DNA from: Squalus acanthias
Lineage: Eukaryota
Length of the DNA: 64,000 nucleotides
Direction of reading: 5' to 3'
Assembly (NCBI GenBank): GCA_030390025.1
Contig: CM059432.1
Coordinates: 24,802,001 to 24,866,000, forward strand
The notes under the pieces: model-generated
Databases searched by the model: none
What the model saw: only the letters and a program-made list of their open reading frames with translations
What the model was told of the DNA's origin: nothing
Program-made: the position numbers and the translations under genes
In this document: positions 1 through 64,000 of the stretch, one piece after another
Position numbering within the stretch: position 1 is the stretch's first letter
How the letters are laid out: the number at the start of each line of letters is the position of its first letter

Positions 1-119
1 CCATCACAGCATCATCTTGGCCACAATGTTGAAATAAAAGCCACCACAAAGCAAACTTTCCAATCAAACTTTATCCATATATGCATCCAATACTACATCA
101 AAAATTTAACTAATCACCC

Positions 120-657
120 TTGTACATTCCCTTAGTGACTATCATGCCTTTTCCTATCCTAGTGCTCCTATGCAGTGCTACCCCATTGGCTGCAGCATGG
201 CTGGTGGAAGGCTGCTGATTTTCAGTGGGGAGAATGCAGATAGCCTTGCAGGATGAACTCGAGGAGCTCTGGGTCTAGTAGGCTCGACTTCGGACAGCAC
301 CACCTCTGCATCGGTGGCAGCCGTCTGGGCTGGCTGGCTGACGGGCAACAGCAAGGGCACTGGTGGAGTGACAGTGGTGGGAAGATGAATGCTGTCATCC
401 TGAGAGGACAGCAGGGTCAGCCTCCACAGATCCATTGCCACTCCCCAAGGGCAGTGCCTCAGCAATCCTAGTAATCTGCTGGAGTACAGACTGCTGGACT
501 GCTGTGACACCTTGCAAGCCCCTTTCCACACTGCTAAACCCAGCCATGATGGCACCAGTCTGTGCTTGCATGACTTCAGTCTGAGCTTCCATTGCAGCAC
601 TCAGACATTGGATGGCTTGTGCTTGTGCTGCAATGGAAACTGAGACTTCAGCCATCA
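120..657 (-). pseudogene. Frameshifted remnant of a Harbinger Myb gene, last exon
   Basis: QQSVLQQI...AEALPLG...AVLS and DDSI...TVT...QTAA...AEVV align by eye with exon 3 of the intact Myb gene, split over two frames. Confidence 0.75.
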
Positions 658-863
658 GATGCTACCTAATTTTTAGGCCATTATTTTCTCCAGTGGAGGA
701 ATCCAGAACAAGAGGGCATAACCTTAAAATTAAAGTTAGGCCATTTGGGGTGATGTCAAGAAGTATTTCTTCACACAATGGGTAGTCAAAATCTGCAATT
801 CCCTCCCCCAAAAATATGTTGAGGTTAGGTCAATAGAAATTTCAAAACTGAGGTTGATAGATT

Positions 864-2749
864 GACAGTTCTGATGAAAGGTCATCGACCTGAAATGTTG
901 GCCGTGATTTTACTAACCTCGGCGGGTCCATGGCGGGCGACGTCAGTGACGGGTCCCGACCCCGCTGCTGTCTTCATCACGGCCTCTGAAATGAATTTCC
1001 CCTGATTGGACTTGTAAAGCCAGCACAGCGCATTTGCCGGCCAATTAGAGGAAGCGGGTCTGGTGACGTCATTTGATGACGCGCCATCAGCCAGTTTCCT
1101 TAAAGGGACCATGCCCAAATTTAGTTTGACATTTGTGCTGTCAGTGTTCTACAGCATTGAGGTGCTGCAAACACTGACAAGCACTGCACAAAGGTGCAGG
1201 GCTGCACCCAGGCTCTCCCATGACTCCCTCCATATGCTTATGCTTATGGAGGGAGTCACAGCATGCAGGGAGGTCCTCTTCTCTTTCCATGGGTGGAAGA
1301 GACCTCCCCAGGAGATCTACACAGCCTGGTTGCACATTACAGAGGAGGGCACAAGCAAGGATGTGGTCAGGAGGACCTGGGTGCAGTGCCACAAACGTTT
1401 CAATGATCTCTGTAGATCACGAAACATCAGTACAAAGCCACACTCACCTTCATCCTGCTGTGCCTCTCATCACATCCCCATCACTCTGCCTTCCCTACCC
1501 TACTCCAGCACATCCTTACTCACATCAACTTACCTCCACCCATCCCTTTCTATCTACATTATCACATCCCCATCTCACTAGCCACCCCTCAAACTCACCC
1601 TCATCCTAGTTCAATCATACCAACTAACAACACACATGGGTAGGCACTTGGGTGTTTTATGCAATGTTCATGTAAAGTTTCTGTTAATGTGGTGTCAAAC
1701 ATTAAAACCTTTATTTTCAACACTTTGCGTTCTTGGACAGATTTGTGTGTACCTTTGGAAGTGGCTTAGTGAGTTGCAGTGAATGGTGAGACATAACAGT
1801 ACCCCCTGCAATGGTGATGAGTGTGAAAGGAATGGCTTGAGCATTGTAGGGATGCTTTATGGTGTTGGTTGGGTTGGTGCCAACCTGGCGCATCATGTGG
1901 CAGCCAGGGTGTGCAGCTTCAAGTAAAGTAAATCTGGCCTCCCGGGCAGCAATGTGGTCGGGTGCTGATGCCCTCTGTCCTGTGCAGCATCAGGTGATTG
2001 CAGAGAAAGTTGGTAGCATTGTTGTTGGTGCTGCTGGTGTGCCTGGTGCTGCTGGTGTTGGGGCTGATCGTGGTGGAATTCTGAGGACCAAGGTGAAAGA
2101 GTATAAATTGCACCCATGCTGATGGAATAGATGGCAGGTGAAGTAGAGATGATAGAAGCGATCTTTCAATGGTGGGAGAGGTAATGAGGTCATACTGGAT
2201 GGAGACTTGTGCAAAGACTTACAGCATGGTGAATCTGTTGTGGAAATGCAGTGAGGAAGAGTTTGTGCCTGCGGGAAGATATCTCTGTGAGGTGGGAACT
2301 TTTTACTTTACATTTGAAGCTGTCAATTCAATAGCTGATTCAATGGCCACTGAACTCTCGCCTCAGCTTGACAGACGTGGTCCACGACCAGCATGGACCC
2401 CGTGGGCGAGCTGTCAAATGCAGAAGGTAAGCTGAAATTCATTCTTAAGTGGCTCTAAACAATTGGGTCCCCTGCTGTGAACCCGCTGCTACGTGTCGGG
2501 TCTGCTCAGCGCTGACAGACCCGACATCAGGGAAAGGCTCGTGGCGGCGGGTTGACAGTGGGGTCCCGACCCACTTGGGAAAAAAAAACATTTTCCCATC
2601 CGACCCGCCACCGATTGCGCCCACTGACCCCTTGGAATATCCAGCCCATTATCTCTGTTTCTCGCTCCACAGATGCTGCCTGAACTGTTGAGTATTTCCA
2701 GCATTTTCTGTTTTTATTTCAGATTTCCAGCATCCGCAGTATTTTGCTA
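864..2749 (+). mobile_element. Short Penelope-like terminal fragment (864-899 plus 2651-2749) split by the Harbinger derivative
   Basis: Matches the PLE tails at 15480-15572 and 26353-26484; flanked by 10-bp TSD TTGATAGATT (854-863 and 2750-2759). Confidence 0.8.
900..2647 (+). mobile_element. Non-autonomous Harbinger derivative, ~1.75-kb family, copy 1
   Basis: Degenerate Myb exon (VRRTWVQCHKRFNDL, ~1200-1415) on + and a transposase-like MGA start on -. Ends GGCCGTGATTTT and AATATCCAGCCC. Collinear with 13168-14945. Confidence 0.8.
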
Positions 2750-2894
2750 TTGATAGATTTTTGTTAGTTAAGGATATTAAGGGATATGGAACCACGGTGG
2801 GTAAATGGAGTTAAGGTACAGATCAGCCTTGATCTAATTGAATGGAACAGGTGCGAGGGGCTGAATGTTCCGATGTTCCTAATTTGTCTTGTGC

Positions 2895-3617
2895 TGTTAC
2901 TATGAAGTTAGATTTGGTTCACAAAGGGTGAACTCCCAGAGAAACACATGCTATCGGAGATATTGTTCAGGACAAATTAGTTGGAATACCAGCTGTCTCA
3001 GAATCATGTATTTTCACATAGCAGATCAGTTTGAGACAGTGGGGGTTGTCCAACAGCTCCAAGAGATATTCACGCCTTTAAAGTTGGAATGGGTTTCATT
3101 CCAACGCACCCCGCAGGAAGCTCAGCTAAACAGATAATGTAGTTGCCATAGCTCCCACATCAAGGGGGAAGTTGCTTATGCAAGATAGAAACTTTGATTG
3201 GCAATTCGGTGAGCCAATATTTGGAAGAAAAAGCTAAGGGATGGCTCCGAGATCAGCCTTTGTCGTTCTCTCTGAAAGAGTCAGTCCAAAGTAAGTTTGT
3301 TTCTGGAACAGTCAAAGAGTGAGAGAGCTCTCACTTTCTTGTTAGGCAGATGGAAGGCGTGAGGGATGCCAGGCGGAGCTATGAAACATACAGCATAAGA
3401 GAAAAGGTTAGTGCTAATCAGTTCAGGGACCCCTAAAAGTGAGTTAAGCCCATTATTAGGGCATATTTTGTCATTTTTCATGGTACAAGACGCAAAAGGA
3501 AATCAATGCATTGCACCAGAAGACTGCTTTTATGTTCATTCATATATTTCATGTAAAATAAACCAGTTTATTGGTTAATGAGTGCCTTCAGTCTGTCTTC
3601 CAAAAGACAGGATAACA
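2895..3617 (+). mobile_element. Possible LTR followed by a degenerate gag-like stretch (~3760-4000)
   Basis: TGTTA...TAACA termini, internal AATAAA, TGG immediately 3'. Downstream DPIAVREIIHSKMKQSEAESWEISELLEKVKEQA weakly resembles Gypsy gag. Confidence 0.35.
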
Positions 3618-4090
3618 TGGATAGTGGCACGTGCGAGATCACAGAATCCAATCGATCAACAAGGGGTCTTATTGTTACGGTTGCTAGGCCATGCTATCCG
3701 TTAATTAGATTTTAAAAAATAAAGTTCCTCCAGGGAGTTTCAGGTAACACTGAACCCAAGAAAATATCTAGTACAGACCCAATAGCTGTAAGAGAAATCA
3801 TTCATAGCAAGATGAAACAGAGTGAGGCAGAGTCCTGGGAAATCTCTGAATTATTGGAAAAAGTTAAAGAACAAGCAATAAAATATAGCATGCATACAGC
3901 TGTTTGAAAGGAAACAATCATGAGCGTAACTTTGATTGAAGGCCATATGATGGTAACCTACGTGGAAGTACTGTACAAAGGGCCCAAAGCAATGAGAGGT
4001 GATCATTACATAGTATTTACAGCACAGAAACAGGCCATTTGTCCCAACAGTTTTGTGCTCGACACAAACCTCCTCTCACCCTTCTTGCCT

Positions 4091-6213
4091 TAGAGTGGGT
4101 GCACTGAAAATTCACTAGATTGATTCCTGGGATGACAGGGCTGTCCTATGAGGAGAGATTGAGTAGAATAGGACTCTATTCTCTGGCGTTTAGAAGAATG
4201 AGAGGTGCTCTCATTGAAACGTATAAAATTCTTAGAGGGCTTGACAGGGTAGATGCTGAGAGGCTGTTTCCCCTGGCTGGAGAGTCTAGAACGAGGGGTC
4301 ATAGTCTCAGGATAAGGGGTCGACCATTTAGAACTGAAATGAGAAATTTCTTCATTCAGAGGGTTGTGAAACTTTGGAATTCTCTACCCCAGAGGGTTGT
4401 GGATGCTGAGTCAATGAGTTTATTCAAGACTGAGATTGATAGATTTTTGGGCATGTAGAATTCGCAAAATTATCGCGATTTTATAAAAAATAAGAAGGAG
4501 ACATAAAGTTTCGTATAAACAGCTTTATTTCAGCAGAATGCTGTCAGGTTTCAAAACGGACACAAACAGCCTGTAAAATGGCCGCCACGCCTCGTGGCAG
4601 AAAGTTCTAGACTTTCAGTAGGCAGACAAGATGGCGTTTCAATAAACATTTCAGCAAGATCGGACAGGACTCAGCACATTTGAGATAATGACAAGACATG
4701 ATGGGTTTGCATTTTAAACATAAATACTGGAATCGGTCTTCCAGGTGCAAACAAGGGCTATTGTACTGAGCGATCAAGGACCCATCCAAAGACATTAATA
4801 TGCAAAATCCCCACGGCTCTACGATGAGAGAGCCGTTCGCGGGTACTCACAGCAAGCATTTGGAAGCCCCAAAACCCCTCCAGGGAGACTACTAGCCGGT
4901 TCCACAATGGGAGAAATATTAACGGGTACTCAGACAGTTACAAGTGTCACCGAAACCCATTAAAGACTGAGATCACCCCATACAAGAAGTTTTGAGCGCC
5001 AAAACCTGACAAAAGATAGACATTAAGATTGGGCGGGAAAATAGGAATTACAGCACTATAACTGTAAAGTACAACCGTCCATCTTTCTCTTGCTGCTTTG
5101 ACTCGCTGGAAGGCTGCTGAACTCTTATTCTCTTGCCTGACGACTCTGGACTCTGATCCGCTAGGATCAACCACGTGGCTTGCCGCGAAGATCTGTGGAG
5201 AACTGGGCTGTGAGGCCTGGAGGCGGGCGCACCATCCCGAGGAGTCGATAAACGGTGTTGGAACCGAAGGCCCGAGAGGAGATGAGATGAGATGAGATGA
5301 GATGAGATGAGAAGAAGACTACACGTGTCGCCGCGGTCAGTAAGCCCCGACCGCGCCTAAAAATATAAGGACCATTTTCGAATTCTATCGGCTACTCCAC
5401 AACTGGCCCGAGAAAACTATTCTTCGAGTTCTACCGACAACTGGTGTAGGACACAGGAAGACTCTTTTTTTGAGTAGTATCAGAACTCCGAGGGCAACAC
5501 AGATCTTCATGACAGCAGACGGTCCAGCCTGCTAGCTGGAGCAGAAGCGAGTGAACAAGTGGGGTACAGAGACCCCTGATCAACACGTAGATAGTCAGGT
5601 GCTGCGGTAAAAACATCCGAGCAGAGTTTCGGAATTCTCCGAGTTATCACGAGTGGTGAGCATGAGTCTCGATCCTACAAATCTAGATTAGGACTGGTAT
5701 TGATAGGGGAGGGTTTAAGTTTTAAGGATAATTATAATGTGTGTCCCCTTTTACGATGTGTCATGCGCTCCTCGTTTCCCTAAAATTAGTTTCATAACTG
5801 TGTGTAAGATTGTACTGTCATTAATCTGTGCTTATGACATGTATCTCATAATCTTGAATAATATGCAATAAAGATTTTCCATTTTGCACTTTTCAACCGG
5901 GTCTACCTGAGTTTTCTCTGCATTATTGCTCTCGCACCTAAGTCCAGTGTCAGAACCGTAAGGGCGAGTGGGTCGAACCACTCACAGGTGTCTAGTGTTA
6001 CCAGGCTGGCTGGAGACCAGAACAGGCAACAAGGCCTAACCCCGCACTAGCACCCAGGCTAAGCACAGAGCCACACGTCACCCCTTACAGGCACTAAGGG
6101 AATCAAGGGATCTAGGGCGGAAAAGTGGAGTTGATGTAGAAATTCAGCCATGATCTTATTGAATGGCGGAGCAGGCGCGAGGGGCCTACTCCTGCTCCTA
6201 TGTCTTATGTTCT
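4091..6213 (+). mobile_element. CR1 LINE 3' fragment (4091-4453 plus 6090-6213) split by a solo LTR
   Basis: ORF 4120..4458 GLSYEERLSRIGLYSL...RRMRGALIETYKI...RVVKLWNSLP; the 3' UTR resumes after 6090. Confidence 0.9.
4454..6089 (+). mobile_element. Solo LTR, 1,636 bp
   Basis: TGTA...TACA termini; perfect 4-bp TSD GGCA; TATAA at 5364; AATAAA at 5867; internal (GAGAT)n at ~5281-5310. Confidence 0.88.
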
Positions 6214-7006
6214 TCATCTAACCCCATCAACATATCCTTCTATTCCTTTCTCCCTCATGTGTTTATCTAACTTCCCCTTAAATGCGTCTATGCTAGTCAT
6301 CTCAACTACTCCTTGTTGAAAATTATAAAAAGGGAGGGAGAGGGATTAGAGAAGATAACTGCAGTTGAAGAGCCAGCAGTGGCACCACTCACCACTTCAC
6401 ATTCTAACCACTCTCTGGGTAAAGAAGTTTCTGCTGAATTCCCTATTGGATTTATTAGTGACTATCTTATATTTGTGGCTCCTAATTCTGGTCTCCCCGC
6501 AAGTGAGGGACAAATTGAGAGTTAACAGCAACTCCAATAACTTCAGAGGCTACTGATTTTAAGTGGTTAGACTGTTAAGAAGGATAACTTCAACAATTAG
6601 ATTTGTTTAAAGCGTCTGGGTTGCATAGTTGGTAGAATTCTAATGTCGTGCGACAGCGAAGCACTTTACTTTCCATTACAAAACTGGTTGTTTCCACATT
6701 TTGTATCATTTCTATATCATTTTATTACCTTTCTCTCTCTCGGTCAATTCGGCACTGGAGTCAATTAAGTGAGGTTAAAAACAAGTTTTATTCCGACAGG
6801 GTTTCATCAAGGCTAGGGCAACAGTACAGAAAGTGAATAAGCAGACTGATTCGAAAATAGCCAATTTCTCCACAAACCAAAAGGCACAGGTATTATGGGC
6901 TGCAATATCCTCTAGGACCTCACCCAAAATCAGAAATAATAATGCTGGAAAATGGGGCAAATTCATTTGGCAAGGCCTATTGCCGCCTCCCTGCCTTAAA
7001 GACTAA

Positions 7007-7899
7007 GGGGTAAAAATTCACTTGGTTGCGCCGCCCGTTAGCGCCTTAAGAGGGCGCTAATGGGGCGCAAAGCCGCTAACGCCCGGGCGCAGCGATGTTT
7101 GCGCCGCTCGAGAACTTAACTTGAGATTGTGCGGCGGCGCTAAAACTTACCGCTGCGACCACCTGCGCGCGCAGATTGTGACGTCATTCCATGGTGCAAC
7201 GCCCTTGGGGCGCCCCGTAGCGGAAATTGAGTGGCGCCCCCTGCCTTACCGCCTGGTGCTTCCAACGACCAGAAGACTGGAACGCTATCAATCGCTGTGG
7301 GGCTGGGGGGGGTGCTATTTAAAGGGGGCCTCTTCCTGTCTTTTATTGTTGGTGGCATTTTTGAACTACGCATTCTGAGAGAGAGAGGGAGAGACTTCTG
7401 GAGAGATTCAATGTTGTGTGAAGGAGTTTTGGGTACTGAGCAGCACTTTGCAGGTTCATTTTGATTTGCCATTCCTTGTATCGATTTAGCAGAGACCGTG
7501 GGAGCTGCACTCTGAGCTCTTTGCCTGGTACTCTCAATTGTTCTTTCTAGCACATTTGATGTGCAAGTCTCTCCAGGCCGAGATTCAAGGCAGCAATGAG
7601 CAGGATGTGGATGGAAAGCAAGATTAACCATCCCCTTTAAGAACTGGCCCGTGCCATTGTGTGTGTGTTCCATTGCTGACTGACATTACATGAGCTTCGC
7701 CAGCGCTCCGAGTTAGCGCCTCACTGCTCGGCCTTTGCGCCTTAAGAGAGGTGTGCAGCGCCTGCTTTAGCGCTCCACTCACCTCCCGGGGCGGTAAAAG
7801 TGAAGTTTCCCGTCAGTGCCGATAATTAGCGCCAGGCGCTAATATTTGCGTCCGGACGATATTTGCGCCCCAAATGGGGCGCGACCTAATTTCTACCCC
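7007..7899 (+). mobile_element. Harbinger MITE, subtype A (893 bp)
   Basis: TIR GGGGTAAAAATT / AATTTCTACCCC; TSD TAA; both ends closely match the 18433-22703 element. Confidence 0.93.
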
Positions 7900-8765
7900 T
7901 AATTTCCTCTCTTTCCCCCCCACTGGAACTTCCAGCAGCTGCTCCTTCCTTACCTGCCTCATGTAAATAGCCAGTGTGGGTGGGGGGCATTCCTTTGCTT
8001 CCTGGCTATTTCCTCCCATCCGCCCCTCGAACTGCCACTCCCAGGACCAGAAGGTGAAAGGTGATGGTTGGTGCAGAGTAGCTGTGGCCAGGCCCCGAAT
8101 TATGTCAGTGGAGGGACAGGGTCTAGGAGAGGCTTCCTGTCTCTTGAAGTGGGGCCTAGCCGTTACCCTTTTAGGCCTTGGTCTCATCCAAAATCTGCAG
8201 CCCATTTTTATCATCGGGGCTTTTCTGCCCCTTAAATGCTGCAGTCGAGATCTTCTGGTGTAGCAGCAGAAACCTCTGTCACAACACCGCTCAATTCCAT
8301 CTGTTGCGGCAGGGGGCTCCCTCTTGGTGATGGGAATCCCACTAAGAGCCCACCCTGCACATCCAATTAAGCCCGACCCAGGAAAATGGGTTCGGGTTAC
8401 GGCAGGGTGGAAGTCCCGCCTGCTGTTAGCCCATCGGAAAGTGGGAAATCCAGTCCTGCATGTGAAAATTTACATTTACCTGACGCCTGTTCCATGAACT
8501 AAACTACATGACCTGCTGCGTCTTTACCCATGTTTTTCTTTTGATTCTAGATACTGCTTCAAATCATTTTTCTGCTTTACAATTCCTTCTATGCTTCCAA
8601 AAGTGGAAAAATTACCATTTATTGCTCTTGGACAAAAGCTAGTGAGCACCAAGCAAGTGTCATATTTTTAATAAATGCCCGAGCACAATGCAGAACTTTC
8701 AGGAGAGGACAAAAAAAGGGGGAAAATGGAAAGGATTTTATTTTTTATAAAGAAAATAACTTCTA

Positions 8766-9658
8766 GGGGGAAAAATTCAGTATCGCCCCATTTGGGGTGC
8801 AATTATCGGCCGGGCGCAAAGATTAGCGCCTGGCGCTAATTATCGCCATCGACTGCAAACTTCACTTTTATCGCCCCCGGAGGTGATTGCAGCGCTAAAT
8901 CAGGCGCTTCACACCTGTCTTAAGGCGCAAAGGCCGAGGAACGAGGCGCTACCTCAGAGCGCTGGCGAAGCTCATGTAATGTCAGTCAGCAATGGAACAC
9001 ACACACAATGGCATGGGCCAGTTCTTAAAGGGGATGGTTAATCTTGCTTTCCATCCACATCCTGCTCATTGCAGCCTTGAATCTCGGCCTGGAGAGACCT
9101 GCACATCAAATCTGCTGGAAAGAACAATGGAGAGTACCAGGCCAAGAGCTCAGAGTGCAGCCCCCACACTCTCTTCTAAATCGATACAAGGAATGGCAAA
9201 TCAAAATGAACCTGCAAAGTGCTGCTCAGTACCCAAAACTCCTTCACACAACGTTGAATCTCTCCAGAAGTCTCTACCTCTCTCTCTCAGAATGCGTAGT
9301 TCAAAAATGGCACCAACAATAAAAGGCAGGAAGCGGTCACCTTTAAATAGCGCTCCCCCTTTCCCTTCATGACTGCAGAACGCTCCCCTCAACCTGTCGT
9401 TGCTTGCGTCAGGCGGTAAGGCAGGGGGCGCCACTCAATATCCGCTCCGGGGCGATACCGGGGCGTTGCGCACTCGAGTGACGTCATGATCTGCCGGCGC
9501 AGGAGATCGTGGCGGTAGTGTTTAGCGCTGCCGCAAAATGTCTAGTTAATTTCACGAGCGGCGCAAACTTCGCCGCGCCCGGGCGCTAGCTGCTATGCGT
9601 CCCATTAGCGCCCTCTTAAGGCGCTAACGGGAGGCGCAACCAACTGAATTTTTCCCCC
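8766..9658 (-). mobile_element. Harbinger MITE (893 bp), A/B intermediate
   Basis: TIR GGGGGAAAAATT at both ends; flanks CTA/ATA (imperfect TSD); homologous to 7007-7899 in reverse. Confidence 0.92.
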
Positions 9659-10334
9659 ATAGTTTATTAAAGCCCAGATACATTTTGTGGTGAGCTGTGC
9701 TGCTCACTCTGCCATTTGTGAGGAGTTCCTGATATAGAATTATAGAATGATACAGCACAGAAGGAGACCATTTTGCCCATTGCACCTGTGCTGGCTCTCT
9801 GAAAGAGCTATCCAGTTAGTCCCACTCCCCTTCCCTTCCCCATGACCCCTGTAAATGTTTCCCTTTCAAGTATTTATCCAATTTCCATTTGAAAGTTACT
9901 ATTCAGTATTCAGTCGTTACTTTCAGGCAGTGCATCTAGATCATAACAACTCACTGAGGACTCAAACTCACAGTTATCAGTTGTTTAAGGATGAACTAGT
10001 GGGCATCCTCCTCAGGGTGGAAGAGGTAAGAGAGGTCAAGGTGGTTCCAAGAGGACATGCCAGGCATTGAAAGATTGGAACCAAGTTAACCCTCTACGGC
10101 AGACTCGGCAGTCTGATATCGGGCAGGGAAGTGGCTTTGAGCCCAAGATCAGCCATGATCTTATTGAATGGTGGAGCAGGCTCGAGGGGCCAAGTGGCCT
10201 ATTCCTGCTCCTATTTCTTATGTTCTTATGTTCTTATATCTGATACAGGTAAGTCCTTCATACTATAGGGCACTGCTGATGACTGACCAGCTATTCTGGC
10301 TCATTAATAGGACCTTGAGGGATAGATCTGTCAC

Positions 10335-10757
10335 CAAGAGCTGGGCTTGGAGAGGGTGCAGAGGAGATTTACCAGATTAATACCAGGGTTGAGGAACTTC
10401 AGTTATGTGGCGAGACTAGAGAATCTGTGATTGTTCTCCTTAGATTACAGATTGTTAAGGGGAGATTCAGTAGAGGGGTGGGTATGTCAGTAACAAGAGA
10501 TACAGATTTACAGATTGGAAAAAGAACAGAAGAGCGATGAGAAAAAAAAAATTACGCAGCGAGTTGTTATGTTCTAGAAAGCACTGCCGTGATGGAAGCA
10601 GATTCAATAGTAACTTTCAAAAGGGAATTGGATAAATACCTGAAAAGGAAAAATTTACAGGGTGATAGGGAAAGAGTGGGAAGAATTGGATCAAAGAGCT
10701 GGCACAGCACGTTGGGCCAAATTACATCCTTCTGTGCTTTATGATTCTATGATTCTT
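10335..10757 (+). mobile_element. Degenerate CR1 3' fragment
   Basis: LERVQRRFTRLIPGL-like start; (GATTCTAT)n tail. Confidence 0.7.
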
Positions 10758-10779
10758 CCAATTCCCTCCATATAGGGTA

Positions 10780-11788
10780 TAGTGGTGTTCCCCAGGGAAC
10801 ACTAGTGGTGTTCCCCAGGGAAGTACGAGGACCACTGCTTTTCTTGATATATATTAATGACTTGGACTTGGTCACAATTTCAAAATTTGCAGATGACACA
10901 AAACTTGGAGGTATAGTGAACTGTGAGGAGGATAGTGATAGACTTCAAGAGGACATAGACAGGCTGATGGAATAGGCGGACACATGGCAGATGAAATTTA
11001 ACGCAGAAAAGTGCGAAGTAATACATTTTGGTAGGAAGAACGAGAAGATGCAATATAAACTAAAGGGTACAATCCTAAAGGGGGTGCATGAACAGAGAGA
11101 GCTGGGGGTATATGGCAGGGCAGGTTGGGAAAGTGGTTAAAAAAGCATACGGGATCCCGGGCTTCATAAATAGAGGCACAGAGTACTAAAGCAAGGAAGT
11201 TATGATGAACCTTTATAAAACACTGGCTCGGCCTCAACTGGAGTATTGTGTCCAATTCTGGACACCACACTTTAGGAAGGATGTGAAGGCCTTAGAGAGG
11301 GTGCAGAAAAGATTTACAAGAATGGTTCCTGAGATGAGGGACTTCAGTTACATGAATAGACTGTAGAAACTGTGGGTGTTCTCCTTAGAGCAGAGAAGGT
11401 TGAGAGGAGATTTAATAGAGGTGTTCAAAATCATGAGGGGTCTAGACAGAGTAGATAGAGAGAAACTGTTCCCATTGGCAGAAGGGTTGAGAACCAGAGG
11501 ACACAGATTTAAGGTGATTGGCAAAAGAACCAAAGGCGACATGAGGAAAAACATATATATGCAGCGAATGGTTATGATTTGGAATGCACTGCCTGAAAGG
11601 GTGGTGGAGGCAGGTTCAATCACAGATTTCAAAATGGAATTGGATAAGTATCTGAATGAAAAAAAATTTCAGGGCAACAGGGAAAGGGCGGTGGAGTGGG
11701 ACGAGCTGAAGTGCTCTTGCAGAGAGCCAGCACGGGCTCAACGGGCCGAATAGCCTCCTTCTGTGCTGTAACCATTCAATGATTCTAT
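10780..11788 (+). mobile_element. 5'-truncated CR1 LINE (RT C-terminus plus tail)
   Basis: [29 protein letters not shown], RRLRGDLIEVFKIM; GATTCTAT tail. Confidence 0.9.
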
Positions 11789-12976
11789 GGGGGAAAAATA
11801 CAGTATCGTCCCGTTTGGGGCGCAATTATCGGCCGGGCGCAAAGTTTAGCGCCTGGCGCTAATTATCGCCTCCGATTGCAAACTTGGCTTTTATCGCCTC
11901 TGGAGGTGATTGGAGTGCTAAATCAGGCGCTTCACACCTGTCTTAAGGCGCAAAGGCCGAGGAGCGAGGCGCTACCTCAGAGCGCTGGCGAAGCTCATGT
12001 GATGTCAGTCAGCAATGGAACACAGACGCAATGGCGCCGGCCAGTTCTTAAAGGAGAGGGTTGATCTTGCGCTCCATCCACATCCTATTCATTGCAGCCT
12101 TGAATCTCGGCCTGGAGAGACCTGTACATGAAATCTGCTGGAAAGAACAATGGAGAGTACCAGGGAAAGAGCTCAGAGTGCAACCCCCACAGTCTCTTCT
12201 AAATCGATACAAGGAAGGGCAAATCAAAATGAACCTGCAAAGTACTGCTCAGTACCCAAAACACCTTCACACAGCGTTGAATCTCTTCAGAAGTCTCTCT
12301 CTCTCTCTCAGAATGCGTGGTGCAAAAATGTCACCAACAAAAAAAGGCAGGAAGCGGTTGCCTTTAAATAGCGCTCCCCCAGTCCCTTCCATAAGAACAT
12401 AAGAACATAAGAAATAGGAGCAGGAGTAGGCCAATCGGCCCCTCGAGCCTGCTCCGCCATTCAATAAGATCATGGCTGATCTGATCCTAACCGCCAATCT
12501 ACTATCTACTATCACAGAACCATCTCCTGCATCTAACAGAATTGCACACACGAAATAGGAGCAGAATCAGGCTACACGGTCCCTGGGCCCGCTCCACTAC
12601 CCACAGGGCCATGACCGATCCGAACCTAGACTCATGTCCAAATTCCTGCCCTCTCCCCGTAACCCTTAATGCCCTTTACCCTCTACTCCGGACTGCAAAA
12701 CGCTCCCCTCAACCTGTCGTTGCTAGCGGCAGGCGGTAAGACAGGGGGCGCCACTCAATATCCGGTCCGGGGCGCTACCGGGGCGTTGCGCACTCCACTG
12801 ACGTCACGATCTGCCGGCACAAGAGATCGTGGTGGTAGTGTTTGGCACCGCAAAATGTCTAGTTAATTTCGTGAGCGGCGCAAACATCGCCGCCCACGGG
12901 CACGAGTTGCTTGGCGCCCCATTAGCGCCCTCTTAAGGCGCTAACGGGAGGCGCAAACCAACTGAATTTTTCCCCC
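11789..12976 (-). mobile_element. Harbinger MITE, subtype B, interrupted by a CR1-tail insertion
   Basis: Same TIRs; flanks TAT/TCT; inserted in a CR1 (GATTCTAT)n tail; extra ~300 bp at 12391-12690. Confidence 0.9.
12391..12690 (-). mobile_element. CR1 3'-end insertion with two tandem 3'-UTR-like modules
   Basis: On -: KGIKGYGERAG-coding end, diverged UTR, spacer, canonical UTR, (TTCTTATG)n tail; absent from sister MITEs. Confidence 0.75.
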
Positions 12977-13167
12977 TCTGATTCTATAACCCTGCAAGCT
13001 GATTCACTTATAGGTAGCATGGTCCTAGCTGGACAAATTTACCAGTACTCTATACAGGTGAGTTGTACAGTTTCAGCTGGTAAGACTCCAGCAGGAGCCT
13101 TCAACGTGCTTGGTGATCCCTAAACCTTTGTTCTGCCAACCTGAGCCAAAACTCTCTGGGGGCATTC

Positions 13168-14945
13168 GGCCGTGATTTCGCCTTCCGAGGTGGGTCTCGT
13201 GCGGCCGGGGTCGGTGGCAGGGTGCAACCCCACTGCTGGCTCCATCCCGCTCTGTGAAAAGAATTTTACGCTGATTGGGCTTGTTAAGCCCGCCCAGCAC
13301 TTTTGCCGGCCAATTGAAGGAAGCGGGTCTGATGACGTCACTTGATGACGCGTCATCAGCCAGTTTCCATAAAGGGACCATGCGCAAAGTGTTTTTGACA
13401 GTTGTGCTGTCAGTGTTCTACAACATTGAGGTGCTGCAAACACTGACAAGCACTGCACAGAGATGCACGGCTGCATCCAGGCTCTCCCATGGCTCCCTCC
13501 ATATGCTTATGGTGGGAGTCACAGCACGCAGTGAGGTTCTCTTCCCTTCCCATGGGCGGAAGAGACCTCCCCAGGAGACCAATGCAGTCTGGTTGCACAT
13601 TGCACAGGAGGACAAAGCAGGGATGTCGTCAGGAGGACCAGGCTGCAGTGGCGCAAACCTTTCAATGATCTCAGTAGATCACGAAACGTTACTGCAAAGC
13701 CACACTCAACCTCATCCTGTTGTGCCACTCATCACATCCACATCACTCTGCCTTCCCTACCCTACTCCTGCACATCCTTACTCACACCAACTTACCTTCT
13801 ACCTCCACCCATCCCTCTCTATCTACATTATCACATCCCCATCTCATTAGCCATCCCTCACACTCACCCTCATCCTAGTCCAATCATACCAACTAACAAC
13901 ACCCAAGGATGGGCATTTGAGTGTTTTAGCCAATGTTCATGTGAAGTTTCTGTTAATGTGTGTCAAATATTTTACCTTTATTTTCAACACTTTGCGTTCT
14001 TGGACAGATCTGTGTGCACCTTTGGAAGTGGCTTAGTGTGTTGCAGTGAATAGTGAGACATAACGGAACCCCTGCAATCGTGGAGTGTGAAAGGAATGGC
14101 TTGGGAATTGTAGGGATGCTTTATGGTATTGGTGTGGGGTGGTGCCAACCTGGCGCATCATGTGGCAGCCAGAGTGTACAGCGTCAAGTGAAGTAAATCC
14201 AGCAATGGTGAGGCCATCCCTGGCGTCCAGGGCAGCAATGTGCTCAGGTGCTGATGCCGTCTGTCCTGTGCAGCATCAGTTGATTGCGGAGAAGGTTGGT
14301 GTTGTTGTTAGTGCTGCTGGTGTGCCTGGTGCTGCTGGTGTTGGGGCTGATCGTGGTGGGATTCTGAGGACCAAGGTGAGAGTTTTTCAAGGGCACCGAT
14401 GCTGATGGAATAGATGGCAGGTGAGGTTGAGATGACAGAAGCGATCTGTCAATGGTGAGAGAGGTTGTTCCAATGAGGTGACACTGGATAGGGTGTTAGT
14501 TCCAAACACTTGCAAGCTGCATAAAGCTCAATCTGTCTTCAAATGCAGTAAGTAACAGCTTCCAACCTTGGAAAGTGAACAGCTATGAAATGGGAGATTT
14601 TATAGGCCATTTGCAGCTGTCAAGTAAAGAAATCATCCCATGCTGACACAACACCCGACCTCCTTATCTGACGTGATCCGCGAGCAGCGGGGAAGCCATT
14701 GGCGAACTCTAAAAATCTAAAGGTAAACACAAAATACTAGTTAATTGCCTCTTTACAATCTCTCTAATGATGTAAATTGCTTCCCCCGCTGCTTGGTGTC
14801 AGGTCTGTTCAGCGTTGACAGACCCGACATCTGGGAGACTAGCGTGGAGGCGGGTTGACAGCGAGTTTCCTACCCACTATCAAAAATAAATTCCCAGCTG
14901 ACCCGCCTCCAAACGCCCCCACTGAACCCCTGAAAAATTCCCCCC
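13168..14945 (+). mobile_element. Non-autonomous Harbinger derivative, ~1.75-kb family, copy 2
   Basis: Collinear with 900-2647 over most of its length; frameshifted Myb remnant; ends GGCCGTGATTT and AAAATTCCCCCC. Confidence 0.8.
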
Positions 14946-15199
14946 TTTGAGCCTGAAAATCATGGTGCAATACTCACCATTCTGATAGTGCCTCTATTGG
15001 CTCCACCGCCATTTTGATTTGACCGAGCGGTCCAGGTGTCCACCTGCATCAGTTTCTAAATAGGGATCCTCCCATGCAGATAGCAAATTTTACAGGAAAA
15101 CTTGAAGCAGCTGCTCAGTGAAAAATCCACTCAGTAAAGTAGGTGGTAGAGAAAGTAAATTGGAGATGTTTCAAGGGGTACTCTGAAGTTTGCTGCATC

Positions 15200-15470
15200 A
15201 TTTAATAAATGGGCACTGGTTATTGTAGAGCTGTAAATTTTAAAGGAGTGAGTTTTTTCCTTTTATTTATGAGTCTTTTCAGACTCAAACAATTGAGCAA
15301 CTCTTATCTGGATGGCGGAGATGGAAGAGAAACAGGAGCAGCAAGAGAAACAGGATGGCGAGGAGCAATCTGCAAGAGAGGCTGGTGCAAGAATGGTAAG
15401 GGGAGGAGGTTAACAAAGGCGGCAATATCCATGCAACAGGGTCTACAGTCACCGACGAACAATGTATTAG
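15200..15470 (+). pseudogene. Remnant of the 5' end of another Harbinger transposase
   Basis: MEEKQEQQEKQ...RRQYPCNRVYSHRR resembles RRAYPPRVYR in the intact transposase N-terminus. Confidence 0.45.
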
Positions 15471-15479
15471 GTTTAGCAA

Positions 15480-15995
15480 CACAAAATGCTGGCAACAGTC
15501 AGCAGGCCAGGCAGCATCTGTGGAGAGAGAAACAGAGTTAACGTTTCAGGTCTGTGACCCTTCGTCAGAACTGGAAAAAGTTAGAGATGTAACAGGTTTT
15601 AAGCAGGTGCAGAGGCGGGGAAAGTGGGGGGGGGGGTGGGGGGGAGGGGAGGAAGGAACTAAAGGGACGGTCTGTGCTAGGATTGAAGGCAGAAGAGATT
15701 AAATGTTGCAAATGGGGATGGCAGAATCATCAACAGCTGCCGCCTGAAAAAATGGGGGAGTTATAGTCTGAAATTGTTGAACTCAATGTTGAGTCCAGAA
15801 GGCTGTAAGGTGCCTAATTGAAAGATGGAGTGCTGTTCCTCGAGCTTTCGTTGAGCTTCATTGGAACAGTGTAAGAGGCCAAGGACAGAGAGGTTAGAGT
15901 GGGAGTGGAGCGGAGAATTAAAGTGACAAGCGATAGGAAGCTTGGGGTCACCCTTACGGTCTGAACGGAGGTGTTCTGCAAAGCGGTCACCCAAT
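15480..15995 (-). mobile_element. Penelope-like element 3' fragment: GIY-YIG endonuclease C-terminus plus terminal repeat
   Basis: GDRFAEHLRS...LPIACHFNS..HS...RKLEEQH.IFQLGTLQPSGLNIEF. Confidence 0.88.
15536..15572 (-). ncRNA. Minimal type I hammerhead ribozyme motif
   Basis: AGTT-CTGACGA-A-GGGTC-ACA-GACCT-GAA-ACGT-T-AACT: catalytic core, stem II, palindromic stem III, AGTT/AACT stem I. Confidence 0.72.
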
Positions 15996-16319
15996 CAGGT
16001 ATTAGGTTTGACTGCAAGGTTGTCAATGCCCTGTATCACCTGCTGCGGGCAGACCTGGAGCCCACACTGAGAGGTGGCCAAGCCTTGCCTGTGGTGAGCA
16101 AGGTCAAAACGGCGCTGTAGGATACCACCAAGGTTCATAAGAGTAGGAGAAAAGAAGCTCGAATAGGTGACACCAAATTTGGGATTTAAAAGCCTGGAGA
16201 TAGTAGGGGCAAGGCAAATCTGACGGAGGCAATGAGTTTTATAGCTTTCATGTCCTGCGAAAAAATGAGTTAGAATAGGAGACAATAAAGCAGCACCAGA
16301 GAATCAAAAGAAGTAGGTG

Positions 16320-17741
16320 AGGACATTATAGATACTCTTGTCATGATCTTCCAAAACTCTCTTGATTCAGGAATTGTCTCCTTGGATTGGAAAATTGCCA
16401 ATGTCACTTCATTATTTAAGAAGGGTAGGAGAGATAAACTAAGAAATTATAGGCCTATTCGTCTAATATCTTTTGTGGGGAAGTTACTAGAATCTGTTAT
16501 TAGGGACAGAGTGACTGAACACATGGACAAACATGAACTGATCAGAGATAAACATGCATTTATAAAGGGTAAGTCATGTCCAACGAACCAAGCTGATTTT
16601 TTTGAGGAGGTAACTAATGTGGTAGATAAGGGAGTGTCTGTAGATGTTATTTATATAGACTTCCGGAAGGCATTCAATAAGGTTCCACATAAGAGATTGT
16701 TAACAAAAATGAGAGTGCATGGAAGTGAAAGAAATCTATTGACATGGGTAGGGAATTGGTTAGGAGGTAGGAGACAAAATGTCGGCATAATGGGAATGTA
16801 CTCAAATTGGCAGGATGTGACTAGTGGTGTCTCCCAGGGATCTGCGCTCGGGCCTCTGCTTTTCACTATATGTGTAAATGACTTTGATGAATGAATAGAG
16901 AGCTGTATATGCAAGTTTGCTGATTGCATCATGTTAGGTGGCACAGTAAGTAGTGTAGATGGGAACTTTCAGTTGCAAAAGGACATTAATAGATTAAGTG
17001 AGTGAGCAAAACTAAGGTAGATGGAATTCAGGGAAATGTGAGGTCATCCACTTGGACCTAAGAAAGATAGATCAGAGTATTTTCTAAGTGGTGAGAAGCT
17101 AGGAACTGTGGTTGAGCAGAGAGATTTAGGGATCCAAGTACAGAAATCACTAAAAGATGGTAGGCGGGTACAAAAAATAAATAAAAGGCTAATGGAATGT
17201 TGGGCTTTATCTCAAGGGGGTTGTAAATTATGTTACAGTTATATAAAGCTCTGGTTAGACCCCATTTGGAGTACTGTGTTCAGTTCTGGACACTGCATCT
17301 CAGCAAGGATATATTGGCCTTGGAGGGGGTGCAGCACAAATTCATCAGAATGATGCTGGAACTAAAAGGGTTAAATTATGAGGACATGTTGAATAGACTA
17401 GACTTCTACTCTCTTGAGTATAGAAGATTAAGGGGTGATCTAATAGACGTGCTTAAGATGAATAAAGGAGTTGATAGGGTATGTAGAAAGAAATTATTTT
17501 TATGGTGAAGCATCTAGAACCTTCAAATTAGAGCTCGGCCATTCAGGGGTGCTGTCAGGAAGCAGTTCTTCACACAAAGGGTAGTGGAAATCTGGAACTC
17601 TCTCCCCCAAAAAGTTGTTGAGGCTAGGTCAATGGAACCAAGGCGGGTAGATGGAGTTAAGATACAGATCAGCTGAGATCTAATTGAATGGCGGAACAGG
17701 CTCGAGTGGCTGAATGGCCTACTCCTGTTCCTATGTTCCTA
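16320..17741 (+). mobile_element. Degenerate CR1 LINE ORF2 (reverse transcriptase) plus 3' UTR
   Basis: DWKIANVT.LFKKG, NYRPI.L.S..GKLLE, YIDFRKAFNKVPH, VTSGVSQGSALGPLLF; stops and frameshifts downstream. Confidence 0.92.
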
Positions 17742-17929
17742 AGCTGCTGGAACTAACATTTAGCATTACTAAGACTGAGGCCCTGAGGTAAGGTGTTGAA
17801 ACTGAGAACTTCTGTTCAGTAAGGCTATAGTCTGAGTGATGATGTCAGGACTGACAACATCAATTTGATAGGAACTGGGCTCCTGGTTCAAGGTGTAGAA
17901 GCTTGAAATCAGCAGCAGTGTTACCTGAT

Positions 17930-18345
17930 CTTTGGGTACTCATTCTTAGTAGCATTCTTGCCTCTAGGTCAGATATTCCTGGGTTCAAGTCACACTCTCA
18001 GCAGTTTAATAGATAATCTATACTGATATATTATTGAGGTAGGAAGTGCTGTCTTGTCAAAGATATGTAAACTGAGCTTCCAATCTGCTTGTTGAGGTAG
18101 ATACTAAAGATCACATATTTAAGCAAGAGTACAGAGTTGTTCCAATGGTCTGATCGTCATTCCTCTCTCAATCAATATCACCAAAAAGACAAATTAACTG
18201 GCTGTTCATTCTTGTTGTTTGTGGAATATAGATGTATGTAAAATAGCTGCTGCCACATATTCATCTGCATAATTCATTGTATGTGAAGTACTTTGAGGTA
18301 TTTCTAAGAGACCTGATAAGAAGCTATGTAATTGCAAGTCTTTCT
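17930..18345 (+). mobile_element. Old tRNA-head/L2-tail (HE1-like) SINE
   Basis: B box GGTTCAAGTC; collinear with 32952-33383. Confidence 0.6.
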
Positions 18346-18604
18346 CTCTCTTTGTCTTTTTCTTCCTTTTTCTTTAATAACTTTGAACAAAGCAAAGGGA
18401 AACTTATAAACTAAATTATAATATTATTCCTGGGGGTAAAAATTCAGTTGGTTGCGCCTCCCGTTAGCGCCTTAAGAGGGCGCTAATGGGGCGCAAAGCC
18501 GCTAGCGCCCGGGCGCAGCGATGTTTGCGCCGCTCGGGAACTTAGCTAGACATTGTGCGGCGGCGCTAAACTTTACCGCCGCGACCACCTGCGCGCGCAG
18601 ATTG

Positions 18605-18749
18605 TGACGTCATTCCATAGTGCAACGCCCTTGTGGCGCCCCGGAGCGGAAATTGAGTGGCGCCCCCTGCCTTACCGCCTGGCGCATCCAACGACCGGAA
18701 GACTGGAACGCTATCAATCGCTGTGGGGCTGGGGGGGGCGCTATTTAAA
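18605..18749 (+). promoter_or_regulatory. Putative transposase promoter (CRE TGACGTCA, GC-rich tract, TATA-like TATTTAAA)
   Basis: TGACGTCA 18605-18612 and TATTTAAA 18742-18749, about 200 nt upstream of the ATG; conserved in the MITE copies. Confidence 0.55.
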
Positions 18750-18943
18750 GGGGGCCTCTTCCTGTCTTTTTCTGTGGTTGACATTTTTGCACCACTCGTT
18801 CTGAGAGAGAGAGAGAGATGCAGAGAGAGAGAAAGAGAGACTTCTGCATTGAGTCAACGCTGTGTGAGGTAGTTTTGCCTACTGATCCTAACTTCGCTGG
18901 TACTTTGGTTGCTGTCCTTCATAACTTTGCTTGCAAAGAGACT

Positions 18944-20104
18944 ATGGGGGCTGCACTGATTGGGGGCGTCGTCCTGCTCCAGCTGAATCGGAGGACACAG
19001 AGACGCAGAGAGAGAGTGGCAATGATGGCCAGACGGAGGAGGGCCAACAGGCGTATGTACAGGAGAGCTTACCCTCCCAGGGTATATCGTGAACAGCTCT
19101 CCTACATTCATATGTCTGAGGAGCTGTGTTTGCGAAGGCTGCGATTCAGCAAGGAGGTGGTCACTGAGCTCTGCCACCTGCTGCAGCCAGATCTGCAGCC
19201 TCAACTGAGGTCCAGGACGTCTCTGTCGGTGGCAGTGAAGGTCACAGTGGCTCTCAACTTCTATGCTACTGGCTCATTTCAAGCTGCTGCTGGGGACCTC
19301 GCCAATATCTCCCAGTTCGCGGTGCATTGCTGCATCCGGCAGGTCACAAATGCCCTCTTTAAAAGGAGTCGAGAGTTCATCTCTTTCCCCATGACCCCAG
19401 ACAAGCAGCGTGACCGCGCTCTGGGCTTTGCGAGGATAGCGGGCTTCCCCATGGTGCAGGGCACCATTGACTGCACGCATGTGGCTTTGCGTGCTCCACG
19501 TGAGAATGCCGAGGAATTCCGGAACAGAAAGGGGTTCCATTCCTTGAATGTTCAGTTGGTCTGTGACCACAGACAGCTGATACTCGCTGTCAATGCACAC
19601 TATCCTGGTAGCTGCCACGATGCTTTCATCCTGCGCCAGACTACTGTGGCAGAACTTTTCGAGGCACCGCATCAGCCAGTTGGTTGGCTTCTCGGGGACA
19701 AGGGGTATCCATTGAGCACCTGGCTGATGACACCGCTCCGTACGCCCAACACCCCTGCTGAGCTGCGGTACAACGAGAGCCATCAAGCTACCAGGAACAT
19801 CATTGAGCGCACAATCGGCGTGCTGAAGCAACGGTTCCGCTGTCTCGACCATTCTGGAGGAGCCCTGCAGTACTCGCCTGAGCGAGTACCCAACTTCGTA
19901 GTTGTGTGCTGCATGTTGCATAACATGGCAATCGTCAGGACCCAGCCAATGCCACCAGGCCTTGGAGCACCACCAGAGGAGGAGGAGGAAGAGGAGGAAG
20001 AGGACGAGGAGGATGATCATCAGCAGCACCAAGGCGGGAGGGCGGCCCACAATGGTGAAACTGCAAGGGCCGTCCGTCAATGGCTGATAGCAAGCCGCTT
20101 CTAG
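18944..20104 (+). CDS. Harbinger (HARBI1-like, DDE_Tnp_4) transposase, ~386 aa, intact
   Basis: Motifs GTIDCTHV, FRNRKGFHSLNVQLVCD, PGSCHDAFIL, WLLGDKGYPL, YNESHQATRNIIERTIGVLKQRFRCL; N-terminal LRRLRFSKE...HTH-like region; acidic tail. The ORF is open from 18818, but the ATG at 18944 (MGAAL), downstream of a TATA-like box, is the likelier start. Confidence 0.95.
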   Translation: MGAALIGGVVLLQLNRRTQRRRERVAMMARRRRANRRMYRRAYPPRVYREQLSYIHMSEELCLRRLRFSKEVVTELCHLLQPDLQPQLRSRTSLSVAVKVTVALNFYATGSFQAAAGDLANISQFAVHCCIRQVTNALFKRSREFISFPMTPDKQRDRALGFARIAGFPMVQGTIDCTHVALRAPRENAEEFRNRKGFHSLNVQLVCDHRQLILAVNAHYPGSCHDAFILRQTTVAELFEAPHQPVGWLLGDKGYPLSTWLMTPLRTPNTPAELRYNESHQATRNIIERTIGVLKQRFRCLDHSGGALQYSPERVPNFVVVCCMLHNMAIVRTQPMPPGLGAPPEEEEEEEEEDEEDDHQQHQGGRAAHNGETARAVRQWLIASRF

Positions 20105-20233
20105 GGCCCCTGCTGTGGAAATGGCTTCTGCCATTGCTAACAACATCATTGAACCCAGCACGCAACCCCTAAGCCGGCCAAGGCACCAATGATTCCAAAC
20201 ACCAAACATGTATGTTTTGAATACAAAAACTTA

Positions 20234-20389
20234 TTTATTTTACAAACTCTGTGTGTGTAATTTCCTCATGACAAACTCATAGAAATAAACACAAAAAAAC
20301 AGTCATTAACATAACTGGTTCTCACAATCTGGAGATAATGTCCAAAACACTAGACAAAAGTTGGACCACGAACCTCGGCCTTTAATAAA
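20234..20389. terminator. Convergent polyadenylation signals between the two Harbinger genes
   Basis: AATAAA on + at 20284 and 20384; TTTATT (AATAAA on -) at 20234. Confidence 0.5.
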
Positions 20390-20416
20390 AAAATGACCAG
20401 CATTTTGTCACACCTC

Positions 20417-21393
20417 CTACTTTTTGCCCTTCGAGGGTGATCTCCTTCCCTTGCGCACTTCCCCCCTTCTAACCCTACTGCTCCTCCGTAATGGGACCTC
20501 AGTGGCTGCAGCAAGGCTGGTGGAAGGCTGCAGATTGTCAGACCCTGACACTGCAGATGCCTCTGAAGGACGGCCTCGACCAGTTATGGGCCTGGAGGGC
20601 CCGGCTGCAGACTGCACCAACTCTGCATGGGCGGCAGCAGTCTGTCCTACAGGCGGTGGCAAGTGCAGTGGAGAAGTGACAGTGTTGGCAGCAGGAATGC
20701 TGTCATCGTGAGAGAGGACAGCAACTCCCTGCTCGACCGACACACTGGCACGCCCACGGGGCAGCACTTCAGCATCCGGAGCAATCTGCTGGAGCACAGA
20801 TTGCTGGCCTGCTGCAGCGCGGTGAGAGCCCCGGGGACATTTGAACGAACCATCGAGGTTGGCAGCAGTCAGTGCTCGCGTGGCCTCAATCTGAGTCTGC
20901 ATTAGAGCAGTCAGAGATGGGATCACGGCAGTCAGTGACTGAATTGCAGCACTAAGCGTTAGTGTGGCATCCGCGTGTGCTACAGCGAAGTGCTCCACAC
21001 TCCTTGCCAGTGACTCAATGCATTCGGGCACCCTTCCCACTGCACCCATGAGCTCAGTGTGCATGCCCACCGCCTGGGTGTTCATTTCTGCGATCAGCCG
21101 CTCCTCCTCTGCGTCCATTGCAGTAGGAGTCGCTGGCATACTCTCCCTCTGGGGCGAAGGCCCCCGTTCTTCCCTACCCCCATGGCGTTGCTGCAGCCCG
21201 CTGGGTCCTGGAGCTTCACCCTCATCAGACCCTTCCCCCCTGCTCCCCTCCAAGGAAGGCGTGTTCCCAGTGTGGGCATGGGCTTCCTCGGGAGAGGGTG
21301 GCACTGATGCTCCGGCTTCCTCTTCCTCCTCGGCTGCAGCTTCACTCCCACTGGCAGCTTCAGGGCCCGTCTCCTCAGCTGGTGAATCACCAT
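20417..21393 (-). CDS. Harbinger Myb/SANT protein, exon 3 (977 nt, to stop)
   Basis: Acceptor CTTTCAG; phase-1 join is in frame with ORF 20417..21304. Exons total 1377 nt = 458 aa + stop. Basic C-terminus RRSSRVRRGEVRKGRR is NLS-like. Confidence 0.87.
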
Positions 21394-21552
21394 CTGAAAG
21401 CAGGGAGGTACAAGAGTGGCTTTAGCGTGAGGACAGGGTGACAGTAAGGGAGGAATAAGTGCAGCGAGTTAGCAAGTTGGATTGAAAGTGTCAAAGGCTG
21501 GTGTTGTGAGGGACAAGTGGAAGGACAGAGGACAAAAAGGTGATGACCTTAC

Positions 21553-21715
21553 CATTGCTGTCCAGAACGGGGTCGGCGTCTCCAGTGGTGACGGGACCGA
21601 TCACCCGGCTTGCCACAATCCTGTGGACGCACTCCTCAAGATCGCTGAGGGGTTGCAGCTGAGGCCGCCCTCCACCTGTCCGTTGCTGCTGTCTCTTATT
21701 ATGCGCCAGCTTGGC
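21553..21715 (-). CDS. Harbinger Myb/SANT protein, exon 2 (163 nt)
   Basis: Acceptor TTGCAG precedes AKLAHNKRQQQRTGGGRPQLQPLSDLEE (TGGG motif typical of these proteins). Donor GTAAGG at 21552, phase 1. Confidence 0.88.
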
Positions 21716-21749
21716 CTGCAAGTAAAAGGACAGCATCTGAGTAAATATA

Positions 21750-21965
21750 CAGCCATGGTCTTGCCTGATGTGCCTCCCATAGGTGAATAGCCCTTACTGT
21801 ATGCAGCCATGGTCTTGCCTGATGTGCCTCCCATAGGTGAATAGCCCTTATTGTATGCAGCCATGGTCTTGCCTGATGTGCCTCCCATAGGTGAATAGCC
21901 CTTACTGTATGCAGCCATGGTCTTGCCTGATGTGCCTCCCATAGGTGAATAGCCCTTACTGTATG
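21750..21965. repeat. 54-bp minisatellite, 4 tandem copies, in Myb intron 1
   Basis: Unit CAGCCATGGTCTTGCCTGATGTGCCTCCCATAGGTGAATAGCCCTTACTGTATG at 21750, 21804, 21858 and 21912. Confidence 0.95.
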
Positions 21966-22107
21966 CAAAGTGTGGAATGTGTGTGTGTGTTTCATGAAAG
22001 GGCCATAGGTGTTGGATGAGTGTTGTGCATTGGGGTTTTAAGACCCTCTGGCCATAGAGTGAGGTTGAGATGGAGGGATGGAGAGGTATTGAGAAAAAGC
22101 CACTCAC

Positions 22108-22344
22108 CCTGACGACCCGAGTGAGGTCGTTGAACTTTTTGCGGCATTGAACATGGGTCCTGGGCACCATGCTCCTGGAGGAGACGCTCTGAGCCGCCTC
22201 CCTCCACACTCTTCTGTACTCGCGTGGCAAAGGCCTCCTGCCACTCTCAGGGAAGAGTATACATCTTCTGCGCTCCACCGCGCCAACCAGAGCATCCAAG
22301 GCCCGCTCGGTGAAGCGCTGAGCTCGTTCTCTCACCCTCTCCAT
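22108..22344 (-). CDS. Harbinger Myb/SANT (trihelix) DNA-binding protein, exon 1 (79 codons)
   Basis: MERVRERAQRFTERALDALV...VWREAAQSVSSRSMVPRTHVQCRKKFNDL is a Myb/SANT-like domain. Followed by donor GTGAGT at 22107, phase 0. Confidence 0.92.
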
Positions 22345-22744
22345 CCTTGGCAGCAAAATGGATTCACAGGTCTCTCCAGGCCGAGATTCAAGGCTGCAAT
22401 GAGCAGGGTGTGGCTGGGGAGCAAGTTGGCCCCCCCCGCTTTAAGAACTGGCCGGCGCCAGTGTGTCTGTGTTCCCTCGCTAACTGGCAGCACCTGCGCT
22501 GCGCTCGCGCGCTGAGTTAGCGCCTCACTGCTCGGCCTTTGCGCCTTAAGACAGGTGTGCAGCGCCTGATTTAGCGCTCCACTCACCTCCCGGGGCGGTA
22601 AAAGTGAAGTTTCCAGTCAGTGGCGATAATTAGCGCCAGGCGCTAATTTTTGCGTCCAGACGATATTTGCGCCCCAAACGGGGCGCGACCTAATTTTTCC
22701 CCCCTGGTGTCCACAAAACACTTCAGTCCTTGTGGTGCCCATCG

Positions 22745-23150
22745 GTCATGCACATGTAGAAAAAATAACCAAAAAGACTAATGGAATGTTCGCCTTTAAC
22801 TCCAGGAGCCTGGAATACAAAAGTGAGGAAGTGAAGCTTCAGTTGTGCAGAACCTTGGTCATCCCCATCTGGAGTACTGTGTTCAATTTTGGGCACCAAA
22901 TCTCAGGAAAGATGTATTTGTCTTGGAGGGGTACAGTATAGGTTAACAGAATGATACCAGGGCTTAAAATGTTAAATTATGAAGACAAGTTGCATAAATT
23001 GGGTTTGTTATCCCTTGAGCTTAGACGATTGAGGAGTGATCTAATCAAGGTGTTTAAAATGATAAACTGATTCGATAGGGTAGATACAGAGAAACTGTTT
23101 CCTCTGGTGGGAGAAATCCAGAACAAGGGAGCATAATTTTAAAATTAAAT
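22745..23150 (+). mobile_element. Degenerate CR1 fragment
   Basis: [22 protein letters not shown] and RRLRSDLI.VFKM. Confidence 0.8.
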
Positions 23151-23487
23151 TTAAAATCATGTAACTGCCAAGATGGTAGAAGGTGAACTAGATTCATCTT
23201 GGTCTTTTCTCATCTAGCAGTTCCTATGTTCCACTGGAACCAACTAGATTTGTAGTGGAAACTTAAAATGCCTTCTCCAGATGTGACATATGCAAACAGA
23301 GTAAATTGACAGAAATCAAAACTATTTTGCAATATAGAATATGTGTATTTCAATACTTAATTATTAAAACACTATTATTAAAATGTGCCAAAACGGACTT
23401 CTTCCAAGAGTAAGGTAGCACCACTGTAACCAAATTCAATATAGCCTACAAATTTCTGTTAGTGCAATTTGCAGTTTCATTTTCTTT

Positions 23488-24185
23488 GGCCCAGATATTC
23501 CGATCCCTACGGGTATGTACGCGCTGTGTACCCACCCGTAGGGACATCGGAAATGCTGGTTTCAGGCATGCACAGCGCATGCGCTGAAAACCGGCATTTC
23601 CGATCTGTCAAGAAAGCACTTGACAGATCCTCCGGTTGCCCTGGAGAAGGGCCTCTGCAGGCGGATAGTTCCGCTTTTTGGAGACCCTCCGCCTACAGAA
23701 AACCCTTACAATCTTACGCCTGGTAAAAGCAGGTGTAAGGCCTGCTTTTACCAGGATAAGAGTTGAAAAAAGTTTTTAAAAAGTTTTTCGCTGATTTATC
23801 ATTTAAAAATGCTTTTAAAAAAAAGTTTATTTTTAGCCTCATAAAAAACTTTAATTACTTTTTGCAAAAAATTACATTTTTGTTTAAAACTAATTTATTG
23901 TAATTTCAAGTCATTTTAAAAATGTGATTTTAAAAAAAATTTATTTAAAGTTTTACTATGTTTTTGGGGTGATCTCCATTCATATATTTGACAGGGCTTC
24001 CTGTCAAGTGTATGAAGGGAGATTCCCTTCTTTGATTGGCTCCCCATGACCCACGTGATCCCAGGGACACTGCGAACTACATGCGCCCCTGGGATACGTG
24101 GGCCCTGCGCATTTCAAGTTTGGAGAGGCCCAGGAGCGGAAGCATGTGTGTCCTGGGAGCCCTCAGGTAAGGACGTAGATTTTTT
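23488..24185 (+). mobile_element. Truncated Harbinger-like MITE (GGCCC-TIR family)
   Basis: Starts GGCCCAGATATT; AT-rich core and CACGTGATCCC / GCGCATGCG motifs shared with 34491-35231; no right TIR seen. Confidence 0.6.
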
Positions 24186-24759
24186 CAGATCCTCAACCAA
24201 CATTACTAAAACAGATTATCTGGTCATTATCACATTGCTGTTTGTGGGAGCTTGCTGTGCGCAAATTGGCTGCCATGTTTACTACATTACAAAAGTAGTG
24301 ACTACATTTCAAAAGTACTTCATTGGTTGTAAAGCGCTTTGGGACATTCTGAGGTCATGAAAGGCGCTAGATCAATGCACGTATTTTGTTCTTATTCTTT
24401 TCATTTACATTAAGTTAATGAATGTCTGCTTATCTGGTACAGCCAAAGGAGTGTTGTACGAATGTGTTAAGTGTTGTCTGCTCCTATTACCAACAATAGA
24501 CTCACATGATATTGTACATGACAAATGAATGAGATGTTGGGATTGTGTTGAGCTGACCATTGAGTATAATGACTCTCTACAGCAAGTTCTGTTTCTCTAA
24601 TGATGTATCGCACATTGCAAGGCAGCCCTTTCATTTTGTATATCCTCCCCTGGATTCATTAGCAATGCTTAATGCTGAGAATGCAATGGCATTCCCGATG
24701 CCCAGCCTTACTAAGGTGTTAACAATGGAATTATGTTGGATGATTTCTTGTTATCAACA

Positions 24760-25090
24760 TCAACAACTTGCATTTCTATGCACCTTTAGCACAGTAAAAC
24801 ATCCCAAGGCGCTTCACAGGAGCATTATCAAACAACATTTGACACCAAGTTACAGAAAGAGATATTAGGACAAAGAAGATTTAAGGAGCATCTTAAAGGA
24901 GGAGAGAGGTGTAGAGGTTTAGGGTGGGAATTCCAGAACTTAGGGCACAGGCTGCTGAAGGCACGGCCGCCAATGGTGGAGCTATGAAAACTGGGGATGC
25001 TCAAGAGGCCAGAATTGGAGGACCGCAGAGATCTCAGAGGACTGTAGGGCTGGAGGATGTTACAGAGATAGGGATGGGCAAGGTCAAAGA
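24760..25090 (-). mobile_element. L2 LINE 3' fragment
   Basis: PYLCNILQPYSPLRSLRSSNSGLL...GGRAFS..PKFWNS. Confidence 0.85.
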
Positions 25091-25347
25091 GCACTCTATA
25101 TATGAGCAGGCAAATTCAACATCTGCCATTAGTTTCAGCAGAAAATCCCAGAAATGGGCTGACAGATGCCAGGGAGCTGGAAACAGCTCACTCTCATATT
25201 TCCCAGTCCCATCCACCCAGACACTGCCTCGAAACAGGAAGGAATATAGAAGAAAGGATATTTTGCTCATTGACGATCAAAGCCCAGAAAATCTAGCATA
25301 TCTTTAAATGTACATTCATCCAGGCAGAAGTTAAATGCCTATAAATT

Positions 25348-26055
25348 GACCCGGAATTTGCGGTCGGGATGACGGCGAACTGGCAGTGTTCACCGTCATT
25401 TCGCCTTTGCAACTGACCGCAATTTCGGGATTTGGCGCATGCGCAAGCGGAAATCCCGAAGTTGCGGTCTGTCATTGACAGCTGCGAAACAGGCTGCACT
25501 GTGCCACCCCCTCCCGCCCACAATCTGTGTAATCAGCCGGCAATCTGTGTAATCAGCCAAATCATTGAAACTGACGAAAACTTCGGCTCTTCCACAGAAA
25601 GTACGCTGTTGAATTCCTCACTAAAAGTTAGACCCAACGGGATTAGGTGTAATTGGGGTTTTGATAGCGTTATTAATGCTGAATTTGAAAGTTGTCCATT
25701 TTAATAAAAATTAAAATTTTTAAGAAACTTTTCCAAAAACATTTCTTTTCTTTTTTTAAAGTTTGCCCATCTTTATTTCAGGTTTTCTTTTTCCCCATGT
25801 GGGAGCCCCAATCTTTGTTTTGCTGTCTCTAACATTTTTTAAATGTTAGAATTTTAAGGGCTTACTCACTTCTTTGTTCGCTGTTGACGTCACAGCAGTT
25901 CGCACAAGGGAATCCCCATTAACTTCCGTTGATTTGAATTGAAGGTCGGAAAACCCAAAGTTCCCGACACAGGGATCGTGAGATCCTTGTGCGAAGCGTA
26001 CTTCAGGGCCAGCAGCGAACATCTTTGCTTCACTGCTGACCGCAAATTCCGGGCC
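25348..26055. mobile_element. Harbinger-like MITE
   Basis: 18-bp TIR GACCCGGAATTTGCGGTC / GACCGCAAATTCCGGGCC (one mismatch); an end fragment recurs at ~55215. Confidence 0.8.
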
Positions 26056-26352
26056 AAAATTTTTCTTTTCATAATACTATCAATACATAAAATAAGAAAC
26101 ATCTCAACAAAAATAATTACAAACCACAAAATTAGCCACAGAAATTATATGTTGCGAGAGCTTCTATAATAAAAATTCCAATGTTGCCAATGTTTCCATA
26201 GGGAGTTGAGATGTAACAGGGACAAGGAAAAGAAGCCATGCCTCGGTTTAGGTGATGTGAGGTGTATTGTCCCCAAATCTCCACATTACGGTTCAAGTAT
26301 CGAGAGACAATTCCACTTGCATTTTGAGGTGGATACAGATTTTCTCATACAA

Positions 26353-26830
26353 GAGCAAAATACTGTGGATGCTGGAAATCTGAAATAAAAACAGAAAATG
26401 CTGGAAACACTCAGCAGGTCAGGCAGCATCTGCGGAGAGAGAAACAGAGTTAACGTTTCAGGTCAATGACCTTTCATCAGAACTGGAAAAGGTTAGAGAT
26501 GTAATCGGTTTTAAGCAAGTACAGAGGCAGGGAAAAGGGGGGAGGGGAGGAAAGAACAAAATGGAAGGTCTGTGATAGGGTGGAAGGTAGGAGAGATTAA
26601 ATGACAAACGGGGATGATGGTGCAAGGTGAAAGGAGATGGTAATGGGACAAGTAAAGAAACAAGAGATGGGTCTAGAGGAGGTGTAAATGAGAATCATCA
26701 GCAACAGCTGCCGTCTGAAAAAATGGGGGCAGAGGTTATGAACTGAAATTGTTGAACTCAATGTTGAGTCCGGAAGGCTGTAAAGATGTTGCCTCACCTG
26801 CTGAGTATTTCCAGAATTTTCCGTTTTTAT
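26353..26830 (-). mobile_element. Penelope-like element 3' fragment with a short inverted tail copy at its 5' end
   Basis: LQPSGLNIEFNNF-coding end at ~26740-26783; same tail as 15480; 26784-26830 repeats part of the tail on the + strand. Confidence 0.82.
26448..26484 (-). ncRNA. Minimal type I hammerhead ribozyme motif
   Basis: AGTT-CTGATGA-A-AGGTC-ATT-GACCT-GAA-ACGT-T-AACT. Confidence 0.75.
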
Positions 26831-27067
26831 TAAAGATTTTCTCATAGTTGACACTATTTGATTGCTTTCATATTGGACTGATTCCTCCAAGTGAATCGAT
26901 TATCTTTGTGGACCACTACTAAACAGCAGCCGATATTTTATGATAGTGACAGTAATGATCACTCAATAACTTCAATCCAGGGGATAAGAGCATTCTCCCA
27001 GCATTCTAATAGAAAGAAAACTGCTGATATATTGGAAAGGGTTAGACTGGCCTTACAGAAACTCTTA

Positions 27068-28040
27068 GGGGGAAAAATTCAGTTGGTTGCGCCTCCCGTT
27101 AGTGCCTTAAGAGGGCGCTAATGGGGCGCAAAGCAACTAGCGCCCGGGCGCGGCAATGTTTGCGCCGCTCGCGAAATTAACTAGACATTTTGCGGCGGCG
27201 CTAAACACTACCACCATGATCTCCTGCGCCAGCAGATCGTGACGTCAGTCGAGTGCGCAACGCCCCGGTAGCACCCCAGAGCGGATATTGAGTGGCGTCC
27301 CCTGCCTTACCGCCTGCCGCTAGCAACAACACGTTGAGGGGAGCGTTTTGCAGTCAGGAAGGGACTGGGGGAGCGCTATTTAAAGGCGACCGCTTCCTGC
27401 CTTTTTTTGTTGGTGACATTTTTGAACCACGCATTCCGAGAGAGAGAGAGAGAGAGAGAGACTTCTGGAGAGATTCAACGCTGTGTGAAGGAGTTTTGGG
27501 TACTGAGCAGCACTTTGCAGGTTCATTTTGATTTTCCCTTCCTTGTATCGATTTAGAAGAGACTGTGGGGGCCTCTCCATTGTTCTTTCCAGCAGATTTC
27601 ATGTACAGGTCTCTCCAGGCCGAGATTCAAGGCTGGAGAGACCTGTACATGAAATCTGCTGGAAAGAACAATGGAGATGACCAGGGAAAGAGTTCAGAGT
27701 GCAACCCCCACAGTCTCTTCTAAATCGATACAAGCAATGAGCAGGATGTGGATGGAAAGCAAGATCAACCCATCCCTTTAAGAGTTGGCTGGCGCCATTG
27801 TGTCTGTGTTCCATTGCTGACTGACATCACATGAGGTTCGCCAGCGCTCTGAGGTAGCGCCTCGCTCCTCGGCCTTTGCGCCTTAAGACAGATGTGTAGC
27901 GCCTGATTTAGCGCTCCAATCACCTCCAGGGGCGATAAAAGTCAAGTTTGAAGTTGGAGGCGATAATTAGCACCAGGCGCTAATCTTTGCGCCCGGCCGA
28001 TAATTGCGCCCCAAACGGGGTGATACTGAATTTTTCTCCC
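27068..28040 (+). mobile_element. Harbinger MITE, subtype B, with internal inverted duplication
   Basis: TIR GGGGGAAAAATT / AATTTTTCTCCC; TSD TTA. Confidence 0.92.
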
Positions 28041-28239
28041 TTAATAGCCAGAATTTAAAACTGGGAGCAAAAAGCTAAAAAGCTCCAGTTGCTGTAAATC
28101 TGTGAAACAAAAGCTGGAAACATTCATTCAGCAATTCGGTGGAGAGAACAGAGGAGTTAACCTTTAAGGTGTGGACCCTTTATCAGAACTGACTGACCTG
28201 CTGAGTGTATCCAGCATATTCTGGTTTTGGTTAAAAGTG

Positions 28240-28876
28240 GGAGGACAAGTTGATAAAGCTGTAAAAAAAAAAGCATGAGATCCTAGGTTTTATAAATAGG
28301 AGCATCCAGTCCAAAAGAGGTAATGCTAAACCTGTACAAAACATTGGTTAGACCACAGTTAGAATATTGCTGACTGCTGTATCTAATTGAGAGACAGAGA
28401 GAGAGATACATGACAGTCTATGTCTTTAAGAAGGATATCAAAGCCATGGTGAGGGTAAATATACTCACTAAGATGATTATCAAGAATGAAAAGTTTTAGG
28501 TATAAACAGATTACAAAATCCAGGGCTTTTTTCATCAGAACAGGGAAGGTTAAGAGGAGAAATGATAGAAGTGTTCAAAATAACAACATTCTTTGACAAG
28601 GCTGAGCCAGTTGGTAACTTGAGGGTATAAATTTAAGATAGTCAGGTTAAAAATGAAGGGAGAGGTTAGGATTTTTTTTGTGAGCTTGATTGTTGTAATA
28701 TGGAGTACCCTACCAGAAAGAGTGATGGAAACTGAATCCATAAAACCTTTTAAAAGGGAAGTGGATAAATATTTGAAAACATTTAAAGGGTATGGGGAGA
28801 GAGCAGAGAGCAGTGGAAAGCTCTTTCAGCGAGTCAGCACAGGCCTCCTTTTATGCTGTAAAATTCAATGATTCTA
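28240..28876 (+). mobile_element. Degenerate CR1 3' fragment
   Basis: LNLYKTLVRPQLEYC; IWSTLPERVME...FKREVDKYL; GATTCTA tail. Confidence 0.75.
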
Positions 28877-30102
28877 ATTATAACTGAAGCATTATCAGAC
28901 TGACAGATCCAAGTAATTATTTTATTACCCCTTCAGATTTTTAGATGCTATTTTTCATCCTCTCATTTGTGGCTTCTTCTGTGCCTGTAATTGATGAAAT
29001 GCAGACCACTCCAATCTTCTGCAAAGGTCCCTGATGTCCCTTCTGTGTTACAACACTGCTCGGCTTTCTCTTGTCCAATTACCTGCATTCTGGTGTCACC
29101 TTTAAGCAGATGCTGGCCATCTACAGCAAGAAAAAGCTCGACCACAGGATGCACTGCAGCAACTCACCAAGCTTACTTCAGCAGCACCTCCCATCCCCTT
29201 GACCTCTACCACCAAGAAGCATAAGAGCAGCATCATCACTTGAATACCATCCCATCCAAATTGCGCTCAAAGTCAGGCACCACCCTGACTTTGCCATATA
29301 TCACCATCCCTTCATTACCGAAGGGTCAAAGTCCTAGAAGTCCTTATCTAACACCATCATGGGACCACCATCGACCTCGTTAATGAAGAAGGGCTACCAC
29401 TATTTTCTCAGTGCGAGGAAGTATTAACAATAAGTGTCGCCTTTCCAGCATCGCCCACATCGTGTGAACAAATGAGAAGAAAAGATAATTTTGTAAGGAG
29501 ATGAGTGAACAGAGGTTAGAAACCCAACAACCAGTCGTGGCAACCATCGTTTCTGATAGAACAACCAATGTTTTAGAGGCTATGAGGACTAGGGTATACA
29601 AGCTTCTTATTTTACATATCCCACTTGGTGGGACATAACTTCCTCAAAAAACATAATAAAGTGTTTGGGTGAGATGAAGTAAGGTGGGAGGAGGCTCGTG
29701 TAGAGCATAAGCACCGGCATAGACCTGTTGGGCTGAATTTCCTGTCACTGTGCTGTAAATTCTATGTAATTCTGAACGCAAAAAGAAAGACTTGCTTTTA
29801 TACAGCACCTTTCCGGAGTATTTCCCCCCGATGGAATCGTGCCAGAATTCCATGCTTCCTGACCAAAATTTCTAACCTAATCTCTGTCTTAACTGTAGAT
29901 CCTTAATTCAAGACTTCCACTAGGAAGTCCTCAATGAATTTCAGGATGAACTTAAAAAAGAAGACCAAGCATGCTAAATAAAATTTGGAAGTCCAAGGCA
30001 GACTATGAAGAAAAAAAAAGGCCTGCATTTATATAGCACCTTATTGTGCCCAGCATCATTTCACATTTAAGAAATTACTTTGAGGTGCAGTGACTGATAT
30101 CA

Positions 30103-30740
30103 GAACATAACATAAGAACATATGAAATAGGAGCAGGAGTAGGCCATTTGGCCCTTTGAGCCTGCTCCGCCATTCAATAAGATAATGGCTGATCTTTTAC
30201 CTCATCTCCACTTTCCTGCACTATCCCCATATCCCTTGATTCCATTAATATTCAAAAATCTATCGATCTCTGTCTTGAATATACTCAACGACTGAGCCTC
30301 CACAGCCCTCTGGGGTAGAGAATTCCAAAGATTCACCACCCTCTGAGTGAAGAGATTTCTCCTCATCTCAGTCCTAAATGGCCGACCCCTTATTCTGAGA
30401 CTGTGAGCCCTAGTTCTAGATTCCCCAGTCAGGGGAAACATCCTCCCTGCATCTACTCTGACAAGCCCTGTAAGAATTTTGTATGTTTCAATGAGATCAC
30501 CTCTCATTCTTCTAAACTCTAGAGAATATAGGCCTAGTCTACTCAATCTGTCCTCATAGGACAATCCCCCCATCCCAGGAACCAGTCTGGCGAATCTTTG
30601 TTGCACTCCCTCTATGGCAAGTATATCCTTCCTTAGGTAAAGAGACCAAAACTGTACACAATACTCCAGGTGTGGTCTCACCAGGGCCCTATATAATTGC
30701 AGTAAGTCGTCTTTACTCTTATACTCAAATCCTCTTGTAA
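30103..30740 (-). mobile_element. CR1 3' fragment inserted in an older SINE
   Basis: ORF 30202..30834 RGFEYKSK...[13 protein letters not shown]...GIKGYG; tail (AAGAACAT)n on +; SINE pieces at ~30020-30100 and ~30780-31020. Confidence 0.92.
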
Positions 30741-31138
30741 AATGATGTTTTCCATACTTGCTTACATAAATGATATGTAAGCAAGTATGGAAAACCTTTT
30801 GCACACAACAAAATCTTACTATCAGCAATGACATGAATAAGCAATGAATCTGTTCTTTTGCCGTGTTGGTTGTGGGATGAATATTGTTGAGAGCATTGGG
30901 AGAACTCCATGCTCGTTTTTGATTAGTGCCATAGGATCTTTTAGGTCCGCTTGAATCACCGGAACAGGCAGATGTGGCTTCAGGTTAGCATCTCACTTAA
31001 AGGATAGCACCTCTGACACTACACAGGAAGAGGGGGCAAAATTATTATGGGGTAGACTTGATTTTATTGGTAGTGGTCCAATTATTACAGGCAGGGATGA
31101 CCATGATTACACCTTATGCCATACTTACATTTCATGAG

Positions 31139-32699
31139 TAGCTCAATGACGGTCACTGCCACGGTATACAAAGGCAATGCTCCATGTGGAACTGAGCCAT
31201 ACATACAGGAAGGTCCCATATTCAAGCCCTGGATTGCAATGATTTAGGCTACCTCAGCAAGCGATAACAGGGGTGCTACAGTTAGCCTTAGCACTCCTGG
31301 CCTAGGAAGTGTAAAAATCAGCCAGGGTTCCCACTCTTGATTTCTATTCTGGGACCCTTCTGGAAAGTACGCATGTGTAAACATCAGGTTAGAATGGGAT
31401 TGGGCTCTGCTCTGATGACGCCCATAGTTGAATTTTGAAATCCCATTGAATTAGGCAGCAAGAATATTACATTGTGAGGACTTGAAAAGCTAAAAAATGC
31501 AATGTTTTAGTGCTGATATTAAAATAGATTGTCAGAATAATGAACATTGAGCTTTTCTGAGACTGGGAATTAAAGTGCATTGTCAGTGTAGTTTAAATAT
31601 AACTGTCTTGAGGTTGGAGTTAAGGTACATTATCAGGGTAATGGCAATGGGGCTCTATAATACATCTGCTGCATACTCTAAATGACTTCAATCAGCACTT
31701 GATGCTTTATTTCATTGAATGTTTTGTACAATTCCTCTTACCTCTAGGAGCGGGAAAAGTTTTAGTTCTTATTTCTGCTCCACCCTTCACAGTCCATCTT
31801 ATGACCTTCATGATATTTGGACTGAAATTTGCTGAATCTTTGTAATTTCAATGTTGGATAAATCCATGAATTGCCTGGAAGTGGAACTTGATGGTTCATC
31901 TCTATGATTTGTGCGCCATCTGTTAAACTGTGAAAGCTAGATAAAGAAATCTTATTAATAAAAAAAGCTGTGTACAATTTCTAGTGTCTGGGATAAAATA
32001 AAACTGTGCATGCTGGAAATCAGGCATTTTATAATAGCTCAATGACAGTCACCACCTCAGTATATAAAGGCAATGCTCAGTGTGGAACTGAGCCACACAT
32101 ACAGGAAGGTCCCATATTCAATCCCTGGATTTCAATGAGTTAGGCTACCTCAGCTAGCGATGACAGGGGTGCTACCTTTGGCCTTCGCACTCCTGTTGGC
32201 ACGGTAGATGTTTTATTGGTATACAGCAGAAGTCAATACAGCTGCCACAGACTAACATTAAGTGACAGTAATTTACAGTTTCGAAGGATATCACCAAATT
32301 CGGTTACTGGACAGCGTAGCGTGCGATGTCTCTGTTGTTTCTTTAATCGGGTCTGGCGGTTGTCTTACTAGCAAAGAAGAGCATTAGGCTTTGGACCGCA
32401 TGGACCGCTCCTCAATACCAGCGTACCAGAGAGATGTTAAGTGCATTTGGCTATCATAAATCCGTCTCTACAGGTACTGTCTTCCTTCTTTCTACGTCTG
32501 TACATCTCAGGTTGAACAGTCGCCTTTTATCCTTCAAAGTTCTGATCATTTGACTAACAAAGTCCAATCGTGACTGTCCATGGCAGGCGTGATTAATGAG
32601 CAAGACGGCACGTAGCATTATTGACACATTATTGTTAAATTTCAAAATGCCATTGAATTAGACAGCAAGAATATTACTTTGTGAGGACTTGAAAAGCTA
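31139..32699 (+). repeat. Direct duplication of a SINE-containing segment
   Basis: 31139-31299 matches 32035-32195, and ~31438-31492 matches ~32645-32699. Confidence 0.85.
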
Positions 32700-32951
32700 T
32701 TGGCAGGGACACAGGGAATGCTGTCTGCTTTTCTTTGAATAGTTCTCTTTGTTAAACTAGTTGGTAGATTTGACCTATTTGAGCAGCTGTCCGGGGTTCT
32801 TTCCTCTCTCCTCCTTGATTTTTCTTAGGCGATGTGTTTGCCGTTCCTCTCAGTTATATAAAGGACTTCTAAGCCTGACTGTGCCAGTTCTGATAAAGAA
32901 TCCAGCTGAAACATGAATCCTGATCTATTTCTTTGATTTACTGATAAACCT

Positions 32952-33383
32952 GTGTCAGCCTTGGCTCAGTGGTAGCACTCTCGCCTCTACATCACAAGGT
33001 TGTGGGTTCAAGCCATACACCAGGAGACTTGAGCACATAATCAGTGCAGTACTGAGGGAGTGCTGTACTGTCGGAGGTGCTGTCTTTTGGATGAGACGTT
33101 AAACTGAGGCCCCATCTGCCCTTTCAGGTCGACATAAAAACTCCCACGCCACTATTTTGAAGAAGAGCAGGGGTGTTCTTTTGGTGTCCTGGCCAACATT
33201 TATCTCTCAACCAACACCTAAAACAAAAGATCTGGTCACTTATTTTATTGCTGTTTGTGGGAGCTTGCTGTGCATAGATTGGCTGCCACATTTCCTACAT
33301 TATAACAGTGACTACACTACAAAAGTACTTAATTGACTGTAAAGCGCTTTGGGACACCTTGAGGTTGTGGAAGGTGCTTTATA
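32952..33383 (+). mobile_element. tRNA-head/L2-tail (HE1-like) SINE, near full length
   Basis: A box TGGCTCAGTGG, B box GGTTCAAGCC, L2-type 3' tail GTAAAGCGCTTTGGGAC... Confidence 0.85.
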
Positions 33384-34490
33384 TTGGGTGCATTTCTAGA
33401 ATTTCCTATTTTCAATTTCTAGTGTCCAATGGATCGTCACGTGACAGGAGTATTGCATGAATGGTGTGGTCTTCAAGCGACATTTAATAACACAATCCTG
33501 AACTGGACTAACCAGCTACAACAAATGTTTTTTGCAACGAGTGAGTAGCAATGTTCTTCGAAGGACAAATCTTTAGCATTAGGATTCTGGGACAGCCACT
33601 GAGCTATGTGGCATTAATGATTGCTTTTATACCAGTAGAGGTGTGTGAGTGATTGACCAGGAGCTGTCAACCGACTGGCTTTATTATTTCCCGGCAACAT
33701 TTGTTTTTATCTTAAGACTTCTTAGTTTCAATAATCTTTCTGCCTGATATTGCCACGACCTTGGGATCTATGTAGAATGGTTGGATTAAACACAGAGAAG
33801 CTGCTGCAGCCAGAGTTGAAAGGTCAGAGGTGAACATTTGTTCTTGTTTTAGCTGTCAGCCTCGTCATGTCTGATTCCAGCTTCATTGACAGCAGGAACT
33901 CTTATGCAGAACAGCATGCGGGGCATTGATTTACTGTAACTTTCATCTGACCTTTGCATGGGAGATGAACTAAGACCAAAATGAAACAATACTCAGGTTT
34001 TATCTTCATTCCTTCCTGAATGCATGCAGTCTTCCTCATCTATCTTTGGGATTGACTGATACATCTCACCCCCTCCCCATCACCACCACTCCCCCCCAAC
34101 CCCCACAGTGAATACAGAATAGTCAGTAAATTCTATTTATTGCACAGAAACAGAGAAGCATCGAAGCCTTTGACTTTTGTATTAATTCTTAATTGCTGGA
34201 TGTTTTTATCTTAAATTCTTATTAAGGAGACATTTTTCAGTTTACGTGGTTTACACTCATTTTACATGAATTACAAACAAAGATAAAGTAGTCAATGGCC
34301 GTACTGCATAACTTAAAAATGATGGCCCAAATCTGTACTGTGATGCACAGTTCAAATATTCACAAGCATTCTTCTTAATGTGATCTCCAGGGACCAGGCA
34401 GACATTTCATCTGATCTGAAAGGTTGAGCAGGTTGGGCCTACACTCATTGGAATTTAGAAGAATGAGAGGTGATCTTGTTGAAACATATA

Positions 34491-35231
34491 GGCCCAAAAA
34501 TTAGTGCCGCTACGCGAGAGTACGCACTGTGTACTCTCGCGTATTCTGTCTCCAATTGCCGGTTTTCTGCATGCACTGCGCATGCGTTGAAAACCGGCAC
34601 TTGGTGAATTCAAAAGGGGGCGGTTCCTAGGTGAACCGCGTGCGCGCTACAGGCTGCGCGCACGCAGTGCACTTAGTGCTTTGAACGCGCAGGTAAGCAT
34701 GGAACATTTTAGACATAAAGAAAGGAGGCGTAAGACCCTCTTTTAACAAGGTAAGTAGTTAATTAAGTATTATTTTGAATTTTTTTTAACAGGTATATCT
34801 TTTTTAGAGACTTTAAAGACAGGTAAGTTTATTTTATAACTTTTTAAAAGATTTTACATTTTTTCAAAAATTTTATTTTTTGTTTAAAATGATTAATTTA
34901 TTTAACTATACTTATTTTATTAATGTGATGGTTTTTTTTAAAAATTTAATTGAGGTTTAGCTGTTCTTTTGGGGGGTATAGATTCATAGCTTTCACAGCA
35001 CTTATGTGAAAGCTATGAATGAAAGATGGTGTGCTGCCATTGGCTCTAACTGAGTCACGTGATCCCACAGCTCGCACGAATTAACTGCGCCTGTGGGATA
35101 CGGAAGCCCTGCACAGCTGCTGTCCAGAACATCAAGTTCGTGCGAGCTCGGACTGAAAAAGCCAGCGTGCAGTGAGAGATCGCGGGGAAGCCTTACCCTC
35201 GCACGAAGGCTCACTCACGAATTTTTGGGCC
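34491..35231. mobile_element. Harbinger-like MITE inserted into a CR1 fragment (~34420-34490 plus 35235-35600)
   Basis: Perfect TIR GGCCCAAAAATT; flanks ATA/ATT; CR1 reading GDLVETY|ILRGLDKVD resumes after it. Confidence 0.88.
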
Positions 35232-36532
35232 ATTAGATACTGAGGGGGCTCGACAAGGTAGATGCAGAGAGGATGTTTCCCCTCGTGGAGAAATCTAGAA
35301 CTCGGGGGCATAGTTTCAGAATAAAGGGTCGCCCTTTTAGAACTGAGATGAGGAGGAATTTCTTCTCTCAGAGGGTCGTAAATCTGTGGAATTCTCTGCC
35401 CCAGAGAGCCGTGGAGGCTGGGTCATTAAATACATTTAAGGTGGAGATAGACAGATCTTTGCAAGATAAGGGAGTGAAGGGTTATGGGGAGCGGGCAGGG
35501 AAGTGGCTTTGAGCCCAAGATCAGCCATGATCTTATTGAATGGCAGAGCAGGCTCGAGGGGCCAAGTGGCCTCCTATTTCTTATGTTCTTATGTTTTATT
35601 ATTCGACACAGCTAGCTTGCTAATACATAGATAGTTACATAAATAGACCATTCGGCCCAACTGGTCTATGCCGGTGTTTATGCTCCACAAGAGCCTCCTC
35701 CCACCCCATTTCATCTAACCCTATCAGCATATCCTTCTATTCCTTTCTCCCTCATGTGCTTATCTAGCTTCCCCTTAAATGCATCTATGCTATTCGCCTT
35801 GACTACTCCTTGTGGTAGTGAGTTCCACATTCTTACCACTCATTGGGTAAAGATGTTTCTCCTGAATACACCTTTGGATTTATTAGTACTATCTTATATT
35901 TATGATCTCTAGTTTTGGACTCCCCCGATTGAGTACTTCCAGTCGGCCAGTAAACAGATGGAGAATTTAGGCAGATGAGGCAATGCAGTAACTACCTTCT
36001 CCACAAGGGTGGCTGCTGCTGGAATACTGGCCAGGCTCCTCCAGAGGCTCAGTGATTCAAGCCTGATCTGTGCTTTGCAAGTTGATCTCTAAGATGTGTT
36101 CTCATCTAGCTGTAGGCATGACAATTGGCCCCACTGTGCCCAGGCCTGGCAAGAGAAAAATCAGCCAGAGTACCCATTTCTAATCATCCAGTGACCCTGC
36201 TAGAACATCCACGTGTGCAGATAAAGCTCAGTTATATCACCCATTCAGTATTCATTGTCATGAGCCATTCATCAAGAGTAGGCACTTGTATGAGGTAGCA
36301 GAACGTTACAGTACCTGTACAAACATGCCACAAGATTAGACGATTCTCAGCTGTGATGTCCCTGCCTGTCCTTCCTTCCTCTCCCATAGTTAAACAACCT
36401 GGCAACAGTGTGAAGACACACATATAAAGAATAGCCACTTGGGCAAAGTACTGGAACGTACCCCAGGGTCGGTGGCACCATACCCCCGCATGCATCAGCA
36501 TCTTTAGGAGATGCAGGGAGAAAAAAAAAATA

Positions 36533-36717
36533 GGGGTAGATTTTCAACTTGCCACCTGGGTGTAAACTGGTGTTATGGATCTGCCAGACGTTATAGAAAC
36601 CGGCTACTTTTCATTTTCATTGATTTCAACAGAAATTAAAATTGGGTGGTTTTAGATAATGGGCGGCTGATCCGCAGCATCAGTTTTATACCCGGGTGGC
36701 AAGTTGAAAGTCTCCCC
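36533..36717. mobile_element. 185-bp fold-back MITE
   Basis: GGGGTAGATTTTCAACTTGCCACC... pairs with ...GGTGGCAAGTTGAAAGTCTCCCC; TSD ATA; palindromic over most of its length. Confidence 0.85.
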
Positions 36718-39167
36718 ATAATAATTGGGTCACACAGACAAACTTCCTTTTGATCTTGCACTCTGCGGACTGATTCACATCATGCCAGAATGCTTGGCAA
36801 CAGAAAGTAATGTCTGTGAACTGACAGTCACTTGCCAGTCTCAAAACAGCTGGTTCCTTTGACCCTTAAATTGTTGTCAGAGAAACGTATGATTGTGAGT
36901 GAATCAGATGGATATCTCCATACATAATTGCAACAGACTGTGAGTCATCTGTGATCTTCGCAATCTTCAAAAGCTCAAATAGTTTGTTCTTCATACAGCG
37001 CTTTGAAGTGAAGATCTGTCTGTCCAGGCTCTTTAAATCTGCAGTTATTGAAAGGATTGTGGCAGAATCACAGTCATCCTGTTTGATTGCTGTATCAGTA
37101 AGAAATATTCAAAAGGAATGTGTAACATTACATGGTTTATGTCAGTGTGATTTAGTTTCAGCTTTGCATCAATGCACCCGGTTAATGTAATTGGGGTGTA
37201 AATTCCCCATAATCAGAATTAGGCTAACATTGTGAGATATAGCCTCTTACTGCTTCAACTTTGCATTGGTTGCAGTACAACTACCCAGTCAGATTCAGGT
37301 GCAGATGAGCGGAGCTTTGTTTCCATAGATGCACACAAAGAACAAAAGAACTTGCATTTATATAGCGCCTTTCACATCCTCAGACATTCCAACGTGCTTC
37401 ACAGCCAATTAAGTACTTTTGAAGTGTAGTCACTGTTGGAATGTAGGGAAACATGGCAGCCAATTTATGCACAGCAAGACCCTACAAATAGCAATGAGAT
37501 AAATGATCAGATAATTTGTTTTTTGTGGGTGTTGGGTGAGGGATAAATGTTGGCCAGAATTCCAATTTGCCTGGCCAGAGAACTACACAAAGTCAGCAGT
37601 GTAACTTGTCACTGGCTGCCCCACATCATTGTAAGCAGGTGCCTTTCTGCTAAATTTGGCATAATGAGAGAATAAAAGACAACCAGGCAGGTAATGAGTT
37701 CAGTACTTGGGGCTGTAACCAATTATCATCCAGCAAATGATCTCCAGTGAAAGGGGCTCAATTGCACTTGAGTTAATGAGTTACTCCAGGCTCAGCTAGA
37801 TGTAATGCCGTGACCCTTTACTGCTTGCAAATGCTCCAGAATCATTGCATTGCTTCCTTAGTCATTTAGTATATTTTCAGTTTCATGGATATACATGAAA
37901 ATTCTTATATGAATACAGGAAGCATGCAGAGGAACACTCAACATATTCAACATTTTTTTGAGTGCAGTGTATTATCCCTGTTATTTTGATATTGTATGAA
38001 GCACGTTAACTATGGTGATTGCCCATGTAGTAAGTATTAACATTTTTGTGTCTCCTGTGTCCTTATATGAGTAATTTGAGACATGACATATGGTAAGTAT
38101 AGCGTGCCTGGGAGGAAAAAGGTGACTTTGGACCTATGGTTCCCAAAGCTCTTCACCACTAGGGTTTTCCTTATGCTATGTCTGGGTGTGCTGTAGACTA
38201 ATTGATGGAGATTGATTGCTATGATTAGTCAACAACTCCATTATCATTGTATCATATGACAGTGAACTAGATTGATCTTGGTCTTTTCCCATCGAGCAAT
38301 TCCTATGTTATTATTCTGGATATTTTAGCTTTCTTGTTTCAGATTACTCTCATAGGTTATACTTAGTTTTCCACAGCCTCACTAGAGAGAGAGAGAGAGC
38401 GGGAATATGGTATTGAGATAGAGGATCAGCCATGATCATATTGAATGGCGGAGCAGGCTCGAAGGGCTGAATGGCCTACTCCTGCTCCTATTTTTCTATG
38501 TTTCTATCTTCAGTGATTTTGATCTACTCTGGACTGCTGCTGGCCCATCCTTGTCCTGCCCCCACGATCACCTCCCCACCCCCCTTGACTTACCTGTGGG
38601 CATTGGAATGGGGCAAAATTGGTAAGGCCCCAGTAGGAAAGTTGTGTCAGGGTGCCTGATTGGCTCTAGCAGCTCAGCTGAATTATGATGACAAGGCCCG
38701 AGGATGGATTGAGGACCTCTCTGTTCCAGCATGCCATCGCCATGCGCCATCATAGAAATTTACGGCACAGAAGGAGGCAATTCGGCCCATCGTGTCAGAA
38801 CCGCAGCCGGTTTCAAGTGCTAACGAATTTTGGGAAACATACTTACAGCCTAGAAGAACAAAAGAGGAAAGTTTACAGAAGCAATGGTAGTGGCAGTATT
38901 GAGAGGCAAAACTTATTATGATTTAAAAGATGCTGTTTAGTTTTTGAAACACCTGACAGCTGAAAAGCCACTTGGTTTTTTTACTTGTGTCTGTTGACGA
39001 TTATTATATATCAGCTTGCAGTTACAAGGTAACTAATGATGAATCTCAACAATTAACATCCAGATAGAGGTAACAAGCCACAGGCACAAATGAAAGAAAT
39101 ATCTCTAAATAACTATCTGAAGTCGCAAACAAAGCACGTGCCAATTTTAAAATCTGTAATTCAATAA

Positions 39168-39629
39168 AAAGAAAGAGAGACTTGCATTTATATAGGACCT
39201 CTCACAACCTCAGGACATTCTGAAGGACTTTACAGCCAATGAAAGTACAATTTGAAGTGTAGTCACTGTTGTAATGTAGGAAACGCGGCAGCCAACTTAC
39301 ACACAGCAAGCTCCCACAAACAGCAATGTGATAACAATCAGACAATCTGTTTTAGTGATGTTGGCTGAGGAATAAATATTGGCCAGTAGAACTCCCCTGC
39401 TCTTCTTCAAAATAATCCCATGGGATCTTTTATGTCCATCTGAGAGGGCAGATGGAGCCTCGGTTTAACGTCTCATCTGCAAAGTGGCACCTCCGACAGT
39501 GCAACACTCCTTCAGTACTGCACTGAAGTGTCAGCCTGGATTTTGTGCTCAAGTCTCTGGAATGGGACTTGAATCCACCACAACTGTCTGACTCAGTGCT
39601 GAGAGTGCTACCACTGAGCCACAGCTAAC
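39168..39629 (-). mobile_element. tRNA-head/L2-tail (HE1-like) SINE
   Basis: Reverse-complement homologue of 32952-33383. Further fragments at ~24195-24390, 37335-37560, 49100-49650 and 55300-55520. Confidence 0.85.
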
Positions 39630-42269
39630 ATATTGTAAAACAATACTTCCGAACCACAGACACCTACAGAACAGAAGGAGACCATTCGGCTTATCGTTTC
39701 TTTGCTGGACCAATCTGAAATTAATTTCAATGGCCCACATTCTCTTCATAGCCCTGTATCTTCTCCTTCAAGTATTTATCTACTTTCTCCATTGAAAGCT
39801 ACAATTGCATCCTCTTTTCTTGCCTTTGAGACGAGATTTAAAAAAAAATGAATGCCAAAATCAAAAATAAAATCATGAATTGCTGGAAATATGCAGCAGT
39901 TCAGTCAGTCACTGAAAGAGAAAAGATCAGTTAATATTTTAAACCCACTGACTTCTGATGATAAGTCACCACCTGAAATGTTAACTTGAAAGAATAGAGC
40001 TTTAGTTTTCATATTTTGAGAATAGAAGATGCATAATAAGCACAACAGGAATACAGTAAATTGCTACAAGAGGAAGAAGTCAAATTAAGACAATTATATA
40101 GGTTGGAAGAGCTGTCAAGGTTCAAAAGACTGTAAATTAACTTTAGAAAAGACTTGGAGTGGATGAGAGTTCCAAGGGTGAACAGTTGATAGAAAAAAAA
40201 AGTAGTGCTTGAGGGTCTCGGTGCGACATTAGAGGCAGAATAATTGCTGAGAGTGAGGAATCTTCTGAGATTATAAAGCCAAAGGGAAAGAATAAACTAG
40301 TTAATGACTTGAGAGCAGTTCAAGAGGCAGAAATAGAGTCAGCGAGTTTCTAAAGGAGAAACTACAGACTCAATGTCAGTGTTAAATTGTTAGTTTCAAG
40401 GATGATATGCTGAGTTTCTGTTTCTTTATCAAATGAGATTGCCAGATAGAAAAGGCATATAGTCAAAGACTGGAAGGACAGTAGAAATTTGTTTTTAGAA
40501 GCCTTAATATAGTGAGAAGGGCAGGTAGAAAAGATGTCAGGAGATCAAAGTGATTTTCTGATTACATTTTTTTTTGACTCAATGATTTATGAGTGGTCTG
40601 CATAAATTGCTCTAACCATGGAGTCCAATGTATTTGAATGAGGAGGTATGTTCGATTGTGCGGTTGATTGAGAGATTAATATTTCTGTGTGTTTCGGAAG
40701 AAATTACCATTGATTTGATTTTATTGATTTTTTTTCTTGGATAATAACTTCTTTGATTTTCTCCCCTTTTCCCCTTCACAATGTCTCCCTGTCCCATGCA
40801 CGCTCCAAAAGACTGCTCCCAGGCCCCTGTTAATTCTGCTTCGTGACTGACTCCTGGATGCTTGCATGAGATTTGTCCAGGATGAATGGCTCTTGGATTT
40901 TCCATCCCTTTCTCACAGGAATTGATGAGTCTCAATTCAACACTGTTCCCAAGGCGGCACATCTGGATTTGGGATGTTACCCCGTAGAGTTGTACACTTC
41001 TGTATACTTAATTAGGATCTGCTAAGTATAAACAATATCATGTTGCTCTGTAATGGTCCCCAGGATGGTCTCTATGCTCATCTACACTTTTCAAAATCAA
41101 TGTTAGTTTTAGATCGGTCTAGCAAAGACATAATGGACTAAATGGTCTCCTTCCTGGGGACCAAAATAAATAGCGATGCTTTGGAACACACTGCCTCCCT
41201 CCTATAACTAACATCAGTGGAGTGGGCCTGGAGAAAAGGTGACCCTAAATGTTGGGCAGTAAATGTAAAAAATTTTTTTAAGTAAAACATATATTTCAGA
41301 CTATACTTTTATACATAGAAAATAGAGGATTGCGGATTCTTTGAAGAGAACAGTCCTCTACTTAGATTTTCCCTCCACTTAAAAAATATATGAAGAGGTT
41401 AGCCTGAGTAAATGAATAACTACATTATCATAGACCACTGGGCATCTCCATCTGCGTAATACACCAACTGGCTTTAAATGCACAATAAGAATATAAACAA
41501 TGTACATAAGCCACCAGGTTACAATGATACGAGAGGAAGGAATGCACTGGAACCCTGGACACCAAACTGAACATGGAGATGAGGTACAGATCAGCCATGA
41601 TCTAACTGAATGGAGGAACAGGCTCAAGGGGCTGAATGGTCTATTCCTGTTCCTATGTTCCGATGTAACATGCTGTGCTGTATTGGTATCCCTAAGGAGC
41701 ATTAATTTGGAAATACCATGCCAAGGCAACTAGTCAATGATGAGTAACACAAGATGCAAGGTCCAATAAATATATTGCAATTATAATTTACCTTTGGAAG
41801 GGGCAGTACTTTTCTGAAGACATTAAATGGATTGGATAAAGTTTGTGATCAGGCAAGAACTGTAAACCAATGTTTTTCCTGTAACCATGTCAAGAAAAAC
41901 AGGCTGAATGTAAAATGCTCCATTTCTATGACACCCCTATGAACTCTGATACAGAAAACCTTGAAACAGACAGGCTATTTGACAGGAACGAAAATAATTT
42001 AACGCCATGCAGAAGAGGCATGATCTAGTAATCAAAGCTTCTCTCACGACCACAGCAGTCTCTCAACCCCAACCAGATCAATCTCCTCCATCTAGCCCAA
42101 GAGAGTAAACTTTTGTACACAGATATATGTACATTGCACACGGTGCACCGAGAACAGAATAGCGCACAATTAATCAGGTTAAAATTAGGAAGTAATAGTA
42201 AGATGAATAACATCTGAAAGCTGGCATGCAATCTGGCGCTGCCCAGAAAAGATCCAGAAGTTCCAATAG

Positions 42270-42738
42270 TAAAGGTAACCTACCGAGTCCCAGTCACTCA
42301 TCACCCTTGTGCTCGCTGACCAGCACCGCCATGATTTTAAAATTCTCATCTTTGTTTTCAAATCCCTCCATTGCCTCAACTCTTCCTATCTCTGTAACCT
42401 CCTTCAGCCCTACAACCCGCTGAGAACTCTGCGCTCTTACAATTCTGGTTTCTTGCGCATCCCCGATTTTCTTCGCTCTGCCATTAGCAGCCATGCCTTC
42501 ATTTGCCTGGGTCCTAAGCTCTGGAATTCCCTCCTTAAATCTATCCACCTCTCTACCTCTCTCTCCTCCTTTAAGATGCTCCTTAAAGCCTACCTCTTTG
42601 ACCAAACTTTTGGTCATCTGTCCTAATATCTCCTTATGTGGTTTTGTGTCAAGTTTGTTTGATAACGCTCCTGCAAAGCACCTTGGGAAATGTTACCATG
42701 TTAAAGGCGCTATATAAATGTAATTTGTTGTTGTTGTT
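42270..42738 (+). mobile_element. L2 LINE 3' fragment
   Basis: FKILIFVFKSLH...YLCNLLQPYNPLRTLRS...PKLWNSL...FKMLLKAYLF; (TTG)n tail. Confidence 0.88.
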
Positions 42739-43319
42739 GGAGGGTTTCGATTACCATGAAAATGCCACCAAATTCCTTCCTTAGGAGAAAAACTTCCACT
42801 TGCCTTTTTTTGCCCTTTCACAGACCTGGGTGCCACTCCTACATCTGCCAGATAATTAGAGCAAGTGCAGCTGAAGAATCCTTGTTGGCATAATGTGCCC
42901 ATCCCAGTCATACAATTGACCCTATCTATCGAATATAGATGGGATCTGCAGCCTCACAAGCAGCCGAACAGGTGTTCCACACCAACACACTGGAAGAGCA
43001 GTCCCCATCCAACTTCAAGAGCTTTAGGCTTAATCAGAGTTAATACTACAACTTGTACTTATAGAGTGTCTTTAACATAGAAGCACCTCACAGAGGCATA
43101 ATCAAAAAACGGGATGCTGGGTGAAAGAACGAGAGATTAGGAGGGGCGACTAAACGTTTGGTTAAAGTGGTGGGTTTTCAGGAGGGTCTTAAAAGAGGAG
43201 AGGGAGCGGGTGAAGGGTTTAGTGAGGGAATTCCACAGCCCAGGGCCTCAGCAGCTGAAAGCATTGCCGATAATGTGGGGTGGAGGGAATAACTTTGGAA
43301 GGAATAAGTAAAAAACATT

Positions 43320-44083
43320 GGCCCAGAAATTGGACTTCGATGGTTGCCGCGGGGGTAAGGATCCCCCGCGATATCGCACTCCGCACCTGCCTTTATGGTT
43401 TTGGCCCACACGAACTTCAGTTCCTGGGCCTCTCCCTGGTGCCGGCGCGCAGTGTGTGCGTGTCCCAGAGGCGCAGTTAGTGCGATGCGACCTCTGGGAT
43501 CACGTGGGCCAGTTAGAGCCAATGGCAGCACACCATCTTTCATTCATAGTTTTGACAGGAAGAGCTGTCAAAACTATGAATACAACAAGCCCCCAAAAGA
43601 ACAGCTAAACCTCAATTAAATTAAAAAAAAGCCATCACATTAATAAAATAACTATAGTTAAATAAATTAACCACTTTAAACAAAAATTTAAATTTTTGAA
43701 AACATTTAAATTCTTTTTAAAAGTTATAAAAATAAACTTACCTTTCTTTAAAGTCTCTAAAAAAGATAAACCTGTTGAAAAAAGTTTAAAATAATACTTA
43801 ATTAACTACTTACCTTGTTAAAAGGGGGTCTTACGCCTGCTTTCTTCATGTGTAAAATCTTCAACACTTACCTGCGCGTTCAAACCTGAAAAAAAAACTA
43901 AGTGTGCTGCGTGCGCGCAACCTGTAGTGCGCACGCGGTTCACTTAGGAACCGCCCCCTTCGCAATACCCGAAGTGCCGGTTTCCCACGCATGCGCAGTG
44001 CATGCAGGAAACCAGCACTTCGGGACCTAATACGCGAGAGTACACAGTGCGTAATCTCCCGTATTAGGTCTAATTTTCGGGCC
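43320..44083. mobile_element. Harbinger-like MITE, inverted relative of 34491-35231
   Basis: TIR GGCCCAGAAATT / AATTTTCGGGCC; TSD ATT. Confidence 0.88.
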
Positions 44084-44951
44084 ATTATTTCAATAATAAA
44101 GGCTTACAACTGCCTTCACAAAGTACAATGTGAAATATGATTTTCATGCAGCTTTAACTGTATCTTCAGTTCCTCCTCCTTCTTCCTCATGGATCTTTGT
44201 TTGTGATGCAAATATCAAAATAGGAGAAGTTGCCCATCAATACACAAAGAAAATGAAGTCCTCTTAACAGGGAAAGCATCACACTGAAACTGCAGTATGG
44301 CAAGACTGACGGTTCAAGTTTTTACTGAGCTTAACCCCAATTTTGGAATTAATCTTTTGTGGGAAATAATCAGATTTAATCAGGTCCAAAATCAGAAGCT
44401 TAAAAAAGCTTAGGCACCTGTATGTCGATAAATACATTTAAAAAAGTGTAAGAGAAAGAATTGAAAAATCTGTCTTAATGGTTAAAAAACCCAGTCCTCC
44501 AAATCTGTCCACTTAACTGGATTAAATTGAACGGTTCAAACCAGTAAGATGAGGAGAAAAATAACAAGTAACACCCAATCAATGAGACCCTTAACCTGGT
44601 TGAAACCTAAGTGATTTAGGAGACAAACAAAACTGTACAGGGCAGACAGCTAGAGTCAATCATGATTAAAAATCCAAGCAAGATAATTAGAGCTTTCCTG
44701 CTCACAATTAGCCAACACTTGTCTGACCTAGGTACCTACTAAGTCATTATGATTTGGTGCGGGCCTCTTTGTGTTAGCAGACTGCTCAGATACAGTAGCG
44801 AGCAGAAGAAGTTTCCTTAATGATGGTTTGATTGAGCTGGAACTCTCCTGCTGTATCAGTGAGAGCAGTGGAACATGAAGAAGAGTTAAGTACCTTTGGG
44901 GCACTACAAATTAGGCCTCTGCATCACCTAACCACTACTTTCCCCTCATCT

Positions 44952-45812
44952 TAAGAACATAGGAACAGGAGTAGGCCATTTAGCCCCTCAAGCCTGTTCC
45001 GCCATTCAATATGATCATGGTTGATCTGTGACCTAACTTCATATAACCCGCCTTTGCCCCATATCCCTTAATACCTTTGGTTGACAAATATCTATTAATC
45101 TCAGATTTTAAATTAACAATTATCCAGCATCAAATGCCATTTGCAGAAGAGATTTCAAAACTTCTACCACCCTTTGCATGTAGAAGTGTTTCCTAACTTC
45201 ACACCTGAAACGCCTTGCTCTAATTTTTAGACTATGCCCCCTAGTCCTAGATTACCCAACCAGCGAAAATAGTTTCTCTCTATCTACCCTATCAGTTCCC
45301 CTTAATATCTTGAAAACTTTGATAAAATCATCCTTTAACCTTCTAAATTCCAGGGAATACAACCCTAATTTGTGCAATCGCTCCTCGTAATTTACCTTGG
45401 AGTCCAGGTATTATTCTGGTAAACCTACGCTGCACTCCCTCCAAGGCCAATATATCCTTCCTAAGGTGTGGTGCCCAGAACTGCTCACAGTACTCCAGTT
45501 GTGGTCTAACCAGGGTTTTGTATAGCTGCAGCATAGCTTCTACCCACTTATATTCTAGTCCTCCAGATATAAAGGCTCGCATTCCATTAGCCTTTTTATC
45601 ATTTTCTGTACCTGTTCACGACATTTTAATAATCTATGTACATGGACCCCCAAGTCTCCTTGGACCTCCACTGTTTTTAGCTTTTCACCATTTGGAAAGT
45701 ACCCTGTTCTATCCTTTTTCAGTCCAAAGTGGATGACCTCACATTTTCCTACATTGAAATCCATTTGGCACAGTTTTGCCCATTCGCTTAATCTATTAAT
45801 ATCTCTTTGTAA
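44952..45812 (-). mobile_element. CR1 3' fragment
   Basis: LQRDINRLSEWA, FNVGKCEVIHFG, LVRPQLEYCEQFW. Confidence 0.9.
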
Positions 45813-47533
45813 TCCCTCTCCTACTCTTTCCAATCTTGATGGGGTCCTGCATTGTAGGACTTGTCCCATCACCTCGGCTTCTCAAATTCAAATTTGTACA
45901 AAACATGGTTGCAGGATTTGCGCTGGATGTCACCAGCCAGGTCAGGCAGAGACACTGGACTGCACACAAAACACCAGAACCAACTCAGTGACAGATGTAA
46001 TAATGCATTTATATGATCTGCACTTCATTATTCAACCAATAAATTATAAATCAATGCCGTTGTAGTTGGACGCACATCGAATATTTATGCAATAGCTGCA
46101 ATCCTTTCAGCTGTGATGGTACCAAGTCTTACATTGTAGATGACTGACAAGGTAATAGATAATTCGGAACAAATTTAGCTCGAATATTTCATGGTTAATG
46201 ATGGTGCGTAGTTCCCAAAAGAATATTCAAATATAAATCAACTTGCTGATGCAGTCAATCATGGACTGAATATTCATATAGTTATTCTATTTTGTTTCAC
46301 TTGCAGGGATGGGTAAAAATCCTGGTGTGATTTATTAATGGCCACTCTACCTTAATTATAATTAAGGTGTTTAGCTGAAAAGCCACATACTGTTGGAATC
46401 AGTTTATATACATGCCCAGCTGGGCTGTCCTGTTATCCTACTGTTATGAAACATTCTATGCAAATGTGTCTGCTCCTTTCCCCAGGGTGTTGAGTATCTG
46501 TTAAGCCATTCTTTTTCATTCAACTCCACACAATTTTATCAGATTAACCCATTTGAAAAGTTTGCCAAAATGTTAAGAGTGATCTTTATTAAGTACTCTA
46601 TTCCCCCCTCTGTGTTGGATTAAGAAATCTTGGGGCCTTGAGCACCAAGGACATTATCCCCGCCTCCACCATCCACTATATTACAACAATGACTTCACTT
46701 CAAACGTACTTAATTAGCTGTAAAGCACTTTGGGATGTCCTGAGGCTGTGAAAGGCGCTATATAAATGGAAGTCTTTCTTTTTTCTTTCACTAAAACACA
46801 AACATATAATAATATGTTTGAAGAAGTAGGCCTTTACAACATTTACACACTCCATTAAGAAAAAAGCAAGTCATATCACAATATACTCAGCTTAAATGAA
46901 ACATAAATTATATCACGATATATTACGCTTCTATGAAACGTATTTACATGGGGCCCCTTGGCACAGCCCCCAAAGGCCCGTGCATTAATCCTCCCCTGCC
47001 CCTGCCTAATCTTCTCTTCCTTCCACAATCTACAGGTTTTTAATTATCTCATGGTATTATTGGTAAGGATTCCATAGAGCTGAGTCATCCCATCCTGTTT
47101 TAATACTTCCTATTCTGCTTTCCCTATCAATTTTCTCTTACCCCCCACCCACTCCAACTGTAATGCCTCACCACAGCCCAAGGTGAGATCAGCTAACTCA
47201 ACACAGACCAGGGTTCAAGCCTAGAACTTTTATATGGTTTGTATGGTTGAACTACTGGGAAACATACTGATCTATCAAAAGAAGACCTTCTGTTGCTTCT
47301 CACGCTTAAAAAAAATCTGCAATACCTTGTACTTTCTTACAACGCTGGCCATGTTAACCTACAATGGTCCTATACAAAAGCAATTAGTGATAGCTGTAGT
47401 CAGAGAATGTCTTATTAATCCCTTCTTCTATTTGTGAAAGTATTTGAAAGTTTACTCTTGCAGTAGAGGAAGATCTGATCTGAATCTTCAAAATGCTAGG
47501 GTTGAGGGAAGGATGAAAGGTGTTGGACTCAAA

Positions 47534-48362
47534 GGGGGGAATTTTGCCAGCCCTGGGGAGGCGGGTTTGGAGGCGGGACTGCGGGGAAAATGGCAGAAAC
47601 TGGGAGTGGGTACCGAACCCGCTCCCAACCCGCCTCCGTGCCATCTTCCCGGGAGGCGGGTCCCTGACCCGCGCAGGGACCCGTCTCCTCGAGGCGGGAA
47701 GGGGATTACAGCCAAATAACTACCTGTTAACAGGTAGTTAACAGGCAGTTTTGAGGCTTATCCCCATTTTACCCCTGCAAGTGCGGGCTTCCCGACGGCT
47801 GCGAACCTCGCCAGGGTCAGCGAGGTGAGCAGTGGGTCTGCGGGGGTGAGAGGGGTCAAAAAGTGCACTGTGAAGGTGAGTGATGGGGGCAAGTGTGGAG
47901 AGGTTAGAATGAGAGATGAGTGTAAAGTGTTAGAAAAAGTTTTCTTACCTTTGCTTCTTCCTATAGGCTTCAACCCTTGGAGATCCGGAGATGCCTCATC
48001 TCAACGGCAGAGATGACAGAATGGCTGTTGCATTCTCAGATGCAGCAGCCATCTGATTTCTGCTGAGGAAAGAGGTTTTGGTGAGTCTTTGTGCAAGGGC
48101 TCACCTTAGAACAGAGATTGTCAGTGTTTGACAGCTTTTCAATTCATCTGTCAAAAATTTTCAACAACAGATGAAACGTCATACGCTGACGTCCTCTGTC
48201 ACCGGCTTTCCCTTAATTGGCCGGCTAAGCCCGCAGGGCGGGCTTAACAAGGTCAATCTAGGGAAAATAGCGTGGGTTGGCCGAACGTCATTGGGGGCGG
48301 GACTGAAACCCGACAACCAGCAATCCCGCCCCCAGCGTGTCCCCATTGACAAAATCCAGCCC
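47534..48362. mobile_element. Harbinger-like MITE
   Basis: Imperfect TIR GGGGGGAATTTTG / CAAAATCCAGCCC; TSD AAA; GGCGGG-rich subtermini. Confidence 0.75.
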
Positions 48363-49654
48363 AAAGGAATTTCTGGATCAACAGTAGAGATGCTGGGGAT
48401 AATTTTCCCCTTCACTGCCTGGGCAGTAATCTTGCCCGCCTGTTGTAGAATGCACCCGACTGGGTGGACGATTCGCTCCGCCAGGTTACCACTCTGGCTG
48501 TGAAGGTGCAAATGATCCCGCGCTTCGTTTGAGAAAAACAAAGCACTCCTGGACCACAATGATGATGGACTATCATCTCAACCACATTTCCGACATACTC
48601 AGCGAAGTGCACGGGATGCGACTCCTCTTTTGATAAAAGACAGGAGAATGCCTATATTTTCCACCAGGATCGACCGGCTGACAAAATCCTATTGCATAAA
48701 GCACACAATTTAAAGTTGCACGATCTTGCGAGTTTGTTAATTATGCAGAAAAAGAGGCTTTTTCATTAAAAGGGGGATTTCACTCCCGCAGTGATCAGAC
48801 AGCCCCAATCCATTATTGTTTGAAATCACGCTGTGCAATGTTAGTTAAAAAAAATGCATGAATTCCTAAGTGTGACATTCCTTCATCTGTTACTTCAGTG
48901 AAGGCATTAGGCAATTTATTTAAACTTAAAAACAGTAAATGCTGCAAATACACAATAGGTCCACCAGCATTTGAAAAAAAAAGGAAGATCCTCCATCCCA
49001 TCAAAACCCTTCATCAGCAGGGTCTAATTCCCAGAAATGTTAGCCCATCTTTCCTCGTTTCAGATGCTGACAGATCTGGTGTGCATTTTCTTCTACGTCT
49101 CAGCTTTGGCTCAGTGGTTGCACTCTCGCCTCTGAGTCTGAAGCCCTACTGCAGAAGTTTGAGCACATAAGATGAGATGTTAAACTGTGGCCCCATCTGC
49201 TCTCTCAGGTGGATCCCATGGCACTATCTGAAGAAGGGTAGGCGAGCTTTTCTACTGTACTGACCAATTTTTTGTGGGACCTTGTCGTGCACAATTTTGG
49301 CTACTTTTTCCCCCTACATTACAACAGTGACTACACTTCAAAGTACTTCATTGGCTGTGAAGTGCTCTGAGATAATGACCAGATAATCTGTTTTAGTGAT
49401 GCTGTTTGAGGGATAAATATTGGCCAGGACACCAGGGAGAACTCCCCTGCTCTTCTTCAAAATCGTGCCTTAGAGGGCAAACGGGACCTCGGTTTAACAT
49501 CTCAGACAAAAGACAGCACCTCCGACAGTGCGGCCCTCCTGTGCTGGGGATTCAGCCTAGCTTTTGCATTCAAGTCTCTGGAGTGAGACTTGAACCGACA
49601 ACCTCTGACTCAGAGGCGAGAGTGCTACCACTGCGTTCGGCTGACACCTGCTTT

Positions 49655-50295
49655 CATTTTAGCACGCAGCTGACGAAGGTTGGAGATGCCACCATCTGTG
49701 AGGTGTCGAATAAAGATTGCCCGTCACATTTCTTGAAAATCTCACGCAGTAACACAGCAAACAGTTTGCTGAACAGGGTTGGGGCAAGAACACAACCTTG
49801 TTTGACGCCGCCAGTGATTACAAATGGTGATGACACGTGACCTTGATCTATTACACAGGGCATCATTTCAACATATAATTACCAGACAATGTTCACAAAT
49901 CTACCAGTGCATCTGAACTGTAGGGGAGTCTCCCACAGTGCATCACGATTCACAGAATCAAATGAGCTTGCCAAGTCAACAAAAAGCACATGAAGGTCCG
50001 TTGCTCTTCTCTACACTCTTCCTGGATATGGTAGGCTGAGAAAATCATGTTGGATATTCCACAACCAGCCTGAAAGCTGCATTGGCTTGCGTGGAGAATT
50101 TTTTTCCACTGGTTGTTCATTCAGTCGGCAGAGCATAATGCGGGCAAAAATTTAACCCGCTACCAATGAAGCAAAATCGTGCGGTGACTATCGGAGTTTG
50201 AGCGGTCACTTTTGCACTTGTAGAGCTGCACGATGTCGACAGCTTTGATATCTTGCGGCACCGTTGTATGTTCCCAGGTCTTGGCTGATTTGTTA
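49655..50295 (-). mobile_element. Degenerate RTE-clade LINE RT fragment
   Basis: SSPFVITGGVKQGCVLAPTLFS; VPQDIKAVDIVQLYKCKSDRS.SDSHR.ILL. Confidence 0.8.
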
Positions 50296-51155
50296 CATGT
50301 TCCCTGATTGAGCTGCACAGACCAGGAGGTTAACTCTTGGACCACGTGCAGTTAGCTGATCCCAGTCAGGCCAGGGACGCTTAGATTGAGCTGGGAGGCT
50401 AAAAAAAAATGTAACTTGAGTCCCTGTTACAGACCAACGTGCAGACATCAGGCGCGGTCTTCCATGGTGGAATAGCCAGCCAACGCTTACTGCCTCGGCT
50501 CGCACAGGAAGATTGACCACCGAGGTACCCGGCATGAGCTGGTGCCTTAAGGAGAAGGTGAGGGAGTGAGACCAATGGTAGTGCCTCCCCTACCCTGGCT
50601 GACATCAGCTAACTCAGCACAGACCAGGAATCGAAACTGAGACTCTCCTACAAGAATATCATTTGAACCCTTGGATGAAGTAGTGGCTTGAATCATATCC
50701 AACTGCATTACTCGTCAGTGAATTTGTTGATGAAGCTGAGAGTTTATCAATGAATTCAGTGACTGAAATTGTATAAATAGCAGCTCAGTTTCAAACAGAC
50801 AGCAGGTTCCTGCGATTGAAACATTTTCTTCAAACTGAAGTGCTGTTGTGTCACATGAATTGTACTCCAGTGATATCAGGTTCCATTTTACAGCAGCTTA
50901 CAGTGAAATAGTATGCCCTTTATATATTATATATGAGACATGCGGTATATATTAAAAATACTGCTTATTGAAAGTCTTACCATTGGCAATGCAATACAAA
51001 GTATCACCTTGTGAATTTGTACTGCACAACCTAACGTCACGCTTAGAATCAGTGTCTCTGGATTAGGGAGGGGAAAATAGGTGGGGTTCCTACTCCCCAT
51101 CTCTATGCAGTGACTCCTGTTGAACTGTGGTGCGTGTGTGTGTGAGAGAGAGAAA

Positions 51156-51246
51156 GGGGTAATTCTGACTTTGTGCGATAGTGTGAAACGGATCAAGGCG
51201 AATCGGAAGGCCATTTTACATCGTCGCACAAAGTCAAAATTACCCC
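51156..51246. repeat. 91-bp hairpin / miniature MITE
   Basis: GGGGTAATTCTGACTTTGTGCGA pairs with TCGCACAAAGTCAAAATTACCCC; no clean TSD. Confidence 0.75.
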
Positions 51247-54200
51247 TAGTGGGTGTGAGAACTGATTGTGCTTCCCTCAATGTCTGCTGACACTGTTTAG
51301 GCTCATATATTCATTGAATATATTTAAGGTGGAGGTAGACAGATTTTTGAAAGGTAAGGGAGTCAAGGGTTATGGGGAGCAGGCGGGGAAGTGGAGTTGA
51401 GGCCAAGATCAGATCAGCCATGATCTTATTGAATGGCGGAGCAGGCTTGAAGGGCCGAATGGCCTACTCCTGCTCCTACATCTTATGTTCTTATATGTGG
51501 CTAATATGGGCAGGTAGTTTCCATCGAACTGCAGTCCAGCTGGAAAGTCAGTGCCTTCAGGAGAGTAGGCGAGTAAATTGGCAACAAAAAGGGGAGCTCT
51601 GGGAGTAGCTCACTTCTCCAGCCTATTAACCTGTTACTTCAAACTTCATGTTATAAAATAAAACCTTTGCCTCATCCCATACGAAGCTTCATTTTAACCA
51701 ACAGAGGAGCTCAAATTGGGGCAAGAGGAAAGAGTGGTAGAAAGTGACCTGTCGAGTTAGTACGAATGAGGTTGTGCTCTGTGTGCCCATTGGTGACTTT
51801 GCCCTTAGGTTCTCACAGCAGGATGAACCCTGCCTGACTTCAGTCACAAGCACTTAGTTGCAGCCAGCCAGAGTGAAACAGCAGACAGAAACCCCTCCCC
51901 ACCGGTGCAGACTGCTGTAAAGGAAATGCAGCACAGATATGCTTTTTAATGGTATTGTCTTTCTCAGTGGAGTGGAAAATAACTTCATCCCATCAGCAGC
52001 TAAAGGGCAGCACGTCACGCCTCAAAGAGAAATAGAACAGAGAAATCTTTTTTTCTTCTTAAAATGACCTGCCTGAGTGTTTCACACACAGTATCTAGCA
52101 GTTTGTGATTCTCTCTAAAGGTTTCTTTTATTGATTTGAGTACGTGCACAGTACTTGTGTGTCTATAAATCTTTATATACAGGCCAGTCGATCTTGTCCA
52201 AGGTATTGCCTACAAACCAGAACAAAGATTGTCCCTCTGTTGCTGTAACTGTCTCTGCTTGTCTCCCTCTCTCAATGCCTTTTGTATTTCTATTTATCTC
52301 GGACCCTTTTTCTAACTTTGCTTGTCTTTCTGTAAACCTCTCCTTCTCTGGGTCTTTTCTCCCTTCTGTGTCTCACAAGCTCAGTTTCTTCTTGAATGGA
52401 GAGTGTTTGTAAACTTGTTTGGCTTACAACCCTCCTTGGAATTTACATGGGCATCATTTCAAAATGCCCATATTTTTATGTACCGTATTTACTTATTTTT
52501 AAAACGTTCGCAGGATATGGGTGACGCTAGCAAGGCTGCATTTATTGCCCATCCCTATTGGTTTGCGAAGGTGGTGATGGTGGGCCTTATCCTTGAACTG
52601 CTGCAGTCCTTGTGGTGATGGTGCTCTCACAGTGGTGTTAGGTAGGACATTCCAGGATTTTGACCCAGCAAAGATGAAGGAATGGCGAAATATGTCGAAG
52701 GCAGGATGGTGTTTTACTTGGAGGGGAACTTGGAGGTGATGGTGTTCCCATGACATTGCTGCTCTTGTACTCTGAGGTAGAGGTCGCAGAGGTGGGAGGT
52801 GCTGTTGGTAATATATGAATACGGAGTGACTCAATATATCCAATGCTGCTGCCCTAACACCTGTCCCAGATGTTACCTGGGCAAACAGGGCAGAGAGAGG
52901 TGGGCAGGGCAGTAGCATGAGACCGGCACCACCTGATGTTTGTAAAATATTTTGTATTTGGTAGATTTTTAGGGGGTAGAAACCAATAATAACACAAAAC
53001 TATAATCAATCTATCACTCCGCCACAGAAGATAAGCACCATAGAATCATAGAAATATACGGCACAGAAGGAGGCCATTCGGCTCACCCACCGAGGTCAGC
53101 AAAATCGCGGCCTTCTTATCTGTGTATTGTGTCCTCCTCCAACTTAAAATCTACCCCTTGGCGAGCGTTAAGTTTCGCTTGCAGCAGGAGAAAAACCACA
53201 TGGTGATCAGTATAGACTTAAATGGTCAATTCCTGTCTGAAGCACCATTGTTCCTGAACAGCTGGGACAATGCAAAAGTCACAAGAAAAGTAGCCAGTCA
53301 AAGATGGATAATATAAGGTGTAAGAATAGATAAATGGGGGTAATTTTATGAGTCCACAGTCCATGCAGCAAGAAAGCACACGTTGTCCACGATTTTTGGA
53401 AATCGGGTGCAGTGCATGACTGAATTTCTGATACGTGCTCCCGATGGTGCAAGGCTCCCCACTTTGAGTGCCGACTCGCCAAATGACCACTTAATTGTGG
53501 AAATTAAATTTGTTCACCCTTACACCCGAGAAGGAGATCATTCAGCCCATCGTGCCTTTGTTGGCTCTTTGAAAAAGTTATCCAATTAGTCCTACTGCCC
53601 TGCTCTTTCCCCATAGCCCTGCACGCTTTTTCCTTTTGACGTATATATCCAATTCCCTTTGAAAGTTGCTTTTGACTTTGCACCCACCACCTTTTCAGGC
53701 AGTACATTCCAGGTCATAATAACTCACTGTGTAAAAAAAATTCTCCTTATCTTCTCAAGAGTCTATAATGAAGTAAAACCTGTAGAAGAGCATTGTTAGG
53801 ACCAGTGACTTTTATCATATTCATTCACGGGATGTGAATGTTGCCGGCAAGGCCAACATTTATTGCCCATCTCGATTTGCCCTCGAGAAGGTGGTGGTGA
53901 GCCACCTTCTTGAATACAACTGAATGGCTTGCTAGGTCATTTCAGAGGGCAGTTAAGAGTCAACCACATTGCTCTGGGTCTGGAGTCACATATAGACCAG
54001 ACTGGGTAAGGACGGCAGATTTCCTTCCCTAAAGGACATTAGTAAACCAGATGGGTTTTTACGACAATCTGGTAGTTTCATGGTCACCATTACTGATACT
54101 AGCTTATTTTGAAATTCCAGATTTTTATTTAGTTAATTAAATTTAAATTCCCCAGCTCCTGCGGTGGGATTTGAACTCATGTCTCCTGCTTCTTGTTCAG

Positions 54201-55657
54201 TGCTTTTTTAATATTATTGTTATGTCATTGTCATTGCAATGAGCTCCGTCCCAAGTAATATGTTGATGCATTTCACTGCAACATATGTTATTACACTGTG
54301 TGTAAACAAATGGAAGAGAGATTTTCCAAACAATCTTGGTACATCTTTAAAAAGTCAAGTTGGGATTTTTCTGTTAACTGATTAAAGCGCTGAGTTATTA
54401 AAAAAAATACAATGAGGAAGCCGGATGAATGCTGATGGGCTATTTGGTATTTTTATAACCTTTTGAGTTGATTATTCCAATCAGACAACACAGTAGGAGC
54501 ATGTTTGACAAAAACCTATTCTAACAAAGTGGCCGCATGATGAGAATCCAATGTTATTTGTGAAACATTAATGTTCTTTTCTCAGAAATAACAGAATAAA
54601 CTTTTCACTCCCTGAAACCAATGGTGCAGAAAATCTGACCAAGATCCATATCATTACATCTGTGCACTTTAGTATGGAGTACAATTTTATGGCAGCCATT
54701 TTAGACCGGCCTTAAGTGGCCTTGCCAAAAAGGAGACATAAAAGCTTCATCTAAATATTATAATGAATTTAAGTGAAGCCTAGTGTAATTTTTCATCTTC
54801 TTAGGCCAGAATTGGGCTGGGTCGAAGGGAAGTGATAGAGCTCTTAAAGTGTCTGAGCCTTTTTGGCATTTTTTAAAATTTCCAGATATTTTACATTTTT
54901 ATTGTAGGCGAACTATTAATTTTTACGGGAAATGTTTTAATTTCTTTTTTCTTTCTCCTAACAGAACGTAATGTGCATGTACAACCCAAAATAGCGAAAT
55001 ATTGTCTACTGATTCATCGGAAAGAAATTGAAGTATTTACAAGACTTCAACAAAACAGGAAGAGTTGAAAAAAAAGCAGCAGCAAAATGGAGCTCTTACA
55101 ATACAGACTTTTACAGGAGTTCAAGGAGGGACAAAGCATTGAGGTTAAGAGTTCCCTGCAGTTTGTAAATCAGGTTAGTGACAGGGTTTAGATTTGAAGC
55201 ACCATAAATACAATGGCTCGGAATTTGCGGTCAGATGTAAATGAACGGCGCTCGCCGTTCACCTCGCTGACAGCTGTCCACAAAATGTTGACTGCCTTTA
55301 GAAAGAAAGAAAGACTTGCATTTATATAGCGCCTTTCACGACCACCTGAAGTCTCAAAGCGCTTTACAGCCAATGAAGCACTTTTTGAGGAGGAGTCACT
55401 GTTGTAATGTGGGGAACGCGGCAGCCAATTTGCACACAGCAAGGTCCCACAAACAGCAATGTGATAATGACCAGATAATCTGTTTTTTTGTTATGTTGAT
55501 TGAGGGTAAATTATTGGCTGAGTGAAGACTTACTCTAATCTAGCATCTGTTCCAGTGCGGCGCCTTCGACAGGGCATTTGTGGCATCTGTGAACAGGAAA
55601 AGAAATAGCGGGGCTCTTCAAACAATCAAATTGAAGAATTTTCACCTGAGACACGCA

Positions 55658-56410
55658 GGGCTGGATTTTGATACTGGGGCGGGTTGGGGTCGTGTCATCC
55701 GCATTTTGTGTTAGCCACCCGACTGCAATTGGATGTGGGAGATTGATGCAATTTTCACTTAATTGGGCAATTGAGTTCCAGCATGTGGGAACCCATGAAC
55801 CAATTAGTGGTTTCAGTCTGAAAGTCGCCTCTGATGATGTCATCATTGCAGGTCAGAGACTGCCTGGTCTCAGAGTTGCCTGGCCTTTGCTGTGAGAGGA
55901 CCTGGATGCAAAATGAGCAGCATCTCAGAGAGAGAGAGAGAATGAGAATTTTTTTTACAACCAAGTCCTCTCCGAAGACATTCAATGCAGCAGCATCAGA
56001 GGTGACTTTCAGACCTAATACTACTACTACCTTCATCACAATACTACTACTACCTTCATCACATCTCCGTTGTAATAGTGGACCTGCAGCTGATAGTCAG
56101 CTATCCACTTGTGCTCCCAACAAGTTTCACTGGCGTGTTTCACATCAGGTGTACTTAACGTCGGAAAAGGGTTAAACTAGCTAAAATGTTTCAAAATGGC
56201 ATTACAGAGCCAATTTAGGGCTTGTTAAGGGCTTTAATGGCTTCTCCCGCCTCTTGGAGACGGGACGGAGTCGGGAACCCCGCGACCGATTTTGTCAAAA
56301 TTGCGTGGAGGCGGAATGGAGTCGGGATGGGGTCAGGACCTCCGAATCTGCAACTTTAACCCCCCGCACGCCTCCAAACCCGACTCCACGAGTCATTGAA
56401 AATCCAACCC
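55658..56410. mobile_element. Harbinger-like MITE abutting the 56414 MITE
   Basis: TIR GGGCTGGATTTT / AAAATCCAACCC. Confidence 0.7.
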
Positions 56411-56413
56411 TTA

Positions 56414-57306
56414 GGGGTAGAAATTAGGTCGCGCCCCATTTGGGGCGTAAATATCGTCCGGACGCAAATATTAGCGCCTGGCGCTAATTATCGGCACTGA
56501 CAGGAAACTTCACTTTTACCGCCCCGGGAGGTGAGTGGAGCGCTAAAGCAGGCACTGCACACCTCTCTTAAGGCGCAAAGGCCGAGCAGTGAGGCGCTAA
56601 CTCGGAGCGCTGGCGAAGCTCATGTAATGTCAGTCAGCAATGGAACACACACACAATGGCACGGGCCAGTTCTTAAAGGGGATGGTTAATCTTGTTTTCC
56701 ATCCACATCCTGTTCATTGCTGCCTTGAATCTCGGCCTGGAGAGACTTGCACATCAAATGTGCTGGAAAGAACAATGGAAAGTACCAGGCAAAGAGCTCA
56801 GAGTGCAGCTCCCACATTCTCTGCTAAATCGATACAAGGAATGGCAAATCAAAATGAACCTGCAAAGTGCTGCTCAGTACCCAAAACTCCTTCACACAAC
56901 GTTGAATCTCTCCAGAAGTCTCTCCCTCTCTCTCTCAGAATGCGTAGTTCAAAAATGCCACCAACAATAAAAGACAGGAAGAGGCCCCCTTTAAATAGCG
57001 CCCCCCCCAGCCCCACAGCGATTGATAGCGTTCCAGTCTTCTGGTCGTTGGAAGCGCCAGGCGGTAAGGCAGGGGGCGCCACTCAATTTCTGCTACGGGG
57101 CGCCACAAGGGCGTTGCACCATGGAATGACGTCACAATCTGCGCGCGCAGGTGGTCGCAGCGGTAAGTTTTAGCGCCGCCGCACAATCTCAAGTTAAGTT
57201 CTCGAGCGGTGCAAACATCGCTGCGCCCGGGCGTTAGCGGCTTTGCGCCCCATTAGCGCCCTCTTAAGGCGCTAACGGGAGGCGCAACCAAGTGAATTTT
57301 TACCCC
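56414..57306 (-). mobile_element. Harbinger MITE, subtype A (893 bp)
   Basis: TSD TTA; near-identical reverse complement of 7007-7899 (the incidental 177-aa ORFs differ at only a few residues). Confidence 0.94.
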
Positions 57307-57686
57307 TTAGAGTCCAAACCAGGAAGTATAAGGCAGGAAATATAAATTAGATTTAAATGATGTACAGAAAGCAAAATAATGATTGTGAAATACAGATGGG
57401 ATTAAGGTAGAGAGATAAATGAGACAGACTGAAAAAGTAAAAAAGAAATTAATTTTAATTTTAATTTTTTTAAATCTCCAACACTAATTTTCTTCTTAGG
57501 GAATGAGATTCCACACTTGTAAAATTAATTGTTCTGGGCCAGAGTGGTTGTTCAGCAGTAATTATCACTTATCATGCTGTTAAAAATGCAGTTATTCCTG
57601 AATGCACCAGCCCTAACATTTTAGCAGTCTTTAGTGAGGAACGAGTGGGTAAGTATAGTAAGTTCACGCTGTTGCATTCATTTCAA

Positions 57687-60160
57687 TTTTTTTTTTATTC
57701 GTTCATGGGATGTGGGCGTCGCTGGCAAGGCCAGCATTTATTGCCCATCCCTAGTTACCCTTGAGAAGGTGGTAGTGAGCCACCTTCTTGAACCGCTGCA
57801 GTCCATGTGGTGAAGGTATTCCCACAGTGCTGTTAGGGAGGGAGTTCCAGGATTTTGACCCAGCGACGATGAAGGAATGGTGATATACTTCCAAGTCAGG
57901 ATGGCATGTGACTTGGAGGGGAACTTGGAGGTGGTGGTGTTCCCATGCGCTTGCTGCCCTTGTCCTTCTAGGTGGTAGAGGTCACGGGATTGGGAGGTGC
58001 TGCCGAAAAAACCTTGACAAATTGCTGCAGTGCATCTTGTAGATGGTGCACACTGCAGCCACGGTGGTGGAGAGAGTGAATGTTTAAGGTAGTGGATGGG
58101 GTGCCAATCAAGCGGGCTGCTTTGTCTTGGATGGTGTCAACCTTGAGTGTTGTTGGAGCGGCACTCATCCAGGCAAGTGGAGAGTATTCCATCATACTAC
58201 TGACTTGTGGTTTGTAGATGGTGGAAATGCTTTGGGGTGTCAGGAGGTGAGACACTCGCCGCAGAATACCAAGCCTCTGACCTGTTCTTGTTGACACCAT
58301 ATTTATGTGGCTGGTCCAGTTAAGTTTCTGGTCAATGGTGACCCCCAGGATGTTGATGGTGGGGGATTCGGTGATGGTAATGCTGTTGAATGTCAAGGGG
58401 CGATGGTTAGATGCTCGCTTGTTGGAGATAGTCATTGCCTGGCACTTGTGTGGCGCGAATGTTACCTGCCACTTATCAGCTCAAGCCTGAATGTCGTCCA
58501 GATCTTGCTGCATGCGGGCATGAAGTGCTTCATTATCCGCGGAGTTACGAATGGCACTGAACACTGTGCAGCCATCATCGAACTTCCCCACTTCTGACCT
58601 TATGATGGAGGGAATGTCATTGTGAACAATGAGGAGGATGCTAGGAGGCTACAGAGTGACTTGGACAGGTTGGGTGAATGGGCAAATGTATGGCAGATGA
58701 AGTACAATGTGGATAAATGTGAGGTTATCCACTTTGGTGGTAAAAATAGAGAGGCGGACTATTACCTGAATGGTGGCAGATTAGGGAAAGGGGAGGTGCA
58801 ACGAGACCTGGGCATCATGGTACATCAGTCACTGAAGGTGGGAATGCAAGTGCAGCAGGCAGTCAAGAAAGCAAACGGAATGATGGCCTTCATAGCAAGG
58901 GGATTTGAGTACAGGAGTAGGGAGGTGATGCTGCAGTTGTACAGGACCTTGGTGAGGCCACACCTTGAGTATTGTGCGCAGTTTTGGTCTCCTAACTTAA
59001 GGAAGGACATTCTTGCTATTGAGGGAGTGCAGCGAAGGTTCACTAGATTGATTCCTGGGATGGCCGGACTGACATATCAAGAAAGATTGGGTCAACTGAA
59101 CTTGTATCCTCTGGAGTTCAGAAGAATGAGGGGGGATCTTATAGAGACATTTAAAATCCTGACTGGTTTAGACAAATTAGATGCGGGCAGAATGTTCCCA
59201 ATGGTAGGGAAAACTAGAACCAGGGGTCACAGTCTAAGGATTAAGGGGAAGCCATTTAGGACTGAGCTGAGGAGGAACTTCTTCACCCAGAGAGTGGTGA
59301 ATCTATGGAATTCTCTTCCACAGAAGGTTGTTGAGGCCAGTTCGCTAAATATATTCAAAAGGGAGTTAGATATAACACTCACAACTAAGGGGATCAAGGG
59401 GTATGGCGAGAAAGCAGGAATGGGGTACTGAGGTAGCATGTTCAGCCATGAACGCATTGAATGGCGGTGCAGGCTCGAAGGACCGAATGGTCTACTCCTG
59501 TACCTATTTTCTATGTTTCTATGTTTCTATGATGAAGCAGCTAAAGATGGTTGGTCCTAGGACACTGCCCTGAGGAACTCCTGCAGCGATGTCCTGGGGC
59601 TGTGATGATTGACCTCCAACCACCACAAACATCTTCCTTTGTGCTAGGCATGACTCCAGCCAGTGAAGAGTTTTTCCCCCGATTCCCATTGACTTCAGTT
59701 TTACTAGGGCTCCTTGATGCCACACTCGGTCAAATGCTGCCTTGATGTCAAGGGCAGTCATTCTCACCTCACCTCTGGAATTCAGCTCTTTTGACCATGT
59801 TTGGACCAAGGCTGTAATGAGGTCTGGAGCCGAGTGGTCCTGCCGGAACCCAAACTGGGCATCAGTGAGCAGGTTATTGGTGAGTAAGTGCTGCTTGTTA
59901 GCACTGTCGATGACACCTTCCATCACTTTGCTGATGATTGCGAGTAGACTGATGGGGCGGTAATTGGCCGGATTGGATTTGTCCTACATTTTGTGGACAG
60001 GACATACCTGGGCAGTTTTCCACATTGTCGGATAGATGCCAGTGTTATAGCTGTACTGGAATAGCCTTGCTAGAGGCGCGGCTAGTTCTGGAGTACAAGT
60101 CTTCAGCACGACAGCCGGACGTTGTCGGGGCCCATAGCCTTTGCTGTATCCAGTGCGCTC
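57687..60160 (-). mobile_element. CR1-group LINE 3' portion (RT), split by a younger CR1
   Basis: AQFGFRQDHS, ALDIKAAFDRVWH, AGVPQGSVLGPTIFS; INILGVTIDQKLNWTSHI; A-rich tail. Related tails at ~29100-29480, 52505-52810 and 53820-53920. Confidence 0.9.
58622..59530 (+). mobile_element. 5'-truncated CR1 with uninterrupted 269-codon ORF2 C-terminus and tail
   Basis: ORF 58622..59431 has no stops; (TTTCTATG)n tail. Confidence 0.95.
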
Positions 60161-60594
60161 CCCGTTTCTTGAATGCAGAGTCTATTGACGAGGACTGCAA
60201 GAGCTCACCCTGTGGAGAAGCAGGGTATCTCTGACAGTATCTTCCGGATTTCTGCATTTAACCGTGCGTTTACCAATGCCAGAAGTTGCTGTCCAGTTTA
60301 CCCTGTAATAACAGTGAGCGCTGATAGCCTCACCATTATTATTACCACAAAATCCGGGAACAAATGAAAGAAGGAAAATCAGCAAGCACCAGTGCCAGAC
60401 TGCCTACACCCACTATCTGCCAATTCTGCAGGCCCTTACAAACCTACCATGTGGAACTGGTTTTGCAGACTGCTGCTCAGCATGGAATCAGTTGCAGACC
60501 TGTGCCAACTATTGCAAGGAACCCGGCGGCCATCCTGTATGTTAATAACTGACCTTATATAATGAAAGCTAGATTGTGTTACAGTGTTGACATG

Positions 60595-61746
60595 TGTGAA
60601 GTTGTTTTGAAGGGGTAATTACTAGTCCTAGCCCCTTTAGGTCTACCCCGGATCAGGCGTATTCCCCAGACATTCACTTTCAACTAAAGTTTGAGGTAGC
60701 CGAATCCTAAAGACGCTTAATTGGGTCTAAATGTCTGGACTATCTCTCCCTAAAGGAAAGGAACAACCTGAAAATGTTACCGTCCTCCAGATAGCACTTT
60801 TAATAAGTTTAGCTAGCCTGTAATGTTCTGGAAATTATGAGGGTCCGGAAAACTCCCCCAGAATTCTGCAACTCCTCACCAAAGAGTGTACAGAGATTGA
60901 GTTTGCAAGTTTTTGATACAGAAGTCTTATGTGAGACAACTCTAAAAATATATCGAGATTTATTAAAGAACCGACATGTCATTTACAGTTGGTGAGTCAA
61001 TCGCAACATTAACAGTTCCAAAAAGAGAAAGCTTACAATCTTATTATCAGAGAACCTTACTCTCAAATCTTAACTTTGCTACAGTTTGACAGTTCTTAAA
61101 GTTCTATTCAGGATATCCACCAAAATCAAATACTTTTGATCCCCGAGGTACAAAGAGTTGGAGACTTACAGAGCCGCCTCTGAAGCCGAGAATCACTTTG
61201 CCCGATTACAGCGAGTCTACTATGCCATTTGAGAGTTCAATATTTATACCCTTTTCCAGTGGTATTTCCTATAAGGTTTTCTGCTGATGTAAGCTAATTA
61301 TCTCTAGTCATTTTTCTGCTGACCACTGCAATTCTTACAGTCACCTCAGCTGGTAGCATTACAGAATTATGTCTCTTCTCTAGGTGTTCTAAGTTTACCA
61401 TAAAAAACGGTGTTACGGCAGGTGCATTTTTTACTTGATGTCATTTTTACGAAGACAGATGTTACTTACTTTTATGTGCTTCTTTACGAAGTGTAAATTA
61501 GAACACCTTGTCCAAAATGAACCATTGTTTCATTCCGAAAGGTTCAGCTTTTAACCTTCTGTTTCAATAAGGTTATTGATTCAGTGTCAACAACTATCTT
61601 ATCTCTATAGCCAGAATGCTTTCACAGCTTTTTCATAGTTAGGTTTCTAGATTTCCAAACCCAGTTTGTCATGTTTTAATAAGGCCAGAATTCTTTCATA
61701 GAATGGTGTATTTTTCTGAGTAGGTTATATGGCTTATTCCTTCACA
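60595..61746 (-). mobile_element. Probable solo LTR (~1.15 kb)
   Basis: TGTGAAG...CTTCACA termini; on - strand TATAAAT (~61245) lies upstream of AATAAA (~60960); no TSD found. Confidence 0.55.
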
Positions 61747-61899
61747 GTTTGAAGATATATGTGCTAAGACTTCAATGTAAGATGCAGCTTGAATGTATAC
61801 CCTACTGGACTAGTGCACATGAAGCAATGAATGTTGCTTGTGGGCTTGGCATGTGTCAGCAATAAATGTGCAAAAAGTTACCTGGTAAATGGTGCTATT

Positions 61900-62100
61900 A
61901 GTTAGTCTTATCCTGTTATCTTCCTTAAGATATGCCATCATCTTCCATATCTGTTCCCAGTTCCTACGCATAGTGAACACAGCATTGATCCTGGCTGCCA
62001 CATCCTGCCAGCGGGTAGGCTGCACTGCTGCCCTCTCAAGAGGGTGCCCTTTAGTGGCAAACATCAGAACCCTCCTCTTACCTCATGCAGCAGTATATCC
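61900..62100 (-). pseudogene. Degenerate Harbinger-type Myb/SANT remnant
   Basis: RWQDVAARINAVFTMRRNWEQIWKM matches the W..VA..INA.....R.W.Q..K trihelix pattern. Confidence 0.65.
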
Positions 62101-62886
62101 ATCCATCAAACAGAGTGCTTGGGAGCTGCGTTACTTGGTCACATGCTGACAGATCTAATTTCTCCACATCTAGTTTGCCATTCCTTTTACTAACCATTTC
62201 TTTTGCCCCCATGCAGCCTTTGGAAAGGCTGCAAGTGATGGAAATTATTAATGCCTTAAGAAAGTCTAAAACAATTTTTGACCCTGCCCTTTTAAGGGTT
62301 GTTGACATTTACATTTGCCACCCCCATCCGCTTTGATGAGATCCTAGTCCCAGGCTCAATCCAGACCAAGGTTGCATATTTAATTAGGACCAACCAGGAA
62401 AGATGCTCTGAGAATGGCCCAGTTCCAAATTGGCAAGTGCTACTGCTCTTTTCTGGTGCCAATTTTCTTCGCTTATATTGGAAAACATACCCTAAAGTGC
62501 CCTGAACCTTTACAGTAGAATTTCTGAAGACCTAATCATTTCAGAAATGAGTCTGATGCCCTTGTTATATTGGCAATTTTGGGACCGTTGCACTATGTAT
62601 TTCTCCACACCATCTAGTTTCCAATTTTTAGAAAGTTGGAATATAAACAACTTGCATTCATATAACGACTCTCAGACCGCGCACAAAGGGGCAGAGAGGA
62701 ATGCAGAATGGAAGATGGGATAGATAAACGAGCGGGGTGATTGAAATCACAATTCGAAAGAGAGGTATTGAAGGAAGGAAGAGAGGCAGGCCGAAAAGTT
62801 CTGGGGATAGAATTCATAAAGCAAGGGCATAGTGACTGAAAAAAACCCAGTCTCTGCAGATATGAGGATGGCTGGACCACAGTTTA

Positions 62887-63698
62887 GTAAGAGGTGCACT
62901 TCTGAGATTAGGCTTGAGGCACACTGTTGGGGCAGATCAAGAGAAACGTAACTCTCTACATATACCATGTTGTACCTGACCTGGCAGTGCTTGGACCACT
63001 CTGGCAGACTTGCCTTTTTCGGCGGTCCGTTCCTGAATTCTGGAGAAACTAGATGAAGTAAAGTTACTGGTGGCTTTCTTTGGTCTGGTTGCCAGTCACT
63101 TTATCTTGTTGATGGTTGCTATAATGACATTGTAGGGCTAATTATCTGGCTTTGTGCTGCCTGAGGGAACTTCAACTGCTGAGACAGCATATCAACCATT
63201 CAGACGGGCACACTGTGCCGAGTTTTCTGACAATTATTTAGTGGATGGAAAGCCGTGTGCCCATATTGTGCTCTTGGCTGGCAGTGTGAAGTCAGAAAGT
63301 TACTCTTTATATATAATTACAGCACCAGAGACATACTCATGCACACTAAGAGCAAAATTTCTTGTTGAGTTTACAATCTAAAAATCAAGACGAGGTAGAT
63401 GCTATAAAATACACAAACTATTTATTGCTAATCCATGTCACAGCGTAATGGTCGCTCAATCCTGGTTCCAGTGTGTACAAAAGAAGCAGTCAACTTATTC
63501 TCTCCTTTTTGCGTGAATTTTATGCTCATTAATGTTAGGGGGTCTTCATGCCTGAGGCTGGAACACTTTCCATTTCACACAGTCTTCGCATCAAGCACTG
63601 CCAGGTCAGGTACAATATGGTATATGTAGAGAGTTACGTTTCTCTTGATCTGCCCCAACAGTGTGCCTCAAGCCTAATCTCAGTAGTACACCTCTTAC
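62887..63698. repeat. 107-bp inverted repeat (62887-62993 / 63592-63698) of a Deu-domain-like SINE fragment
   Basis: Arms differ at 3 positions. TGAGGCACA..GGGGCAG...TGTACCTG resembles the DeuSINE core (recalled, not searched). Confidence 0.85.
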
Positions 63699-64000
63699 GA
63701 CATTATTTCAGCATTTATCTACTTCACAACCAGCTATTCTTGATTTTTCTCAATGTCATTGCTAATTACTGCCAAACCGGGACAGTTTTGTGCCATGTAT
63801 CAATCCCCATTTGGAATGGACTGAGATTCTCCTTTATTTATCATATATTTTGCAGGTTCTTTTTCTTACACTGAGTTTCTTGTCAGACTTGTCATTTCAG
63901 ATTCAATCAACACAGTTACCTGAGCCACAGAATATTGATGTTCCCAATATAGCATAACTTCAGGCAACACTGAGGAAAAAATCCCAAGAAGATGCTTGTA

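Follow-up and report, generated by a model that had tools for sequence, protein, structure and literature searches.

The 64,000 bp of Squalus acanthias DNA that were analyzed (the window) contain a full-length, two-gene Harbinger transposon of the PHIS superfamily in which both reading frames are open. This copy probably belongs to a very large family, was inserted long ago, has accumulated neutral changes since then, and is likely impaired. The first-pass annotation had proposed that it may be transposition-competent as it stands. That proposal was not supported, given at least 20 differences from the family majority, replacement and silent changes in a neutral proportion, and altered conserved residues in both proteins.

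The two terminal inverted repeats reported by the first-pass annotation were recovered. They begin with GGG and pair at 11 of 12 bases (13 of 16 over a longer span), and read depth rises and then falls in the bins containing the two ends. With at most one mismatch allowed, the window contains 15 occurrences of the end motif versus 1.17 expected (100 shuffles); 12 of these occurrences combine into six elements, namely the full-length copy and five MITEs, which together occupy 9,111 bp (14%) of the window. The target of the full-length copy is C/CTG/G (slashes enclose the duplicated 3 bp). The CTG duplication proposed earlier was confirmed, as the identical triplet flanks both ends and occurs once at each of two related empty sites (joints 18407>22703 and 18409>22704). 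These two end-to-end skips of the element bear clearly diverged flank letters and were therefore read as paralogous empty sites, not polymorphism. Among the 15 of 87 joints and 12 of 36 between-letter rows listed, a weak test, no empty allele at this locus was seen. CpG dinucleotides had been described as abundant. This is correct for the two terminal ∼300 bp (observed/expected ratios of 1.11 and 1.03) and incorrect for the element overall, whose ratio of 0.57 is ordinary for the window (0.21 to 0.72 among 2-kb bins). GCGCC/GGCGC words number 13 in 301 bp at the left end, versus 21 in 33 kb of background, and nine in 301 bp at the right end. They are likely to be binding sites for the Myb protein.

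Table 1. Coordinates of the element, its genes and the related MITEs (o/e, observed/expected).
Feature	Position	Strand	Remarks
Whole element	18433..22703		Full-length; two convergent genes, both frames open
Left target site duplication, CTG	18430..18432	+	Also single at related empty sites
Left terminal inverted repeat, 12 bp	18433..18444	+	Sequence match; read-depth step
Left subterminal region, CpG-rich, TATA-like word at 18742	18445..18760		CpG o/e 1.11
Transposase ORF, 386 aa	18944..20104	+	D176/D252/E288; copy-specific S142, P316, W380
Spacer between convergent stop codons	20105..20416		AATAAA on + (20284, 20384) and on - (20234-20239)
Myb exon 3	20417..21393	-	977 nt including stop codon
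Myb intron 2, predicted	21394..21552	-	159 nt, GT-AG
Myb exon 2	21553..21715	-	163 nt
Myb intron 1, predicted	21716..22107	-	392 nt, GT-AG
Myb exon 1	22108..22344	-	237 nt; Myb/SANT-like domain (PF13873); copy-specific A50
Right subterminal region, CpG-rich, GCGCC/GGCGC words	22403..22691		CpG o/e 1.03
Right terminal inverted repeat, 12 bp	22692..22703	-	Sequence match; read-depth step
Right target site duplication, CTG	22704..22706	+	
MITE, 893 bp	7007..7899	+	TAA duplication; 87-88% to element's ends; 98% to 56414-57306
MITE, 893 bp	8766..9658	-	Imperfect duplication; 77-83% to element's ends
MITE, 1188 bp	11789..12976	-	Imperfect duplication; 71-82% to element's ends
MITE, 973 bp	27068..28040	+	TTA duplication; 78-83% to element's ends
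MITE, 893 bp	56414..57306	-	TAA duplication in element orientation; 86-87% to element's ends

The transposase is stop-free with an intact D/D/E triad, as first annotated, and contains the PF13359 domain (DDE_Tnp_4/IS5-like; E 1.9e-40). A further in-frame ATG is located 5′ of 18944 within a GA repeat; the 21 aligned homologues begin at the methionine of 18944. The predicted model is well folded (pLDDT 84). Solved structures gave no match by sequence and none by fold at E 0.001. Weak fold matches of the model are to DDE transposases and integrases. On sequence grounds, the 3′ ends of the two genes are predicted to overlap.

The Myb/SANT gene was assembled from three exons (237, 163 and 977 nt) that, when joined as predicted, encode 458 aa (PF13873, E 3.4e-9). 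This agrees with the earlier model of three in-frame GT-AG exons, and homologues back the first junction: it is crossed by 55 of 63 aligned homologues, versus two for the unspliced control. Three alternative splice registers were ruled out by early stops. When used alone as a query, exon 3 returned no homologues among 8,000 scored candidates, and exon 1 returned one among 227. Intron 1 carries 4.1 copies of a 54-bp unit (21746-21967). In run X8, which is labeled “RNA?”, a contig passes unspliced through intron 2 at a depth equal to that of the coding pieces, and the run was therefore treated as DNA. Run X21 (polyA raw reads under a different organism label) yielded no reads on the element and is uninformative on expression. 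Spliced RNA was thus not seen in these two runs, which make a weak test.

If the element behaves like zebrafish Harbinger3_DR and rice Ping/Pong, promoters in its CpG-rich termini would drive transcription of the two convergent genes. Once spliced, the Myb gene would supply a Myb/SANT protein that binds the element ends and delivers the DDE transposase to the nucleus and to the inverted repeats. Excision of the element by the transposase would be followed by reinsertion at a 3-bp target (here C/CTG/G), which would be duplicated, and the same two proteins would have moved the MITEs.

All 74 best protein matches come from sharks or rays, with 70% as the highest identity, and the exact protein is absent from the protein collection searched. 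No description of the family was found in the literature, nor any protein above 70% identity, in a search whose scope lay outside Repbase and Dfam. The element is a new elasmobranch member of a known Harbinger kind. Over the transposase, contig depths sum to 1.8e5 to 1.1e6, versus 8 to 26 in the unique left flank. Depth itself is not copy number; the lower bound derived from it is ∼400 to 2,300 copies at ≥90% identity, and this rough estimate suggests 10^3 or more related copies. Aligned contigs range from 90% to 100% identity to the element, and thus several subfamilies exist. Between 52% and 80% of the element's words are present in runs under six coded organism labels, and none in two other label C runs. 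Note that only label A runs were aligned to the element, and no inference of horizontal transfer or between-species sharing was drawn. Run X2, labeled as a different sample from X1, contains the filled right junction and several of the copy-specific bases, which favors the reading as an old copy; however, the window itself may derive from one of these two samples.

Differences between this copy and its relatives were taken from 40 of 175 rows, 38 of which fall inside the element. At 20 of these 38 positions, another base accounts for ≥79% of the depth in each of the three informative runs. Fifteen of the 20 are coding, and 12 of the 15 change a residue, compared with 75% expected under neutrality; on these small numbers, the replacement share is the neutral one. 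CpG decay explains four of the 20. Transposase position 142 is S in this copy (homologues: R in 69 of 117, S in three), position 316 is P (S in 75 of 101, P in two) and position 380 is W (R commonest, 12 of 40); at all three, the family-majority residue is the commonest one among homologues. Position 50, in the Myb core, is A in this copy and V, I or L in 63 of 63 homologues. Because its own changes fall at conserved positions of both proteins, the copy is likely to be old and resting. With a mutation rate of 7e-10 from a different shark species (PMC10587355), a divergence of 0.14% to 0.7% would correspond to ∼2 to 10 million generations (range 1 to 50 million).

The effect of these replacements may be limited. 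In the Pro316 model a helix begins at 315, three residues later than in a Ser-bearing homologue, and proline is thus predicted to shorten this helix, falling within its first turn. Proline is tolerated in the first turn of a helix, and Val-to-Ala is a mild change; function may therefore survive. The evidence against impairment also includes the lack of any stop or frameshift and the intact triad, ends and splice dinucleotides.

We consider it rather unlikely that the family is still mobile in this shark lineage, through near-consensus, expressed masters among a thousand or more copies, perhaps including this one. Somewhat less probable still is that this very copy is competent today, with both genes expressed and its replacements tolerated. 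The open frames, D/D/E residues, GT-AG introns, paired ends, CpG-rich termini and confident transposase fold would all fit such a copy, as against the neutral pattern of its own changes, conserved positions in both proteins included. Furthermore, two frames would remain open by chance after 0.5% divergence with a probability of ∼0.67 (substitutions only). At six of the 20 positions the window's base is at single-locus depth or missing in X2, and there is therefore no sign of daughter copies. Three window bases are missing from X2, and either allelic variation or errors in the assembly could account for them.

The remaining 14 positions have non-majority depths of 82 to 50,869 in X2, which exceed single-copy depth. 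Together with the spread of contig identities and the several subfamilies, this would fit a copy that founded a small, recent sub-lineage, with the differences being subfamily marks instead of decay. We regard this as improbable, since the residual depth includes third bases and repeated mutation such as CpG decay, the six single-locus or missing positions are left over, and an active lineage should have fewer replacements than neutral, whereas 12 of 15 equals the neutral value (small numbers). Retention by the host as a domesticated HARBI1/NAIF1-type gene pair can be dismissed almost entirely: the protein matches carry the name “putative nuclease HARBI1”, and for several of them orthology among sharks and rays seems likely, but the ends and target duplication are intact, related sites are empty, copy number is very high, and there is no purifying signal.

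The preferred reading, an old and drifted copy, is set beside published Harbingers here by description. Han et al. 2015 list zebrafish Harbinger3_DR under the name NuwaI-2_DRer (PMC4482050); its reconstruction is credited to Sinzelle et al. 2008 in PMC2836001 and PMC3016246. Harbinger3_DR resembles the shark element in length (∼4.2 kb), 12-bp ends, a CWG-type duplication, and the pairing of a DDE_Tnp_4 transposase with a Myb_DNA-bind_5 protein (PMC4482050). It differs in protein lengths (343 and 221 aa versus 386 and 458 aa), and of the published 15-bp target the shark site shares the central triplet and five of 12 flanking bases. The shark copy has the CWG duplication and GGG-starting ends of the NuwaI group, whereas, unlike Harbinger3_DR, its same-ended MITEs occupy TAA/TTA duplications (three of five; two are imperfect). 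The NuwaII group (target C/TNA/G; painted turtle and amphioxus; Han et al. 2015, PMC4482050) shares the long Myb partner and, across the six window elements, a C before the target (6/6) and a G after it (3/6). The triplet is TNA in three of the six, but CTG in the full-length copy, and the shark Myb protein scores higher with Myb_DNA-bind_5 than with the Myb_DNA-bind_4 of turtle NuwaII.

A naturally intact vertebrate Harbinger would not be a first, as such copies have been published. Harbinger-Snek of sea kraits has 269 intact copies in one species, and another species has one intact copy with RNA reads across both genes (Galbraith et al. 2021, PMC8437027). As in the shark, this family has expanded massively in a vertebrate and comprises complete copies with both genes as well as short non-autonomous derivatives; its host is a reptile and its horizontal origin is demonstrated, whereas the proteins nearest to the shark element are from other sharks and rays. 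LatiHarb1 of the coelacanth and the teleost and newt Harbingers are also high-copy with a Myb partner, in other hosts, and recent bursts and transcription are reported for them (PMC3787270, PMC9179366, PMC5741667). PMC9179366 reports no Harbingers in elephant shark and leaves other cartilaginous fishes to be analyzed, a gap that the shark family and its MITEs fill.

Two frames can stay open for millions of generations at shark mutation rates, and “intact” should therefore not be equated with “active”. Near-consensus copies, should they turn out to be mobile, would be candidates for a gene-transfer tool. If the family is still mobile, it would provide a natural vertebrate Harbinger system with a ready MITE donor, making reconstruction unnecessary, and its relaxed C/NNN/G-type target would bridge the NuwaI and NuwaII groups. 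It would also contribute much of the new variation in a lineage whose mutation rate is among the lowest of vertebrates.

On sequence grounds, the element is an autonomous-type Harbinger. Its inverted repeats are identical at 11 of 12 bases (13 of 16 over a longer span) and CTG flanks it on both outer sides, as the first-pass annotation described. The stop-free transposase frame encodes 386 aa with D176, D252 and E288 (PF13359, E = 1.9e-40). The three exons of the minus-strand Myb/SANT gene (237, 163 and 977 nt; GT-AG introns) join in frame to 458 aa, with PF13873 within exon 1; both genes stand as that annotation drew them. The abundance of CpGs that it claimed holds at the element ends (observed/expected 1.11 and 1.03), but not for the whole element, where a ratio of 0.57 falls inside the window range of 0.21 to 0.72. 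GCGCC/GGCGC words occur 13 times in the left terminal 301 bp and 9 times in the right, versus 3 times in the internal 3.4 kb and 21 times across 33 kb of background sequence, and the terminal ones are likely, though putative, binding sites for the Myb protein. An old LINE-like relic forms the right flank; the left flank is weakly repeated too.

Positions in the window of the element, its MITEs and other repeated features
Feature	Strand	Coordinates
Full-length element		18433-22703
Inverted repeats		18433-18444; 22692-22703
Transposase frame	+	18944-20104
54-bp tandem repeat, Myb intron 1		21746-21967
MITE		7007-7899
MITE		8766-9658
MITE		11789-12976
MITE		27068-28040
MITE		56414-57306
LINE-like relic (right flank)		22745-23200
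Stretches 70-72% like this relic		45367-45622; 17168-17395
Decayed Myb-gene relic	-	140-661
Decayed Myb-gene relic	+	1243-1416
Decayed Myb-gene relic	+	13473-13607
Stretches 85% alike (region of decayed Myb relics)		900-2200; 13168-14489
End-like GGG...AATT words		37194; 50142-50158; 51246; 53336

A protein search with the transposase gave 425 matches, of which the best 120 were considered. No identical protein was present in the collection searched; the top 74 matches (best identity 70%) are all shark or ray models, named "putative nuclease HARBI1" or of unnamed function, which makes an elasmobranch the likely host. All three catalytic residues are kept in 52 of the best 120 of 425 matches, and 27 of the 52 also span residues 60-327; annotated fish genomes thus commonly carry transposases of this type that look intact. 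Some shark and ray "HARBI1" models are apparently orthologous between species (protein matches P0004/P0005, P0010/P0012, P0023/P0024/P0062 and P0042/P0045). Because most of these lack the catalytic glutamate, they are possibly domesticated transposase genes.

The predicted Myb splicing was checked with 67 Myb-domain proteins, 63 of them alignable; note that all are relatives' gene models and none is a transcript of this copy. Junction 1 of the predicted spliced product is crossed by 55 of the 63 homologues, versus 2 for exon 1 extended into the intron. Junction 2 is crossed by 33 of 63, a weaker support due to the low-complexity region and alignment without composition correction. None of the runs that contain the element is recorded as RNA. 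Sequencing run X8, whose RNA label is doubtful, behaves like DNA and was rejected as RNA, and X21 (polyA reads under another organism label) yielded 0 reads and so does not bear on expression. Intron 1 contains 4.1 copies, 98% alike, of a 54-bp unit; X8 depth drops there, so the expansion may be limited to few copies. The decayed Myb-gene relics in the table derive from other Harbinger families.

The end motif, allowing at most one mismatch, occurs 15 times in the window versus 1.17 expected (100 shuffles), and 12 of the 15 form pairs, giving six elements that occupy 14% of the window: the full-length copy and five MITEs of 893-1188 bp, 71-88% like the element's ends. The MITEs keep the ends, in four of the five as far as roughly the start codon of one gene or both, and lack the coding middle. 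Two are 98% identical to each other, consistent with both having been mobilised in trans around the same time. C precedes the target triplet in all six elements and G succeeds it in three; the triplet is TAA/TTA in three MITEs, imperfect in two, and CTG in the full-length copy. Further end-like words (table) may belong to other Harbinger-type families.

Read depth was compared in four of 23 listed runs; among runs containing the element's words, these covered organism label A. In the bins that contain the two ends, depth climbs by a factor of 10^4 to 10^5, confirming the element boundaries. With up to 31-fold over-counting by short contigs discounted, the depth over the transposase implies at least some 400-2,300 copies at ≥90% identity; since contig depth is no true copy number, the figure is good to an order of magnitude. 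Matched contigs range from 90 to 100% identity, a spread that suggests several subfamilies. Two contig joints jump the entire element and leave a single CTG; their flank letters are clearly unlike the window's, so these are paralogous empty sites, which confirm the CTG duplication and not polymorphism. No orthologous empty allele was found among 15 of 87 joints examined. One X2 contig at single-copy depth runs from the element's last 26 bases into the right flank, below the 31-base bridge standard, and suggests that the X2 sample carries the insertion. In X1, two contigs link right end to left end (22703>18433) with 1 or 11 letters between; these are probably adjacent elements elsewhere in the genome, excised circles being less likely. 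The element's sampled words are present at 52-80% in runs under six organism labels, one run having only 9 million letters; two other label C runs contain none.

The first-pass annotation proposed that this copy may be transposition-competent as it stands, which we now consider unlikely; it is probably old and impaired. Of 175 places differing from the runs, 40 were sampled and, after dropping two in the right flank, 38 were examined. At 20 of the 38, another base is the majority in X1, X2 and X8 (≥79% of depth, a threshold set by us). Fifteen of the 20 are coding, with 12 replacements and 3 silent changes, against a neutral expectation of 75% replacements (binomial p 1.0). In X2, the window base is missing or at single-locus depth for six places; at the remaining 14 the residual depth is higher, and these could be recurrent changes or ones shared within a small sub-lineage. 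Weighing against an old, impaired copy, three of the window bases do not occur in X2 and could be alleles or errors, either X1 or X2 is possibly the window's own sample, and 135 differing places lie outside those sampled. High-depth X8 pieces differ from this copy at 9 of 1,280 bases (0.7%). At the epaulette shark mutation rate of 7e-10 per base per generation (CI 1.4-14.1e-10; PMC10587355), 6-30 changes correspond to about 2-10 million generations (range 1-50 million).

By computation, the chance that both frames are still free of nonsense substitutions at 0.5% divergence is about two in three. Competence is favored by the lack of overt damage, and the copy-specific changes may be tolerated. 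The family residues R142, S316 and R380 of the transposase are the commonest in homologues (69/117, 75/101 and 12/40), while this copy has S (3/117), P (2/101) and W (outside the eight commonest). At position 50 of the Myb domain all 63 homologues carry V, I or L and the family carries V, against A here. The C-terminal core helix starts at 315 in the modelled transposase (pLDDT 84) and at the equivalent of 312 in a modelled Ser-bearing homologue; by this comparison Pro316 would shorten the helix by one turn, with or without consequence for function.

The reconstructed zebrafish element, Harbinger3_DR, needed both of its proteins to move in human cells; its Myb protein binds the element ends and the transposase and is required for transposase nuclear entry, and in the rice system a Myb-domain mutation abolished excision (PMC2836001). 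By analogy, both proteins would be needed here, the Myb protein binding the ends, putatively at the terminal GCGCC/GGCGC words, as well as the transposase, which it would take into the nucleus. MITEs, having retained the ends without the coding middle, would be moved in trans.

Han et al. 2015 (PMC4482050) place Harbinger3_DR in NuwaI (CWG target, 12-bp ends, Myb_DNA-bind_5) and, for three groups, count 88, 11 and 22 families in which both frames are intact. By its own features this copy matches NuwaI, while the target sites of the MITEs are closer to the C|TNA|G pattern of NuwaII, so that assignment to either group is tentative; the six-element set is a mixture of both rules. Naturally intact vertebrate Harbingers are already on record: sea krait genomes are reported to hold 269 intact copies in one species and, in another, one intact copy with RNA over both genes (PMC8437027). 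Harbinger expansion and expression are also reported for newt (PMC5741667), teleosts (PMC9179366) and coelacanth (PMC3787270). The teleost study detected no Harbingers in elephant shark and left other cartilaginous fishes to be analysed (PMC9179366). We found no paper on an elasmobranch Harbinger family in the mainly open-access literature, Repbase and Dfam being outside the comparison. This is a real full-length Harbinger of a very abundant and apparently undescribed elasmobranch family.
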